A stretch of 63,922 nucleotides of DNA, the filler included, from Ionaspis alba (Eukaryota): NCBI GenBank assembly GCA_964255285.1. It is 3 parts of 3 records of this genome, joined end to end, with 100 filler letters (N's around TTAATTAATTAA, not from the genome) between each part and the next. Parts side by side here need not be neighbours in the genome. Positions count along the whole stretch, not along the records: positions 44,555 to 63,922 come from CAXUUL010000268.1; 2 more parts are not named here. The stretch is one strand, 5' to 3'. The notes under the pieces were generated by a model. It worked only from the letters and a program-made list of their open reading frames with translations. It did no database searches and was not told the DNA's origin. Positions 1 through 63,922 of this stretch are shown piece after piece. Position 1 is the stretch's first letter, and every line of letters starts with the position of its first letter. The translations under genes and the position numbers were made by a program.

Positions 1-811
1 TGGAAGGAGCAGCGATATAGAGGGAGCCTCCTACCTTCATCTTTGGTAAAAGTCAGCCTGAATACTCTTTTTGCTGGCGATTGTGTACAAATTATCTCAC
101 AGGTGATGCAATCGCGAGTGACGGAGCACGCCAAACAGTAAGACTGCCATTGTTCCACCGAAAACTATTGATTGGGCGATTGACAGCGGTTGCATTATGA
201 AGATGTTTCGCCGGCGGAAAGCCTCTCGTAGATTTCAAAAGTGCCACTTGGTTCAAACGAAACGAATTGAACCATGTTTTAGTACAATGGACACCTCCAA
301 ACAACATAGCAGAGAAGACACGTATAGACCTTCTAAGCAGAATGTGACTCCCTTGCCATCAGAGATCATGATTCTGTTGTAGAGTGTCCTGGCCGAATAG
401 ACGTCGTCGGTTCTATGAGAGCTGCCGCAGCTGTACAACGAATCGCTCAAGCTCCTGCAGATCATGCTTGGCGATCTAAGGCAGCCTGAGCGACCACGGT
501 TCTAAGCTTGGCTGCTTGGAAAGCAATCTGTATCAGCCAGGGAACATCACATGCCTTAGGAAATACGAGCTAGGATACCTCCAAATGATCCAATAGCGAG
601 GATGTCCTGACCTTTTCTCTTTACCGCGGGCGTCAATCTTTTGGATCACGCCTGTCTTCACATGGTTTGATGAAAGTCTACATTTTATTGGACTACATAT
701 ATATATCCCTATCGTTTCGGAAATGGAAATAGACTCGAAATCACAATCACAATCACAGTCTATTTGTCTTTATCAGTTGCCGGCCTGACATATATTTCAA
801 ATTTTCAAATT

Positions 812-1216
812 ATGGCTCCTATTCCGGATTCTTGTACATTAACCAGGGGCAACCACCCCCACGTCAGCAGTTTTCCTCCAAGCGCAATATGCGGCCTTGC
901 AATCATGGGCCTTTTTATTGTCCTTGCCACGGGCCGCATGCAATTCACAGCTTATGAAAAAAATCGCTATTGTCGAGGCGCCAAAGCTCCAATTTCTCCT
1001 ACTTGGTTGCTCGACTCGGATCTATGGGGTTAAAATGAAGCCTTTGGTGCTTGGATCAAGCAGGATACGAGTCGCTCGTTTTTGTACGCACATCCGACAC
1101 TCAGAGGACGTGGCCGTTACAATCCTCGTTTGAACCATCGAGTGATCACGTCAAGACCGGGCGACAGACATGCGACAATGCTTCGAATGCATCCGAGAAC
1201 GCCATGGACGGTTTGA
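812..1216 (+). pseudogene. Tandem paralog of the 1676-2077 small membrane protein, interrupted by an in-frame TAA at 1031-1033
   Basis: ATG at 812 (MAPIPDSC...). Reading through TAA 1031-1033 in frame gives NEAFGAWIKQDTSRSFLYAHPTLRG...RTPWTV* (TGA 1214-1216), colinear with the neighbour (MAPIPETC...RGAKSP...QDSTRSFLYAHPKLR...DPWTV*). Confidence 0.75.
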
Positions 1217-1675
1217 AGTTTTATTCGAGGTCAGTATCTCTGACAAGCATGATAATCTGTCACTGTCTGACTTATACCAGCTCCTAAGTTGCAGAGTATG
1301 TCACCGCCGGAGAAGCGGGAGGATATTGTTATGGTAGAGGAGGGAAGGAAGGAAGGGAGGAAGGACGTAGCTACCAGTATATAGTCTCCTTATCGAGGAC
1401 CAAGAATAAAGCATCCTTTACCCCTTGAAGACATTGAGATGCGCGTTGCAGGTACCGTGTTGACATTTTCAAAAGTATCTGAATTTGGACTGCCAAGTTT
1501 TAGCACCAGCTCAAGAGATCTGGTTAGAATCTAAATTCGGGTACATATATATACATAGCTGAGACACTCACGATATAATGATAAACCATCTCACACAGTG
1601 CTGTCTTTAAATATATCCTGTTTTTGGAAAATCTCGAACTATTAGACGCATACTCTCATCCACAAACTACTATCG

Positions 1676-2077
1676 ATGGCACCAATTCCAGAGACCTGTT
1701 CCACCCATGCAGGAGTCGCCTCCCAACCTCATAAATCCACATCATTAACCATTGCATTCGCAGTAATGGGTGTGTTCGTCCTCCTCTTCGTCTTCGCTCA
1801 ATTCCAGCCGACAATAATTGAACAGCGTCGATACGACCGCGGCGCCAAATCTCCCTTTTTTCCTCCTTGGCTCCTGCCCCGCAACTTCTCCAGAAAGGGC
1901 AAGGCATACGAGGCTTGGGCGAATCAGGATTCGACGCGGTCTTTCTTATACGCACATCCGAAGCTGAGGAACAAGCCCCTCAAGGAGCCAGTGGGGGGAA
2001 TGAAGAAAAGTTGGTTGCCGGCAGGGCCGCTCAAGCCTATGGTTCGGGTGTATAGAGATGATCCTTGGACAGTCTAA
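1676..2077 (+). CDS. Small hypothetical protein (133 aa) with one hydrophobic segment
   Basis: Intact ORF; hydrophobic stretch LTIAFAVMGVFVLLFVFA; amino-acid similarity to the upstream paralog along its length supports coding status; TATA-like tracts upstream. Confidence 0.7.
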   Translation: MAPIPETCSTHAGVASQPHKSTSLTIAFAVMGVFVLLFVFAQFQPTIIEQRRYDRGAKSPFFPPWLLPRNFSRKGKAYEAWANQDSTRSFLYAHPKLRNKPLKEPVGGMKKSWLPAGPLKPMVRVYRDDPWTV

Positions 2078-2735
2078 AGCATTCGGTCAAAGGTACGTTC
2101 AGCAAATCCCATGTCCTTCTTTGTCGCTGACTTGGCGCACAGTGAGCCTCGCTTCCTGATATCGTTCTGGAAAACCATGCTCAGAGCTTCAAAAGGGTAA
2201 CAAGCAGAAGCATTCAAAGAGGCGGGAACGGAAGGGGGAAAAATCAAGTGCAGGCTACAGCTTCCTTCATAGACCGGAATGGCCCTAGCATGCATCAAAC
2301 AATTCGAGACAGAAGAGCAAACTTAGATAAACTTAGTACAAGCACAAGTCCTCATATGCGAGCTTAATTGGTCAATACGACAAATGACAAGCCTCTCTTC
2401 CGTGAAAAAACCCAAAACGGTGCTCGCAGTAAGCCGCTTCCTGTAAATGAGTCAAACTGTAGATAAGGGAGGGTTCAGGAAGAGCCCTTGATCGACAGAA
2501 TGAAGAAAAATGGCCAGATTGCTGTATTGTCTGAAGGTCAGAGGCCATTCCATCACGGCCTAATTTCGAGTCTTGATATCAAAGAGCTCTTTTCCCGATG
2601 GTCGTCAATTCGGTGCGTAGTTTTGCGCTATCCTTGTCTCTCGGCAAACCTTCCTGCTCCAAGTATTCGACTATTCAAGCTCCAACAGGTTCATATTCCA
2701 CAACTTCCACCAAGTACGTTCTGGCTCTGGTAAAC

Positions 2736-3396
2736 ATGGCGAACGGGTAAGCCTATCCAAGATGACCTCTCGAGTTTCCTCTAGAGAGGGAGTCCGAAGT
2801 AGCAGGTCTATCGGATCGTACCATCGGCTAACGGCTCTCCTCTACTTCCTAGTTGGAGCATCATCATCGGCCTGATAGTCGTCGTTATCGCGAGCGCAGC
2901 CGCCTGGTTCTTCAGTCCTAAGGGAGACACACAGACGTATGTCCTGCTCCGTTTTCATATCCCGTTTCCCCCGTTCTCCATGCGCCACCATCCAGGATAA
3001 GGAGTGCTATGGCATGGCAGACGGCAAGTGTTACGCCGGCCTGAAAGACTGCATTCGTCAACCTATAAAGGAGGGAAGAGTAGAATACATGGTAGAGCCA
3101 AAGCTAATGTCTATTTGCACATAGTGTATGGCGGAGTTCGCTCATCCTCAGCTTTGCAGCCTGTTATCTCATGTGGGGTACGTCTGTCAATCTTCATTTT
3201 CTCAATCCTCTTCACTACGCGCCATTAGCATTAGCCTCCATGTGTGCTGAGGGATTGGCCACGGTAACATTTAGGTATAATCGGACACGTGTGCTAATGC
3301 TCCACCTGTGTTTTAGCTATCACATTCCTGGCGCAACTCCATCCTCTGATTACGCCGAAAAAGAATGACTGGCGACCAGGCCATGAGCCTTCATAG
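2736..3396 (+). CDS. VMA9: V-type H+-ATPase subunit e (4 exons)
   Basis: Manual splicing across three GT-AG introns gives MANGWSIIIGLIVVVIASAAAWFFSPKGDTQTVWRSSLILSFAACYLMWAITFLAQLHPLITPKKNDWRPGHEPS*. CYLMWAITFLAQLHPLI is the subunit e signature. Not represented intact in the ORF track. Confidence 0.93.
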
Positions 3397-4465
3397 TGTG
3401 GTTACAGGTGCGCGAGATGAGAGCAGAGGGCTGTCTATACATGGATTCGGTCCGGGAGGGCAATACTGAAGGCGGCTGAGGGGGATGACGGGCTGCTTAA
3501 ATGCATGGGTCTGGAATAAGAGGACGCTATGGTACAGGATGTATATTGGGCACGGCGTTTGGATGGCATTCGATTGGTGGAGCATTGAAGGTAGGATTGT
3601 AAACTCGATGGGGATTTTCCTGTTACTGTTGACCGGTTACTCTTTAATCAATCACAGTGATCTATAGGATCTCTCTTACTTAAGGAAAACGACGGTGATG
3701 AGCACTCCACATAGACTTTTGCACTCGATGACTCCTCTGTCATGCATCTTTCCTTTGCTTTCCTCCTTACCATGCTTGTCCGAGGTAGAACAATCACTCT
3801 CCTCGGACAGACCAGATCATGAAGTCAGCAAAACATCAAACCAATAATTATCTGCACACAGTATTCCTCGAAGGAGAAAGCACTGGTATTGAAACTAGAG
3901 ACCCCCTAATTCAAGCAAGTAGTCCTATCGCCGTCCTCGAAGCACCACATAAGAAAGCCCCCATAGAATCCAGGGCCTTCAAACACCCGCAAATATCCCG
4001 TGAAGCAATTTCCCAGTCCACGAAGCCAGATATGACGCCATATCCTTCTTTCTGCCCTCCAACATCAAGAGCCAGTCCGTGATGTAAGGTCGTAGGTTTC
4101 GTCATGTTTTTGTGGTGTATTAACGTTTGAGATGTCGTACTCGGTATTTGTCTGATCAAATGGAAGGGTGGGGGCCCAAAGACGCAAAAAATGTGGAGAT
4201 GAACATTGGGGAGTATGAACTGGAGAAAATTGTTGTACAGAAGACTTGGAATCAAGCTATGTTTGTAATTTAGGTAGGTGAATAGTGCCATATCGAGTCA
4301 AAGGGCTGAAACAACTAAGAATCTCGAGCCTTGGAGTGCAACAAGGTGGCGGATGATGGTTATGGTGAAACTAATCAGCGTGAAGCTGATCGACAACACG
4401 CTTACTGCCGAGTCCAAGGGAGAAGTTTCCGGATGAGAAGAGTGAGAGATCCCAAGTGATCGATT

Positions 4466-7226
4466 TCATAGTATTTCTCCCATACCGACTGGAGCTTCAG
4501 GTGGAGATGCTGGCTTCTCATCGACACCTTGCCCGCGACAAAGAGGACAGGAGTTTCGACCAGTAGTCAACCACTAAAGACTCGATGAGCAAAATGTTTC
4601 GAGGAATTCTCTAGGTCGCTGATGCTTACCACGTCGATGCACTCACGATGGAAAACGTGCGTGCATTTGCTCAGCTGCCGAAGCTCGTCCTTGAGCTCGT
4701 ACTCGCAGAGACAAACAAGACAGCGTTCGCCTCCTGTTACCTGGAGCTGCTTACTTCTGTCGTCACCGATGGCGTCTAAGCTGCCGTCCAACCTTCGAAG
4801 CCGGATCGTGTAGATGCCACCGGCAGAAGCTACGTCTTCGCTGCTTGCAACTGGTGGCTTGGCCGGGCCGAGAAGGGAAGATAGCAGAAGCATGTCCTCG
4901 TATGTAGGATTCTAAATGTATATATCAGTAGACAGTCCTCTCGCGCGTTAATCGATGTGTGACATACGTCAGTGAACAGGCTAGGGGTAGCAAAGGCCGG
5001 ATGGTCTTCCGACAAGTTCGTTCCCACCACGTAGATGAGCCATGTTCTACCCTGCGACGGAGCATCGTCAGGCTCCACGACTCCGTTCCTCCTTGCAGCA
5101 CCGGCTCCTAGATCTCGATGACGTGCAAATTCAGAGTCACTTCGTCGTCTTTGTCGGACAGCATGGTATGGATCATTGGCTGCGTCGTGGGAGTCGCGAG
5201 TCTCATTCAAGCTTTCCAGAGCATTGTCATGGTATGGTCCTTGAGGATGCTGCACTGCAGACGCCGAAGACGGGCGACGGTTGGGAGTTGTGGTGCCAGA
5301 CGGCTGGGCAGACAAGTAAGGTTCTGCAGGAGTTGAGGGAGGCGCATTCGGCCCGGCCGGTGTTTCAGATAGAATCATCGGAATAGCTGCACTTGTCACA
5401 GGAGTTGTATCCCCGGAAGCTGATCTGCTCGAACTGTGCATGCGTTGGTGGCGCTGACTATCATAGTTCGCCGGAAATTGGTTCACACCGCCCATGGAGG
5501 CTCGTCTGCGGTGCGCAAATCTTGATCTGCCGCTAGCATGTCGCAAAAGATTTGCTGAGCTCGTGTTTCTTGCGGGTGCTGCCGGCATCATAGGGAGGCT
5601 AAGCAGGGCATCCAAATTTGTCTCACCAGCCTCGCGGTTGAGACTTGCAGATGGTACCGAGCGAACACCAACAACGACCAGAGTCACAGTCCTCCCATCA
5701 GTATGCTCCTCGTTGTTAGTGCTACCGCTCATCTGCGACTGTGTAGAAGATTCGCGTTCATGATCTGATCTGTCTCCCGGGTTTGAATTCACAAAACGAA
5801 AGACGCGTAATAGATTCAGTGGAGGTAATGTTGCCAGTGTTCTGTGTGCCTCAGTGCCATGAGCTGTAGTGCCTGTTGCACTATGCATAGTGTCCAGAAA
5901 GGTAGCCAAGCTACCATCAAGCGTATCGTCACCGAAAGTCTCCATATCAGAGATCCCATCAGGAGTTCCAGACAGCTGAGCAGCAATAGCTGCGGCAGCA
6001 AGTTGCAAGATTCGGGACAACGGTGCTTCGTCGTCCCGACGGATAAGTCGACTTGATCGTCCACGCATCAGGTTTGGTACCCTTCTCATTTCACGCCTCA
6101 CAGTTGGAGATCGATCTGCCCAACGTTGAGCCCATGTAGTCGATCGTTCAGGTGCCTCCGAAGCATCGGGAGCGAAAGGGTTGCGTGGCGGGGCCAATGC
6201 CGGATTGCCATGCGTCCCTGATCCACGTTCATCTAGAGTAATGCTGGTATCTGTCATGTTCAAAGGCGGCAACAAATAGTCAGTCTCATCGGCCAGAGGT
6301 AAACGATTTGGCCGCCGCGGAGGTGTCTGGGTCTGCCGATCGTGTGGTTGGTTAGGATTACCAGCGAATAGGGCTTCCAGTGACGAGATGGACCTTCGCA
6401 CTCTGGAGAGTCGGGGGCCTCGAAGTGACCGCGAAATAAAGCTAGATTCTGTCCGTCGTTGAGATGACGAAGAAGGTGGTTCTGGTGTCGTGGTCTGCAT
6501 GGAGTTCGTAGGTAAGCCCGATGGTGGTACTGAGCCGTCTGCGAGTAGAGGGATTGGTCTGGAAATGGGAGCTAGGTTTCTCCTGGTGGTTGATCGAGGT
6601 GAGGGAGCCGATCCTCCTGATGATGATCCAAACATCGAGAACCGGTGGTGATTGCTCTCTGACGTCTCGGTAGAGCCACTCGGGGGATTATCTGACAGCC
6701 TCCGGCGCAACGTGCGACCCTCTCCGTCATCACCTTCCGTAGATACTGAAGTCCCTGTAGTTGCATATCGTGGTAGAAATCTTGAACCTAATCTCGAAAT
6801 GACAGACGGTCGTCTTGGCATGGGCGATGGTGTGACGTGGGTGATGGGTGCATCTCGCATACGCAGGTCCTCCAAATTCATCAGTGGCCTCTCTTCTTGT
6901 TCATAAAAGACCTCATCCCGCGTTGTAGAGTCTCTTCCTTGCTCTTCCGCTCCTTCTGTCGCAGGTGTTGACTGAGTAGATATCTGTCGACGGAAGGTAG
7001 CAAACGGAGGAGTAGTTCGACTGCCTTCCCGACGATGAGTTCTCGTCCTCGACGGGCCCAGCATACGTTCTCTCCGCGGTGAAACAGAGATTCTGGTACT
7101 CGAGTCTGCTTGTGGTTCCTGCTCAGAGGTCTCCGGCCATCTCTCTCCCCACAACTGAGAGAAAGGTCGGGATTCTCTTCCGGAAGGGTCCCCACGGGTG
7201 CGTTGTGACGAGACACCTTGTCCCAT
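4466..7226 (-). CDS. RING-H2 finger protein (putative E3 ubiquitin ligase) with a long disordered N-terminus, 3 exons
   Basis: 798-aa ORF, then exons NPTYEDMLLLSSLLGPAKPP...CLVCLCEYE...CTHVFHRECID / WLTTGRNSCPLCRG...GEIL*; complete C3H2C3 RING-H2 motif after splicing. Confidence 0.9.
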
Positions 7227-8459
7227 GATAAGCGGTGGCTCTGAGCACAGGATCGAATGTCGATTGTTGCGAAAAGAATTATCTCATGGCTTGCAGCTGG
7301 CTTTTCCAAATTCGAGAAAGGTGAACAGCACTGTCGCCGGCTGTCAAGGATTCTCTCCACTGGCGATTATTAATGACGCGTGATGGTGGAAGAGATTATC
7401 CCTGAAGGGTGATGCCGTCTTCTACTGACTCCCAGTCAATCGTCAGGTCAGACTCCGAATGTCGTATTTATTTGTGGTGCTTTGAGGGAGTGAGGTCGAG
7501 AGGTCTGATTTGTCAGAAGGCAGACCGCAGGCGTAGGAGAACAGCGGGTTGGCAGGATTTCTCGCGGATGCTGCAGCACCAAAGTGAAATTAGCTGTTCT
7601 TCATTCTTAGGCGCCTAAAGATGGAGTCCAGAGAGTGGGAGGGCTTTCGTGTTTAGCTTCGTTCTAGGTCGAGTGTTGGAGGTCATTCAGTAGTCAGCCC
7701 GAAGGTCTCGATGGCACCTTAGCGTGCATAGTCCTGATTGGTTCTAGCTTCCGTAGTCAGACAGAGTCCGCAGGTCGTCATATCCCATATCTTGAGTACG
7801 AAAGACTTTCTTATAGGGCTTACGATATGGTAAACAAATTGGTAAGATCCCTTGATCTAATCGAAACCTGCTCTGACAGTCTGTATTCTTTCTGCTGTGT
7901 TCGAGTTTCTACTACGTTCAGGCAAACAAGCGGTGGTACAAGAGTTCTCGGTAAGGCGCAGTCATTATCTAAACTGCTTCTACGGAACTCTCTATGCCTC
8001 CAGCTGCACATGAAATGTTTGTGCCAGAGAGTGTGAGATAGTGACGAACGTTAGGCACAAGTCACCATCCTCTCGAAGCTGAAATAGAGCTCGAATCTCC
8101 AAAGATAGTGGGGGGTGCCGAAACGACATTATTGGCATGTGATTTTGGCAAAGGTTGCAATTGACGTCTACTATCGTACAGATCCCACTGCTCTACAGCG
8201 CTGGAGCTTGTCTTGGGCCTTGATTTATATCTGCTGCTTATAGGCCATTTTTTTAGTGGACGAGGAGTTCGTTCCTCTTTCTCATCACCAGCTTTTTGGA
8301 ACTCTTCTGCTGGCAATAACACATCACGTTCAAGTCTGTGTCTGTGCATCGCTGAGGATGCCAAGTGCTCTGAGACTTGAGTGTGGTGTTAAGGAGTTTT
8401 CATTCAAACCATTGACAACGGCTAAGAAACTTTGAATCAAGAAGTTTATCGAATAACTC

Positions 8460-9988
8460 ATGGCTCCATCCGCTCTGTTCTCTTCTCCTTTCGAGAATGG
8501 TAGCCGCTCTGGTCGTCTACGGCCATTGTCACTAGACCCATTAGGAAAGAGGAAGAGAGATGAAAATACAGATGAGAATGATTTTGGTGACAATACCTCG
8601 AACGACCCTCTCGTTTCACCATCTCATTCTTATACTGCGACAGAAACTCCAGCTCTTGAAACTGACTTGTTAAAGCAATACGAAACCGCCAGACAAGCTC
8701 ATGAGTCTCATTTACCTCAACACAGNNNNNNNNNNNNNNNNNNNNNNNNNNNNNNNNNNNNNNNNNNNNNNNNNNNNNNNNNNNNNNNNNNNNNNNNNNN
8801 NNNNNNNNNNNNNNNNNNNNNNNNNTAAAGCAATACGAAACCGCCAGACAAGCTCATGAGTCTCATTTACCTCAACACAGCTTCCCACACGCTGCTCTAA
8901 GATCACTACGTGATGCTGCCAGATTGTACAACAGCTCCCAACTCGAAAAGGAGCTTGCAAACCTCAAACCTCCGCTGCAGTCATCTCGTTCTTCTCGCGG
9001 CGCGGGGTCTCTTGGTCATCAATATACCGGACTGAAGCAACGTCATTTGGCTGTTTTGACTGCTATTGTGCATAAGTCTTTGCTGCAAGATGACTATGTT
9101 CGGGCTGGTCGTGCATGGGGAATGCTGCTCCATGCCGAGGTTGGTGGCCGGCCTATGAATATTCGCTCCAATGGGCTCTGGGGTCTCGGTGCAGAGATCC
9201 TCCTTCGGAAAGGTGCACAAACCGTGTCCTTGCATGTAGATCGTCACCTCACGGACTTTGGCTCCGAGGACACAAATTCGTCACAGGCAGCAGCACGGAA
9301 GCTGCGTGCTCCGCTTTATGATCAGGAAGCATTCGAGAATGCTAAGCGCTATTATCAACGCCTCATCTTGCAGTACCCGTTCAGACGATGGGACCCTGAG
9401 CCTATTAGCTCATTGCACTTCTATCCCGCCATGTATAGTATCTGGATAAGTTCGGTACAAGAACATTCTCAGCAGGAGCTCGATAGCCTAGGACAGGAAA
9501 GGCACGCCAGTAACAGCGACGATGGAAGGGGTTCGAGCCATTCCGACAGTTCGGATGACCATCTTCGTAAGGACGGTATTCGAAAACGTGCTTTGGAACG
9601 AGCGGAAGAGATAGCGGCCAGCCTAGAAGAACTTCTTCTTTCGTCTCCGTACTCGGATGATGCCACTCTATGGAAACTAAGAGGCAATGTGGCCCTCTGG
9701 GTAGGAGACTTGTGTGTCGAGCATACAGCTGCACCAGCCAAAGACGAAGTAGACATTGGAAAGGAGGCAGGCGAAGTATCGTTGACAGAGGGCGAGGACG
9801 ACGAGTCTGATTCTGTTCAGAGAACACGAAAACATCGCGAACGAGACGACTACGAGAGAAGTCTTGTCGATAGAGAGACTCAGAGGGAACGAGCATTCCA
9901 GGCCTTCGAGACTGTTAGAAGAATTGTGGGACAGAGAGACGAGACAGACCATCAACATTTGGACGACCAAAAAAGCCCCGAGCCATAG
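8460..9988 (+). CDS. RRN11: RNA polymerase I-specific transcription initiation factor, Rrn11-like
   Basis: Motifs RHLAVLTAIVHKSLL..DYVRAGRAWGMLL, IRSNGLWGLGAEILL and YYQRLILQYP. The ORF is continuous once the 100-N gap and its 55-nt duplicated flank are collapsed. Confidence 0.75.
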
Positions 9989-12900
9989 CAAACCAAAAGA
10001 TATTATGTTGGTGGTACCCTATACACCAGAAGCTCAACAGCTTGTCTAATTGGTCCAGGTAAGAGTCCGAGTGATCTCAGCTGAGACCAAAGAAGTCTAG
10101 TCTGTCTCGTATTTGATATTTGCAGACGGCTTTCTGCACGAAGACAAGAAAGGGCATAGCTGTTTCAGGCGTGTTCTAACAGGTCCAATGAACTGCACCT
10201 GTAACTCCAGCCCATAGCTTGCTTTGCATATCAAGCTGAAGATTTCAATGCACCAAAACCTGATCACGTGTTAGTGACCATGATTTGAAATCTTACTTGG
10301 GATCTTCCCATCGCATTTTGTGGGTCATGCAAGGAGGATATTGTGGCATAAAGGTATAGAGGCTAGTATCGGATGGGACTACGTAGCTCCACGTGTCCCA
10401 ACAGACCCGATCTGGTCAACTGCAAAACACTCCCCCATCTGCGAGGACGGAGTTAGGATTCCCATTGTGATCTTCATTGGCAAAAGAATAGCTGCCCGGA
10501 TTGCCAGAGATATCATCTTGGAAAGATACAATGCGACACGATGGCTTCTTTCAATAGCTGACGAGCGGTCGCGCCCAAAACGATCAGCTCCGTCATCATA
10601 CGAGGTGGCTTTACGTGAATCTCCAACCATTTGCCAAGGAAGTACACACCCTCGAACGGTCCAAGACAATGTCCATCGGTGTTGCATTCGCGATTCAACT
10701 CTTGACCTCACCGGACTCGTGCATATCTCTGCAGTCTCCTGCAACAACCGGGTAGACTCTCGGGCCCTGTCTGACCCCAGGCAAAAAGTGTGGCGTAGGG
10801 AATGCCTTTTCCTTCTTGTTATTGAGCGTCGTGACCATGGTATTGAAGCATCACCCATGTTGACATAGACATAACTTCTATGTAACGCTGTTCAATGTGC
10901 GCAATTCTTTAATTCGTCGTTTGTTCCATCAACAACCAAAGACTTCAATTTGTACCACAGCACACCGCCACGCGAAGGTGGCACTAGACTTCGCCTTGAA
11001 GAGGGATCCCACAATGTCTCGCCAGGAAATTGTTCCTGCAGATGCGGAGAAAACATGCAGATCTAGGTTCCCTGAGTTAACGGGATCAAATCGACATATT
11101 GGTATAGCATCGACTGATCCATATAGGCAAACACAACGGGCATGGGTCAGCAAATGCATAAGCCGAAATTGAGAGTGGTCCGGTAGTTGCCATCGAACCA
11201 GGCAGCAAGCTTGCACTGCAGCACGCACATCATGGCTTTGACTCGACAATGTGCTCATATGAATTCATTTAGCAGGAAAACAAATGAAAGCTGCTTAATC
11301 CCCGGTCCATAGAAATTCTTCCCTGAAAGATTAGATTGCCATACACTCTGCCAGGAAAGCCGGGTACATACACTGCATGTGGATTTTCGAGACGATCTCG
11401 TTGTATCATCAACTGGGGAGGATTAACTTTGTACAGCGGATCAATGGGAAGAATTTCACGACACTTTACCAGTCGACGACAGTGCTCGAACAGCTGTTAG
11501 ATGTACCCTAGGCTCCAACTGTTTTTCTGCTAGTGCCAGAGTAGCGCGCGACGGCACAATAGTGACGCTGCATCCCATGTGCTTGGGCTCCTCATCCTAA
11601 TGATCCTGAACAGCCGGCTGTCTTGTGCCAACCCTTGCTGCATGATCGACTAATGTACGAACAGCGATATTGCCAAAAGCCTTGGGACGCCTTTTCAACA
11701 CAATACTATGCGGCTTTCCTAGTCTGCGGCAGAGAACAAGAATTCCAACAATGGGCTTCCTGGAAAACCATAATGGAACAAGTTGCCATATATGGTGAAG
11801 TGCGCACCCGGTTCGATGTTCCCCCCATTTCGGGGGATCAACAGAGTGGCACAATCATAATTCAGACAAGCCCTCGTTTTTGCCTGAACAATCCTAGGGT
11901 GATCAACAACTCCGTAGTTTGGCCGGCTGTGGTGCAGAGTAGTCCTACCCGGACCAGTCCACATGGCCGGCCATCCCACCACACCATCCCAACCCCCTTC
12001 CGCGTCGCCCTATGAAGATCTTGAAAGCCACGAGAAAAGACATGTCGTTTGATCCAGTGTGAATTTGTATGCCGCTCTAGTTTCACCCAGTCTGAATCTT
12101 TGTTGGATCCCTAGTGCGTGCTGATCATCCCAGCACTGGCTCGCGGCACAGTCACCAATGCCGTCACGGAACCCTTTCGTGTGCACGCTGCAGCAACGCT
12201 CGAGTCACACGAGACCCGACTTCCACGCAGTCCGTGGAGACACAGCAGGAAAACAATGCTCTTCTCAGGAACCAAGATCTGTCTCTCATCCCCCATCGTG
12301 GGTTATTGTCACGGTAGAAGCTTGGATTGGCGTCGTCCATAGCCTCGGGCCCATGGTTCAAAGGCGGAAGGTGAGTGAGCCGGACTCCGGAATCCGGACT
12401 GGTGGTGCATATTGATTATTATTATTGTTGTGATTAACTTCCTGGGATAACTTGTCTTCGTACGCCGCCGTCGTTTCCTGTCGTAGAAGGAGATCAATCA
12501 AACTGCAGCAAATTAAAGTACCAGCACCGGCGGCAACAGGTCTTGAATACGCCTTCACCTTAAAACACGGCCAGGTCGGAACACTCATCCATTGCAACCA
12601 CCAAGACAAGGGCAGAAAGTCACTCATGACCAAGCGGAGGCTATTCATGCCATCTGTTACTCCCGCACTTCTGCTCGTACTACTGCAGACCACTACCAAG
12701 TACGTACTGCTTGAAATGGGCTGCCGCCTTTTTTGGCGTTTGACAGATCTCCAGGACCGAGGATACCAACCAAGGCTAGCAATAGGGTAGGATTGGGCTC
12801 CGTAAGGAGTCGTGGAAAAGCCTCCAAGGACCGGGTAGGGGCGAGGGGCAGTGGTGCTTTCTGGACTAAAGAGTAAAGGCCATGAAGCTCCTCCCTCTCC

Positions 12901-13255
12901 GTCCCACCCCTGGTCACTATATCTCTCGGTTGAACGAATGAAAAGCACAAGTGCCCGGCAGCGATATACGCCTTTTGAGATGCAGCCTTCGATAAGCACT
13001 AGAAGCAGCCTGCCCCATCAGTTTGCCCTTTTCATTCCTCTGAATTGATTGTGTGGTGGTTTTTTCTCTTCTGTCGGCAGTCCACCCCCCAGGTCATGAA
13101 CGACACTTTGCCTCTCCTCCCTCCACTAACACCACCATAATGCTGCTGCGTCTTTAGGTGGGCTCCGCACCTACGTCAGCTGGATGAAAGCTTAATTTAA
13201 GGATGACCCTGCCCCTGAAACCACTTGCGCTAAAGAGAGATCCATCAAGTTTGCC

Positions 13256-15896
13256 ATGAGCCAATACTTCGACTTCCCCCAAGACCTGCAAGGCGCTCAA
13301 AGAATTAACAATCATAACAACAATAACAACAGCAGCGGTCAAAATCCGCAGCCTCCAATATTTGATCACGGTCATGAGCTCGCTCCATCTCAGTTCCTTC
13401 CCAACGTCAACTTCCAGCAATCATTTAGTCCGGACCAAGAAACCAGTGTGTCGGGTCCAAAGCCTGCTGGTGCACACGCACGAAGGAGACTCCCATCCGG
13501 AAGTGATCATGTCAAGCATCGTCGGACTCGAAGTGGCTGCTATACATGCCGAAGCCGAAGGGTGAAGGTTAGGACTCCACCACATCCTAAGAGCCATTAG
13601 TTCACAGCTTACATGCGTGGTGTATCAGTGTGATGAGAGTCGTCCTATCTGTGAGCGTATGGGCTCCAACGCCAGCACGTAAAGTATTATCAGCTGACCA
13701 ACGTCCAATATACAGGATGCAAGAAAGGATCCCGTGAATGTGTGTATCCGGAGCCTACTTCTGCGGCCACATCAACATCGAGTTCCAAATTAAATCAGGC
13801 GCAAAAGGCTTCGCAAGGTAGCGACGAGTCATCTTCCGGCGAATCCGAAGATGAATCGACAGAGGCATCACCCGTCCTCGGGAGAGCTCCGTCTGCTCAA
13901 TCGGACGACTCGAAGTCTCAGAGTACTAGTACCTCGGGTCCTACCAATCGAGGAACTGCAAAGAGACAGAGTCGGCAATCGCTGAATCAAGCTCGTGCTG
14001 TACCTAATCTATCTAGTCATACCGAAGAGAAGAGCATGTCACCATCCACTACGGACGACTCTAGCATACCTTCCACGTCCCGGTCTGCTTCCGTATCATT
14101 CAATCAACCTGGTACACACTCATCGGTCTCGACGAACACATCGCAGGGGCCCTCTCGTTGGTCACATCTTTCAGCTGACAAACAGTTCTATCTCAATTTC
14201 CACCAGAACTACATAAATTACCATCACTACTTCTTCAAGCACGATGCTTCGCACTTCACACATTCGTTATTACTAGATGCTGCATTAGAATACCGACCTC
14301 TTCTCTACGCCGTCGTTGGCTTTGCTGCATATCAGGTGACGGTGAGAAAGCGGAACGGCAAGATAGAAGATTTTCTACCTTACTACCACAACTCCGTTTC
14401 TGCGCTACGAAAATCCCTATCTGCTAGCCAGAAGCACACGGATCATACCATCTTGACCATTCTGCAATTAGCTGCGATCGAGGTACAGAATGACCCAGTT
14501 TGCTCCACTTGTACTTCGAAGCTCAACAGACAATAGGAGTACTTAGGGGACTGGGTCAACTTGCTCGAACATCAGAGAGGTGCCTACGAAATGCTGCTCG
14601 AGCTGTACACTCCGCAAACCATCATGCAAACGGAGACCTCACGCAAGATTCTGGCCTGGTACTCCCGATTCGATCTATTTGCTGGTCTCATGGGTGGAAA
14701 CGAAATGATCCTTGGCCGGGAATGGTTTCTCGCCTGTGAAGAATACCACACGAACATGGCTCTGCAGTATCCCGACAATCTAGAATACAGCCTCGGCAGC
14801 TACATCGCCGGTTCACGGGTCCTGGCAATGGATATGGCTCAGCTGTTTGCTCAATTACCCAAAGGAGCCATCTCGATGGAAGACTTCCGGGTCGAAAACG
14901 AAACCATCAGTCAGAGAATACGGAATCGCAAACAGAGACTGGATCCCTTTCTAGCGCAAAAGCAACTCTTGGTCATGTCCTTCGAAGGAGCTCCACCAAG
15001 AGATCCAGACAGTATCGTCGATCCCTACCAACCGGGACTGCTGTATCGAGGACCGTTGTGGCCAGTGAACTACATGGTTATCGATTGGCTTGCTATAGAT
15101 GCTATGCACAGGAATCAAACGGCGATGATTTTCCAACAGCCTCAACCAGCGGACGTGACACACCTCGCCATGAAACAGTGCCAGCTTTTCGAAGCTATCG
15201 AAATGTGGCCCGGGAGTCCGGCCGGCGCCATCTTACCCGCTCAAGCCAGCTTAAGTCTCGTGTGTCTCTTTCTCCCCAAGGACGAGAAGCACACGATGTG
15301 GTGTCGACGGAAACTGGCCAAGATCGAAAGTCTAGGGTGAGTGTTTTACCACCAGATCACTCCCCGGCCTCAATCGGCCCTCACTTCGCTCCTGAGACAG
15401 CAGACGAGCTGACACATCCTCAAGCTACATCTTCCCCCCGACCTTCCGCGCCGGCCTCATCACCCACTGGGACAAACCCGACCTCCACACCTGGTGGCTC
15501 CCCGACTCTCAAACCCTCCCTCCCATCATCCGTTCCATCCGCGCCTTCATCGGCGAACGTACACAAAAGCCCCGCGACCACACCGGCGAGGAAGTCCGCA
15601 GTATGAAAGGCCTTTTCTCGACGATCAATCTCAACGAGTCGCCCAAGGATAGTCCCGAGAGTAGTGGCAGCGTGGGCGGGGAGGTGCCGATGATGATTGA
15701 TGGGAAGGTTATGGGGGCGTTTGAGGAGGGCGGGTTTGTAGGCGCGGGATGGCAGCAGGATTTTAATACGCTGGGGTTGAATGTGCAGGGCGGTGGGCAG
15801 GTTATGGTTGATCATGTGCCGGGGTGGGGGTCAGGGCACGATGTGGAGAGGGAGAATGTTGGGCATGGAGCGCCGCCATGGGGCTTTGGACGTTAA
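13256..15896 (+). CDS. Zn(II)2Cys6 fungal transcription factor (about 5 exons)
   Basis: Spliced N-terminus RTRSGCYTCRSRRVK/CDESRPICE/RCKKGSRECVYPE forms a C6 zinc cluster, followed by a fungal-specific TF domain (LLYAVVGFAAY...ILTILQLAAIE/EYLGDWVNLLEHQRGA). Confidence 0.92.
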
Positions 15897-16113
15897 GGCG
15901 GTGGGGAGTTATGCCACCATCGACCTTTCACGGCATAAGCTCATTCTTCTCCGGGAACCGGCCTTGGGTGTGTTTCGAGCTATTGGATGGAGTGTTCGGC
16001 TGGATGGTCCTCCNNNNNNNNNNNNNNNNNNNNNNNNNNNNNNNNNNNNNNNNNNNNNNNNNNNNNNNNNNNNNNNNNNNNNNNNNNNNNNNNNNNNNNN
16101 NNNNNNNNNNNNN

Positions 16114-17666
16114 GGAGCAGACACGCCTCCTGCCGAGACGCTCAGCCCCGTCGCCTCAGACGACGCAATACTCTCCTCCCTATTAACCTTCCTCGCCACG
16201 CCCTTCTTCGGCGGTCTGCCGCCCTTATTCTTCTCCTCCTTCTCGTTCCCATCCCACTCCTCAACGGCCTGCAGATCCCAGAAATAAACCTTACTCTTGT
16301 CATTGCCGATGGCTAGCAAGGGGTGCTGATTTGGAGCGTTGTGCAGGGCGAAGCGCATGAAGAAGGGTGTTGTTTCCGGGCAGGAGAATTGCAAAAGGCG
16401 GTGGTAGGTTCCGCCGAAGGAGGAACGGGTGGGGGCGAATTCGTGGGTTGTGGGTGCGAGGGAGGGGTCGGGTGGGGGATTGGCGGAAGAGAAGTTTTCG
16501 ATGCGCCAGAGGAGGATGGTGGATTCGTTGGCGCATTTGGAGAGGATGAGGTCGGTGTGGAATTGGATGCTGTTGGTGGGAAGGGTTGGATTAGTCGGAA
16601 GAGAGGGATTGAGAGGCGAAGGGTCGGTGAGAGACACGTACCAGTCTACGACGTCCGTGTGAACGGCACTGGTGGAAAAGTGCGGGTAATGGATTATGGT
16701 TGGTTTGTCCGTGCCTGTTGCTTCGTTGGGTAGTGATGGTAAAGTCCAGAGATTGATGACACAATCCAAGCCGCCCGTCAAAAGGTATCTTCCAGTGTCG
16801 TGGAAGGACTATGGAAATTGGTGTTAGCAGGATTGTTGAGTTTGGATATCCGGAGTGAGGCTGGGACTTACCAAAGTTAGAAGGCCTTCTTTGTGACCCT
16901 CTCCACCGCATATTAACATGCATGGTTGCTTCTGATGAGCAGGATCAAGGCTCCAGATTCGGACAGTATAGTCGTTAGAGGCAGATGCTAGGATGGTAGG
17001 AGATGATGGAGAAATAGCGAGATCGTTGATATACTATTACTTGAATTAGCTGGATAAACTTATGATAGTACTATCAGAACAGAAAGATATACTTTACCAT
17101 GGCCTGTCAAGGTCTAAGATGTCAGTGAGACATCTACAATTGGTCCGATTGCGATTCTCCTACTTTGACTAATTGGCCAGTCTTGACATTGAAGATTTTG
17201 ATAAGGGCAGCGGCCTGGCCGGTCACGCATAACAATGGATCTCCAGTGGTTGGATCTCGAGACCATATACAACTGTTGAGGTTGATATCTGGCTACCACA
17301 TATCAGCCCTTTGTCGTTGGGCAACCAGGTACGAAGTCTGTTACATCATCGTCGCGGAACCAGCGTAAAACCTCAATGGCATTGTCACTCCCTTTCAAAG
17401 GCCTGCAGACGATTGTCTTGGTTCAATCGATCAGAGCTGATGGAGAACATCAATGGATAATGCCTAACCTCGGCCATGCCAACAACAGCAAAGACTGGAT
17501 CTACACCTGCTGAAGTATATGGATAGAACTTGCAATCGAAAAATGAAGTATTCTCGATCTTCTTTTCCATAGACTGAATTCATCGTTAGCATGATCTAGT
17601 AAGACATCGATCATCCGTTCTCACATTCAGCCTGGCAAACGCCCTTAGGCTGGGAAAGTGAGAGTC
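16114..17666 (-). CDS. EED: WD40 Polycomb repressive complex 2 subunit EED/Esc homolog; both ends fall in or beyond N gaps
   Basis: Exon pieces FFDCKFYPY..DPVFAVVG, INDLAISP..PTILASASNDYTVRIWSL, GGEGHKEGLL, IHYPHFSTSAVHTDVVD, LILSK, FFMRF, LAIGNDKSKVYFWDL are typical of fungal EED. Confidence 0.85.
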
Positions 17667-20161
17667 NNNNNNNNNNNNNNNNNNNNNNNNNNNNNNNNNN
17701 NNNNNNNNNNNNNNNNNNNNNNNNNNNNNNNNNNNNNNNNNNNNNNNNNNNNNNNNNNNNNNNNNNAGTATCCTGCTCAGCTGAGAATCAACATTGACTC
17801 GGTGATACATGTACGTGTGCTTTGTGGCACTGTGTTTCTGCAATCTTCATGTGCTGGCGTTGTGCTCGTTTGTGATGGACTGCTTCCGAGCAGTAGCATG
17901 TTGCAGCAGGGCTGACGAGTCTCGGTAATTCTCGATCTCATTAATCATGGTCCATTTCTTCTATCTCATGCCTGCCGAGGTGACATCTTTTTTGTGCCCA
18001 ACTCTATGTAGATTCCAATCAGGTCACGGTTCAAGCCATTGACGTTGAGAGAAACTTCCGACGTGTGCGCTTCAAGAAAGTCAAAGGCCAGAGGGCTATT
18101 CTACAGAAGTGCTTCATTCGGTCCTTCTTGCTCTCATACTTACCAACTTCCTTCCTTGCTTGTTACTGGTTCCTGTTTTCATTATTCTGTCTCACACGCG
18201 ACTGTGTGATTTCAAGTCAGGCTTGCATGAGGAGGCAAAGTCAGCACAGTAGCAAACAGGACCCTGCCTGCGGTTGCCGTCGCTAGCATGTTGTCTGGAC
18301 TTTGCCCAATGATCTACCACAAATGATTGAAGGCCGCGAATCTTCCCTTCATTCAGAGATAGTGAGAGGGGCGTGCAAGAAGCCAAAACTTGTCCTGGCT
18401 TTGTTTCTGGTGCGACCGACAATTCTTACCCTTTTCCTCCAACACTCCATCTCTTCGCAAATAAGATGCACATTCTGTAAGGTCTTAGTAAGTCAATAGA
18501 AAGGACGATCGTCGATTGAAGCCCTCGGGAGGCTGCCATTGGAGGCGTAGGAGGACAGAATCTTCCCACGGAATCCCCCGTTGCGTCAGTCCGAAGCCCT
18601 TGCCGGCTGCACCCCTACGCGTCCCCATGCCCCCTGTATCTCCCTGGGGCTGCAGCCAAGGGGAAGAAAGGACGAATTACGAAAGCCCAGGCTCATCTTC
18701 AATTCCCCAACCACAACCTCCACCATACAATAATAATACAATACCAGTACCACCTCCCCCAGCGACCCACAACCACCGAACTTCCTTCAGCCTTTTCCCC
18801 GGCGGCGAAGAGCCCCAATCCTCCTCCTAGTCCACAGTTGCCTTTCGAAGCCCTCCACACCACCAGGGCTCCCTGTCATTCACACTAATCTTCCATCCTG
18901 CTCCTCCTCGTTAGTTTACGCGCATTATTTGCCCTTTAATCCCATAATATACTACTGTTTCTCACCATCGTCTCCGGTCATACAAGTCCAGGTGGCGAAT
19001 TTCCCAAAGAAGAAAGATAGAGAAATGTGATTGATAACCTGACGGCTACTTGCGACTCCACACATCCCCCGCCATTTGCCCCCCGGTCCGTCGTTGTTGC
19101 TCTTTGCCGCAACTTCTCCAGAAACCGTCGGTCCATAGCGAATGCCTTCATCCGCGGTCTAATTTCGAACTCGACGACCGTTAGACTTCCGCCTGCAAGG
19201 TTCTTTCTGGTCAACCTGCCACGCCAATCCTGTAGCTAACGGTCTCACCTCGCAGGAGACTGGTCACTCTCGTGCAGCATCTCCCGTGCCGACGTGAAAA
19301 GTCAATGCAGCCGGAGCCGTCTCGTTACTCTTCGCTTTATACGCACACGTCCTCGACCTACCACACTTCCTCAAGGGTCCCAGCGCCCATTGGTCTCCAG
19401 GCACAGACCCCATCTAGCGACAACTTTCCTTTACTCCAACTCCCATACCCGAAGCCCCTCTGAGCAGGTGAAGGAAGGAGACGTTTTTGGAAGTCGCCGC
19501 AAGGGTTTTTTTGAGAAAACTGATCACGTTCGTGTGGAGTTTCTTCGACGGTGCAGAAGAGTTGCAGCTGAAGGGATCCCTGGGCCTCGAAAGGTACAAA
19601 TATTTATTCACTCCTTGCTGCTCGCCTGTATTTGTCCAGCCAATGAAACCTGGAGCTTCCAAGGAAAGGGTGCTAATGCTCTATGGTGAATAACAGTGTA
19701 ATCGAAGGCGGACACACCGTATGAGACTCACCCCACTCTTGATTCACACAACTTGTTGCTCCGATCATTCTATATCCTCGGCTCCCGCCGCGACTTCCGA
19801 ACCCACCGAAAGACCACAAGCCCTTGAATACTGAGACTAACTACGGGGTCCGAAAAGCTTGGGAGAAAACAAGGAAACGCGCACCAGGTTGACGGACAGT
19901 GCAATAGGCAAGTTGCCGCTGTCAGGTCATCACCCGCTCTGCAAGTCGCCACGCGCCTCGAGTTACACAACAGCACACAACGGGACGTGGTCATCCATCC
20001 AGTCGGCCCCTTCCGCGCTTGTGGCACCTTCGCATGTNNNNNNNNNNNNNNNNNNNNNNNNNNNNNNNNNNNNNNNNNNNNNNNNNNNNNNNNNNNNNNN
20101 NNNNNNNNNNNNNNNNNNNNNNNNNNNNNNNNNNNNNTCATGCACTAACACTCGAATCCAG

Positions 20162-21922
20162 ACTTGTCGTTGGACGCACGATTACTCTACGTCTCAAAAT
20201 CAATTGTCGATATACTCGGTTATAGCCCCGAAGAGGTTGTTGGGAAATCATGCTGGGAATACTTCCATCCAGACGAGATACCATTTGCTCGAAACATACA
20301 TGGCCGTGGTGTCCAACTCGACCGTGCAGCAGTGCTCAAATACTGTCAGATCAAGAACAAATGGGGCCAATGGATTGGCTGTGAATGCGTTTTTACCATT
20401 GTCTACGATGTTTTGGTGGCAAGCACGAGTATCTACAAACGAGGATTGAAAAGCCAACGTAGGATTTGCTCCTGCTTGATTCCTAATTCATCGCACTAAC
20501 TTGATTGCAGAACGAGCGATGGAAGCTCCCAAAATACGACAGATCTTCTCGTCATCACCATTGGATCCGAGATATCACATGCTGTCCTACATTTCTACTA
20601 AATTCTCCTCGGAACCTAACCCTCATTTTCACGAACCACGGGCAGCACTTTTTCTCAATCGTTTTACAAGAACATCAACAATCATGTTTGCCACCGATGG
20701 CTTATCAAAGCTACTGGGAATATCAGCCGACGAGCTCAACGGCAAATCCTTTTACTACTGCATCCAAGAAACGTGCTTGCACGATGCAGTGAGGTGTTTG
20801 GAGAGCGCCAAAGCCAACGACTCCATAGCCTATCTACGATTCATGTTCCGGGATCCTCGGCAAGACGACACGACGGATCACGACGAAACCATGTCGGACA
20901 CTCACAGCAGCGATCAAGACGACGAAGACGGAGGCGTCCATCTCGACAGCCACATGGACATGGACGCCAGCGACCACGCCATCACCAGCGACTCCTCGGT
21001 CCCGCGATCCGGAAGCGGGAGCATGCAAGGCGTCCAGCACGGCGAAGATCGCGCATCGATGGATCCGGCCAGTCGCTCATCATCCGGTAACAGTACGGAT
21101 CTTGATCATCATGGCGCAGACGCGATCTTTGACCAACCTCCCACAGCACACTCCTCCACCTCCTCGCTGCCCTCCTCCCTCGCAGCCGAGGAACGCAGAA
21201 ACTCCCGCCAGCGCCGCACATTCGTCCCCGCCCCTCCCATCGAACTGGAAGCCGTCGTCTCCTGCACTTCCGACGGCCTGGTCGTCATTCTCCGCGGCGC
21301 TCGTCCCAGCGTCCCGAACGCTTCGTTGCGCACTCCTCACCGCGTCGCCGAGCCTACGTACACCCACGGCCTCTTCGCTTCCCCATGGGCTACCCAACCC
21401 ATTCTCCCGGATATGTCCTACCCGGCTTTCTCCCCCAAAGCAACCGCCAATCCTTATCAACCGACTCCCGTCCCCGTCCGAGTACCTACTTCTCCTCCTT
21501 CCAGTCTCCCCCCCTGCGATTTCATGCAAGCTATCCGCGACGTCGCTGTCTTCGCCTGGTCCCTCACTGGCATCAACGGCTCCCTGGCTCGGTACGGCCA
21601 GGGTGTTCCGACGGGCGAGTCGCAACCGCCGAATGGACTTCCGGTTTGGGATCCGAATTACAAGGGCGATCAGGGTGGTGGACAGCGAAGGAATGGGTTT
21701 GAACCGTATCAGCAGCACCAGCGGCAGAGGAGGGAGGACCAGTATTGGGGTAGTGATCCCTCGCCACCTGGGCCGGATCATTGGGAACGAGCGCAGCAGA
21801 TGAAGACTTGGCAAGGAGGAGGAGGTGCTGGTGGAGGAGGGTTGAGGCCAGTGGGTGTGGGGAATGGGAGTGGGGATGAGGGACGGCAGAGGGAGGAGTG
21901 GGCAAGGGGTGGGAGAGGGTAA
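20162..21922 (+). CDS. Fungal PAS-domain protein (two PAS-like regions); first exon probably lies in the gap at 20038-20137
   Basis: LSLDARLLYVSKSIVDILGYSPEEVVGKSCWEYFHPDE is a PAS fold; second PAS-like region TIMFATDGLSKLLGISADELNGKSFYYCI; intron at about 20459-20510. Confidence 0.85.
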
Positions 21923-22179
21923 ACGCAAACTCGGTACGGAGCGATCAGATTCCTCACTAGTTTTGCTTGGGGAACTGGAGTCGTCTTCAGATCTGGGCTA
22001 CGAGCAGATGCGATTGTCATTGTTATGTTCTCTCTCCCTTTCTTCATTATATCCTTGCATGCAGCGACACTTTTTCACGACCGGAATGATTGGGTGTGGG
22101 CGGGCTTGCTTGCTTGCTTGCTGGTCTTTACTGGCGTTCGAGTAATGATACAAAGAAAATTGGCTGTTTCTGCTTGTTT

Positions 22180-22279
22180 NNNNNNNNNNNNNNNNNNNNN
22201 NNNNNNNNNNNNNNNNNNNNNNNTTAATTAATTAANNNNNNNNNNNNNNNNNNNNNNNNNNNNNNNNNNNNNNNNNNNN
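22180..22279. other. Artificial contig linker (44 N + TTAATTAATTAA + 44 N); a second copy is at 44455-44554
   Basis: Palindromic six-frame-stop 12-mer centred in an N run; identical at both sites. Confidence 0.95.
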
Positions 22280-25200
22280 CCCCCTTCACCCCCTCCCTAA
22301 CCTCCTGCAACAAACACCAAAGACTAACCTGACTCTCAATAAACTGGCGACTACTCGCCTCAGCATGCATCACCAGACTATAAAGATACCTCAACGGATG
22401 CTGACAATACACCGGATTCTCCAGCACCTCCTGTCTCGGGACCAACACCTCGAACGCGTGCAACCGGTCCGGACTCGGCACTTCCTGCAGCACGGATTGC
22501 AGACTGGGGGCAATATCCCAGAAGGCGGAGATCTGGACCTCGACGCCGTGCGTGACATGGGTGTCGATGATATCGAGGAAGGATTGCCACCGGCCCAAAG
22601 CCGCGGTCTCGTATGCCAGTTTGCGGGCCCGGGCATCCTGCGCGAAGAAAGCGGAGGCGTCGGCGAGCTTTTCGTGGTTGGAAGTCTGGGCGTAGGGGAG
22701 GAGGACGATGTCCTTGTATTTGTCGTTGCGGGCCGAGAGCAAGTTGTAAGAGTCGCGGTGGAGGGATTCGCGCGCTTCGAAGAGCCATTTCAGCTGCGTG
22801 AGTTTCTCGAGGAGTTCGGGCTGGGAGTCGCCTTCGACTTGGGGGAGGTTGGGGGAGTGCGAGTCGGCGTCGCTGGAGAGGCGGCTGCTGAGGGTTTCGA
22901 AGGAGGTGGTGGCGCGGGTGATGAGGGTTGTGTAGAGGGCGTGGAGGGGGGTGACGACGGTGGATTGGAAGAGGTCGAAGGAGGATTGGGTGAGGTCTTT
23001 GGTGGATTGGAAAAGGGTGTTTTCGAGGGTGCTTTCGGCGAGGTCGAATTCTTCTTGGGTGATGCTGTTCGTTTCCATTCGGTATTGCATGTCTTGGTCG
23101 TGGAGGGAGCGTTGGTGCTTGCACCAGGAGTCGGCGCGTTGGCGCTTTTCTTTGATGCTGGCTTCGTAGGCGGAGTGCTTTTCGGCGACTTCGTCGAGGT
23201 CGCTGAGGGAGCGGACGACGCTACGGATGTCGGCTAGTTCGGGGTGGCTGTTGTTGACTGCCGGATGATGGCGAGGGTATGGAGGAGGTAAAGTGACTAG
23301 TCTTGAGATGTCCAGCTTTCTGGGGTCGGGTGTGTAGGGAGCGGATCTAGGTGTCGGAGTGTGACGCTGAGGAGGAGGCGGAGGCAATGAAGCCTCTTCA
23401 TGCCAGCCAGTCTTTTCTGGTGGATACTCATTGGAGCCATACGATGGAGCATGGCTCGTGCTTGCATACCCTTCATAAGAACCGCTGTTTCTTGCAGAGA
23501 TGTCGTTCTCCAGAAGCGCTGGTGAGTCGTGAGGTTCTGCCATGTACTTTGACTCACGTTTTGTCCGTTCGATGACTTTGAAGCCATCTGGTTGATTCGA
23601 GCTGACAGATTGACTCTCCCACCATCGACTTGGTGCTCTGCCTCTCGAGTCCATTTCATCCCTTCCGGTAACAGCGCTCATGCTAGCAATGGGAGAGAGA
23701 CATGGAACATAGTCGTTCCATCTTGAGGTCTCAACCTGACTGTGTCCATCAACTGATGTTATGAGCGTAAGGTTTGGTTCAGAAGTAGCAGTTGTTGAAG
23801 CCCTCCGACTGCGCGACTCAGAGAACGAGGTACCGGAAGAACGTCGACTATACTCTAGACGTTCGTGACTGGGAGTCTGCCTCAGTTGATGTTCAAGCAG
23901 ATTTTCGGATGTTGGTGAAGGTTCGAACATGCCGTCCATCAGATCGGCAACTTGCACATGTTCGTCTTCGAACGTGCTTGCATATCGATCACGACGAATC
24001 CTTGATTCTGCGACAACATATTGGCTGAAAATTTGCAGCCTTTCGGCATCAGTGGCACAGGCAGCTTCTCTAGCCGCAAAATTTCGTGCACGTTCAATGA
24101 AGCGGTAGGCAAATGCTTTTGAAGACTCAGGCCCATCACATTCGATCAGCGAATTGGAACTTTCGGGGCTGAGTGGCATGATGGCAACTTCAGGATTTGG
24201 CGTATGGAGCAGGGAGGATATTGGTCGTATTCCGTCGTTTGGAGGAACACCGAGTGACGAGGATCCACGGCCATCACCATGGGGTTGCAAGGGTGGAGTA
24301 GGAAGCGATTCCGTTGGTAAGAATGTTGATGTACGATTGGGGGAGAGCTGGGATTGAAAGCCGTCTCGACCCGGAGAAAAGGGTGGAGTGGGTGTGAGTC
24401 GTTTCTGAAACTCCTTAGCCAACCCAGGGTCGTGTCTAGGCGTTGATCGTGACGATTCAAAGAGCGGTGCTTGACCTGAGATAGTACTATCGTTGCTGTT
24501 TTGTAGTGCTTCATCAAGCCCACGAAAGTTCTTCGCACTCCTGGGTGTCATTCGCGTTGAGTTTCGTCGTCTGGATAGACTTCCTCCACTGGCGGGTGAC
24601 AGCTTCATCGGGGTATCGTTCTTCTGAGCCTCTGCATCGAATGTGTTTATAGCAAGGTCGGAATTATGATCCTCGAGCGCTCTCGCTTTGCCTGTCCTGC
24701 TTTCACTTCGTCGTTCTCGCAGACCTTTGGCGCTGCGATTCCGTACTGCTGGACTCCGAAGCAGCATACCACTGGCAGATTCCCGACGCAGGTGGGTCAG
24801 GCTCGAGCTCTCGGCATGCGCATCTGAAGCCGGTGTATTGTTTTCAGGAATTTGATGCTGGGAACCACTTTCGGTATCTACACGAAGCCCTTGCGGTGTG
24901 TTTGATCTGCTATGCCATGTTGATGGTTGGTCCTCCTCTCTCCAGTCTGCAGGCGTCGGTGGAATGGCTCCAAGGTTGGTGCCTCGTCCTGGAGGTTGTC
25001 TAATCCTTGGAGCAGCAAGGAATGGATTATTGGTCGTAGAACTGTCACTCGGTCGACATAAAGACTGTGATCGGGTAGACGCTGGCGGTGGACCTGGAGG
25101 TGGTGGAGGTAGTGGCATTCCAGGTTCCCAATATGGTTGGTCAGGAGGATTGTTTGATGGTCTCGCAGATGAAGAAGCATTGACTCCAATCGCTCCCGTA

Positions 25201-26155
25201 GAGGCCGCTCTACGTGAAGCTGGTGGTCGTAATGATGAATCAATCCTAAGTGGTTCCAATGCTTGCGCCGTATGCTGTTGCAGGGTGTCGATCGCACTGG
25301 CAGGGGTTGTGGAGCTATTGGGAGTCCTTCCTTTGAAAGAGATTGCAGACAGTATACGATCGGCATGATTCTTGGACGAGGAGCGAACACGGTTGCCAGG
25401 GGTGGGTGGAGGCGGGAAGGCTGTTGGGCCGACCACTGGGGAGTTTCCTTGATGTATGTTTGAGGGTACTGGAGAACGTCGGTCGCAGGAATATCCTACC
25501 ATGCCTGGAGACATAGTGGTCGCAGCACTTGCAGCGCTGATCGGTGTGTTTCCCGAGGAGTAATCAGTGTCCGGAGACATGGTATCTGATGGTGACGCAA
25601 CAGAATTGGCATTGGGAGGGAAGTCCTCGTTTCGCTGTGGAGAATATGGTGGAGGTGGAGAAGCAACAGGCTCTGGAATATCAAGGTTAGCAGTTTTCCA
25701 ACGAAGAGGGTACTCGAAACTATACCATCTGGTCCTTGGAGGCGGGGTGCAAAGGTCGTAGTCCTAGTAGACGACTGCCGCGAATGAAGAGAAGTAGCTG
25801 TGGACATTGCTCCTATCGAGCTCATACTCTCGTGGCCGGGTCGTCCCCATTGCTGAGGATTGTAAGGTGCCGAAAAGCCAGTGGCACTTCTGAGAGCCAT
25901 TGGAGAGTTTCCCCGCGAAGCACCTCCGGGAGAAGGAGAATACTGAGCCTGTGCAGCAGAGAAAGGACTGCTCAACGAGGTCGTCGAGACCGGCGTATGG
26001 CTGTTCAGTCCATGACCAAGACCGAGATGCTGTGCATTGTTGTTGAGAGACGTCGTCAGAAGGGATGGAGGCTGGCCTGGATGTCCTCGACGTCGCGGAG
26101 ATACCAGCCCTCCTCCGAGTTCCGCGCCAGCGTATGGAGTATATTGAGCACACAT
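22280..26155 (-). CDS. Large hypothetical protein (>1250 aa): Pro/Ser-rich N-terminal half and helical C-terminal domain; C-terminus truncated by a gap
   Basis: 219-aa and 1118-aa ORFs joinable by one intron near 25675-25725; ordered-looking segment LDISRLVTLPPPYPRHHPAVNNSHPEL and QPELLEKLTQLKWLFEARE. Confidence 0.8.
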
Positions 26156-27304
26156 AGTGCGCGCGAAGAGATGGTGATGTCTCTACAGAGAGCGCGGTCG
26201 CGACGGCGCCTGCCAGTGCATTGTTGACGCTGCAGGTATTCTGGGCATTTCACGAGGTGAGACGGACATTATAGACGAAGTGGATACTCGAGCTCAGGGA
26301 AGGGGTAGGATAGGGTTCCTCCCTCACGGTATCGTGTCGAGGCCGTGGCCGGACCAGAAGCACTTGCATGCATGCAGGAGGAACCCGCATGGATCTCCCG
26401 CCCCCAGGGAACAGTCGCGAGGGCTCCATTGGTAGGTCAGAGTTGCATGAAAGCGTGACCTGCAGCCATCAGTGAAGAAAGGCTGGCGGCTGGTGTCTAT
26501 TTTCTGCTCGGTTGGAACGAATCAACGACGAGGAAGGGATCAGACGTGTGAAGGAGGGACGGCGGGCTGGAGTCTGGACGAATCAAAGGATCGCATTAAA
26601 GTGGTTTTGGATCCATCGAGGAGCCTCAGCGCTTAGGTGCATGAAGAACAAGTGTGACGAGATGTTTCGCGGTAACGTAAGACTGAGCACATCACGTTCG
26701 GGGGAGGAAAAGACGGTGTGAGAGAGAAAGCCTTAGTATAGCTGGTGTCTATTTGATGTGATAGAGCTGAGAGGATCAACCTAGTCACTGTATACGCTGG
26801 CTCGTCAGAAACAAGGCGGTTCCGACTCATGAGTGCCGCGAGCAACCCCAACCTTGATTGCACAGCAAAGTAGGAGAAAGCAGTGCAGCAGATATGTCTC
26901 ATGTCGAACGAGATCTCCGATTGCACGACGGCTTACTTCACTGTACCTGCATGAGGGACGACAATTTTTTGGAACCAATCAGTCAATATCGAATAGTAAG
27001 AACAGAAAAGTGTCCTATGAAAAGGTTATTTGGGAAATAAAGGTAGGCTTCTGCAGTGTTGTCAACATCGGCATTGATTGTATGTGATGGGAGGCGTCTA
27101 AAAAGTTGCAAAGTATGAAGAGCGTGTCTGATTGAGAAAGTCGTAATATATTTAGAAGAAGTATACAATTATCGTTTGAAGTCATGCAAACTGATGTATT
27201 TAATGTTCGATGAAATTAAAATTGTCATCATCAAAGTATGTGGTATAATATTCATCCGCTATACAATCTATCTTCCATATGTCAATTCCAAACCATTACC
27301 ATCC

Positions 27305-28037
27305 TTACAAAATGAGACCAGCAAGCGCAAGACTGAGCCCAACCAACAGCGCATCAACAAGCTGCTGCACAATGATCAAAACATCGTCGACCACAACCCT
27401 GAGAGCGAGCAAAAGGTTGCTGAGCGCCAAAACCAAGGGGTTCAAGAAGGCTAGAGCGGCAGCTGTCGAACAGTCAGTACTCTCATTCCCGGCAGCTATT
27501 TTACTGGAGTAGATTATCAACTTACTAAGACCAAGGTTGGCAACAACCACATTCAGCACGTTGCTGATATTAACGAGCAAGTTGACAATCGTCTGTGCCA
27601 ACGACGTCGCTGTCTGGCGAGCCGCCAGCTTAGGAGCTTTCGTCTTTCCCAGAACCATGACCTGCTTGGTTGACGCCGTGATGGCCGTCACCATCTTGTT
27701 GACATCAGCAACGTAGGCTTGTTGAGCAACGGCCTTCTCGGCTTCGGTGGAGGCGGGGCTAATGGTTGCGCTGGTGGCATCTGTGACAGGAGATGATTAG
27801 TCAAGTGCCTGGAACGAGGTGTGTCGAGCAAGGAGCTTTGATGGGCTGTGGCAACGTACTGATGGAGGCCAGGATTGGCTGGAGAGTGGTATCGAGACTG
27901 GCGACGATTGCTTGGGCGCCTGCGACATCTTTTTTGGCACGAATTTCGAGCTCGGCGACCGGAGCTGGGGCGGGAGCAGCGAAGACGCCGGTGAAGGAGC
28001 TGGCGAGGGCGAGGAGGGAGATGAATGAGGTCTTCAT
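27305..28037 (-). CDS. Small secreted, cysteine-free, Leu/Val/Ala-rich protein (3 exons)
   Basis: Signal peptide MKTSFISLLALASSFTGVFAAP; two probable introns (about 27782-27857 and about 27467-27525); strongly hydrophobic C-terminus ...VVDDVLIIVQQLVDALLVGLSLALAGLIL*. Confidence 0.8.
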
Positions 28038-30443
28038 GGTGGTGGATGAGGGTTGGCTGTCGGTACTTCGTTGTCTTGGAGTTAGATTGAGATAATTGAT
28101 GCAACTGTTGGAAGTTGATGAAACTGTGGACTTAAGTGAAAGCAAGATTTTGTTTGAAGGAGATTTCACCTTTACTTATACACCTCTTCTCGACCGTCCG
28201 GATTCAAGATCATCGTCATCGCTGGAGATCCTTACCAAGAACAAAACTCATCAGGCGAGCAGGCTACCCATGCGTGATGAGTATCCGAGGCCGCGCCCTC
28301 CCGGGTCCTCGAAGGGGCATGAAAAGTCCATAGAGATGATGGCCTTGGTGTCCAATAAGCAGACCCGATTACTGGCTTTGGAAAACCTGTTCACCATTTT
28401 CCAGGGGATGTACCATGGCAGAATCGTGGTCTAAGGGCATAAGCCGTTTGTGCCGTTGCACAACTGGAAAGAATAGCCATAACCCCTGTAGAAGCTTAAA
28501 TCTAGATGTCGGCATTGAGGCGCATGGCAGTCGGAGATCCAGGCGCAGATGACGATCAATAAATTTGATGACCGAGCAATAGCACTGGGATTGTTTGCGA
28601 GTTTGGGCCCGTTCTGCCTCTGTTTCAGTGAGGCACGTAAGAGTTGTAGTCCTGGACTTGAAGGTTCATCCGAGTCATGCCGGCGAGTAGTCACATGTAG
28701 CTCTGAGCAAATGTTGATCAATGGTATGCAGAGTAAAGCTGCAAGACCGTTGCTCAAAGCGTACCACCAAAAACAAGCCTCTGTACCTGACATAACGCCC
28801 GACATCTTCGCCACAGCCAACTCGGCCATCATAATGCAGGTGCCATCGATCGTGGCATCAGCGCCAGCAAATGTACGCACCGACATCAAGGTCAAGGCGA
28901 CAGCAAAATCAACACCAAAGAACAAGGATTACATGCAATATCCAGAGCGTCAAGGCCACCCCACCCATCTCTAGTACTCCACAAAAGAAGGTCCATGGGC
29001 CAGACCTCCCGCTCGACCTGACATCACACCGCAGCTTGCACGCTTCCTACTCGTGCGATTCGAAATTCGCCGACAAGGGAATGCACGCAAAATCCCATGT
29101 TTGCTTACAAGGCGGAAAATGAATAGAAAAAAATTGGGACGTTCAATAAACACTAAAACAAGCTACACAGGAGCGGACGGGACGAAGCCCTGTCAAAGCA
29201 GCAGAAAGAAGCCGTTGGCGGATATGAGGATCAGCGACCTTCAAATTTCCATCCGTATGTGTATACCCCAGACGCCACAAGGAAGCAGCCGCATCATTTG
29301 CTGGAAGCGATGCACAAATCCCGTGCATAATCCACAGCGTCAAGGAGCTGCCCTAGCAAACTATACAGATGCCCCAGCAAATATAGGTAGTATAAATGCA
29401 TCTGACGTATCCACCACACAAGATCGTATCTATAGCGTAGAAGTGCCAGCACAGTAGGGAAGGACGTTGCAAGAAACCTTGCGCCAAGCCACCGCCCAAA
29501 TCTCCGCCAGCAAGTGAAAGCGAAGCAGCAAACGGTCCTGCGTGGCTCAGCGCCAACCCCCGATATCCGACTCGGCAAAGCCTTCCCCAGCACCAGGGTG
29601 CGGCCTTGCAACAGGCCCTGTACGTACTATTTGCGGCAACAGGCAAATGTCGTCGGTGGCTTCGACCGGACTAATCTCCCCCTAAATGCTGCCTAAGATC
29701 ATCACAAACAACACGTAAGTGTAGAAACTAGGTACTTAGTAGGTAAGAAGGAACTTTCTGATCTAAGAGGCCGTCCTAGCTCCACGGCACGCCTGGAAGA
29801 CGGAACCGGTTCCTGGTTTTGCTGTTAGGCTACTGTCAAGCCGGCGAGGAGCTATCCGTCACCCGTCACGAGGCAGCCACTGGCAAGACAGCAGCTAGAA
29901 AGGTGAATGAAGAGGAAGATGTTCATTGACTTGTCATTAGTGGTAGAGGAGCTATCTAGCAGAACTAAGGTAGAGTACTAGAGCATGCGTGGAGCCTGAC
30001 TGAGGCGGCCTAAAATACAGTACAACTCGTGTTGCCAAATAAAGAAACCTTCTGCCCTGATAATCCTCCACAGACGCAAGTAGTAGTGGTAGTAGTGGCC
30101 TTCGTGGATCTGGAAAGCTTAGATCGACAGAGGATCAGCTGCCTGCCTGCGCCCTTGGCCAGGGAATATAGAAACGCGGTCTAGTAGAAAACCTGTCTAT
30201 CATACATCGAGAACGCCTAGTGGACAAATTCGTGGGGAAATAAAAGAATGCTTTTGAAGGTGATGAGCCGGACCACAGATGGCGAAGGGAAAGCGAGGTG
30301 AGCAACTGAGCTCGTTGGTGCCAAAGGAGACGAGCACGGTGAGCGAATGGAAAGGTGGTAGGCGGTTCAGACACCTCGTTAGTGAGGTGTGCTGAAGATG
30401 CATGACCTCAACCGCCGTCTCAGTCCTTCATGGCCCCGGTGAT

Positions 30444-33072
30444 CTATGCATTCGTAGCTTCAGGCTCAGGCTTCGCATCGGATTCCTCGGGCTTTCCTTC
30501 AGTGTCCTGCGCCTCGCCGGAGTGTTCACCAGCATTCTTGACATACTCGTCGTAGACAACCATGGCTTCGTCAACCTTCTCGCGGAGCTTCTCGTCGTTG
30601 CCGATCCTAGATGGCCATTAGCCAACGATCTTTAACAAGGCAGATTCAAAGACTTACAATCCAAACAACTCACTACTCTCCATCTCCAACAACATACCCG
30701 TGATCTTGCCCGCCAGATTCGGCTGCATAGCCACGATCTTCGGATACAGCGACTCACCCAGCAGCTGCTTCTGCTGCCCTTGCGGAGCAGCCATGATCAT
30801 CTCCAGAGTAGGAACGCCCATAGCAGGCATCGGGGCGCTCGGCTGCATCATACCCGGCTGGCCCATCGAAGGACCCATAGGACCACGGCCTTGCTGAGAG
30901 AATCCACCCATCTGCGCAGGCTGCATATTCATGCCCATTCCACCACGACCAGACTGCGAAGGATACTGAGGACGACCATCACGACCGCGCATGCCCTGGC
31001 CGGCAAGCATCTGAGGTGGGATACCCTGCATACCTTGCATACCTTGCATCTGGCCACCACGACCACCAGCGGGTCCGCCGCGACCGAACTGTGCTTGCAC
31101 TTGAGCCATGGCCTGGTTGTAGGCAAAGGCATTTCCGGGGAAGGGACCGGGTCCACCTTGGGGCATTGCACCGAATGGCATCTGTCCGGGCATGCCGAAG
31201 GCCGCTTGAGGCATTTGCTGCTGGACACCGTTGGGAGCACCACGGCCGCCTTGCTGCCCTTGTACTCCGGGGAATTGACCAGGACGACCGCCTTGGAGGC
31301 CCGGAACCACCATTCCTGGTTGAGCTGCAAATGGCATGCCAGCACGACCGGCAGCATTTGGTGGCATGAAGCCTGGTTGTTGACCTGGACCGAAGAACAT
31401 TGGGGGCTGCATAAATTGCTGGACAAATGTTAGATGAGGTTGTTACAGAATACCAGCATTAAAGCGTACCTGTTGTGGCATTCCAGCTACAGCTGCAGCT
31501 TGTTGCATCCTGACCGTGTTACGAGCTTGGATACTGGCTTCCAACTAGAGAAACGTTGTTAGTTGAACAATCTCGTGCAGAAAACAACTATCGTCATACC
31601 TGGCTCTTGCGGACATCTTTGCGCTGTGCGAGAGCAACATAGAGAGGCTTGTCGTTGACCATCCGACCATTCAGTTCCGTCACAGCTTTCGTGGCTTCAT
31701 CGGCATTGCTGAAGCAGACAAATCCGAACCCTTTGCTCTTGCCCAGCGTTTTCCTGGTAGGCTTCGAAGTCTCCTTCTTGCTAGTCTCCTCCTTGTCCTC
31801 GGATTTGCTCTCGCTCTCCTCGGCGCTGCCCTCCTTGTCGGAAGACTTTTTGTTTTCCTTGTCGGTCTCTTTGTCTCCAGGGTCGCTTTCGTTGCCGAAG
31901 TCACGCATAACCTTGGCCGAGGTGATGGTTCCGGAACTGGAAAAGATTTCCCGCAGCTTCTCGTCATCTATGTCGTCGTGAAGGTTCTTGACATAGAGAT
32001 TCACGCCAGTGTACTTGGAGGCCTTTTCAACACGAGCAGCCTCATGTTGCTTACGGAGCTCCTCTTCACGTTCATGCTTCTTCTGTGCACGTCCGACGTA
32101 GAGGTTCTGACCCTTGAAGTCCTTGTCGTTTAATGCCTCAACAGCAGTAGAGGCATCTTCGTGCTTGACGTAGTTTACGAATCCAAAGCCTTTGCTCTTT
32201 CCAGTTTCGGGATCTCTGGTGATGGATGCCGAGGTCACTTCACCATACTTCTCGAACAAAGCACGGAACTCGTCATCAGTCACCTCGGACTCAAGGTTCT
32301 TGACATAGATATTGGTGAAGTTGGCCTTCATCTCCTCGAACTTGCTCTCGCGATCCTTGCGCGCAACGTGGTGTCCGACGAAGACCTTCTTCTCGTTCAA
32401 CAACATTCCATTCACGTGCTTTATAGCTTGTGTGGCTGCCTCGCCAGTCTCGTAGTGAACAAAGCCATATCCCTTTGAGTTTCCAAATTCATCCTGCGCA
32501 ACCTTGCAGCTAAGGATGTTACCGAAAGCAGCGAATGTGTCGTGTAGCGCTTTGTTATCGATAGCGGTATCGAGGTTCTTGATGAACACGTTGCCTTGGC
32601 CTGTTTTTCGTAGAGCAGGATCGCGTTGGGACCACATGATGCGGCAAGGGCGACCCTTGATGACAGTATAGTTGAGCTCCTCCAACGCATGCTCCCCATC
32701 AGCAGTGTTGTTATAGTTGACGTAGGCGTAGCCAAGAGAGCGACGGGTGACAGCGTCGCGGCAGACACGGATCGATGCTACCTGACCCATGGAGGAAAAG
32801 AGCTCAAAGAGCATGGCTTCGGTGACAGCTGGATCCAGCTCTCCCACATATAGCGATGCAGAATGAGGCTGATTTGTAGAGCCTGGAGCGGCAGAGGTGG
32901 GTGTAGGAGCAGCATCAGGATCGGAAGCTGAGGGGGCAGTACCAACGCTGGTATTGATGGTCGTGCCGTTGGTGGCAGACTCGTTTGCAGGCGTGCTTGA
33001 ATTTTGCTCGAGAGAGAGCTTCTCCAACGATGGAGGAGAAGCGGAACCGGTGTTGGTAGCTTCGGCAGACAT
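30444..33072 (-). CDS. PAB1: Polyadenylate-binding protein (4 RRMs plus PABC domain)
   Basis: [47 protein letters not shown] motifs; Q/G/M/P-rich linker; [17 protein letters not shown]...[11 protein letters not shown]; last exon ends ...EPEATNA*. Confidence 0.98.
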
Positions 33073-34154
33073 GATGATTGATCTGGAATAGGGCATCCAA
33101 GTCAGTGTGTTGAGCTCACACGAGAACTGCGAAAGATAGCCTGCACCTGTGTTGAGCGCTGACCGCGGGGTGATTGTCCAGCTTACTTATGTGGATTTTT
33201 GAAAGTTTGTCTTTATGGATACCGAACAAGCAAGCCTCAAAGATCGGAAAAGCCCAGTAAGCTGATTCGATACAGGTATGATACGAGGAAGATGAGCGCG
33301 GTGAATGGGGAAGTCCCTTCTGAAGGGATGGGGTGAAGCTGAGAGTGAGAGGCAGCGATACTATCGACTGCCCAAGAAGGTTTTTTGTGGATTTTCAACT
33401 TTTTTTTGATGATGTTACGAATGTTTCTGGTAGGGGAAGGGGCAAGAAACGAAGAACGAGGTTTGTTCAAAGTCCACGAAAGAGGTTGTTGAGCTGGTAG
33501 TTACCTTTGTTGTAGGGCCCGGAAAAAGTTGACTTTCAGAGAGAAATTCTGTGTCCGATTCCCCTANNNNNNNNNNNNNNNNNNNNNNNNNNNNNNNNNN
33601 NNNNNNNNNNNNNNNNNNNNNNNNNNNNNNNNNNNNNNNNNNNNNNNNNNNNNNNNNNNNNNNNNNGTAGGGCCCGGAAAAAGTTGACTTTCAGAGAGAA
33701 ATTCTGTGTCCGATTCCCCTAATCTAGCGCAAAATCTAATCGCTGCTGTATCGGTAGCTTCCTCCACACATCTTTTTGACGGACACCTCACATGTTTTTA
33801 TTTGTTCTGGAAGTACTTAATCCGAATTCTTGCGCAAGGAAGGAGCTGGAAAGCTCTACAGATTTGATTATTCAGCAAAGGTTTATCTAAGATTCAACAC
33901 CAGCCTTTGCAATCTAAGTGCAGCTCAGTCCTAATATACACATCGCGTACCGTAGAATTCGTGACAATCGTCATCTACCATAATACCTTGAATGATGCGG
34001 GATATTCCTCAGGCCACTAGTCATGCCGCCCAAAGGATACGCCTAACGCTATGCTCGAAAGACCGCTAAGAGTCAAGTATCGTATTACTATTGTCCTTGT
34101 CGAGCCAGAGTTTGCAGTTTCAAAAATCACCAGTCGGGTGGACATTTAGTCTGC

Positions 34155-37100
34155 TTAACTGAGGTTGAACCCAGCCCCAGCATTAATGGCGTAGAGAAGC
34201 TTCTCCCGCAGTGTCCTTCGATCCGAATATATCGGTAGCTTGAGAAGGTTGACACAAGTACTGGTGCTCGGAAGTCGTGTCTGATCACTGCCAGAGTCCC
34301 GAATGCTGAATCGAGGATTCAACTGATTGAAGCCGAGAAGCGGTGATCGTGGAGTAGATGTAACATATTTGAGCACTTTACGTCTGTCCGAGTCTGAAAA
34401 CGCCTTCATGACGTCCCAGAACATTCGTACCGTCGAGTGCTCCTCTTTATCGTCCCCAATGGTATAGACTCCACCATACTGAGTATTTCTTCGTAGGTCA
34501 GCAACGTCGATCTCGGATGAGTCGCCGCCTAGGAGTGTTTGAAGTTCTGACTGATTGAACATGGCTAGCCAGGACGGCTGGATCATCAGACCAAGGCCAC
34601 GGAGGAAGGCACTCGTCTGCAGGTGGGGCTGAATTTGTAATCGATGTCGAGCCATATAGGAGATGTACACGAGCCGGTTCTCATTCGTCACAGCTATCTC
34701 CGAGCCATTGGGCCGTAGTTCCCTTGTGATGGTCCTTTGGGTCGGTTGCACATCAGGACCGTTGTCGTATATAGGTGTCGAAATTGTGTCTGTGACAGTA
34801 AAGTCCAGGGAGAAGTCTTCCACGTTCCCGGGGTAGTTCTTCAACTGCAACTACAACAGAACTTAGTAATTTATCATTGTGACTCGTGAACAGCCGTTGA
34901 CTCACCAGTCCTTGATACAACGTCTCGTCGAGGTCTCTGAGATCGTTGATATTGGCTCGATAACTTGACTCATTTGTTGCAGAGCCAGAGCCTCCGGTGA
35001 GTGCCCATTTGACCAAGAAGAAAGGTGCAAAATGTATGTCTATTAGTATGCCCTCGTATAGGCATTTCCCAACCACTCGGCCTAGGAACTCGTACTGATG
35101 AAGCAGATCTCGGATCTGTTCGTTCCAGATAGAGGACCCTTCCTTGTAGCCAATCTGGCGGAGAATGTCTTTTCTCTCATCCACGGACGAGGGATTGGGA
35201 TAGAGTAGGTGTTGATCGTTCTCCACAAACAGATTCGGTCCTACAGTGGTTGCGAAAGCTTCATTAGTCACACTTGTAAGAAACTCCTTTGTGACTCCTC
35301 CGCCATCGATGCCTGCCTCCTCAGTATCGAATTGATCAACGAAGGTAATCTGGATTGGTTCCTTAAAGCTTTCTCCAAGTTCATAGAACTTTGCAAAGGC
35401 ATCTTCAAAAGTGTGTTCTCTCCTGACCTTGGCATGATGCTTGCTGAGGTCTTCGTGGGCTTGGTCCCTGCCTCTTTCGCTGAATCGAGATGCACCATGT
35501 ACTACTGACATCCTCCACTGGTCAGCGTCGATGAAGCCATTTCGCCGCCTCATCTGATCGACATAAACGAATTCTCGGAAGATCTCCACTCGAGTAACAA
35601 ACGGTATGAAAAACGGCATGTTCTGCAGTATCTCGAGGCGTGGCGTGACGGACTCGAGTAATTTTCTTCTAGAAGCTTTGCGCTGCTGTTGTTTTAGGCG
35701 CTCGATCCGTCGAACCTGTTGTGTACGGTATGTGCCTATTAAGCCCTCTTCGTCATTCTCGTCTTGAGTAAAGTCCAGAATGTCACCGTCTTCATCGTCG
35801 TCATCTTGAGATTCTTGGTGTCTATAGTCTTCCTCCTTCACAACTGCTTGAATAAAACCTCTCATGTCAAAATATTTGGTCATGAGCCAATGGTCCTTGG
35901 GAAGGAAACTTCGGCGTGAGCTAAAACGTTATCAGCATCTCAGTGTTAATTGTTAAGGTAAAATAACTCACTCTCGCTCGTAAATCATTCTGAGCAGGCC
36001 CGTGACTGTACCTCGCATGTAGTCTAGAGTCATGCCACTTATGCCAGCAATCTTAAAGTCATCTCGCTTGCTAGCCGGCTCTGGCATTGTCACCACAGGT
36101 AGTTTCCCTCCTGAAGTATTAAAATATTCCGCAAGGCTGGTAGCGCTCTGTTGTTGCTTGGTTCCCAATATATCGGATGCATTCCAATACATCGCGAAGG
36201 CAAGGTTTTTAAGGAAGATGGTAAGTTCTTTGACTTGTCCAAGTCTTAGAGCACTTTGACGAGTCCAAGACTGTTGAACTTGCATATCATTAGCTCCAGT
36301 CATAAATTCTTCATCGTCCATGACTTTGAGGACGAAAGTGTACAGCTCAAGGAACAGAAGTAGTACCCGCCATTCTCGTTCTCGGTCAATACTAGGTTTG
36401 ACATGCTTGCTGTGATCTGGGGCCTCTCTTTCGGCCTTAAGCAAGTCGATAGCGAATGACGGGGCTTCAGAAATCGTCTTGAAGATCTCCGTACGAACGA
36501 CCGCATCCCAAAAGTATTTGATAGCTGGAACACGAGTGTCGAGCTTGTTGTTAGATGATTGCCTCGCAGTCGAGCCCAGGTAAAGCCACATCCGAATCTC
36601 ATCTCCTCGACGGGGAAATATGCGTAGTAGCGTCAGAGCATAACTTGCGAGCACGGCTGCCTCACCCGACGCCTCTGAAATACTCCTCTGCGAAGCGATA
36701 CCAAAGTCCGAATGTGCAAGAAGGCTTGTAATGCTTTCTTGGCTAAGTAAACTTGATATTTCGGACTCAACAAAAGCAGGAAGAGGGTTTGCAGATCCAT
36801 TCATCCTGTTTCTGATCTCCTCCGCAAGGTGAGATAATAGCGACGAGATCACTGTTATATGGTCACTGTCTGGAATAGACGATATTCGTGTAGTTGTGGT
36901 ACCGAGCCGGCGAATCTTAATGTAATGTGCAAGGAGCCAGAGCAGTTGTTCCTTGGATCTCGAATTCAAAAGCTTAGAGCCGGCTTCGGGTGATAAAGTC
37001 CTCTTGAGAGACTTTGTCAGAAGCTCAGCATCTAGGTTACCCGCGATATCTTCAAGTGGTAGGTAGCCTGATAGCTCCGGGATAGTCAAGAATTCACTGG

Positions 37101-37890
37101 TAAATCCTTCATAGGCAGCCATGGAGTTGGTGAAAGTCGGTTTCAGTAACGAGATCACAGCTTCCTGAATCAGAGTCCGCGTACATCCTATAGGTAAAGC
37201 TCTTGGAGAGGGTGAGGTTGCGATGAGAGATCGAAGTGCGCTGTAGTAGAACGTGGAAGAGAGTGCCATCTCGTTAGCAGTGCCTCTGGAGGCCTTGCCC
37301 AAAAACAAGAGCAGAGTCTCCATGGTATCCGCCGGTAATGGCGGACTCCTACCATTTCGGCTCAAAATCTGAGCCACAGTCTTTGCAGCTCGTAGCAAAG
37401 GAAGCCTCCATTCTTCATGAGCTTCCAGATTGTCTATTGAGAAAGAGTGAGCCGAGGACAAGGCAAGAACCTTCAGGACGAAACGGTGTATCCTGAGCGT
37501 ATCATATGGTTCATGTGGGGAGGCAAAGTGTATGAGTAGCTTTAACTGGGCCAGAGCCTCTTGTTCCGACCCATACTTTCGATTCCCAGACCTGAAGTTC
37601 CCCGTCGTGACGCCTTCCCGGTAGTCCCACTCTTGTCTGTATCTGCTCTTGATCTCCTTGCGACTTGCGTGGCCTCGCCATGTCTTTTGCAGGGTCTTGG
37701 CTGCTTGCAGTCGGTCCCGCTCTTGCTGCCTTGCTCGTCTCTCCTGCTGTGCATGCGCTATTGCATTTTGAGAGTTCTGAGGTACAGTGGAATGCTGAGA
37801 TGCGGGACCTGCAGCAAAAGGATTTGTATTGCGTCCGGATAGGTTAACATTTCGAGGTTTTCTAGACGTGCCAGTAAAGCTCTGAAACAT
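34155..37890 (-). CDS. HUL5: HECT-domain E3 ubiquitin ligase with IQ motif (Hul5/UBE3C family), 3 exons
   Basis: N-terminal FTGTSRKPRNVNLSG and IQ-like AAKTLQKTWRGH; HECT motifs EEAGIDGGGVTKEFL and RLPSTSTCVNLLKLP...AGFNLS*. Confidence 0.95.
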
Positions 37891-38524
37891 GTTGCAGCTT
37901 CAAGGGTGGTTGGACATATCGAGAGTGGTGTTCGAGGCAAATGCTTCTGACTTGGGAATATTACTCTTGTCAAGATCTATTAGATCTACGGGGGTGGTTG
38001 CCTGGATTGTTAAGTGAAGAATCGAGGATTTCCGGTGATTTTAGAGTGATTTTGAGGGCATTGGGCGTCTAGAAGGTGGCGGAAGTTGCTGACCTGAGAT
38101 CTGGGGCGATTGCATATGATATATCAGTTCTCGCTTGCAGTTGCTCGTCAAAACTTTAGCGCCAATTGACTGGGTGGCTACTCAATCTATGGGACAGAAG
38201 CCTATCACGATTCAGGCTCCGACTCCCGCCCCCTACATGCGTGATCCCATCTCTTGGTGTTGTTTACTTCTATCTAAACCTCTTTGATCTTCGGAATTGT
38301 AAACCAGGTGATCGGGAAGCATTTTCAGGGATAGGCGTCACAAGATCATTCCCTTCCTACATTGTCTCCACGAGCGAGTCATAACATCGATTTCCATTTC
38401 AAAAAGCTGGTTAAATTTTTGCATGCCTCAGTTGAAAGAGTGACAAAGTATGTAGAATCGCAAAAAAGGAGCGAGAGACGATTTTCAAGAACGTAATATG
38501 CTTCAGGCGGTCCTCTCGCGTGGT

Positions 38525-39316
38525 TTAGGCTTTCTCCTTATAGAACTGCCCACGGTCTCCCACATCTGTAACGTTCAGCATGACCTCCACGATTTCTGGC
38601 GCAAAAGTCTCTCTCATATAAGCTGCCATGAGATCGAGCCCATTTGTGACTCCTCCGCTAGTCCAAAGCTTACCATCTCGTGCCCATCTCTGATCTACCC
38701 ATTTAGCCTCCTTGAACTGTTCTCGGAACATCGGGAGGAAATCCCGCGGCCCAGTGACTGTCTTGTTCTTGTATATGCCTGAGATCGCCGCGGGGATGTT
38801 GCCCGTGCAGATGGACATAAAAGCGGAGACGTTCTCGTACTGTTTCTGTAGGAATGCTTGAACATCGGGAGAGGGTTGGTACTGTGGTTCAGGTCCTCCA
38901 AGAATGAGGATATCCAGGGGTGGGCAGGTGTGGATGGAGTCCTAAGACGTGAAGGGATGGTCAACACTGTGCTTGGGTGGTTTCTATGTACCATACTGCA
39001 AAGGAATGGTGAAGAGTACCGTGACTTCGATCTTGAAACCACCTGACATCTGCTGGGGTCCTTTGCCCGACTCGTTGACGAAATGATATTCAATCTCTTC
39101 GATGCCCATGTTGACCACAGGCTCAGGGAGCTGACAGAGTCGTAGATATTTTCTCTGTAGATTGCCGAGGAGGTCTGCGGGCGACACATCAAGGAGTTGG
39201 ACAGCACTGGTCACCATAGATCAGTATCTCAGAAGGTGTCTATGAGAACTGAGAACGTACTCTCCAAGCAGGATTACTCCGACCTTCACATGTTGAACAT
39301 GATTCTGGAAGCCCAT
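38525..39316 (-). CDS. DJ-1/PfpI family protein (class I glutamine amidotransferase-like), multi-exon
   Basis: MGFQNHVQHVKVGVILLG / VQLLDVSPADLL..., CPPLDILILGGP, nucleophile elbow SICTG, RWARDGKLWTSGGVTNGLD. Confidence 0.88.
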
Positions 39317-40683
39317 CTTTGAGGACATATTGGTCGGATCACTTGTCTGATCTTGAAGTATCGAGGATAAAAGAGACTTGTAAAGTGCTGATAGGCCACA
39401 GGTTGTAGAAATGGAAGGACATCTCCTACCTTCTTATACATTCCGCTCCATTGCACCGACCGTTCTTTCAACGGCAAAAGCGGAGCAAATTTCACAGTCC
39501 ACAGTGTTCGCTGTCATGAAAATGCTCAAACACGCTCATGTAGAAGCGGATTCGATGCGCTGGCTGGCGCCATATGCTGCAGACGATGGGAAATTCCTAC
39601 CCCTATAACACGATATCGGGCATGCGATTGGTCAATTGAAACCCTGGATGCTAGAGACACATTGAAAAATGCTTGAGTGATTCCACCATGCTTCATTTTC
39701 ACTCCATCAGGCATGGATTCGATGTGTGAAGGAATCAGATAGCTCGTTGTGAAATAGGCAGCCATCTCTGTACCTTGCCAAAGCACATGAGATCAAGCCG
39801 AGAAATAAGATCTTGGAAAGCGCCACAACATCCTCTGCTAGGAAAGGCGATCCTTACTGGTACATGTGTAACGGCAGTAATTCCTTATACTTTAGGCAGA
39901 AACATTTCGGACCTCCTGCTGCGGAATCATGGAGGATAAGGACGTGCCTCGAACTCAATGAAAGATCTGTTCTATAGCTCAAACTACTCTTGGGTAGTTT
40001 CCAATCTGAAGTAANNNNNNNNNNNNNNNNNNNNNNNNNNNNNNNNNNNNNNNNNNNNNNNNNNNNNNNNNNNNNNNNNNNNNNNNNNNNNNNNNNNNNN
40101 NNNNNNNNNNNNNNGAAAGATCTGTTCTATAGCTCAAACTACTCTTGGGTAGTTTCCAATCTGAAGTAAAAGGAAAGAGGGATGAAGAGTAATGAAAGTC
40201 TACACTACATCAAAACAAGAGTCGCTGTGAGGTAAACAATCACACGCGTGCCAAGATAATTGATACACCAAAAAGTGGGTGTTCCCATAAACATTATTTA
40301 CGACGGGCGGGCTCCCCGACTAATCCACCTAAAATCTGCTTCGTTCCAGGCTGAGCGAGCTAAATATCCGGTTTAGTGTACTATATAATATGGCAACCGT
40401 GTGACATTAATGTTAGAAACGTGACGCAAATTAGCCGAAGACTAACTCGAACGGGAAAGAATCCTCAGCCGCATCTATATGTTGGATGAATAGATGTGTT
40501 AGGCACCTACTTCATGCAGCAAGCAGCTTTACTCACAACGCGGTTCCTTCCTATGCAAAGCTAGAAACTGCATCTCAAATGTGTTAATTACAAACCCATT
40601 CACACAAGTCGTGCCTCATACTCAAAGCAGCCTCAGTCAATCAACAATAGAGTCAGGCGAAGCCCGCCCTCATACAAGCCGGA

Positions 40684-41994
40684 TCAGCGACCCGTCTGCT
40701 GCCGGGCAATCTCCTGTCGAAAAGCGTTTTGCCCATCCCTGCCCTGCTCGAAGTTCTCCCTAGCCGGACTATTCACCAGACTTCCCAAACTCTCGTCCCG
40801 AGTATGGGCCTGAAACCTCCTTTCCGATTCCTCAGCTGCCACTGGATCATCTCTGAAAATTGAACCTCTCGGAGGATTGACCTCGCGCTCTTGTAGACGG
40901 ATCCCCCCTCCTTTGCCCATTCTTTGCCGACGCGACTTTCCCACCCCATATCCTTTCTTCCGCCCCGCAAGACCTTTGATGTCGATCTTCCTGTGCTTTC
41001 TCATTCCAATGCAGAGACCGCAGAGAATCAGAGCCACGAAGCCAAGGCCTACGGGAATGCCGATGAAAATACCCAATTTGTTTGGGTTTGAGGGTGGTGG
41101 AGGTGGATAGTGGACGGCTGGGGCGTTCGTCAGAGTGATGATTGGGCCAGCAGAACGATCGGCTTCCTTTTTGAGGAAGGGGTCGTATTGAACCATTGTC
41201 AGAGATAGATTCACACGAGCGTTATCGTGCAGCCAATCTCGGTTCATCGTCGTAGTGATGAACCCGATGTTCTTGGGAGTCGGGTCGGAGTGGAAGGCAT
41301 TCTGGCCGCTGATTCCGGTCACGTTGACGTAGTCTATGAGAACGGTGACAGTAATGTTCGGGGAGGAGAACTCGGCGACGTCCCATGTTACTGCAGGATG
41401 TTAGCATCGATCGAGGTAGTGCGAAAGTTTGTGGGTCTTTACTATAATAGGTCTGGTCGACGTAGACCTCGGTGTTGTTCTTAGGCTCGCAGAACGGTGG
41501 GAAGTGTCCCACAGTATCTTTGCTGCATCTTGGGGTATTGAGATCTGGTGGAACCGTAGGAGTGGCAGAACTCGAATCAGATGGGCTTGTTGTCGTAGCA
41601 GAGTCCGATTCGACAGTACCGCTGGAAGTAGCATCGGTAGTAGCGTCAACGCTCGGGCTCGTGGTGGGAGTTGTGGTTGTCAACGCAGTTATGGAGCCAG
41701 TGTTCAAGGTGGAAGTGGCAGAGGGCACCGCGGTTGCAGAGACGGTGGTAGACCCAATTGACGAAGCTGAGTATGAAGAAAAGGATTAGCTCTTAATTCC
41801 TTTATCCTTTGTTGGAGGCGTGTTTGATCGATTGCGGTGGAAAGTGTGGTTTTTGCAAGCTCAATTGGAGACTCACAGCTTGAATCAGCTCGAGGATTTA
41901 CTGGACTCGAGAAAACAATGCCAAAGAGTGTTACCGATATTGCTACCGCCAGAAGTGCACGAATCGGAAGACTCGAGGAATTATGAATTCGCAT
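40684..41994 (-). CDS. Single-pass secretory-pathway membrane protein, Psg1/DUF4448-like
   Basis: Signal peptide, Ser/Thr-rich stalk, PFCEPKNNTEVYVDQTYY/TWD motif, TM helix LGIFIGIPVGLGFVALILCGLCIG, basic tail with GYGVGKSRRQR. Confidence 0.75.
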
Positions 41995-42437
41995 GTTTGT
42001 TGTTGAGGGGTAAAGAACGAGTTAGGTCTCGAGCAGCCCTCCGAGGTCTGATAGGGTCAATTGAGCAGAACGAGAGGCCAGGCGTCAGTGAGCCATAACG
42101 AAAGACGAGTGTCTGAACGAGTGTATACTAGTATGCAGTACTAACTACCTCGAAAAACCGCATGAAAGATAATTGTGATTAAAGCGAGGGAGGAGGACTC
42201 CCACCAATCAAAAGCACCCAGCGCCCGCGACAGGCTAGCGCGTTACACGAGCTCTAGCGTGAACGCATAGGGGGATCAGCAAAGATCAAGGCATCAATTA
42301 GGCAATCTCCGCGATCTTCACGTCTAGACGCCGAGCATCTTCATACTTCTCGTCGCTCCTTATCATTCAATTACCTTCCACAGTCCTCTCTGCTCGTCAT
42401 CAACCATCCCATCAACGCCCCGTTCCTCACCAGAGCC

Positions 42438-43317
42438 ATGCACGTCACTACTGCCCTCCTCCTCGCCCTCTCCGCTGCGGCATACGCCGATACCCAGTCC
42501 CCTCTCGGCTCCTTCGCTCCAACGCTGCAGACCTGGTTCGAAAAAGCCAAATCCTATATCCCCTCTGCCGTCACCTCGCCCATCGACGCCGGCGCTTCAA
42601 AAGTCGCAGCCAAAAATGTCGTTTCCCTGACAAAAGAAAACTGGGCTAGCACCTTGACGCCCTCCGCCTCTACCAGCGCCGCAAGCGGCCCTGAGAACTG
42701 GATGGTTCTGATAAGCGGTGGCAACAAGACCTGTGGCGGACATTGCGCACAGCTAGAGAGGTCTTTCAACGAGAGCGCAGCGCTCTTCTCAGCGGATCCT
42801 ACGGCACCGAACCTAGGCTACGTGGACTGCGATAACAACAAAGTGTTGTGCTCAACATGGCTGGCAGGCCCGCCAGCGGTGTGGTATATCCAGCTACCTG
42901 TTTCCGAGAAGGGACAGAGCAAGGCGGCCACGACGATCCATATCGTTCCTCTGAACACGACGACCGTGACAACGCAGGAGATTGTGGCGATCCATAGCAA
43001 GAAGACGTATGCGGAGAAAGGGACTGTTTACGAGGGCATGTTCCATCCGTTTGATGGCGTGTTGGCGCAATTTGGCGTGAATATGATATTGGGATACCTC
43101 TTGGTTGGATTTTCGTTGATCCCGAGCTGGACATTCATGATCTTGATTAGTTTTGTTACGAGGAACTTGATGTTAGTAAAGGGGAGATAGTATGGTGCGA
43201 ATGCATGCTGACACTTGGGATAGGAACCGCAGAATTGGCAATCCTCGTGTTGCGGAGGCAGAGCGGCAGCGTCGCAGTCAGCCCCAGGGTGGTGCCCCCG
43301 CCGCCAACGAGGGCTAG
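42438..43317 (+). CDS. Membrane-anchored thioredoxin-like protein (signal peptide, CGGHC motif, C-terminal TM)
   Basis: VVSLTKENW, NWMVLISGGNKTCGGHC, LGYVDCD thioredoxin-fold motifs; short last exon NRRIGNPR...ANEG* after an intron at about 43172-43222. Confidence 0.82.
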
Positions 43318-44554
43318 AATCGACGTTTGAATTCAAAGCATTCTCATTAGTCTACGTGTTGTTCAAAATGCTGAAGAGAAAAGATCATAAGCAATGCTCA
43401 AACTACCTAGACTAACGTATAGTTGGAGTTGCCGTAAGTCGACGATATAAGTCGAGATTCTGGGCAGAGACTCTCTGTTAATTGTTCTCTAATGGTGCTT
43501 TTTGGCTTCCGATTCAGCCAAACGTTTGGTTCTCTCCTCCTTTCCTTTCTGATATCCGGTCGCCCAAACGGTCTTAGTCTTTTCCTTATTCCCGTGCAAG
43601 ATTGCAGGCGGCCTTCCTCTATATACATATTAGTTAGTGCCAAAATTGGATTCAAAACGTGGAACGATACTTACTATCTCATCGTTCTGAAAAAACCCCC
43701 CCCAACTTCTCTTCTCCCAGTCTCCCCTTCTCCCTTCTTCTCCTTCTGCTTCTCCTCATTCTCCTTCTTCTTATGCCCTTTTATTGTTTTAGTAATGCGA
43801 GAGGCTTCGACGGAAGATTGTTCTTCGCCGGTGCCATCTCTATATATATATATATTAGAATACTCCTGGAATCAAATCACGGAGACCTCTAAAAAGAGAG
43901 AGAGAAAGGGCTCGATTTTACAATTATTTGAACCACTGACTACGACAGTCGATTCTTCCTTCAACTGTTAGCCTAAGATGTCTCAATCGGGAGAGGGGGG
44001 GGCGCTTCTTGGCTGTCCTATTTAATGCGTAGATGTTGACGCCCCCTCGTTCGTCTTCACGTTAACGGAAAATCGGCACCCGATTCGGGACAAGCAGTAG
44101 TTGCTTAAAATGTAACCAAAACAAAGTACAAACCACAGCACTATTTTTTGATTCGAGATTTTTATATATTGTCAAAAAACAGCCGGATATTGAAAGGTTT
44201 TCAGAAGCTTTCAATAACACATTCACAATATTTGCGAGCTCGTTTTATGAAATCGTCTGAATCGCGAATATGCCGACTTTCTATAACAACCAACGCCTTT
44301 TTGAAGTTATTGAACGCTTGACCACCAGTATCAACGATTTTAAAATCGATGTCAACACTATAAGGGCTGATATTAACACTATGAGGACTGATATAGCAGA
44401 TTTGATGCTCTTGAGCTTCGTATGAAAGCAGAATCAGCCTATTCCTCCCCATTTNNNNNNNNNNNNNNNNNNNNNNNNNNNNNNNNNNNNNNNNNNNNTT
44501 AATTAATTAANNNNNNNNNNNNNNNNNNNNNNNNNNNNNNNNNNNNNNNNNNNN

Positions 44555-44769
44555 AAATATGGGCCCATGACACCTATTGGGAAGAGTGGAGGCGGCTCGG
44601 CCACCTCTACCACGGGTGGAGGGCCTGAATATGGCGGAGGTGGTCCCACAGGTCTGACAAAATAGTTGATTCCCCATGGGTGGAAGGGGAGGCCGGGTTG
44701 TGGGGCTCGACCGCCAAAGGGGACGAGGCCGTCGCTGGTGAAGAAGTGGTGCCTCTCGTTGGGAGGCAT
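44555..44769 (-). CDS. Proline-rich hypothetical protein, N-terminal fragment running into an artificial contig join
   Basis: ATG-initiated ORF MPPNERHHFFTSDGLVPFGG...PPPPYSGPPP open up to the gap; no recognisable domain. Confidence 0.35.
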
Positions 44770-45373
44770 GAATTCTTGTTGTGGAGAGCGTGATGGCGAG
44801 GTTATCTGTGGTATGGTTTGAGGGAAAAGGCACGGTTGAGCGAAAAGAGACGACAGATCAAAGCTACAGAGCAGCTGTTCTTCAAGCCAAGTACAGGAGA
44901 TCTTATGCAGCAGTCTTGGTTTTGAAGTCTGTAGAGTGCCAGAAAGACAGAACCGTGTGGATGGATTGTAGAAAAGAAGGATCGCTGCAACAAGAAAAAG
45001 TGGGCTTTTTATCCCTTCGCAAGTCAGTCACAGCATCCCATTGACTGCCTGAGATGAGTCCTTCAAAAAGCCAATCCCATGGTCGGTGACCAAGATTTCA
45101 GGGAAGACGCAGTACGTGAATGCCATGCCGACCACAAGAACGATCAGGGGAGTAATTGAAAGGGCAAAAACAGCAGTGGTACAGACGGTGAATTGAAAAA
45201 AAATGAGCAGGAACTTTCAACGGGGCCTATCATATCATGAGGAGTTCAGTCATGCAAAACAATCCCACCAGAGCGAATACTCATACAAAATAAAGGGAAT
45301 GAAAATGCGTCATGCCTACCAGGCGAGACCTTCGCACAATGATGCATATTGGGTATCAACTAATCATACAATC

Positions 45374-48300
45374 CTAGCCACCAGTAATGATAGCAAGGCC
45401 CTCATATATTCTGCGCTTGACAGCCTGGAACGAGCCTTCCTGACCTCGATCCATAATTGGTGGTAATCGAAGACCTCCGCCTTCAACCTCAATGTGCCCA
45501 GTGGTCGATTTACGCACAGCCACAAGTTCATCGATGACGAGAGTTCCTTCGCCCCGAAACTCAGCGGCATGGCCAGACGACTGCAAGATTCTGCGCAGAT
45601 CGGCCAGTCGAAGATCTCCAACGTGGAGTGGTTGAGCGACCGAGTGAGTGGTGATGGCCATACTGGAAGGTACGACATCGAGTGTGGGAACCAAGTTCGC
45701 AGTCGGTATGGATGCTACTTGCTCATCTCCTCCTTTGGAAGTCTCGATCTCTTCCTTTAATAACTTCTGCCGCTTTCGCGATAGAGGTTCAATCTGTGTT
45801 GGCTGATTCGGCACTGTGGCAGCTAAGCAGCCAGTGAGAGTCACAACTCCAAGACCCTTGACATTCTGCCAATGCAGTCTTCTTACGAGAGCCTCTCCCA
45901 GCTTGACCGTCCAGGCATTAGTGTCCATGCTCGCGCTGACCGTTTCACCGATCACAGGCGTCAAAATAGCATCCATGGTGCCGGAGTCGGACCCTGTAGT
46001 CGAATTCAACTTGTTTTTACATTCCTCGGCCAACCAATTCGTCTCGGATTGAGTACCTCCTACAAGAACAATCTTACGTGGCTGGATTAGAGGTATCAAC
46101 ATCGATAGACTTCGCTGGTCGTGTAGACCGGCTAGATCCACGTGCGCAATCCGGAGGTTGACTTTTATCGTACTCTCCTTATATGTGAGTTTCGAAGGTC
46201 CGATCGTAGCCTCCTCGACATCTGAATCCGAGTCGGAAGTCGGGAAGTCATCCGAGTCATGATCGTTGGCTTGATTCCTGTTGGTACCATTTAGGGCACC
46301 ATCCATCCCGGTCTTCTGGCGTTTTGTGGCTCCGCCAATAGCTCGATCTTCTTGGCCAGAGCGCAACGAGTCCTCCCATTTCCTCTTCTGACCAAGTCCG
46401 CCGTGCTTGCCACTATTCCCGTCTCGCATATCCTTGCCATCAACCTCGTCTCGCTCTTCCGCTCTGAGGTAATCCTCAGGTCGAATAAGTTCACCGAAGT
46501 CGTCCGCTCGTCTTCTCTTAGTGGCATATGGAAACATGCTTTCGCGGCCTTTCTTGCCTCGAACGTCATAGTCGTAGACTCCTGGTTGTCGGAGCAGAAC
46601 ATTCACTCCAAGGACCTCTTTGTTGCCGCCCGACTTGTTCCGGTTCGCTTGTGCAAGGGTGGCCGATATGTTGAGGGCTTTCCCCTGCCGTTCCGGATCT
46701 GACTCATCGGTCGAAGAAGAGCTGGTAGATGAAGAGTCGTCGATAGCGTCTGCAGAAGTTTCAAGTGCAGTCGCACCACCAGATTGTGCACTTTGAAGTT
46801 GCCGTTCTGAGGCAAGATACTGCTGATAGATTGAGAGTTCTTTACCTTGCAAAGGTGTACGCAGGGCGTCTAGGACTGGTAAATCTCTACCATCGGTATA
46901 GACTTGCTCGAAACTTTGGCCACCAGAGCCTGTCTCTAGAGCAACGCCATCTCTGCGTTCTTGATACCATTGCCACAAAGTCCGACTGATAATCTGAGGT
47001 GTCTCTTCATCATTGGGCTGTGCCGTAAAGTAATTATCCGTCAGAATGACCAGGCTTTGTGGATCTTCAGATATCTGTCGTAATACATCCTTGGAGAAGC
47101 CCCATGCCAGTGATGTGTCGCTGGCTAGTATCACTTTCGGTGACTTCTTCAATAATATTCTCTCAACCTGAGATTTCCGTTCTACCAGCTTCAGCGATTT
47201 GAATTCGAAGGGTCCACCAGAACTTTCGACAACTCTCCCACCTGCTTTTAGCTGTTCCTGTTGATTGCGGGTCTGCTTGCTATCGGTACGTTTGTGTTGT
47301 TTGCTGCTGGAGTTCGCTGCTTCGGCTTCAAACTCTCGTACAATGTTTTCATCCATCCATTCGAGCATACTTCTTGCGTATCTCATTGTCGCGCCCACAT
47401 TTCGGCTCGCCAGGTAGAGTTTGGCATTCTTTAAGGGGCTGTCCTTGGAGGTGCTTGTCTCTCGTTGCCAAGCATGATCGAGAAGATATGCTAATTCGAG
47501 CACTCTAGCGCTTGTATCGGTTGGGATGAGCACTGTCCCTCCTTTGCCCACCGTCTTTCGTATCATGTCGAGTAGTAGCTCATCTCGTCTCTGCCGCCCA
47601 CCACTCAAGCCGGGTTTTTCCACACCTTTCGTGCTGCATATCAATGCTGTTGGCTTCCGTAGCTGCTCAATGACTTCTGCACCACCTGTGCTGGACCGAC
47701 CCAACCAAGCAGCCCCGCTGAAAACGTTCTCCCTTGCATGATTCCAGTCGACTGCGTAGACCACGGATTCCATTCCATGCTGTATGTGCCATATTGTTCC
47801 TCCCAAGGTATGCCCCGCATTGTATGCCGTTATGGTCAATCCATTGAGGGACGGAGAGAATGGTGATGGTAGTGGCTGGTGGGGTTGAGAGTACTTGAGG
47901 GGGTTTATCAGTGAGAAATATGAGGCGATCTCTTCTGAGGTTGGAGGTTGAAGAAGTATCTGTAGACTTTCATCTGAATGCGAAGTCGAATAAGAGAACG
48001 ACGACTCAGATAGAGTGCTCTTAGGTATAACCGTCGATGCTAGCGGCGTGGAGGAATAGATGTCTTGTAGCAGAGTCCGGCCAAGGGAGATGACAGGTGT
48101 TGTCGCGTAGATTGGGATCTGGGTAAAGAGTGGGAAATGTTTGCAGCAGTGGGCAAATGCGGCGATATGGGAAGAGGTCGCATGAGTAAGGAGGATGAGG
48201 GAAAGTGTAGGAATATGCCTGTTGATGTAGGTTAGTCTTTATATCTTCATGAGTTGAGGATGAATAGTACTGTTCCAAGCTCTTCAGCTGCTCGGCATCG

Positions 48301-48416
48301 AAATTGGCGTCCCATCCTACATCCACCAACACCTTGACACCACCTTCAAATTCGAGGAGAGACTGCGAAGCAGGTGAGGTTGACTGCGCCCCTAACAAAG
48401 GGGTGAAGTTGAACAT
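45374..48416 (-). CDS. CFT2: Cleavage and polyadenylation specificity factor subunit 2 (CPSF100), metallo-beta-lactamase/beta-CASP fold
   Basis: MFNFTPLLGAQS..SQSLLE..GGVKVLVDVGWD, LILLTHATSSHIAA, ITAYNAGHTLGGTIWHI, VYAVDWN, LHVGDLRLADLRR..AEFRGEGTL. Confidence 0.96.
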
Positions 48417-48613
48417 TATAGAGGCATTCTGTCACGTTGGAAAATGCATTATGTGCATCTGTTAGGTTTCAAGCATCTTGCCTGTTCTACGGTTCTGATG
48501 CTCTGCAAACCAAGCCCATCGATGCGGTTGCTGACACCGGGAATTGCAGCAAAACTGTCAGTCACGTCGAACAGCTTCACGCATCCTGAAGCAGCCGAGG
48601 GACCGAAACTGTG

Positions 48614-50130
48614 ATGGAANNNNNNNNNNNNNNNNNNNNNNNNNNNNNNNNNNNNNNNNNNNNNNNNNNNNNNNNNNNNNNNNNNNNNNNNNNNNNNNNN
48701 NNNNNNNNNNNNNNNNNNNGGTGAAGGCAGTAAGTCGGTCGTTCATGAAATTCAGAGACTCGGGCTGATTGAGCTACCTTTGTAGCCTACGGTATCGTCT
48801 ATCGTGCACGAGACCGCACCACAAGCAAAACCGTTGCACTGAAGCAAGTCCGACTGTCTGCAGACGAGCGCCAGAACGGTATACCAATTACCGCGCTCCG
48901 AGAGATCTCCATCCTCCGCTCCCTCGATCACGAAAATATTGTCAATGTGCTAGACGTCGCTGTGGGAAGTAATGGTCCGGACGAAATATACATGGTCATG
49001 GAATACGCCGAGCAGGTTGGTTGCCTGAGACTATCCAAAGAAAATAGGCGCATCTAGCTGGCTTATGTTTCCTCTGCCTCTTAGGTAGGGGAATTTGCCG
49101 GTTTTCGTGATGTTCTAGGACATGGCAAATCTTCTGGATGAGTTGAATGTCAAGTTCAGCTTGAGTCAAGGTTGGTCATGGCTATAAAATGGGATTGGCT
49201 ATCGTGCTGATGAAGGTGGTTCAGTCAAATGTCTCTTTCGTCAGGTGCTCGAAGCACTGGAATATCTCCATAAACATGATATCATTCACAGGTGTTATAT
49301 ACCTTGGACCTCAATTCGTATAGGCTGTGCTGAACAGTTTCCCCAGAGACGTCAAGATGCAGAATTTATTGCTTACCGCCAGGGGAGTCGTGAAACTGGG
49401 TAAAACATCTTCGACAATACGTCCACGGTAGGCTGACTCGTTCACAGCGGACTTTGGAATGGCTCGAGAGTATAGCGATCGACCATTGACTCCAGGCGTG
49501 GTAACGATCTGGTATCGCGCTCCAGAACTGCTTCTTGGTACCAAATACTATACACCTGCTGTCGATATATGGTCAGCTGGTCTCATACTGGCTGAGCTCC
49601 TTCTCAGTGCTCCATGTTTGACAGGAGAGACGCCCCTAGAACAACTGTCCCTAATAGTGAAACTACTGGGTTCGCCCACTCCCGAAGACATCGCAGCTTT
49701 GACTGCCATGGGCTGTCCAGAGCTGGTGCGTTGGAGGCGGGAAACATCATCGGGTCGTGTAGACAATCTCGAACGAAGGTTCCATACAGACACTTCTGTA
49801 GAGACGGTGGGCTTCTTAAGAGGCATACTGAAGTGGGATCCAGGAGCAAGGTGGACCGCGGCAGAAGCTTTGGGCCATGCGAAAAGCAAATATGCAAAGG
49901 GTGGCGAGCTGTGGTGGAAGGAGAGCCCGCGAGCAATCGATAAAGAGCTTCTGCCGACCTTTCCAGAAGTGAGGAACGGTGTGGCGGTGGGTATGACGCG
50001 ACGGGACAAGGAAGATCACATTGCAACAACGGGGAACTCCCCGAGTGGTGCTAAAGATCATGGGTACGTCTTTGACTTTGACGGTCCGGAATCAGTGAGG
50101 CGTCCTGCGAAGAGGCATCGCGGTATTTGA
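48614..50130 (+). CDS. Cyclin-dependent protein kinase, CDK10/CDK11-like, multi-exon; start uncertain (gap 48620-48719)
   Basis: Spliced GEG/TYGIVYRARD..VALKQV, GIPITALREISILRSL, IIHR/DVKMQNLL, VKL/ADFGMAR, LTPGVVTIWYRAPELLLG. Confidence 0.9.
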
Positions 50131-50921
50131 GACATTTTATGATAGTATTTCATCTTTGGCAGACACGTGCCCCCAGCGATTCGGTGCTTATGGGATAGCG
50201 AAGCTTTCCAGCTTAAATGATTTCCACAAAGCTGACGGCGCTAACAAACCTGTCATAACACGCGCCATCCATGACCTCTCGATGCTTGGTCTTTACATGC
50301 ATTTGTTCTTGAAACCCCCTGTGTCATCATGCAAACCACCAGACTGCCTTATGCTTCTAGAAAGACTCACCAACCCTGCCGTCTGCACATGTAAGGAACA
50401 GTTGCATGAGATCCTCGCCATCTCCGCACCCTGCAGCATATTCGTACTCGAGCACTCCCTGACAGTAGGACGAACAAGGCTGGAGTTCTTGAATGATAGA
50501 ATTGTTAAGACAATCATTGGTGCCTCTCGAGGATCACAGCAGCTGCGCTACATGATGCGCCAAGAAGAGCACGGAGCTGGACGCGGCGTGGATGATTCAG
50601 CTTCGCGATACTCCGTACCTTACAATTCTACTCCCCCCACATGCTCCATCAGTAGAGGAGTCTTGAAAAAAGAAATCCCTTCAGTCATCGCATGAATCGA
50701 CATGAAAATGATGATCATGACAAAGGTATACCCACAGCCAAGAGAAAAGGAAATATTGAAATTCAAGTCTAGGCGATCTCATGTGGCTCTTGTCTATCTC
50801 CGAGGAAGAGCTTAACCCCAAACGGAGCCTTGGAACCGAGGCGTCAGACCAATTTAGCTACCGCACTTAAGCGCGCCAAGCCAGCAGGGAAGGGAGGTAT
50901 GGCATAGCTCCCAATGAGCCA

Positions 50922-51415
50922 AAAACGTGCCCCCCATCCGCCATTGTGATTGGTCCATTTGCACGACCTGCGAAACTTGCAATTCAACAACATGCAAAAA
51001 GGCTCGAAGTTTTCACAGCCAACCCATCACCCCCAGAACAGCGCCGAAATTGCCACTTAGCATGGCGAATCAGTCCCCTTCGAGTGACCCTCTACCGAAG
51101 GAAAAGCCTTCGCCTGCAAGGACATGCGTCGCTGCACCCCCCGCTGCAGTGAGACTCGTAGCTGACCGACACGCTGGAACCAAAATGTCCTGTATTACCC
51201 CCCTCCCCCCATTGCCACGATGTGACCGTTGCCTCCTCCTGTCCCTCCGACAAAACGAGTCTCCATAGTAGTGACATAGCGAGACGGATGTTGGTGACGA
51301 TCTCGATCATCGATGACACCGAAGACGAATTTGATAGTGGACCGGAGTAGTGTGTACGAAGTAGAAAATCAAATCATTCACGACGGCAAAGCGGACACCG
51401 GCACGAGCACGTTTT
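50922..51415. promoter_or_regulatory. Two Pho4/NUC-1-type bHLH sites (GCACGTTTT) in inverted orientation upstream of PHO84
   Basis: AAAACGTGC at 50922-50930 and GCACGTTTT at 51407-51415; CACGTT is the known lower-affinity Pho4 element. Confidence 0.5.
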
Positions 51416-52169
51416 CCAANNNNNNNNNNNNNNNNNNNNNNNNNNNNNNNNNNNNNNNNNNNNNNNNNNNNNNNNNNNNNNNNNNNNNNNNNNNNNNNNN
51501 NNNNNNNNNNNNNNNNNNNGAAAGGGCATCCGCGAGACATCCATGCCGCACACTGTCTATCAAACGATTGGAGTAGCCGACAAGCTGGTAGGAGAGAATA
51601 GAAAGCTTCCATAGCTTCCTAGCATTGTTACTGTCGAGCACTGGCCGTAAATGCTAACGCGGCTGGGGTGGGGGGTTGTGCACACATGCGCAAGGGATTG
51701 CACACAAAGGGACTGAAGCACGGGGAAACCATGCAGGCAGCCATTGGCTCGAAATGCACCGAGCAACCTCCAGCTCGCAAGCCAGCACGATGGAACCCAG
51801 CAATGGCGAATGACCATCGCCCGGGATTCGATGGTTGGCTTTCCCCCGGTGCTGGGTCGAAGGGTGGGCAGAATCCGTCGTCCTTTTTTCCCTTTCGAGC
51901 CCCGTAGCCGATTCGATCTTGCCTGGATCACTGGACATATGGACGGGCCCGCACTATGAGCCGATAGAGTTGGGACTGGCGTGGGAATCTTGACCCGTCT
52001 ACCCATATATTTCAAAAGCATGCTCCCCATGCACCTTCCCTTCCTCTTCTTCGTCACTCCTGCAAACCTCACTTGCATACACCTACTGAGGTTCCTTTCT
52101 TTCAGTAGCTATTGATTGACCCTTTCGTATTTCGTTTCCTTGTTCTATTGGAATAGTTTGCTCGCCGTC

Positions 52170-54200
52170 ATGGCGATGAAGACGGCTGGAGGCAATTCTG
52201 CCTTTCACAATTTCCACAACGACTACGCTCACATCGCCGATCCGAATGAGCGAAGGAGACTCGCGCTCGCGGAGATCGATAAGGCGCCTTTTGGGTGGTA
52301 CCATGTCCGAGCTGTGGTCGTAGCTGGTATTGGTTTCTTCACCGATGCCTATGATATCTTCGCCATCGGTCTGGTCACCAACATGTTGGGTGTGGTTTAC
52401 TTTCACAATGCCAGCAAGCCCGGAATTATCGATACGAACGCAGATACTGCCATTAAGGTAGGAGAAGCTTCCACTTCGTCAATACACGAAAGGTGAGCTG
52501 ACAGCAAATAGGTCGCTACTTCTGGAGGAACTGTCATCGGTCAAGTGGGGTTCGGTGCTCTCGCAGATGTCGTCGGACGGAAGAAGATGTACGGTCTCGA
52601 GTTGATCCTCATCATCTTCGCAACCCTCGCCCAGGCTTTGACCTCCAACTCTCCATCCATGTCCCTCGTTGGTCTGATCATCTTCTGGCGTGTGCTCATG
52701 GGCATTGGCATTGGAGGAGACTATCCACTTTCTTCGATTATCACCTCTGAATTCGCAACCACCAAGTGGAGAGGTGCCATGATGGTCAGTATCAGAATCG
52801 CCCCGAAGATCCTTTCGATTCCTTCTCTAAAACTCCGCGCTAGGGCTCCGTCTTCGCCATGCAAGGTGTCGGTCAATTCGCCGCCGGTATCTTGGCCTTA
52901 ATCACCGTATCTGGCTTCAAAGACAATCTTTCAACCGCAACCAGCTTCGCAACCTGCGACGGAATCTGCGCCGAGTCCACCGATAAGATGTGGCGTACCA
53001 TCATCGGTTTCGGTGCCGTTCCCGGCTGCATCGCTCTCTACTACCGATTGACCATCCCCGAGACTCCTCGCTACACGTTCGATGTTGCGCGGGATGTCGA
53101 GAAGGCCGGTGAGGATGTCAAGGCCTACATTGCTGGTAAAGCCGAAGGTCACCCCGATCAGATCAGCCGTGCTGCCGCTCAGCAACAGGCTGTCGTTCAG
53201 CTTGAGAGCCCCAAGGCCAGCTGGGGAGATTTCTTCCGCCATTATAGCAAGTGGAGGAATGGAAAGGTTCTTTTGGGAACAGCTGGATCGTGGTTCTTCC
53301 TCGATGTATGTGTGATTTCAACGAATGATCCTATTTTCTACATAATATACTGACTACCATCAAGGTCGCTTTTTACGGTCTCGGTCTCAACAACGCGGTC
53401 ATTCTCACGGCTATCGGATACTCTGGAGGCAAGAATGTGTACCAGATCGTAAGCGACACCCCTTAGGCATTTCTCCCCAAAGCCCTCACTAACGTAAACC
53501 AGTTCTACAATACCGCTGTCGGAAACATCATCATCGTCTGCGCAGGCGCCATCCCAGGCTACTGGGTCACAGTTGCCACCGTCGACACCATCGGCCGCAA
53601 ACCAATCCAGTACATGGGTTTCATCATCCTAACGATCCTCTTCATCATCATCGGCTTCGCCTACGAAAAACTGAGCCCCAACGGTCTCCTCGCTCTCTAC
53701 GTGCTCTCGTTAGTACCACCTTCTCCCCCCCCCCACTCTCTTTCTGCCTCAAACCCAACAAAACTGACCCTCCAAAAAAAAGTCAATTCTTCTTCAACTT
53801 CGGCCCCAACGCCACAACCTTCATCGTGCCTGGCGAATGCTTCCCGACGCGGTACCGCTCGACCTCTCACGGCATCTCCGCCGCATCAGGCAAAGTCGGC
53901 GCCATCGTCGCCCAAGTCCTGATCGGCCCCCTGCGAACCCGCGGCGCGACTGCCTCAAACCCCTCTCCCTGGCTCAACCACGTCATGCAGATTTACGCCC
54001 TGTTCATGTTGCTCGGGATCTTCTTCACCGCGCTAATCCCGGAGACGAAGCGCAAGACGCTGGAGGAGTTGGCCGGTGAGGTCCCGGGTACGGCGATGTA
54101 TGATCCGGTCAGTGCGGGACATAATCGGGAGGCTTATGCGAAAGATGGGACGGGGAGTCCGGGTGGGAGTGGGGAGGTGAGGGGCGATGAGAAGGTTTGA
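52170..54200 (+). CDS. PHO84: High-affinity inorganic phosphate:H+ symporter (MFS), multi-exon
   Basis: AFHNFHNDYAHIADPNERRRLALAEIDKAPFGWYHVRAVVVAGIGFFTDAYDIF; signature GGDYPLSSIITSE; QFFFNFGPNATTFIVPGECFPTRYRST. Confidence 0.97.
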
Positions 54201-54535
54201 ACTGGTACCGGCAGGGGATGGATGGATAGATTGGCAGAGGGTTGGATTGGGTGTATTTAATTGATGGTCTCGGTCCTTCTTTTTTTGTATAGAATGCATA
54301 CGGATTTGTAATACCCCTGGTAATGTTTGTGAATATGATCTGGATCGTTATTATGGTGAACTATGCATTTGGTGCGGAGCTCTTCTACATGGTAGGAGGA
54401 CTTGGAGAAACGGGACAGTTCAAAGCACTACGAGGCATTGCAATTCGACTGGACATGTTCTACATTCTGACAACCACTGATTCCAGATCTACTGGTTGCA
54501 GCCTCTCAAACCTCGACCACATGAGCATACTAACT

Positions 54536-55914
54536 TTAGGCCTTCTTCAGAACAACGTCTGCATACAAAGTCAGAACATACCTTCGAAGGTGGACAGTTA
54601 TACTTACTAGGGTCCTTCAATATCGCTCCAGGCTCGGCAGGCAAGAGAGCTCCTTTCGGTGGCTGGTTCTTGCTCTTAAAGTCATCGCAGATATCTGAAC
54701 GCTAGATCAGCATCGACAACGACTTTACATCTCAGAACGGTTGTGACCCTTACCTTCCATCTTGACCCACTCAACCCCTGGTTTCGTATTCATATACTCA
54801 ATCAACCTACTCATCCATCATCATCATCAGCCCAATCAATCCCACCCGCTCAGGAAACCTCAAAGAAAACCCCACCTCTCCAACATGAACAGCACATGCG
54901 GATGCCCCCCCACATCCGGATGAATGGTCACCGCGAAGCAAAAATCCTCCTCCTCCCGATAAAAGTAATCGAAATGATCGCGCCACAGATCCTCCACATC
55001 GCGGGGATTCACCCAGCCGTGCGAGTTCGGCGCGTTCTTGATGAACATCATCGGCGGCAGGTCGTCGAGATACCAATTCGAGGGGATTTCGACGAGGGCG
55101 CTTTGCGGACCGGGCTGCAAGGGGTGCATCCAGTGAGAGGGGTGTTTGGTGTAGTCGATTGGGGTCCAGGAGTCGCCGATGCGGAGGTAGTAGGGGTGGC
55201 AGTCTTTGTGGGAGAAGGAGTGATCTGGTTGTGTTCAGCGTTTCGAACTTGTAGACAGAGAGGGAGAGAGAAAGAGGTAGGTATGGGTTCGTTTGAGCCA
55301 AACGAACCGTATTCGATGCCGTATTTCAGCATCAGCTCTGCGCCTTCTTTGGACGATTCCCACCAGGGTGCCACGCTGCCTCGAGGCGGTTTGCCGCAGA
55401 AGTCGGTGAGCATTTTCCAGGTCTTGTCGAGGATGGCGTGCTGTTGTTCGATGGTCATTCTTGTGGGGTTTTCGTGGGAGTAGCCGTGCAGACCGCTTGG
55501 TTCGGGCTTCCTTTTAGCGTTTGTAGAGTCGACAGGTTCTGGAGATGACCCTACATTTCATGGCCGGCATCTCGGATCATGGCACATTCTTCTGGGAATG
55601 TCTCGAGCGAGTGCCCTGGGATGTACCAGGTGGTTTTGATGTCGTATTTTGCGAATAGCTTCAGCAGTCTGCGAACTCCAATTGTTCCGGCGTAGAGACC
55701 TGCCAGCATCCATCTAGCCTCTTCCGGTTCGAAATCAGTGGACTTGTATGTACATACCTCGCGAAATATCACTCGTCGAGTCTTCTCCTCCATATGATCC
55801 CAGCCATCCGGCGACGGCGTCGATATCAACAGAAATGCAGCAGAGAGCGCCTATTTCAACTCTTCAGATGGACAGTTGGTTATGGCGATGCTCGTACTTA
55901 CGCTTCTTAGCCAT
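54536..55914 (-). CDS. Polysaccharide deacetylase (CE4, PgdA/PuuE-like), intron-rich
   Basis: MAKKR/..[83 protein letters not shown]; last exon ..VVLKKA*. Confidence 0.92.
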
Positions 55915-56119
55915 GGTCAGTTGAACTGTTCAGACACTCTTGTGTAGGTTCACTATAAGAAGGATGCTTGCTGCCCGCCATTAGTAGTACTCGAAGCTCT
56001 TATCGAGAACCCCGCAAAANNNNNNNNNNNNNNNNNNNNNNNNNNNNNNNNNNNNNNNNNNNNNNNNNNNNNNNNNNNNNNNNNNNNNNNNNNNNNNNNN
56101 NNNNNNNNNNNNNNNNNNN

Positions 56120-57235
56120 ATCTTTGAGCGGGACAGCTCAATCTCCTTCCGCGCGCAAGGGTACAGGCTACGTCTTTCGTCGGCAGGATTGGATGCCATT
56201 GAGTCCGTCCTTGGGCCAGAGGGATTCCAAATATTCTGGAACAAATGTGGCCAGACTGCGAGCAGTGAACTTGCAACTATCGATGCGACAACAGGCTCGA
56301 AGATCCTTGCGACGGGGGATGGAAATCGTGACAAGTCCAGCGATGAGAAACCGACAGAGCGCCTCGCATCCCGCGATGGAAAGGTGGTGGGAATTTCCAG
56401 GGGTGATATGCGCAAAGTCTTCCTGTCTGGATGTGAATCCTTCATCCATTGGTCTCACCATGTCAACAGCTACGAATTGACATCTTCAGGTGTCTATGCA
56501 GTCTTCGCAGACGGCTCGAAGTCAGTCGAAGGGGAAATGCTGGTCGGCGGAGATGGCATATACTCCAAAATCGCGGTACAGCTATCACAAGGAAAGTTGA
56601 AAGTTTACGATACCGGCGCAAGAGGGATACACGGCCAATCGCCCACCACGGCATTTAAAGGCCTCGGGGAAGGTGTGTTCCTATTGAAAGATGACTCCAA
56701 TCCTAATGGAAGAGTCTTCGTTATTACGAACGTCCGGGCAGGTGACATGGATGATCCCAACGTGCAGTTTGGATGGACAATGGGGGCTGAGCCAGGCGTC
56801 ATCAAGGCACCGAATGACAACTATTCACTGATCGGAGCTCCAGCAGCTGAGATAGCGAAGGCATTCACCGCAAATTGGCATCCTCGGCTAAAGCCGCTTT
56901 TCGAAGAGATGGTCGAGCCCGAAGCGGCGTTCTGGAAGATCACTTGCTCCACTCCTACTGGCGTTCCGGAATGGCAGAACGAACCCCGTGTCACTGTCAT
57001 CGGAGACGCCGTGCATTCGATGACACCTGCTGGCGGGATTGGTGCAAACACTGCCGTCAGAGACTCTGCGCTGCTCGGTAGACTACTAGCTAAGTCGGGT
57101 GGGTTTGAAGACGGTGTGACCGCGGCTTATGAGAAAGAAATGAGGGTCTATGCCAGTGAGGCGGTCAAGACGAGTTATGGTTTGGCGAAGGTCCAATTTG
57201 GAATTTCTATCGACGAGAATTCAAGAACGGTCTAA
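56120..57235 (+). CDS. FAD-dependent monooxygenase (aromatic hydroxylase type); N-terminus lost in the gap
   Basis: IFERD..RAQGYRL, LVGGDGIYSKI (DG motif), VTVIGDAVHSMTPAGGIGANTAVRD (GD motif); visible part is intronless. Confidence 0.92.
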   Translation: MFERDSSISFRAQGYRLRLSSAGLDAIESVLGPEGFQIFWNKCGQTASSELATIDATTGSKILATGDGNRDKSSDEKPTERLASRDGKVVGISRGDMRKVFLSGCESFIHWSHHVNSYELTSSGVYAVFADGSKSVEGEMLVGGDGIYSKIAVQLSQGKLKVYDTGARGIHGQSPTTAFKGLGEGVFLLKDDSNPNGRVFVITNVRAGDMDDPNVQFGWTMGAEPGVIKAPNDNYSLIGAPAAEIAKAFTANWHPRLKPLFEEMVEPEAAFWKITCSTPTGVPEWQNEPRVTVIGDAVHSMTPAGGIGANTAVRDSALLGRLLAKSGGFEDGVTAAYEKEMRVYASEAVKTSYGLAKVQFGISIDENSRTV

Positions 57236-58209
57236 AACAAAAATGATTATATTTCAGGGTCTATCAAATCATGGACTTGAATTTGTGCCACATGGGCGTC
57301 ATCTTCTGTTCGAGTCCTGTAATTGCCGCGAACTACGGGCAGATTGAGACTTCAATGGATGTCTGATGTATTCGTCTCTATTGTCAAAAGGATCTCTTGC
57401 AAACCTTGACGTTTGTCACCAATTTGCGGATTATGGACCCCTCAATGGAGTCGAATTAGATGGAGCAATGGGGAAAACAGGCCTGATGCCAATACCCGTA
57501 TAATCGAACTTGAACTTTTTGCTCCCAGTTCCACTAACGGTCGAAAACATAGGCCACCGCTTCTCTAATCTAAGCTAAAGGCGAAGGAGCCTGAACAAAG
57601 TCTAAGTATGTCTATATAAGGAGGGTAGCCATTTCGAGGATCCAATCAGCCCTTAATAATCCCGTTCTTAACCCTATCCCTCGGCTATAGTTTCGATCTA
57701 AATAAATCTCCTATACTGAGAACAGTAGTACACTTCACAGAGAAAACTACTTCACCCCACTGATTGTTTTAACAAGACACACTTGATAACGTACTTAGCT
57801 TTGTCTGCAACGAGGTTATACGTCTTCCTCGGTTCTTCATAATTTAGTCCCTATTCCCCTATGCTTTCGGCCGACGAGTATCACGGTGTTTAGTCATCAC
57901 TCGTGTCTATAAAGTAGATCTCATGACACGAATAGTGACAGATCTACGCTCCTTAAATTAGGGCGAGCACACTTGAGACACGTATAAATAGACGTGAGCA
58001 AGCTTGAGTAACAGGTGAATCGTGTTCTGAGGACGATAACGAGTGAATTGCTAGCATATATCTAGCCACGGCCACCATGATTCTTACCGTGGCATGGTCT
58101 GAGCTGCTGCAAGTTGAACTGGCTGTGACATATTGAAGGAAGTGCTAACTGTCCTTTGTCGGAGATGTTGTGGCGGTGCTTTGCCAAACATGTAAAGCAT
58201 GTGAGAGCC

Positions 58210-59145
58210 TTAAGAAACGAACATCTGTTTGTTCTGTTCCGCCCACTCTTCGAACGTCGTGCCTTTTCTCCCAGAGTACTTCTGGACGTTGGACAGGTGC
58301 TCTTCGTCGACCAGATACCCAACTACCTGATTCGGTCCCTTGACTGGCTTTCCTAATTGCCCAACCATGTATTTCGCAATGGGTGCTGGCGTTCCAAGCT
58401 CCTCGACCCACAGCTTGTAGGCATCCTGCTCGTCAACAGCCTCAATCTTAGGGTTCTTGCCAAGTACTTTTGCAAGAATCTTAATCGTGTCCGCATTCGA
58501 CAACAATTCAGGCCCGTAAAGATAGATGGCCCTCTCTTCATCCTGCGGTCCTTTCGCAAGAACAGTACCACAGACTCGCCCAATGTCCTCGGGAACGATG
58601 CAGTCGACCTTGACATCCGGCTTGTATATCTTCACTTCGCCCTTCTCGAGTCCCGTCTTGTACTGGAGTGTGTTGCTAGAAAATGACCCTGGCCTGGCCG
58701 CCACAAACCCATCTGGTCCAAATACTTCCCGGAGATTGAGCTCGACCTGCGCATGTAGGTACGGTATGATATCACTCGGCGGGATCGCCGCGGGATCATC
58801 TCGAACGGTGAAACTGCTCAAGAAGACCACCAATTCAATACCAGCGGACTTGAGTGCCTCAATGGTAGCCTTCATGCTGTCGGGCGAGCCGAAAGCCAAG
58901 TAGATAAAGGCGTATTTTGCTTTGGTTGTGTTCACGGCATCGCGCACGGTATCCGGCTGGGTGAGGTCGGCTTGTACCCTCTCAAAATTACCCTGCTTTT
59001 CCTTTTCGGCGTCAATGCCTCGGATGGGCTTCGCTGTGTCTCGCATCGCAAGGACCACCTTCGCTCCCAGTTCTTCGGCGGTTCGTGCCGCAGCCGAGCC
59101 AACCGCGCCCGTTGGGCCAAAAATGATAACTTTGCGCGACGCCAT
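58210..59145 (-). CDS. NmrA-like / atypical SDR NAD(P)-binding protein (311 aa, intronless)
   Basis: N-terminal Rossmann motif KVIIFGPTGAVGSAAA; VVFLSS; RPGSFSSN; IVPEDIGRV; YLYGPELLS. Confidence 0.92.
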   Translation of the reverse strand: MASRKVIIFGPTGAVGSAAARTAEELGAKVVLAMRDTAKPIRGIDAEKEKQGNFERVQADLTQPDTVRDAVNTTKAKYAFIYLAFGSPDSMKATIEALKSAGIELVVFLSSFTVRDDPAAIPPSDIIPYLHAQVELNLREVFGPDGFVAARPGSFSSNTLQYKTGLEKGEVKIYKPDVKVDCIVPEDIGRVCGTVLAKGPQDEERAIYLYGPELLSNADTIKILAKVLGKNPKIEAVDEQDAYKLWVEELGTPAPIAKYMVGQLGKPVKGPNQVVGYLVDEEHLSNVQKYSGRKGTTFEEWAEQNKQMFVS

Positions 59146-59974
59146 GTGGAGGTTCGACGTTCGAGAACGGTATCAAAAAATTGGTGATGCTGATAAGCTA
59201 ATTTTGGGATAACAAAGCGAGAGGTTGACAACCGGGCCTCTGCAATAGAGCTAGAAGGTATATATGGGGTTTGCGATTCGGACTTCGGAGCTCTGGTAAG
59301 CGCCGTCAGCCCTTATTTATAAGCATGGGCCTATCTCCGGGGTAGGCCCATCGGAGCATTTGTTCTATAGTCATTTGGCCGTGCAACACCTCTCGGGGAA
59401 AGGGTAGCCTCGTTTCCAACATCGTCTCGAAGGTGGTTCGAGCCTGAACAAACGGACGGCTACGGAACAAACTTATGGAGAATAATTACCTCATTGTTCT
59501 AGCATTCTTCCTTATCTCCACAATGTGACTATTGTCGTAGCCGAGGGACCGTGCATACAGCCACAGCGCCTCATGCTCTTAAGCGAAACCAGTCACTTTC
59601 CCTCTTTCGAGGCGTCATATTCGATGGCACTTCTAACGAATCGGATTCTTTCAATCATCACATTTTCCTCCGACAGTTTGCAAGAGTAGTGAGATAGTAG
59701 GTACTTATCGCTCTCCGCATTTGAGGTCATTCATTGCCGCTCCGTTGCTTCACGTCTCTTCGGTCTCCTAGCTCGATTCATCCAAGGCATCAGCGTCAAT
59801 CCTTCGAACTCGGTGGGCCGAGTCTTTGCACCCCAGAACAGAAAGCGACTGGTACATCGCCCTCATCGACGCAACCTCTGGCTTTCGTTAGCATCATCAG
59901 GCATACCACATCCTGAAGCTCAAAACGTGGAGACAGAACCGCTACTCGTAAAGCACGAGAGGCAGAACTCCACC

Positions 59975-60943
59975 ATGACCCGTCGCATAGTCTACAGCGG
60001 CGCCCTCGTCGCCTTCCTAGCAGGTACGTACCATTTTCTAAGACGCGCCTCAACAAAAGCATTCGTCTGACCCACGACAGCGAGCGCATTGACTCTAGCC
60101 AGCATAATTATCCCGCGCTGGATAAGCTGGGACAGCCAAACAGTACGTCTATCCTTTTTCGCCCCTCCTCTCCCAACAAAATACCCAGTAACCCAAGCTT
60201 ACCGTCCTCCTCTCTTCCTCAACAGCCCAGCGGCTCCCGCATCCACTACACCTACGGCCTACACAAACGTTGCTCCTCCCTGACCCACAGCTGCAGCTAC
60301 TTCCCGCAAGATGAAGACTGTCATAGCGAGGACCGCTACTTCTGCTCCATGTGGCGGTCTGTGGGGTTCCTGATGTCGTTTGCGGTGGTCATCGAGGGCA
60401 TGACACTTATCGCTTTCCTGGTCATGATCGCGGGTGGGAAGCAGAAACGGGAATTTGGTTGGAAGGTGCTGAGTGGGTTGCTGCTGCTGGTGGGCATGAT
60501 ACAGTGTGCGGGGATGTCACTGATTGTGAGTTATTNNNNNNNNNNNNNNNNNNNNNNNNNNNNNNNNNNNNNNNNNNNNNNNNNNNNNNNNNNNNNNNNN
60601 NNNNNNNNNNNNNNNNNNNNNNNNNNNNNNNNNNNCTGCTGCTGGTGGGCATGATACAGTGTGCGGGGATGTCACTGATTGTGAGTTATTTCCTCCCCTC
60701 GGAAATGGAGGGAGAATAAAGGGGAAAGCAAGGGTTTTAAGGGATGAAGGGCTGATGTTGGGGCCACAGGCTTATTTATATGATAACGACGATCGGTTTT
60801 TTCCCGGGTGGAGACTCGATACGTCGTGGATTCTGTGCACGGTTAGCTGGAGTGTGATGGTACTGTTGGCGGCGGGGCTATCAGCGTCGGCGTTTTTGTT
60901 GAGTCCGGAGGGAGGATACGAGTTGATTCCCGATGCGCATTGA
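59975..60943 (+). CDS. Four-TM claudin/Sur7-like membrane protein (4 exons)
   Basis: Spliced MTRRIVYSGALVAFLA/..LTLASIIIPRWISWD../HYTYGLHKRCSSLTHSCSYFP..FCSMWRSVGFLMSF../AYLYDNDDRFFPGWRLDTSWILCTVSW; the internal gap is a duplicated-flank artefact. Confidence 0.82.
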
Positions 60944-61258
60944 AGGGAGGTGTGATCCGATCAAGACGAAATGTTGCTAAGCGTTGATACCCTGGGAGGC
61001 ATCTTGTTATTGCCTTCCAGTGTTGCATTGCTTGCCTTAAGGGGTGGAATTATTTCCAGTGAAATCTGTTCGGTAGATTTTTAGGTCGTAGATTGCTTTT
61101 CGATATCTAATATAACTCTCAACGATTAGAGTTCTCCCAAGGCCACATAATGACCGAATCGCTTGATAGAGTTCAGTCGCATGTAACAATGAATGCATGC
61201 ACGACTTACACAATGTGTAAGAATTATAAGTTGACATAAAAAAGTTTATTCTTGAAAA

Positions 61259-61417
61259 GCAGGCTTGGCCGAGCGGTCTAAGGCGGCAGATTTAAGCCTG
61301 AAGTTTTCTTCTGTGAACTCTGCTATCCGAGAGGATGCGTGAGTGTGAGTAACGATGATACGGAAAATTTTGATATCCATCAACTAATCCTTTCCAAGTC
61401 GAACCTCACAGCCTGCA
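61259..61417 (+). tRNA. tRNA-Leu(UAA) with a canonical anticodon-loop intron (61297-61317) and a second, spliceosomal-type intron in the T loop (61345-61398)
   Basis: Acceptor GCAGGCT/AGCCTGC; D arm GCC-GAGCGGTCTAA-GGC; anticodon stem GCAGA/TCTGC with TAA at 61293-61295; variable arm ATCC-GAGA-GGAT; T stem GTGAG/CTCAC; T loop T|TCGAAC after removal of the 54-nt insert; discriminator A. Confidence 0.93.
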
Positions 61418-61435
61418 AAATATAATTTGGATCTC

Positions 61436-61440
61436 TTTTT
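61436..61440 (+). terminator. Probable RNA polymerase III terminator (T5) of the tRNA-Leu gene
   Basis: TTTTT run starting 19 nt after the discriminator base. Confidence 0.55.
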
Positions 61441-61744
61441 GCCAGCCCACAGATGAATAGAGAAAGATTAACAACATGTGGCGGGATGACCTTTTACTCC
61501 TACTGGTTTGTTGCCGAGGCTGCGTAGCTGTTTCCTTTCGCCTTCGGTCTAATTGGTCATGGGATATGGAGTAGAAGTTTGAAGCGTAGAGTCGTCAGAG
61601 GCAAGAAAAAAAGGACCGCATGTACAGAACGGACGAGACTCGATAAAGTAACCTGTCCTAAGGGAAGGGGAAACCTGTCAAAGGGAAAAGATCCACAGGA
61701 TGAAGCTTAAGTGAACATCGATCTCTATTGCTTCCTCTAGCTAT

Positions 61745-63090
61745 CTATGGTCTTCTATCCTCAATAGACAAATCCTGGCCATCAACATCCTTAACCTCGA
61801 CCTTATCAAACTCAACATCGTCACCTTCCTGCACCTTCTCGACCTCATCCTCCTTCCCCTTTATCCCCTTCAAAACGCCTCCCTTCCGCTTCGGCATAAC
61901 TCTCAAAAACGCCTCTCCCCAGTCTCCCAATTCCAACCACCTCAGCATGATCTCGCACACATGGTTCGTCGCCAGTACATACCGGCTTGTCATCTCCATA
62001 TACTCGCCAATCGGCAATCTCGCTGTTTGCATGCTACGATCCATAGCCCTCTTGTAGCAGATCCCTTTGTGCCGATTGCGATCTACAAGTCCGCCGATGA
62101 TGTACGTGGTGTAGAGTTTGAGTGTCGTCAGGATGTTGGGACTGTCGCTGGTCAAGTAAATGGTTTCGCCTGCTTCGCCAAGGGTGTTGCAGTCGTGTAT
62201 AGGCTTGTCGTCTGTGGAAGTCGTGGCATCCTGCCGCGTTGCGAACGAGCCAGCGAGGCTACCTCCTCCAGAGCCTCGCATCCACTGCTTCGATTGAGAG
62301 GCAGCCTCCACGAAATCTTCGGAGAGGAAATGCACGCCTCTCCACGAGTTGTGGTGGCCTGAGAGCACCTTGTCGAATCGCTCTTTCAGAAGTCCGTCGA
62401 AGGAGCTTACGGCTAGGTGAGCCTTGAACGGTGCTTTGTAGTTATCCGAATAGCAGCGGGTAAGTTGTGCGGCGAGGGACATGCGTTCTTTATCTAGCAT
62501 TAGTTTGTCGAAGCCACAGTCAAGGACGATGGTTATGGGCAATTGAATTGACCGAGTTTGTCGCTTCTTAGGTAATTGATTTGTCCTTTCGATCTCGATA
62601 TCAGGGCTGAAGCCGAGAGACTCTGTTATGCCAGGAATCCCCTCCCGAGCTTCACGCTTCCTCTGCTTCTTCTGCTTTGCCCTCTCTTTCTTTTTTGCTT
62701 TCCAAGCCGCTCGACCCGTTTCCCACTCTTCCTTCCGCTTCAGCTTCTTGAGCTGATTCTTAGACAGCTGAGGTGCTTGACTCGGATCTCCTGGCAGCTC
62801 TGACTCTGCTGTCGCTATTGCTGGAGCAGTAGCCTGGATTTGTTGCGATTTGTGAAGGTCACCGTTCCCCGAACTGGAGCCTTGTAAAAGACCTGACCGT
62901 TGATAGTCATGTCAGACCCATTGGCGCCAATCGTGCTCTGAGGAAGTACTCCACCATCTGTGTCCGGATTTAGGTGCCTATCCTCGTTCTGGTCTCCAGC
63001 CACGATCTTCGTAGCCATCGGTGTTTTATCAATTGAGGCATCGGGAGAAGATATTCTCCTTATCTTTGTAGGCCGCTCCTCAGCTTCCAT
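61745..63090 (-). CDS. TRM10: tRNA (guanine-N1)-methyltransferase, m1G9 (SPOUT)
   Basis: LSKNQLKKLKRKEEWE, IVLDCGFDKLM, QLTRCYS.N, IYLTSDSPNIL, YIIGGLVDRNRHKG, TARLPIGEY, VLATNHVCEIML, AFLRVMPKRK. Start MEAEERPTKIRR requires an intron at about 62893-62954. Confidence 0.93.
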
Positions 63091-63241
63091 CGCGTATGCA
63101 AAAAGTAGAGGTGTATTCAAGTTATTAGCAATTTGCCCATCGGAATATGTCCGTAGGGCTGTTTCGACCGATCTAATCACCAACCCACCATCAAGACTGA
63201 GCTTCACCTGCACACGACGCAGCCGGCCCGCGACAGCGACA

Positions 63242-63843
63242 ATGCCTCAAGACTTGCCGCCAACCGGTGGCTACGAGCCTATACAATACAAAGTACGTCT
63301 CTTTATACCCCAGAGATAATTTAATTGCCCTCGTTCAACAGCTCCCACCTCATCCATCTCAAAGCAGGGCAATTGGCTAACCCATTCCACCAGCGCAATC
63401 TCCCCGCCCGCGGCTTCCGTCCCTCGTACTACCTCCTTGCTGTCGGTTTAATAATGACCTATGGTTTCGTGAAAGTGGGAAAGGGCATTCGGGAACACAA
63501 GTATGGCTTCTCGATCCATTGTCCATCTGGATGGGAAGAAAGACAGAGCTGATGAAGCTCGATCGATAGTGAACTAGCACGAGAAAAGATGTGGGCGCGC
63601 ATTCACCTCATCCCGGTGCTACAAGCGGAAGCGGACCGGGACTTGGTGCGGAGGCATTGGGCGGACTTGGCAAGAGAGAAGGAGTTGATGGGAAAGGAAA
63701 CGAGTGCTTATAATGGGGAACGGTATGTACATGTGCTGGGAACGGAGGTGGACTCGATGTACGGATTGAACACGAGTGCTGACGTGGAGTGTAGGTTTGT
63801 GAGACCGACATTTGCAATATCGCCACAGCACATTACGAAGTAG
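63242..63843 (+). CDS. NDUFA13: NADH:ubiquinone oxidoreductase accessory subunit GRIM-19/B16.6 (4 exons)
   Basis: MPQDLPPTGGYEPIQYK/RNLPARGFRP.../ELAREKMWARIHLIPVLQAEADRDLVRR/FVRPTF. Confidence 0.95.
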
Positions 63844-63922
63844 AAGTTGCCATTGACCTCGGCAATCATGGGTCGATGGCGTTCGAATTGGGTGTACATA
63901 GTTCATACAATGCTTTCACGTT

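Follow-up and report, generated by a model that had tools for sequence, protein, structure and literature searches.

Bhattacharya et al. reportedly described, in 2000, ectopic introns of spliceosomal type in nuclear rDNA from lichen-forming ascomycetes. In Cladonia grayi, the rDNA carries a 57-bp spliceosomal intron that is spliced out of Pol I transcripts, and yeast spliceosomes can do this as well (Armaleo and Chiou 2021, PMC8527467). Fungal snRNA genes carry spliceosomal introns too: in Schizosaccharomyces pombe and further fungi these lie in U6 (a Pol III product), and in Rhodotorula in U1, U2 and U5; the non-mRNA hosts of spliceosomal introns that a 2018 review names are the U6, U2, U5, U1 and rRNA genes, with tRNA absent from its list (PMC5855946). 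Both precedents that a preliminary description of the present locus had invoked, the rDNA of lichen-forming ascomycetes and mRNA-type introns in fungal U6 genes, are thus found in these sources. tRNA introns are handled by an endonuclease and a ligase, a route separate from the spliceosome, and reviews present the two splicing systems as unrelated and as working on different RNAs (PMC10275265; PMC12530127). Non-canonical tRNA introns are described in archaea (e.g., at 53/54, 56/57 and 59/60), in cryptophyte and chlorarachniophyte nucleomorphs and in Cyanidioschyzon merolae, and T-arm insertions in the tRNA genes of eukaryotes other than nucleomorphs and C. merolae are treated as marks of pseudogenes (PMC4090602). 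Our search of the full-text literature, whose coverage leaves out most subscription journals, turned up no paper in which a tRNA gene bears a spliceosomal intron; as far as we found, ectopic spliceosomal introns are known in fungal non-coding RNA genes and a tRNA host is apparently new. Here, we describe a locus that is probably a functional nuclear tRNA-Leu(UAA) gene, dependent on the spliceosome and bearing two introns of different kinds.

The locus was analyzed within a single window, by which we mean the whole stretch of DNA under study (63,922 nt, filler included). The window encodes fungal proteins, namely CPSF100, Rrn11, an RRM protein of poly(A)-binding-like type and, from a gene convergent with the tRNA gene, a Trm10-like methyltransferase, and the best named relatives of CPSF100 belong to Trapelia coarctata (70% identity), Xylographa (68–69%), and Lambiella and Lasallia (67%). 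On this sequence evidence the host is a lichen-forming Lecanoromycete, which places it in the group for which the preliminary description had cited rDNA introns. Upstream lies a + strand gene whose last ORF reaches its stop at 60943, 316 nt before the tRNA start at 61259. Leucine codon TTA is in use in this genome (32 of the 491 leucine codons in nine long ORFs of the window), and a tRNA with a UAA anticodon is therefore needed.

At 61259–61417 (+ strand), a tRNA-Leu(UAA) gene is split into three exons by two introns, hereafter I1 and I2 (Table 1), and every coordinate and motif that had been assigned to the introns and exons beforehand is present in the sequence. When both introns are cut out, ARAGORN draws a class II cloverleaf in which pairing is complete in the acceptor (7/7), D (3/3) and T (5/5) stems, and the hallmarks of a class II tRNA-Leu are all in place (the anticodon is TAA, the variable arm long, the T loop canonical and the discriminator A); exact GT-AG removal of I2 thus yields a perfect class II tRNA-Leu(UAA). 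The two introns differ in kind. I1 has the features of a canonical endonuclease-type intron, namely the 37/38 position and a possible pair (read by hand) between nucleotide 32 (T 61291) and intron position -3 (G 61315), and is predicted to act like an ordinary eukaryotic tRNA intron. I2, at 54/55, lies away from the canonical endonuclease-type position and has instead the DNA features of a U2-type (GT-AG) intron: a GTRNGT donor, a CTRAY branch, a first-AG acceptor after pyrimidines (AG 61397–61398 is the earliest AG past the branch motif), and a length within range.

Table 1 Coordinates of features at the tRNA-Leu(UAA) locus, in window positions
Feature	Position	Strand	Remarks
Exon 1	61259–61296	+	Acceptor 5′ strand, D arm, anticodon stem 5′ strand, anticodon loop to nucleotide 37; anticodon TAA; from ARAGORN cloverleaf after excision
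A-box-like element TGGCCGAGCGG	61266–61276	+	Match to consensus judged by hand
Intron I1	61297–61317	+	21 nt, canonical 37/38 site; boundaries read by hand
Weaker T4 runs	61304–61307 (in I1), 61368–61371 (in I2)	+	
Exon 2	61318–61344	+	Nucleotide 38, anticodon stem 3′ strand, long variable arm (ATCC/GGAT stem), T stem 5′ strand GTGAG, T54
Insert I2	61345–61398	+	54 nt, spliceosomal-type, between T-loop nucleotides 54/55
5′ splice site GTGAGT	61345–61350	+	First bases of I2
Branch motif ACTAAT	61383–61388	+	Presumed branch A 61387, 11 nt before last intron base
Pyrimidine run and acceptor	61389–61398	+	CCTTTCC 61389–61395, AAG 61396–61398
Exon 3	61399–61417	+	T loop 55–60 (TCGAAC), T stem 3′ strand CTCAC, acceptor 3′ strand, discriminator A
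T5 run	61436–61440	+	Likely Pol III terminator, 19 nt past discriminator
Haplotype-identical block	61247–61417	.	Bounded by differences at 61246 and 61418

The gene had been expected to escape standard tRNA finders, and it does so. ARAGORN reported 0 tRNA genes over the entire window, and Rfam gave no match at gathering scores, with 61150–61550 devoid of any tRNA match even at E≤10; the sole Rfam match at that looser threshold, a CRISPR-repeat (E 9.3), was dismissed as chance. With introns allowed, ARAGORN made one call in the window, with a 753-nt intron (59427–60256), that was taken as a false positive. Applied to the locus itself, ARAGORN called nothing on the unspliced sequence or after removal of I1 alone, a tRNA-Leu(taa) with an intron after removal of I2 alone, and an 84-nt tRNA-Leu(taa) after removal of both. 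The -i option, with I2 removed, puts an anticodon-loop intron of 12 nt at tRNA position 39, which differs from our 21-nt reading at 37/38.

This behavior was generalized into an excise-then-scan search, in which each GT..AG segment of 35–150 nt with a GTNNG[TC] donor was cut from the window and the product run through ARAGORN. Only one of the 5,998 excisions made across the whole window, that of 61345–61398, yields a tRNA spanning the junction, and by ARAGORN and excise-then-scan alike the window is otherwise without a tRNA gene. The boundaries of I2 had been described as unable to slide. This holds insofar as they are set by the GT-AG ends together with the canonical 7-nt T loop, which the exact cut alone restores and which is the same loop as in an uninterrupted gene of another organism (organism C, below), but ARAGORN by itself does not fix them, because a tRNA is still called for 25 of the 169 boundary pairs within ~6 nt.

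The intron signals of I2 were compared with those of the window at large. Briefly, fixed 54-nt windows on both strands were screened for GTRAGT, CTRAY at 6–30 nt from the end, and a terminal AG; this strict test was passed by 1 of the 127,736 windows, which is I2 itself, and relaxing the donor let 5 of the 127,736 pass. Candidate mRNA introns were collected separately by an ORF-joining test (open frame on either side, a stop if unspliced, donor, branch and first AG), which yielded 15 rows when the flanks were set at 180 nt and 25 when they were set at 120 nt, some rows being alternatives at one locus. Donors in the 25 rows are GTACGT (6), GTGAGT (5), GTGGGC (4) and others including GTATGT; acceptors are CAG (12), TAG (7), AAG (4) and GAG (2), making the AAG of I2 one of the rarer forms. 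Branches in the ORF-joining rows are CTRAY lying 7–25 nt from the end (ACTAAT in three rows), and lengths run from 41 to 127 nt with a median of 78 nt, two further rows being of exactly 54 nt. These rows agree with the claim that I2 resembles the mRNA introns of its genome: it matches them in signals and size and is therefore an unremarkable intron except for its host gene. Two AAG acceptors that the preliminary description had offered as examples fared differently, in that the one at 15422–15424 passes the ORF-joining test and the one at 53362–53364 (GTATGT ... TACTGAC ... AAG) fails it, though plausible from sequence.

Taken together, the insert and the tRNA anatomy around it are real and far beyond chance, and it is very unlikely that splice signals should fall at tRNA-fixed boundaries by chance (1 of 127,736 windows; 1 of 5,998 excisions). 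I2 itself has no significant structure: folded alone it reaches -5 kcal/mol (z +0.28), and 113 of 200 shuffled sequences fold equally well or better. The bulge-helix-bulge geometry (two 3-nt bulges with a 4-bp helix between them, and flanking helices) was fitted by hand to the I2 junctions; only 2 of the 4 pairs of the central helix form and the exon-exon outer helix is absent, and the motif appears neither in the free fold nor in a fold with the tRNA stems enforced. Several other accounts of the insert were tried and set aside. Ire1/HAC1-type splice loops do not fit its junctions (by hand). A repeat or introner origin found no support, as blastn against the window returned nothing beyond I2 itself and chance words of ≤11 nt, and the fold is no better than that of shuffles. 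For a tandem duplication, the preceding 54 nt are, by eye, unlike I2.

Several features of the locus bear on its transcription and on the accuracy of its splicing. The A-box-like element and the T5 run downstream suggest Pol III as the likeliest polymerase for the locus. The B-box, by contrast with the A-box, is interrupted by I2 and leaves only TCGAACC as a contiguous remnant, and a split B-box should lessen TFIIIC binding; furthermore, the T4 run in each intron could terminate some Pol III transcripts early. At the 5′ splice site, an exonic GTGAGT (61339–61344) stands in tandem with the intron’s own GTGAGT, so that two equal donors lie 6 nt apart, and in the minimum-energy fold CTCAC pairs with the intronic copy, not the exonic one. 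Equal donors in tandem and a fold that pairs the wrong copy together create a real risk of mis-splicing. The tandem donors and the split B-box are two difficulties that the preliminary description does not contain.

Further information came from aligning the contigs of three DNA-type runs from one study (X1, X2 and X3) to 61100–61600. Two haplotypes are visible in X1. Upstream, two contigs of 191 nt, at depths of 36 and 54, show 20 differences in 61116–61246; downstream, a pair of 146-nt contigs shows 7 differences in 61418–61503; between them lies a single 171-nt contig covering 61247–61417 at depth 87, the summed depth, with zero differences, no joint and no indel. Both introns are therefore present in both haplotypes. 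The nearest haplotype differences are 13 nt 5′ of the gene and at the base directly 3′ of the discriminator, with flanks diverging by 8–15% (27 differences in the adjoining 217 nt versus 0 in 171 nt). If the 27 differences are placed uniformly over the 388 nt, the probability of finding none is 3e-7 for the 159-nt gene, 2e-3 for the 75 intron bases and 1.5e-2 for I2 alone. The pattern points to purifying selection on the gene, with the caveat that the next X1 contig (182 nt, from 61504 and outside the gene) is also common to both haplotypes; because of it, difference-free blocks are not peculiar to the gene, and divergence is patchy. Identity of the whole gene between haplotypes, I2 included, argues against decay, in agreement with the perfect stems (7/7, 3/3 and 5/5 pairs) that had been put forward for the same purpose. 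The interior of each intron is likewise the same in both haplotypes, for which selection on exons and splice signals is insufficient, and either an extra constraint or gene conversion is implied.

The runs differ in what they add. X1 may be the source sample of the window, in which case the second haplotype is its sole new information. X2 holds a 239-nt contig (depth 3.2) identical to the locus, which probably derives from the same fungus at low abundance and is not independent support. In X3, a 10.6-kb contig from organism C aligns with 33 nt of exon 1, a single position being mismatched, and then continues as an uninterrupted tRNA-Leu(UAA), whose T arm, ...GCGTGAGTTCGAAC, is the exact product predicted for excision of I2; its variable arm is shorter and differs by one whole base pair, a paired change. 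A joined form of the locus lacking I2 is absent from the contigs of the three DNA-type runs, which has no bearing on expression. In metagenome contigs, there were 0 matches to an intron-spanning pattern (the 5′ half of the T arm plus GT, a gap of 35–65, then AG plus the 3′ half of the T arm and the acceptor), and a 30-mer of exon 1 gave 0 matches both there and in prokaryotic genome contigs, the latter as expected.

Four other explanations of the insert have to be weighed against a spliceosome-dependent gene. The locus might be a copy that is silent or dying, having begun as a genuine tRNA-Leu(UAA) gene and been disabled by a T-loop insertion while another copy does the work, with the intron-like signals irrelevant or leading to degradation. 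Precedent lies on this side, in that D- and T-arm insertions in eukaryotic tRNA genes mostly affect a single member of a large synonymous set, and such genes are regarded as pseudogenes (PMC4090602), and the split B-box, the tandem donors and the internal T4 runs would all hinder expression. We nonetheless consider such a copy rather unlikely, given that every stem is intact, that the block free of haplotype differences ends exactly at the discriminator, and that GTRAGT, CTRAY and AG would be rightly placed in only ~1/100,000 random insertions; no second tRNA-Leu(UAA)-like contig was found in X1 either, a weak point, as short partial matches are easily missed. An artefact of assembly or sequencing, with the insert absent from the organism’s DNA, is extremely improbable. 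The window is a draft scaffold with 14 N runs, four of them flanked by unmerged 55-nt overlaps, but the locus lies inside the gap-free stretch 60636–63922, the independent X1 assembly runs through both introns in one contig, and the X2 contig is identical. The X1 contig checks the assembler and not the reads, because X1 may be the source sample of the window.

The remaining two explanations accept I2 as an intron and change how it is made or removed. A Pol II precursor, for example by read-through from the upstream + strand gene, would allow co-transcriptional removal of I2, with RNase P and RNase Z then freeing the tRNA. In its favor, the upstream ORF ends at 60943 and the tRNA begins at 61259, the problems of the split B-box and T4 runs would be avoided, and Pol II transcripts are the normal substrates of the spliceosome (PMC12530127). 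Against it, the A-box and the nearby T5 run are traits of a Pol III gene, splicing has precedents in Pol I and Pol III transcripts, and the conserved block starts only 12 nt 5′ of the gene, so that nothing ties it to an upstream mRNA; we regard a Pol II origin as unlikely. Removal of I2 by a protein enzyme, either the tRNA splicing endonuclease at a non-canonical site or an unknown nuclease and ligase, would have parallels in the D- and T-arm introns removed in vivo in nucleomorphs and C. merolae and in archaeal introns at 53/54, 56/57 and 59/60 (PMC4090602), and the gene relies on the endonuclease for I1 already. Yet the junctions offer such an enzyme neither a bulge-helix-bulge (2 of 4 central pairs, no flanking exon helix) nor a significantly structured insert, Ire1-type loops do not fit (by hand), and the complete spliceosomal signals would be left as an unexplained coincidence, which makes excision by a protein enzyme highly improbable.

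The interpretation given in the preliminary description is consistent with each DNA-level test made here, and the haplotype identity and the uninterrupted gene of organism C add to its support. For the spliceosome-dependent gene, we infer the following pathway, from transcription and the polymerase used, through every splicing step and the order of the steps, to a role in translation. Pol III would transcribe the gene by way of the A-box, the B-box remnant and the T5 terminator. The spliceosome would excise I2, with GUGAGU as donor, A 61387 of ACUAAU as branch point and the next AG after it as acceptor, rejoining T54 to U55, whereupon the T arm and the elbow between D loop and T loop could form. 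The folded body would then pass to RNase P and RNase Z and to the tRNA splicing endonuclease and ligase, with I1 removed by the latter two at 37/38, and CCA addition would be the final step.

If this reading is true, the locus would provide the first tRNA found to need the spliceosome and a new host class for spliceosomal introns, together with a natural substrate that requires both splicing systems in order. It would also mean that an intron can persist within a Pol III internal promoter, and that the tRNA sets of lichen fungi, perhaps of other fungi too, are under-counted, as a missing isoacceptor may hide behind such an intron; excising GT-AG candidates and then scanning for tRNAs is a simple recipe for finding them. 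A further, tentative possibility is that the locus is the sole gene for a UUA-reading tRNA-Leu, whose maturation would then need both the spliceosome and the tRNA splicing endonuclease. Were that so, lichen fungi would have built spliceosome-dependent steps into components of the translation apparatus made by Pol I as well as by Pol III, possibly with the purpose of throttling translation capacity, as proposed for rDNA introns (slow growth, desiccation tolerance), and the invariant intron interior would be functional, in precursor folding or as an intronic promoter element like that of fission-yeast U6.

Each of the known systems shares part of this arrangement. Arm-insertion tRNA pseudogenes can be, like the locus, nuclear tRNA genes whose T arm holds an insertion (PMC4090602), whereas the present gene combines perfect stems and haplotype invariance with full splice signals at exact boundaries. 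Non-canonical endonuclease introns resemble the locus in that a single tRNA gene can be interrupted more than once, with the T arm among the sites, and that standard finders miss the gene; they either carry a bulge-helix-bulge or related motif or are merely 3–24 nt long, whereas I2 lacks the motif and has spliceosomal signals instead, and they are not known from a fungal host (PMC4090602). Fungal snRNA introns are alike in occupying the most conserved segment of a small non-coding RNA gene (a Pol III product in the case of U6) with canonical signals, and their interior is otherwise unconserved; their hosts sit in or near the spliceosomal active site, which is the usual explanation for such introns (reverse splicing), whereas a tRNA does not (PMC5855946). 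With lichen rDNA introns, I2 shares the Lecanoromycete host, the short length (57 bp in C. grayi versus 54 nt), mRNA-type signals, and a highly conserved site in a structural RNA not made by Pol II (PMC8527467). It differs from them in its host, a tRNA of ~84 nt presumably made by Pol III, and in that removal is shown for the rDNA introns and predicted for I2; unlike them, I2 also splits an internal promoter element and shares its precursor with an endonuclease-type intron.

The exonic GTGAGT formed by the T stem and T54 is followed directly by the GTGAGT that opens the 54-nt T-loop insert, so that the boundary is a perfect tandem repeat offering two equal donor sites spaced 6 nt apart. Use of the upstream GTGAGT as donor would cost the tRNA the 5′ strand of its T stem. 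Because the T arm of the tRNA thus mimics a 5′ splice site, the tandem GTGAGT may be a clue to the route by which the intron was inserted.

The upstream plus-strand gene has its final open frame stopping at 60943, just 316 nt 5′ of the tRNA gene (interval 60943–61258), and the tRNA precursor could overlap the 3′ end of this gene. On the other side, about 330 nt away, lies a convergent Trm10-like gene, whose adjacency to a tRNA gene is probably coincidence. As a draft scaffold, the window is interrupted by 14 N runs, which are either 100 or 44 bases long. At four of these runs the flanking sequence is duplicated exactly over 55 nt, representing assembler overlaps left unmerged, and gene models spanning these runs are distorted (e.g., the plus-strand gene at 59917–60943). 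When introns were permitted, ARAGORN additionally called a tRNA-Leu(gag) whose intron would be 753 nt long; this call overlaps both an N run and a plus-strand coding gene and was taken as a false positive.

Features in and around the tRNA-Leu(UAA) locus (window coordinates)
Feature	Position	Strand	Remark
Tandem GTGAGT repeat	61339–61350	+	
Trm10-like tRNA (guanine-1) methyltransferase gene	61745–62911	−	PF01746, E 6e-23
tRNA-Leu(gag) call	59427–60256	−	rejected
N runs with 55-nt duplicate (starts)	8726, 33567, 40015, 60536		
Other N runs (starts)	16014, 17667, 20038, 22180, 22236, 44455, 44511, 48620, 51420, 56020		

Across 61100–61600, public sequencing run X1 contains two haplotypes (alleles, co-occurring strains or paralogous copies) at a depth ratio of roughly 40:60, which diverge by 8–15% in intergenic stretches and have blocks of at least 171 nt in common. 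In run X3, which belongs to the same study but derives from another organism, one contig carries a tRNA-Leu(UAA) gene that lacks the T-loop insert as well as the 37/38 intron, and both introns therefore vary among lichen fungi. Compared with the window gene, this uninterrupted gene differs in its acceptor stem and has a variable arm one base pair shorter.

Follow-up and report, generated by a model that had tools for sequence, protein, structure and literature searches.

Why should a tRNA gene carry the hexamer GTGAGT twice without a break, once at the end of an exon and once at the start of the intron that follows? The question is raised by a locus of Ionaspis alba in the window analyzed here, by which is meant the whole stretch of 63,922 nt, in which GTGAGT occupies 61339-61344 and again 61345-61350, the two copies together forming the 12-mer GTGAGTGTGAGT (61339-61350). 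An earlier note on this DNA had described exon positions 49-54 as identical to the first six bases of the intron, and the letters are as it claimed. The upstream copy consists of GTGAG, the 5' strand of the T stem, together with T54 of a tRNA-Leu(UAA). The repeat is exactly two times six nucleotides, with neither GGATGC on its 5' side nor AACGAT on its 3' side prolonging it. In its exact form GTGAGTGTGAGT occurs a single time in the window; with at most one mismatch it has 2 matches, where 100 shuffles of the window lead one to expect 0.30, and GTGAGT alone is not enriched there, with 24 matches against 33.1 expected. The larger point, rather than the tandem, is the spliceosomal-type intron in a tRNA gene.

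The gene, which is nuclear, encodes a tRNA-Leu(UAA), measures 159 nt, and contains two introns; it lies on the plus strand at 61259..61417 and is recognized by ARAGORN only upon exact removal of 61345-61398. What is then returned is a tRNA-Leu(taa) with a 7-bp acceptor stem (61259-61265 with 61410-61416, followed by the discriminator A at 61417), a D arm, a long variable arm, and a T arm made of the 5-bp stem GTGAG/CTCAC and the T loop TTCGAAC, as befits a class II tRNA-Leu. Exon 1 (61259..61296) holds the 5' strand of the acceptor stem, the D arm with the A-box region, the 5' strand of the anticodon stem, and the loop as far as G37, including the anticodon TAA at 61293-61295. An ordinary anticodon-loop intron follows between positions 37 and 38. 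ARAGORN gives this intron 12 nt (61297-61308), which leaves a stem closed by a G.T pair and an over-long variable arm, whereas with the 21-nt version arrived at by inspection (61297..61317) the stem is a perfect one of 5 bp, GCAGA/TCTGC, and the variable arm measures 15 nt. Exon 2 (61318..61344) continues with C38, the 3' strand of the anticodon stem, the variable arm (61324-61338), the T-stem strand GTGAG (61339-61343), and T54 (61344). The second intron, of 54 nt (61345..61398), lies in the T loop between T54 and T55, where cloverleaf and splice signals both place it, and exon 3 (61399..61417) supplies T55-C60 (TCGAAC), the T-stem 3' strand CTCAC (61405-61409), the 3' strand of the acceptor stem, and the discriminator. 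Unspliced, the gene gives no tRNA with ARAGORN and no tRNA match with Rfam at either the gathering or the E<=10 threshold. On the same strand, a TATA-like TTATAA (61224..61229), with a putative promoter role, lies 30-35 nt upstream of the tRNA 5' end, and a T5 run resembling a Pol III terminator (61436..61440) lies 19 nt behind the gene. A further ARAGORN call in the window, obtained when long introns are allowed, places a tRNA-Leu(gag) with an intron of 753 nt at 59427-60256; it was rejected on its mismatched acceptor stem, its 8-nt T loop, and its lack of a long variable arm.

What kind of intron, then, interrupts the T loop? It opens at its very first base with a 5' splice site, GTGAGT (61345-61350), that agrees with GTRNGT. 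Its sole CTRAY lies within the branch-site-like ACTAAT (61383-61388), which places the putative branch A at 61387, 11 nt from the intron end. It closes with the acceptor AAG (61396-61398), the first AG past the branch motif, AAG being the least usual of the YAG/AAG acceptor forms. Given that the ends of the intron are fixed independently by the cloverleaf, their exact fall on GT and AG is significant. In a blind sweep, in which single GTNNGT..AG segments of 35-90 nt were removed from both strands of the window and of three metagenome loci and the remainder was submitted to ARAGORN, 4 of 1533 removals produced a tRNA, and all four were T-loop introns, that of the window and those of the three loci described below; within the window, no further split tRNA emerged from these removals. 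No second copy of the T-loop intron is present in the 64-kb window, the best other match being 11 nt long. A group I or group II self-splicing intron is ruled out by the size of 54 nt, on the general understanding of how large such introns are.

The size and signals of the T-loop intron appear to resemble those of the candidate mRNA introns of the window, although the candidate set is noisy: it numbers 31, against 15 in a reversed-sequence control, and its members are mostly 50-90 nt long. Their donors include GTGAGT, GTAAGT, GTATGT, and GTACGT, and their branch motifs CTAAT, CTAAC, and CTGAT, with the same caution as to noise. One example is a 51-nt candidate, GTGAGT..GCTGAT..TAG, at 35921-35971 on the minus strand, which joins two abutting ORFs. 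GTGAGT is among the common donors (5 of the 31 candidates, in a set whose reversed control reaches 15).

Nor is the window's gene alone in having such an intron. Metagenomes were scanned with a pattern comprising a tRNA-Leu D arm, any GTNNGT at a distance of 35-65 nt from it, and, 32-62 nt beyond that, AG with TCRAAYC behind it. Six loci were recovered, and as four of them (L001, L002, L004, and L005) are identical over the compared region, the six represent three distinct genes. L001 is a tRNA-Leu(UAG) whose T-loop intron of 56 nt has the donor GTAAGT, a branch A 13 nt from its end, and the acceptor TAG; L003, likewise a tRNA-Leu(UAG), has an intron of 55 nt with GTAAGT, a branch A at 12 nt, and CAG; and L006, a tRNA-Leu(CAG), has one of 56 nt with GTATGT, a branch A at 11 nt, and CAG. 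The pattern demanded GTNNGT, AG, and a Leu D arm, and consequently the comparison genes are Leu-only and GT-AG by design. Other shared features lay outside the pattern. GTNNGT stands directly behind T54 in all three genes, an exact position that was left free; T stem and acceptor stem, neither of them part of the pattern, close in all three after removal of the intron; and each intron contains one CTAAC, again outside the pattern, with the terminal AG the first AG past the branch. With the window's gene included, the putative branch A lies 11-13 nt from the intron end in all four. None of the three gives an ARAGORN tRNA unspliced, and none does so when the segment removed begins at the upstream GTNNGT. 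Their exon hexamer is GTGGGT in every case. A search of 596 Gb of prokaryote contigs with the same Leu/GTNNGT/AG pattern found no match, nor did one of viral contigs, and a pattern for strict orthologues with free intron ends found 0 matches in the metagenomes. The ORFs flanking L001, L003, and L006 include none that places the host organisms.

These regularities bear directly on the possibility that the T-loop insert is a non-canonical intron cut out by the tRNA endonuclease and sealed by ligase, as in red algae and nucleomorphs, with its GT and AG merely incidental. The precedents are real. Available portions of the literature report that non-canonical tRNA introns, including some in the T region, are removed in Chondrus crispus, where one lies in the T loop at 58/59 (10.1101/2021.12.21.473619), and that such nuclear introns occur in Cyanidioschyzon merolae and in the nucleomorph of Guillardia theta as well (PMC4090602, 10.1101/2021.12.21.473619, PMC9602550). 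As in the present gene, a second intron there lies in the T region beside a canonical one, and there too standard tRNA finders miss the genes or label them pseudogenes. Further, the tRNA endonuclease (TSEN) is needed for the anticodon-loop intron of the window's gene in any event. However, the algal introns sit at 58/59 or in a stem, whereas those considered here are fungal and sit at 54/55, and the introns covered in the accessible parts of those sources are tied to a bulge-helix-bulge (BHB) and the tRNA endonuclease, or have a mechanism left unexplained, with none described there as GT-AG with a branch site. A strict BHB is absent from the T-loop intron ends in all four genes, which lack even the central 4-bp helix with 3-nt bulges; the same script likewise found it at 0 of 3 canonical anticodon introns, so that only the strict archaeal-type motif is excluded by this result. 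Also against the endonuclease are the donor hexamer, the branch motif at 11-13 nt, and the first-AG acceptor in all four genes, with branch motif and donor position both lying outside what the search demanded. The position itself, at 54/55, is off the 37/38 that is canonical for TSEN and at which the gene's other intron sits, and it is beyond the reach of the eukaryotic ruler mechanism. Removal by endonuclease and ligase is thus quite improbable.

A different objection is that the locus is dead, a tRNA-Leu pseudogene with a chance insertion in its T loop, in which the tandem would be of no consequence. A 2014 review states, in the part available, that an insertion into an arm of a eukaryotic tRNA gene usually affects just one among many synonymous copies and is taken to mark a pseudogene (PMC4090602). 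Against this, exact removal restores perfect cloverleaves in four different genes from at least three organisms; the splice signals have been retained while the remaining intron sequence has diverged; and terminator-like T runs have been retained as well. Further, one run (X1) contains two variants with 20 differences between them in 61086-61276, just upstream, which merge into a zero-difference unitig covering 61247-61417, so that the gene is identical in both, and the depth of that merged unitig, 86.9, is near the sum of the two variants (36.3 + 54.2). X1 may be the window's own source sample, and what it shows is therefore limited to a second variant sharing the gene. No splice joint over the tRNA-Leu gene was found in the contigs of two runs, which are not identified as RNA. 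The pseudogene explanation is, on this evidence, very unlikely, and a spliceosome-type intron in a nuclear tRNA-Leu gene is the preferred reading.

That reading carries a difficulty of its own, namely the polymerase. The spliceosome normally acts on Pol II transcripts, and while membership among U2-type introns would ordinarily imply such a transcript, the window's gene is laid out like a tRNA gene of Pol III type. A run of at least five T lies within 10-21 nt downstream of all four genes, and none of at least five lies inside any of them, the window's gene having a T4 run in each of its two introns; the three metagenome genes, too, are preceded by AT-rich or TATA-like stretches. The B box, for which the consensus is GGTTCGAA.., is split by the T-loop intron, and the 3' junction leaves AGTCGAAC.. 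in place of it. Exceptions are nevertheless known: according to the available part of PMC5855946, spliceosomal introns occur in the Pol III-transcribed U6 gene, as well as in U1, U2, U5, and rRNA genes. For U6, the same source cites mRNA-type introns in fission yeast and other fungi (Tani and Ohshima 1989, 1991; Takahashi et al.; cited in PMC5855946), and among the titles it lists is that of Frendewey et al. 1990, which concerns Schizosaccharomyces U6 introns with a B-box match (cited in PMC5855946). The likeness is twofold: in both systems a small Pol III-transcribed RNA gene has a spliceosomal interruption, and the match in the Schizosaccharomyces introns has a counterpart in the T-loop intron of L003, which contains GAGTTCGAATT, a near-perfect B-box core. 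The differences are twofold also. The T-loop intron here splits the B box itself, and U6 resides within the spliceosome's active site, for which reason reverse splicing has been suggested as the source of its introns, whereas a tRNA has no such proximity.

A further precedent comes from lichens. ORFs of the window match the CPSF100, NmrA-like, FAD-binding, and tRNA m1G methyltransferase families, and for its CPSF100-like protein the counterparts in Trapelia, Xylographa, Lambiella, and Lasallia are 67-70% identical, which points to a fungus near the lichen-forming Lecanoromycetes as the source. In ascomycetes that form lichens, ectopic spliceosomal introns of the nuclear rDNA were reportedly described by Bhattacharya et al. 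in 2000. Such introns in lichen-fungus rDNA, one of which yeast removes from Pol I transcripts, are the subject of more recent work as well (Armaleo and Chiou 2021, PMC8527467, as far as its text is available). Both cases belong to the same fungal neighborhood, the best named protein relatives of the window being Lecanoromycetes, and both involve short, mRNA-type introns in a structural RNA gene outside Pol II. Where they part is the host, which is rRNA in the one case and, in the other, the T loop of a tRNA gene of Pol III type, for which splicing is deduced from sequence. The word tRNA is absent from the accessible text of the rDNA intron paper (PMC8527467), and the Cladonia grayi genome paper, in the portion available, mentions tRNA a single time, in an organelle table (PMC6652019). 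Among more general treatments, within their available parts, a 2023 tRNA review has a single mention of the spliceosome, which serves to set off tRNA splicing (PMC10275265), the review PMC4090602 does not name it, and PMC12530127 treats three intron types as unrelated. Full-text literature searches, with subscription-only papers outside their coverage, turned up no description of a tRNA gene interrupted by a spliceosomal intron. Judged from sequence features, the tRNA-Leu genes that have a spliceosome-type intron in the T loop make up a small class, one that appears to add a new host to those already known for ectopic introns of this kind.

Returning to the tandem, could the doubled GTGAGT record how such an intron was born? 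The earlier note proposed that the intron may have arisen by local duplication of a cryptic donor in the tRNA, here the T-stem hexamer, or by recruitment of the spliceosome to it or reverse splicing at it; on this view the tandem would be a footprint of that birth. The tandem of two times six nucleotides is indeed perfect, a GT-initial hexamer of the form GTGRGT directly precedes the intron in all four genes, and the introns are no more alike than their flanks (33-39 of 55-56 positions for the T-loop introns, 32-45 of 61-68 for the flanks), as independent gains at one site could also produce. The other three genes, with the same T54|T55 intron, speak against it: in each the two hexamers differ, GTGGGT being followed by GTAAGT in two and by GTATGT in the third. 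From the donors GTGAGT, GTAAGT, GTAAGT, and GTATGT and the exon hexamer GTGGGT elsewhere, it follows that the perfect tandem is peculiar to the window's gene and is not conserved. Orthologous introns with other donors, such as GTAAGT, had been named in advance as evidence against such an origin, and the present genes provide it in a loose sense, being other Leu isoacceptors in other organisms with no strict orthologue among them. As to whether other intron-bearing tRNAs have donor-like T stems, a check that the note also suggested, GTGRGT is found in four of four genes and the identical tandem in one of four. Much of that shared likeness is explained by G53 and T54, which are universal tRNA letters, although a donor-like, GT-initial exon context may still have been a cause, all four exon ends reading GTGRGT.

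Other signs that duplication might have left are also missing. The likeness between exon and intron stops at 6 nt, and a duplication of that length leaves the other 48 nt of the intron unaccounted for. The tandem-duplication (AGGT) model of intron gain needs repeats both between intron start and next exon and between intron end and previous exon. Here the next exon begins TCGAAC where the intron begins GTGAGT, and the intron ends TTCCAAG where the previous exon ends GTGAGT, so that neither repeat is present. Likewise, there is no transposon-type flanking direct repeat, GTGAGT not being repeated at the 3' end, and no second copy of the intron in the window. An origin in which the tandem marks the birth of the intron is therefore unlikely, and as a record of that event, so far as sequence comparison can speak to it, the tandem does not hold up. 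Once an intron sits at T54|T55 and the T stem before it reads GTGAG, identity of the two hexamers needs only that the donor be GTGAGT. We consider it probable that the doubled hexamer is simply an exon-intron junction at which T stem plus T54 meets a spliceosome-type donor, and that the identity arises from separate constraints and is not the residue of a duplication. For the exon copy, the constraints would be its pairing with CTCAC and the universal G53-T54 ending; for the intron copy, the splice-site consensus GTRAGT.

Whatever its origin, the tandem presents the splicing machinery with a choice. The upstream GTGAGT (61339..61344, plus strand) is a potential decoy 5' splice site, and its use, as the earlier note had argued, would destroy the tRNA: removal of 61339-61398 leaves no tRNA that ARAGORN detects. 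Equally borne out is that either GTGAG could pair with CTCAC (61405-61409). The further suggestion that folding of the tRNA masks the upstream donor and so enforces the correct choice runs opposite to prediction. With ViennaRNA, it is the intron copy of the window's pre-tRNA that pairs with CUCAC, at a probability of 0.98-1.00, whereas the exon copy does so at about 0; the minimum free energy is -52.6 kcal/mol, against -45.0 kcal/mol with the exon-copy T stem enforced, a cost of 7.6 kcal/mol. Both hexamers are mostly paired, the probability of being unpaired being 0.20 for the upstream one and 0.16 for the true donor. In the three relatives, the intron start cannot pair with CCCAC, and the true donor is predicted to be more open than the hexamer in the stem (0.42 against 0.15, 0.23 against 0.05, and 0.68 against 0.18). 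All these values are equilibrium predictions for naked RNA. The predicted fold, in sequestering the true donor of the window's gene with CUCAC, counts against the proposed splicing; binding of U1 during transcription could come before CUCAC is made.

In mRNAs, tandem 5' splice sites a few bases apart can compete for U1, and where two good sites lie close together and both are occupied, the intron-proximal one is generally favored. The present gene resembles such cases in its pair of closely spaced donor hexamers of equal quality and differs from them in that one donor is a structural element, the use of which destroys the product and yields no isoform. A plausible course of events can be proposed on this basis. 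Pol III would transcribe the tRNA-Leu(UAA) gene; U1 may bind either hexamer, with the intron-proximal donor being the one used; and the spliceosome would excise the T-loop intron in lariat form, with the branch at 61387. Only once that intron is gone would the tRNA's T arm and elbow be able to form, and for that reason TSEN cleavage of the anticodon-loop intron and processing of the ends would probably come later. Use of the decoy would generate a dead-end RNA with no T stem, expected to be degraded, and the decoy is probably tolerated, either through the proximal site winning or through mis-spliced RNA being discarded.

Taken further, the evidence leans modestly toward a broader claim: that functional tRNA-Leu genes (UAA, UAG, CAG) in which a true spliceosomal intron interrupts the T loop at T54|T55 are maintained by lichen-type fungi and by others that are uncultured. 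Folding of such a Pol III transcript, loss of its ordinary intron, and charging would then all have to wait for the spliceosome. With these genes, dependence of a tRNA on the spliceosome would be seen for the first time, as an extension of the lichen rDNA introns to tRNAs, and output of the UAA tRNA would hinge on which 5' splice site is chosen. Textbooks separate tRNA introns, which are handled by endonuclease and ligase at 37/38, from spliceosomal introns, which belong to Pol II transcripts. If the spliceosome removes the T-loop introns, the supply of these tRNAs would be tied to splicing capacity, and essential Leu tRNA genes of these fungi would be missed by standard tRNA finders. Likewise, the order of pre-tRNA processing would have to depart from the known one. 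Finally, two equal donors 6 nt apart would constitute a natural test of spliceosome choice, in which one choice is lethal for the product.

The canonical anticodon-loop intron of the window's nuclear tRNA-Leu(UAA) gene, which also carries an intron in its T loop, lies at 61297-61317 and has ambiguous boundaries. As drawn by ARAGORN it is 12 nt long, which leaves a G.T pair in place and a variable region of 23 nt; with an alternative intron of 21 nt the stem pairs perfectly and the variable arm, at 15 nt, is normal for tRNA-Leu. Sequencing run X1 contains a pair of variants, at depths of 36 and 54, that disagree at 20 positions in window 61086-61276, upstream of the tRNA gene, and then join as one identical unitig (depth 87) over window 61247-61417, that is, over the whole gene with its introns. 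These two variants may represent different alleles, nuclei or strains; their identity across the tRNA gene could reflect either constraint or gene conversion acting on the gene.

At a distance of 330 nt, the unusual tRNA-Leu gene adjoins a gene for a tRNA-modifying enzyme, encoded at 61745-62911 on the minus strand, whose product matches the tRNA (guanine-1)-methyltransferase domain PF01746 at E 6e-23; the closeness of the two genes is probably a coincidence. When long introns were allowed, ARAGORN also proposed a tRNA-Leu(gag) at 59427-60256 on the minus strand, split by an intron of 753 nt; this call was judged spurious for its poor structure, given its mismatched 8-bp acceptor, its 8-nt T loop and its lack of a long variable arm. 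The sole one-mismatch relative in the window of the doubled GTGAGT 12-mer that spans the T-loop exon/intron junction, GTGGGTGTGAGT (24388-24399, plus strand), is shaped like the junctions of metagenome tRNA-Leu genes and falls within long ORFs; deleting GTNNGT..AG stretches of 35-90 nt singly and rerunning ARAGORN recovered no tRNA at this site. The whole window contains 1176 N and therefore derives from a gapped assembly.

Among the metagenome genes, the T-loop intron of L003, a tRNA-Leu(UAG) (intron at 669-723), interrupts the gene's own B box and itself contains a near-perfect B-box core, GAGTTCGAATT (L003:691-701, plus strand), which resembles the B-box match cited for fission-yeast U6 introns. 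That of L006, a tRNA-Leu(CAG), has a weaker match, AATTCGAC, and none is present in the T-loop introns of the window gene or of L001, another tRNA-Leu(UAG). L003 and L006 both lie on contigs from one metagenome, and their T54|T55 introns are unrelated in sequence. Given that they have the acceptor stem GGCAAGA/TCTTGTC in common and that both bear an intron at T54|T55, a single organism may carry several Leu isoacceptors with such introns.
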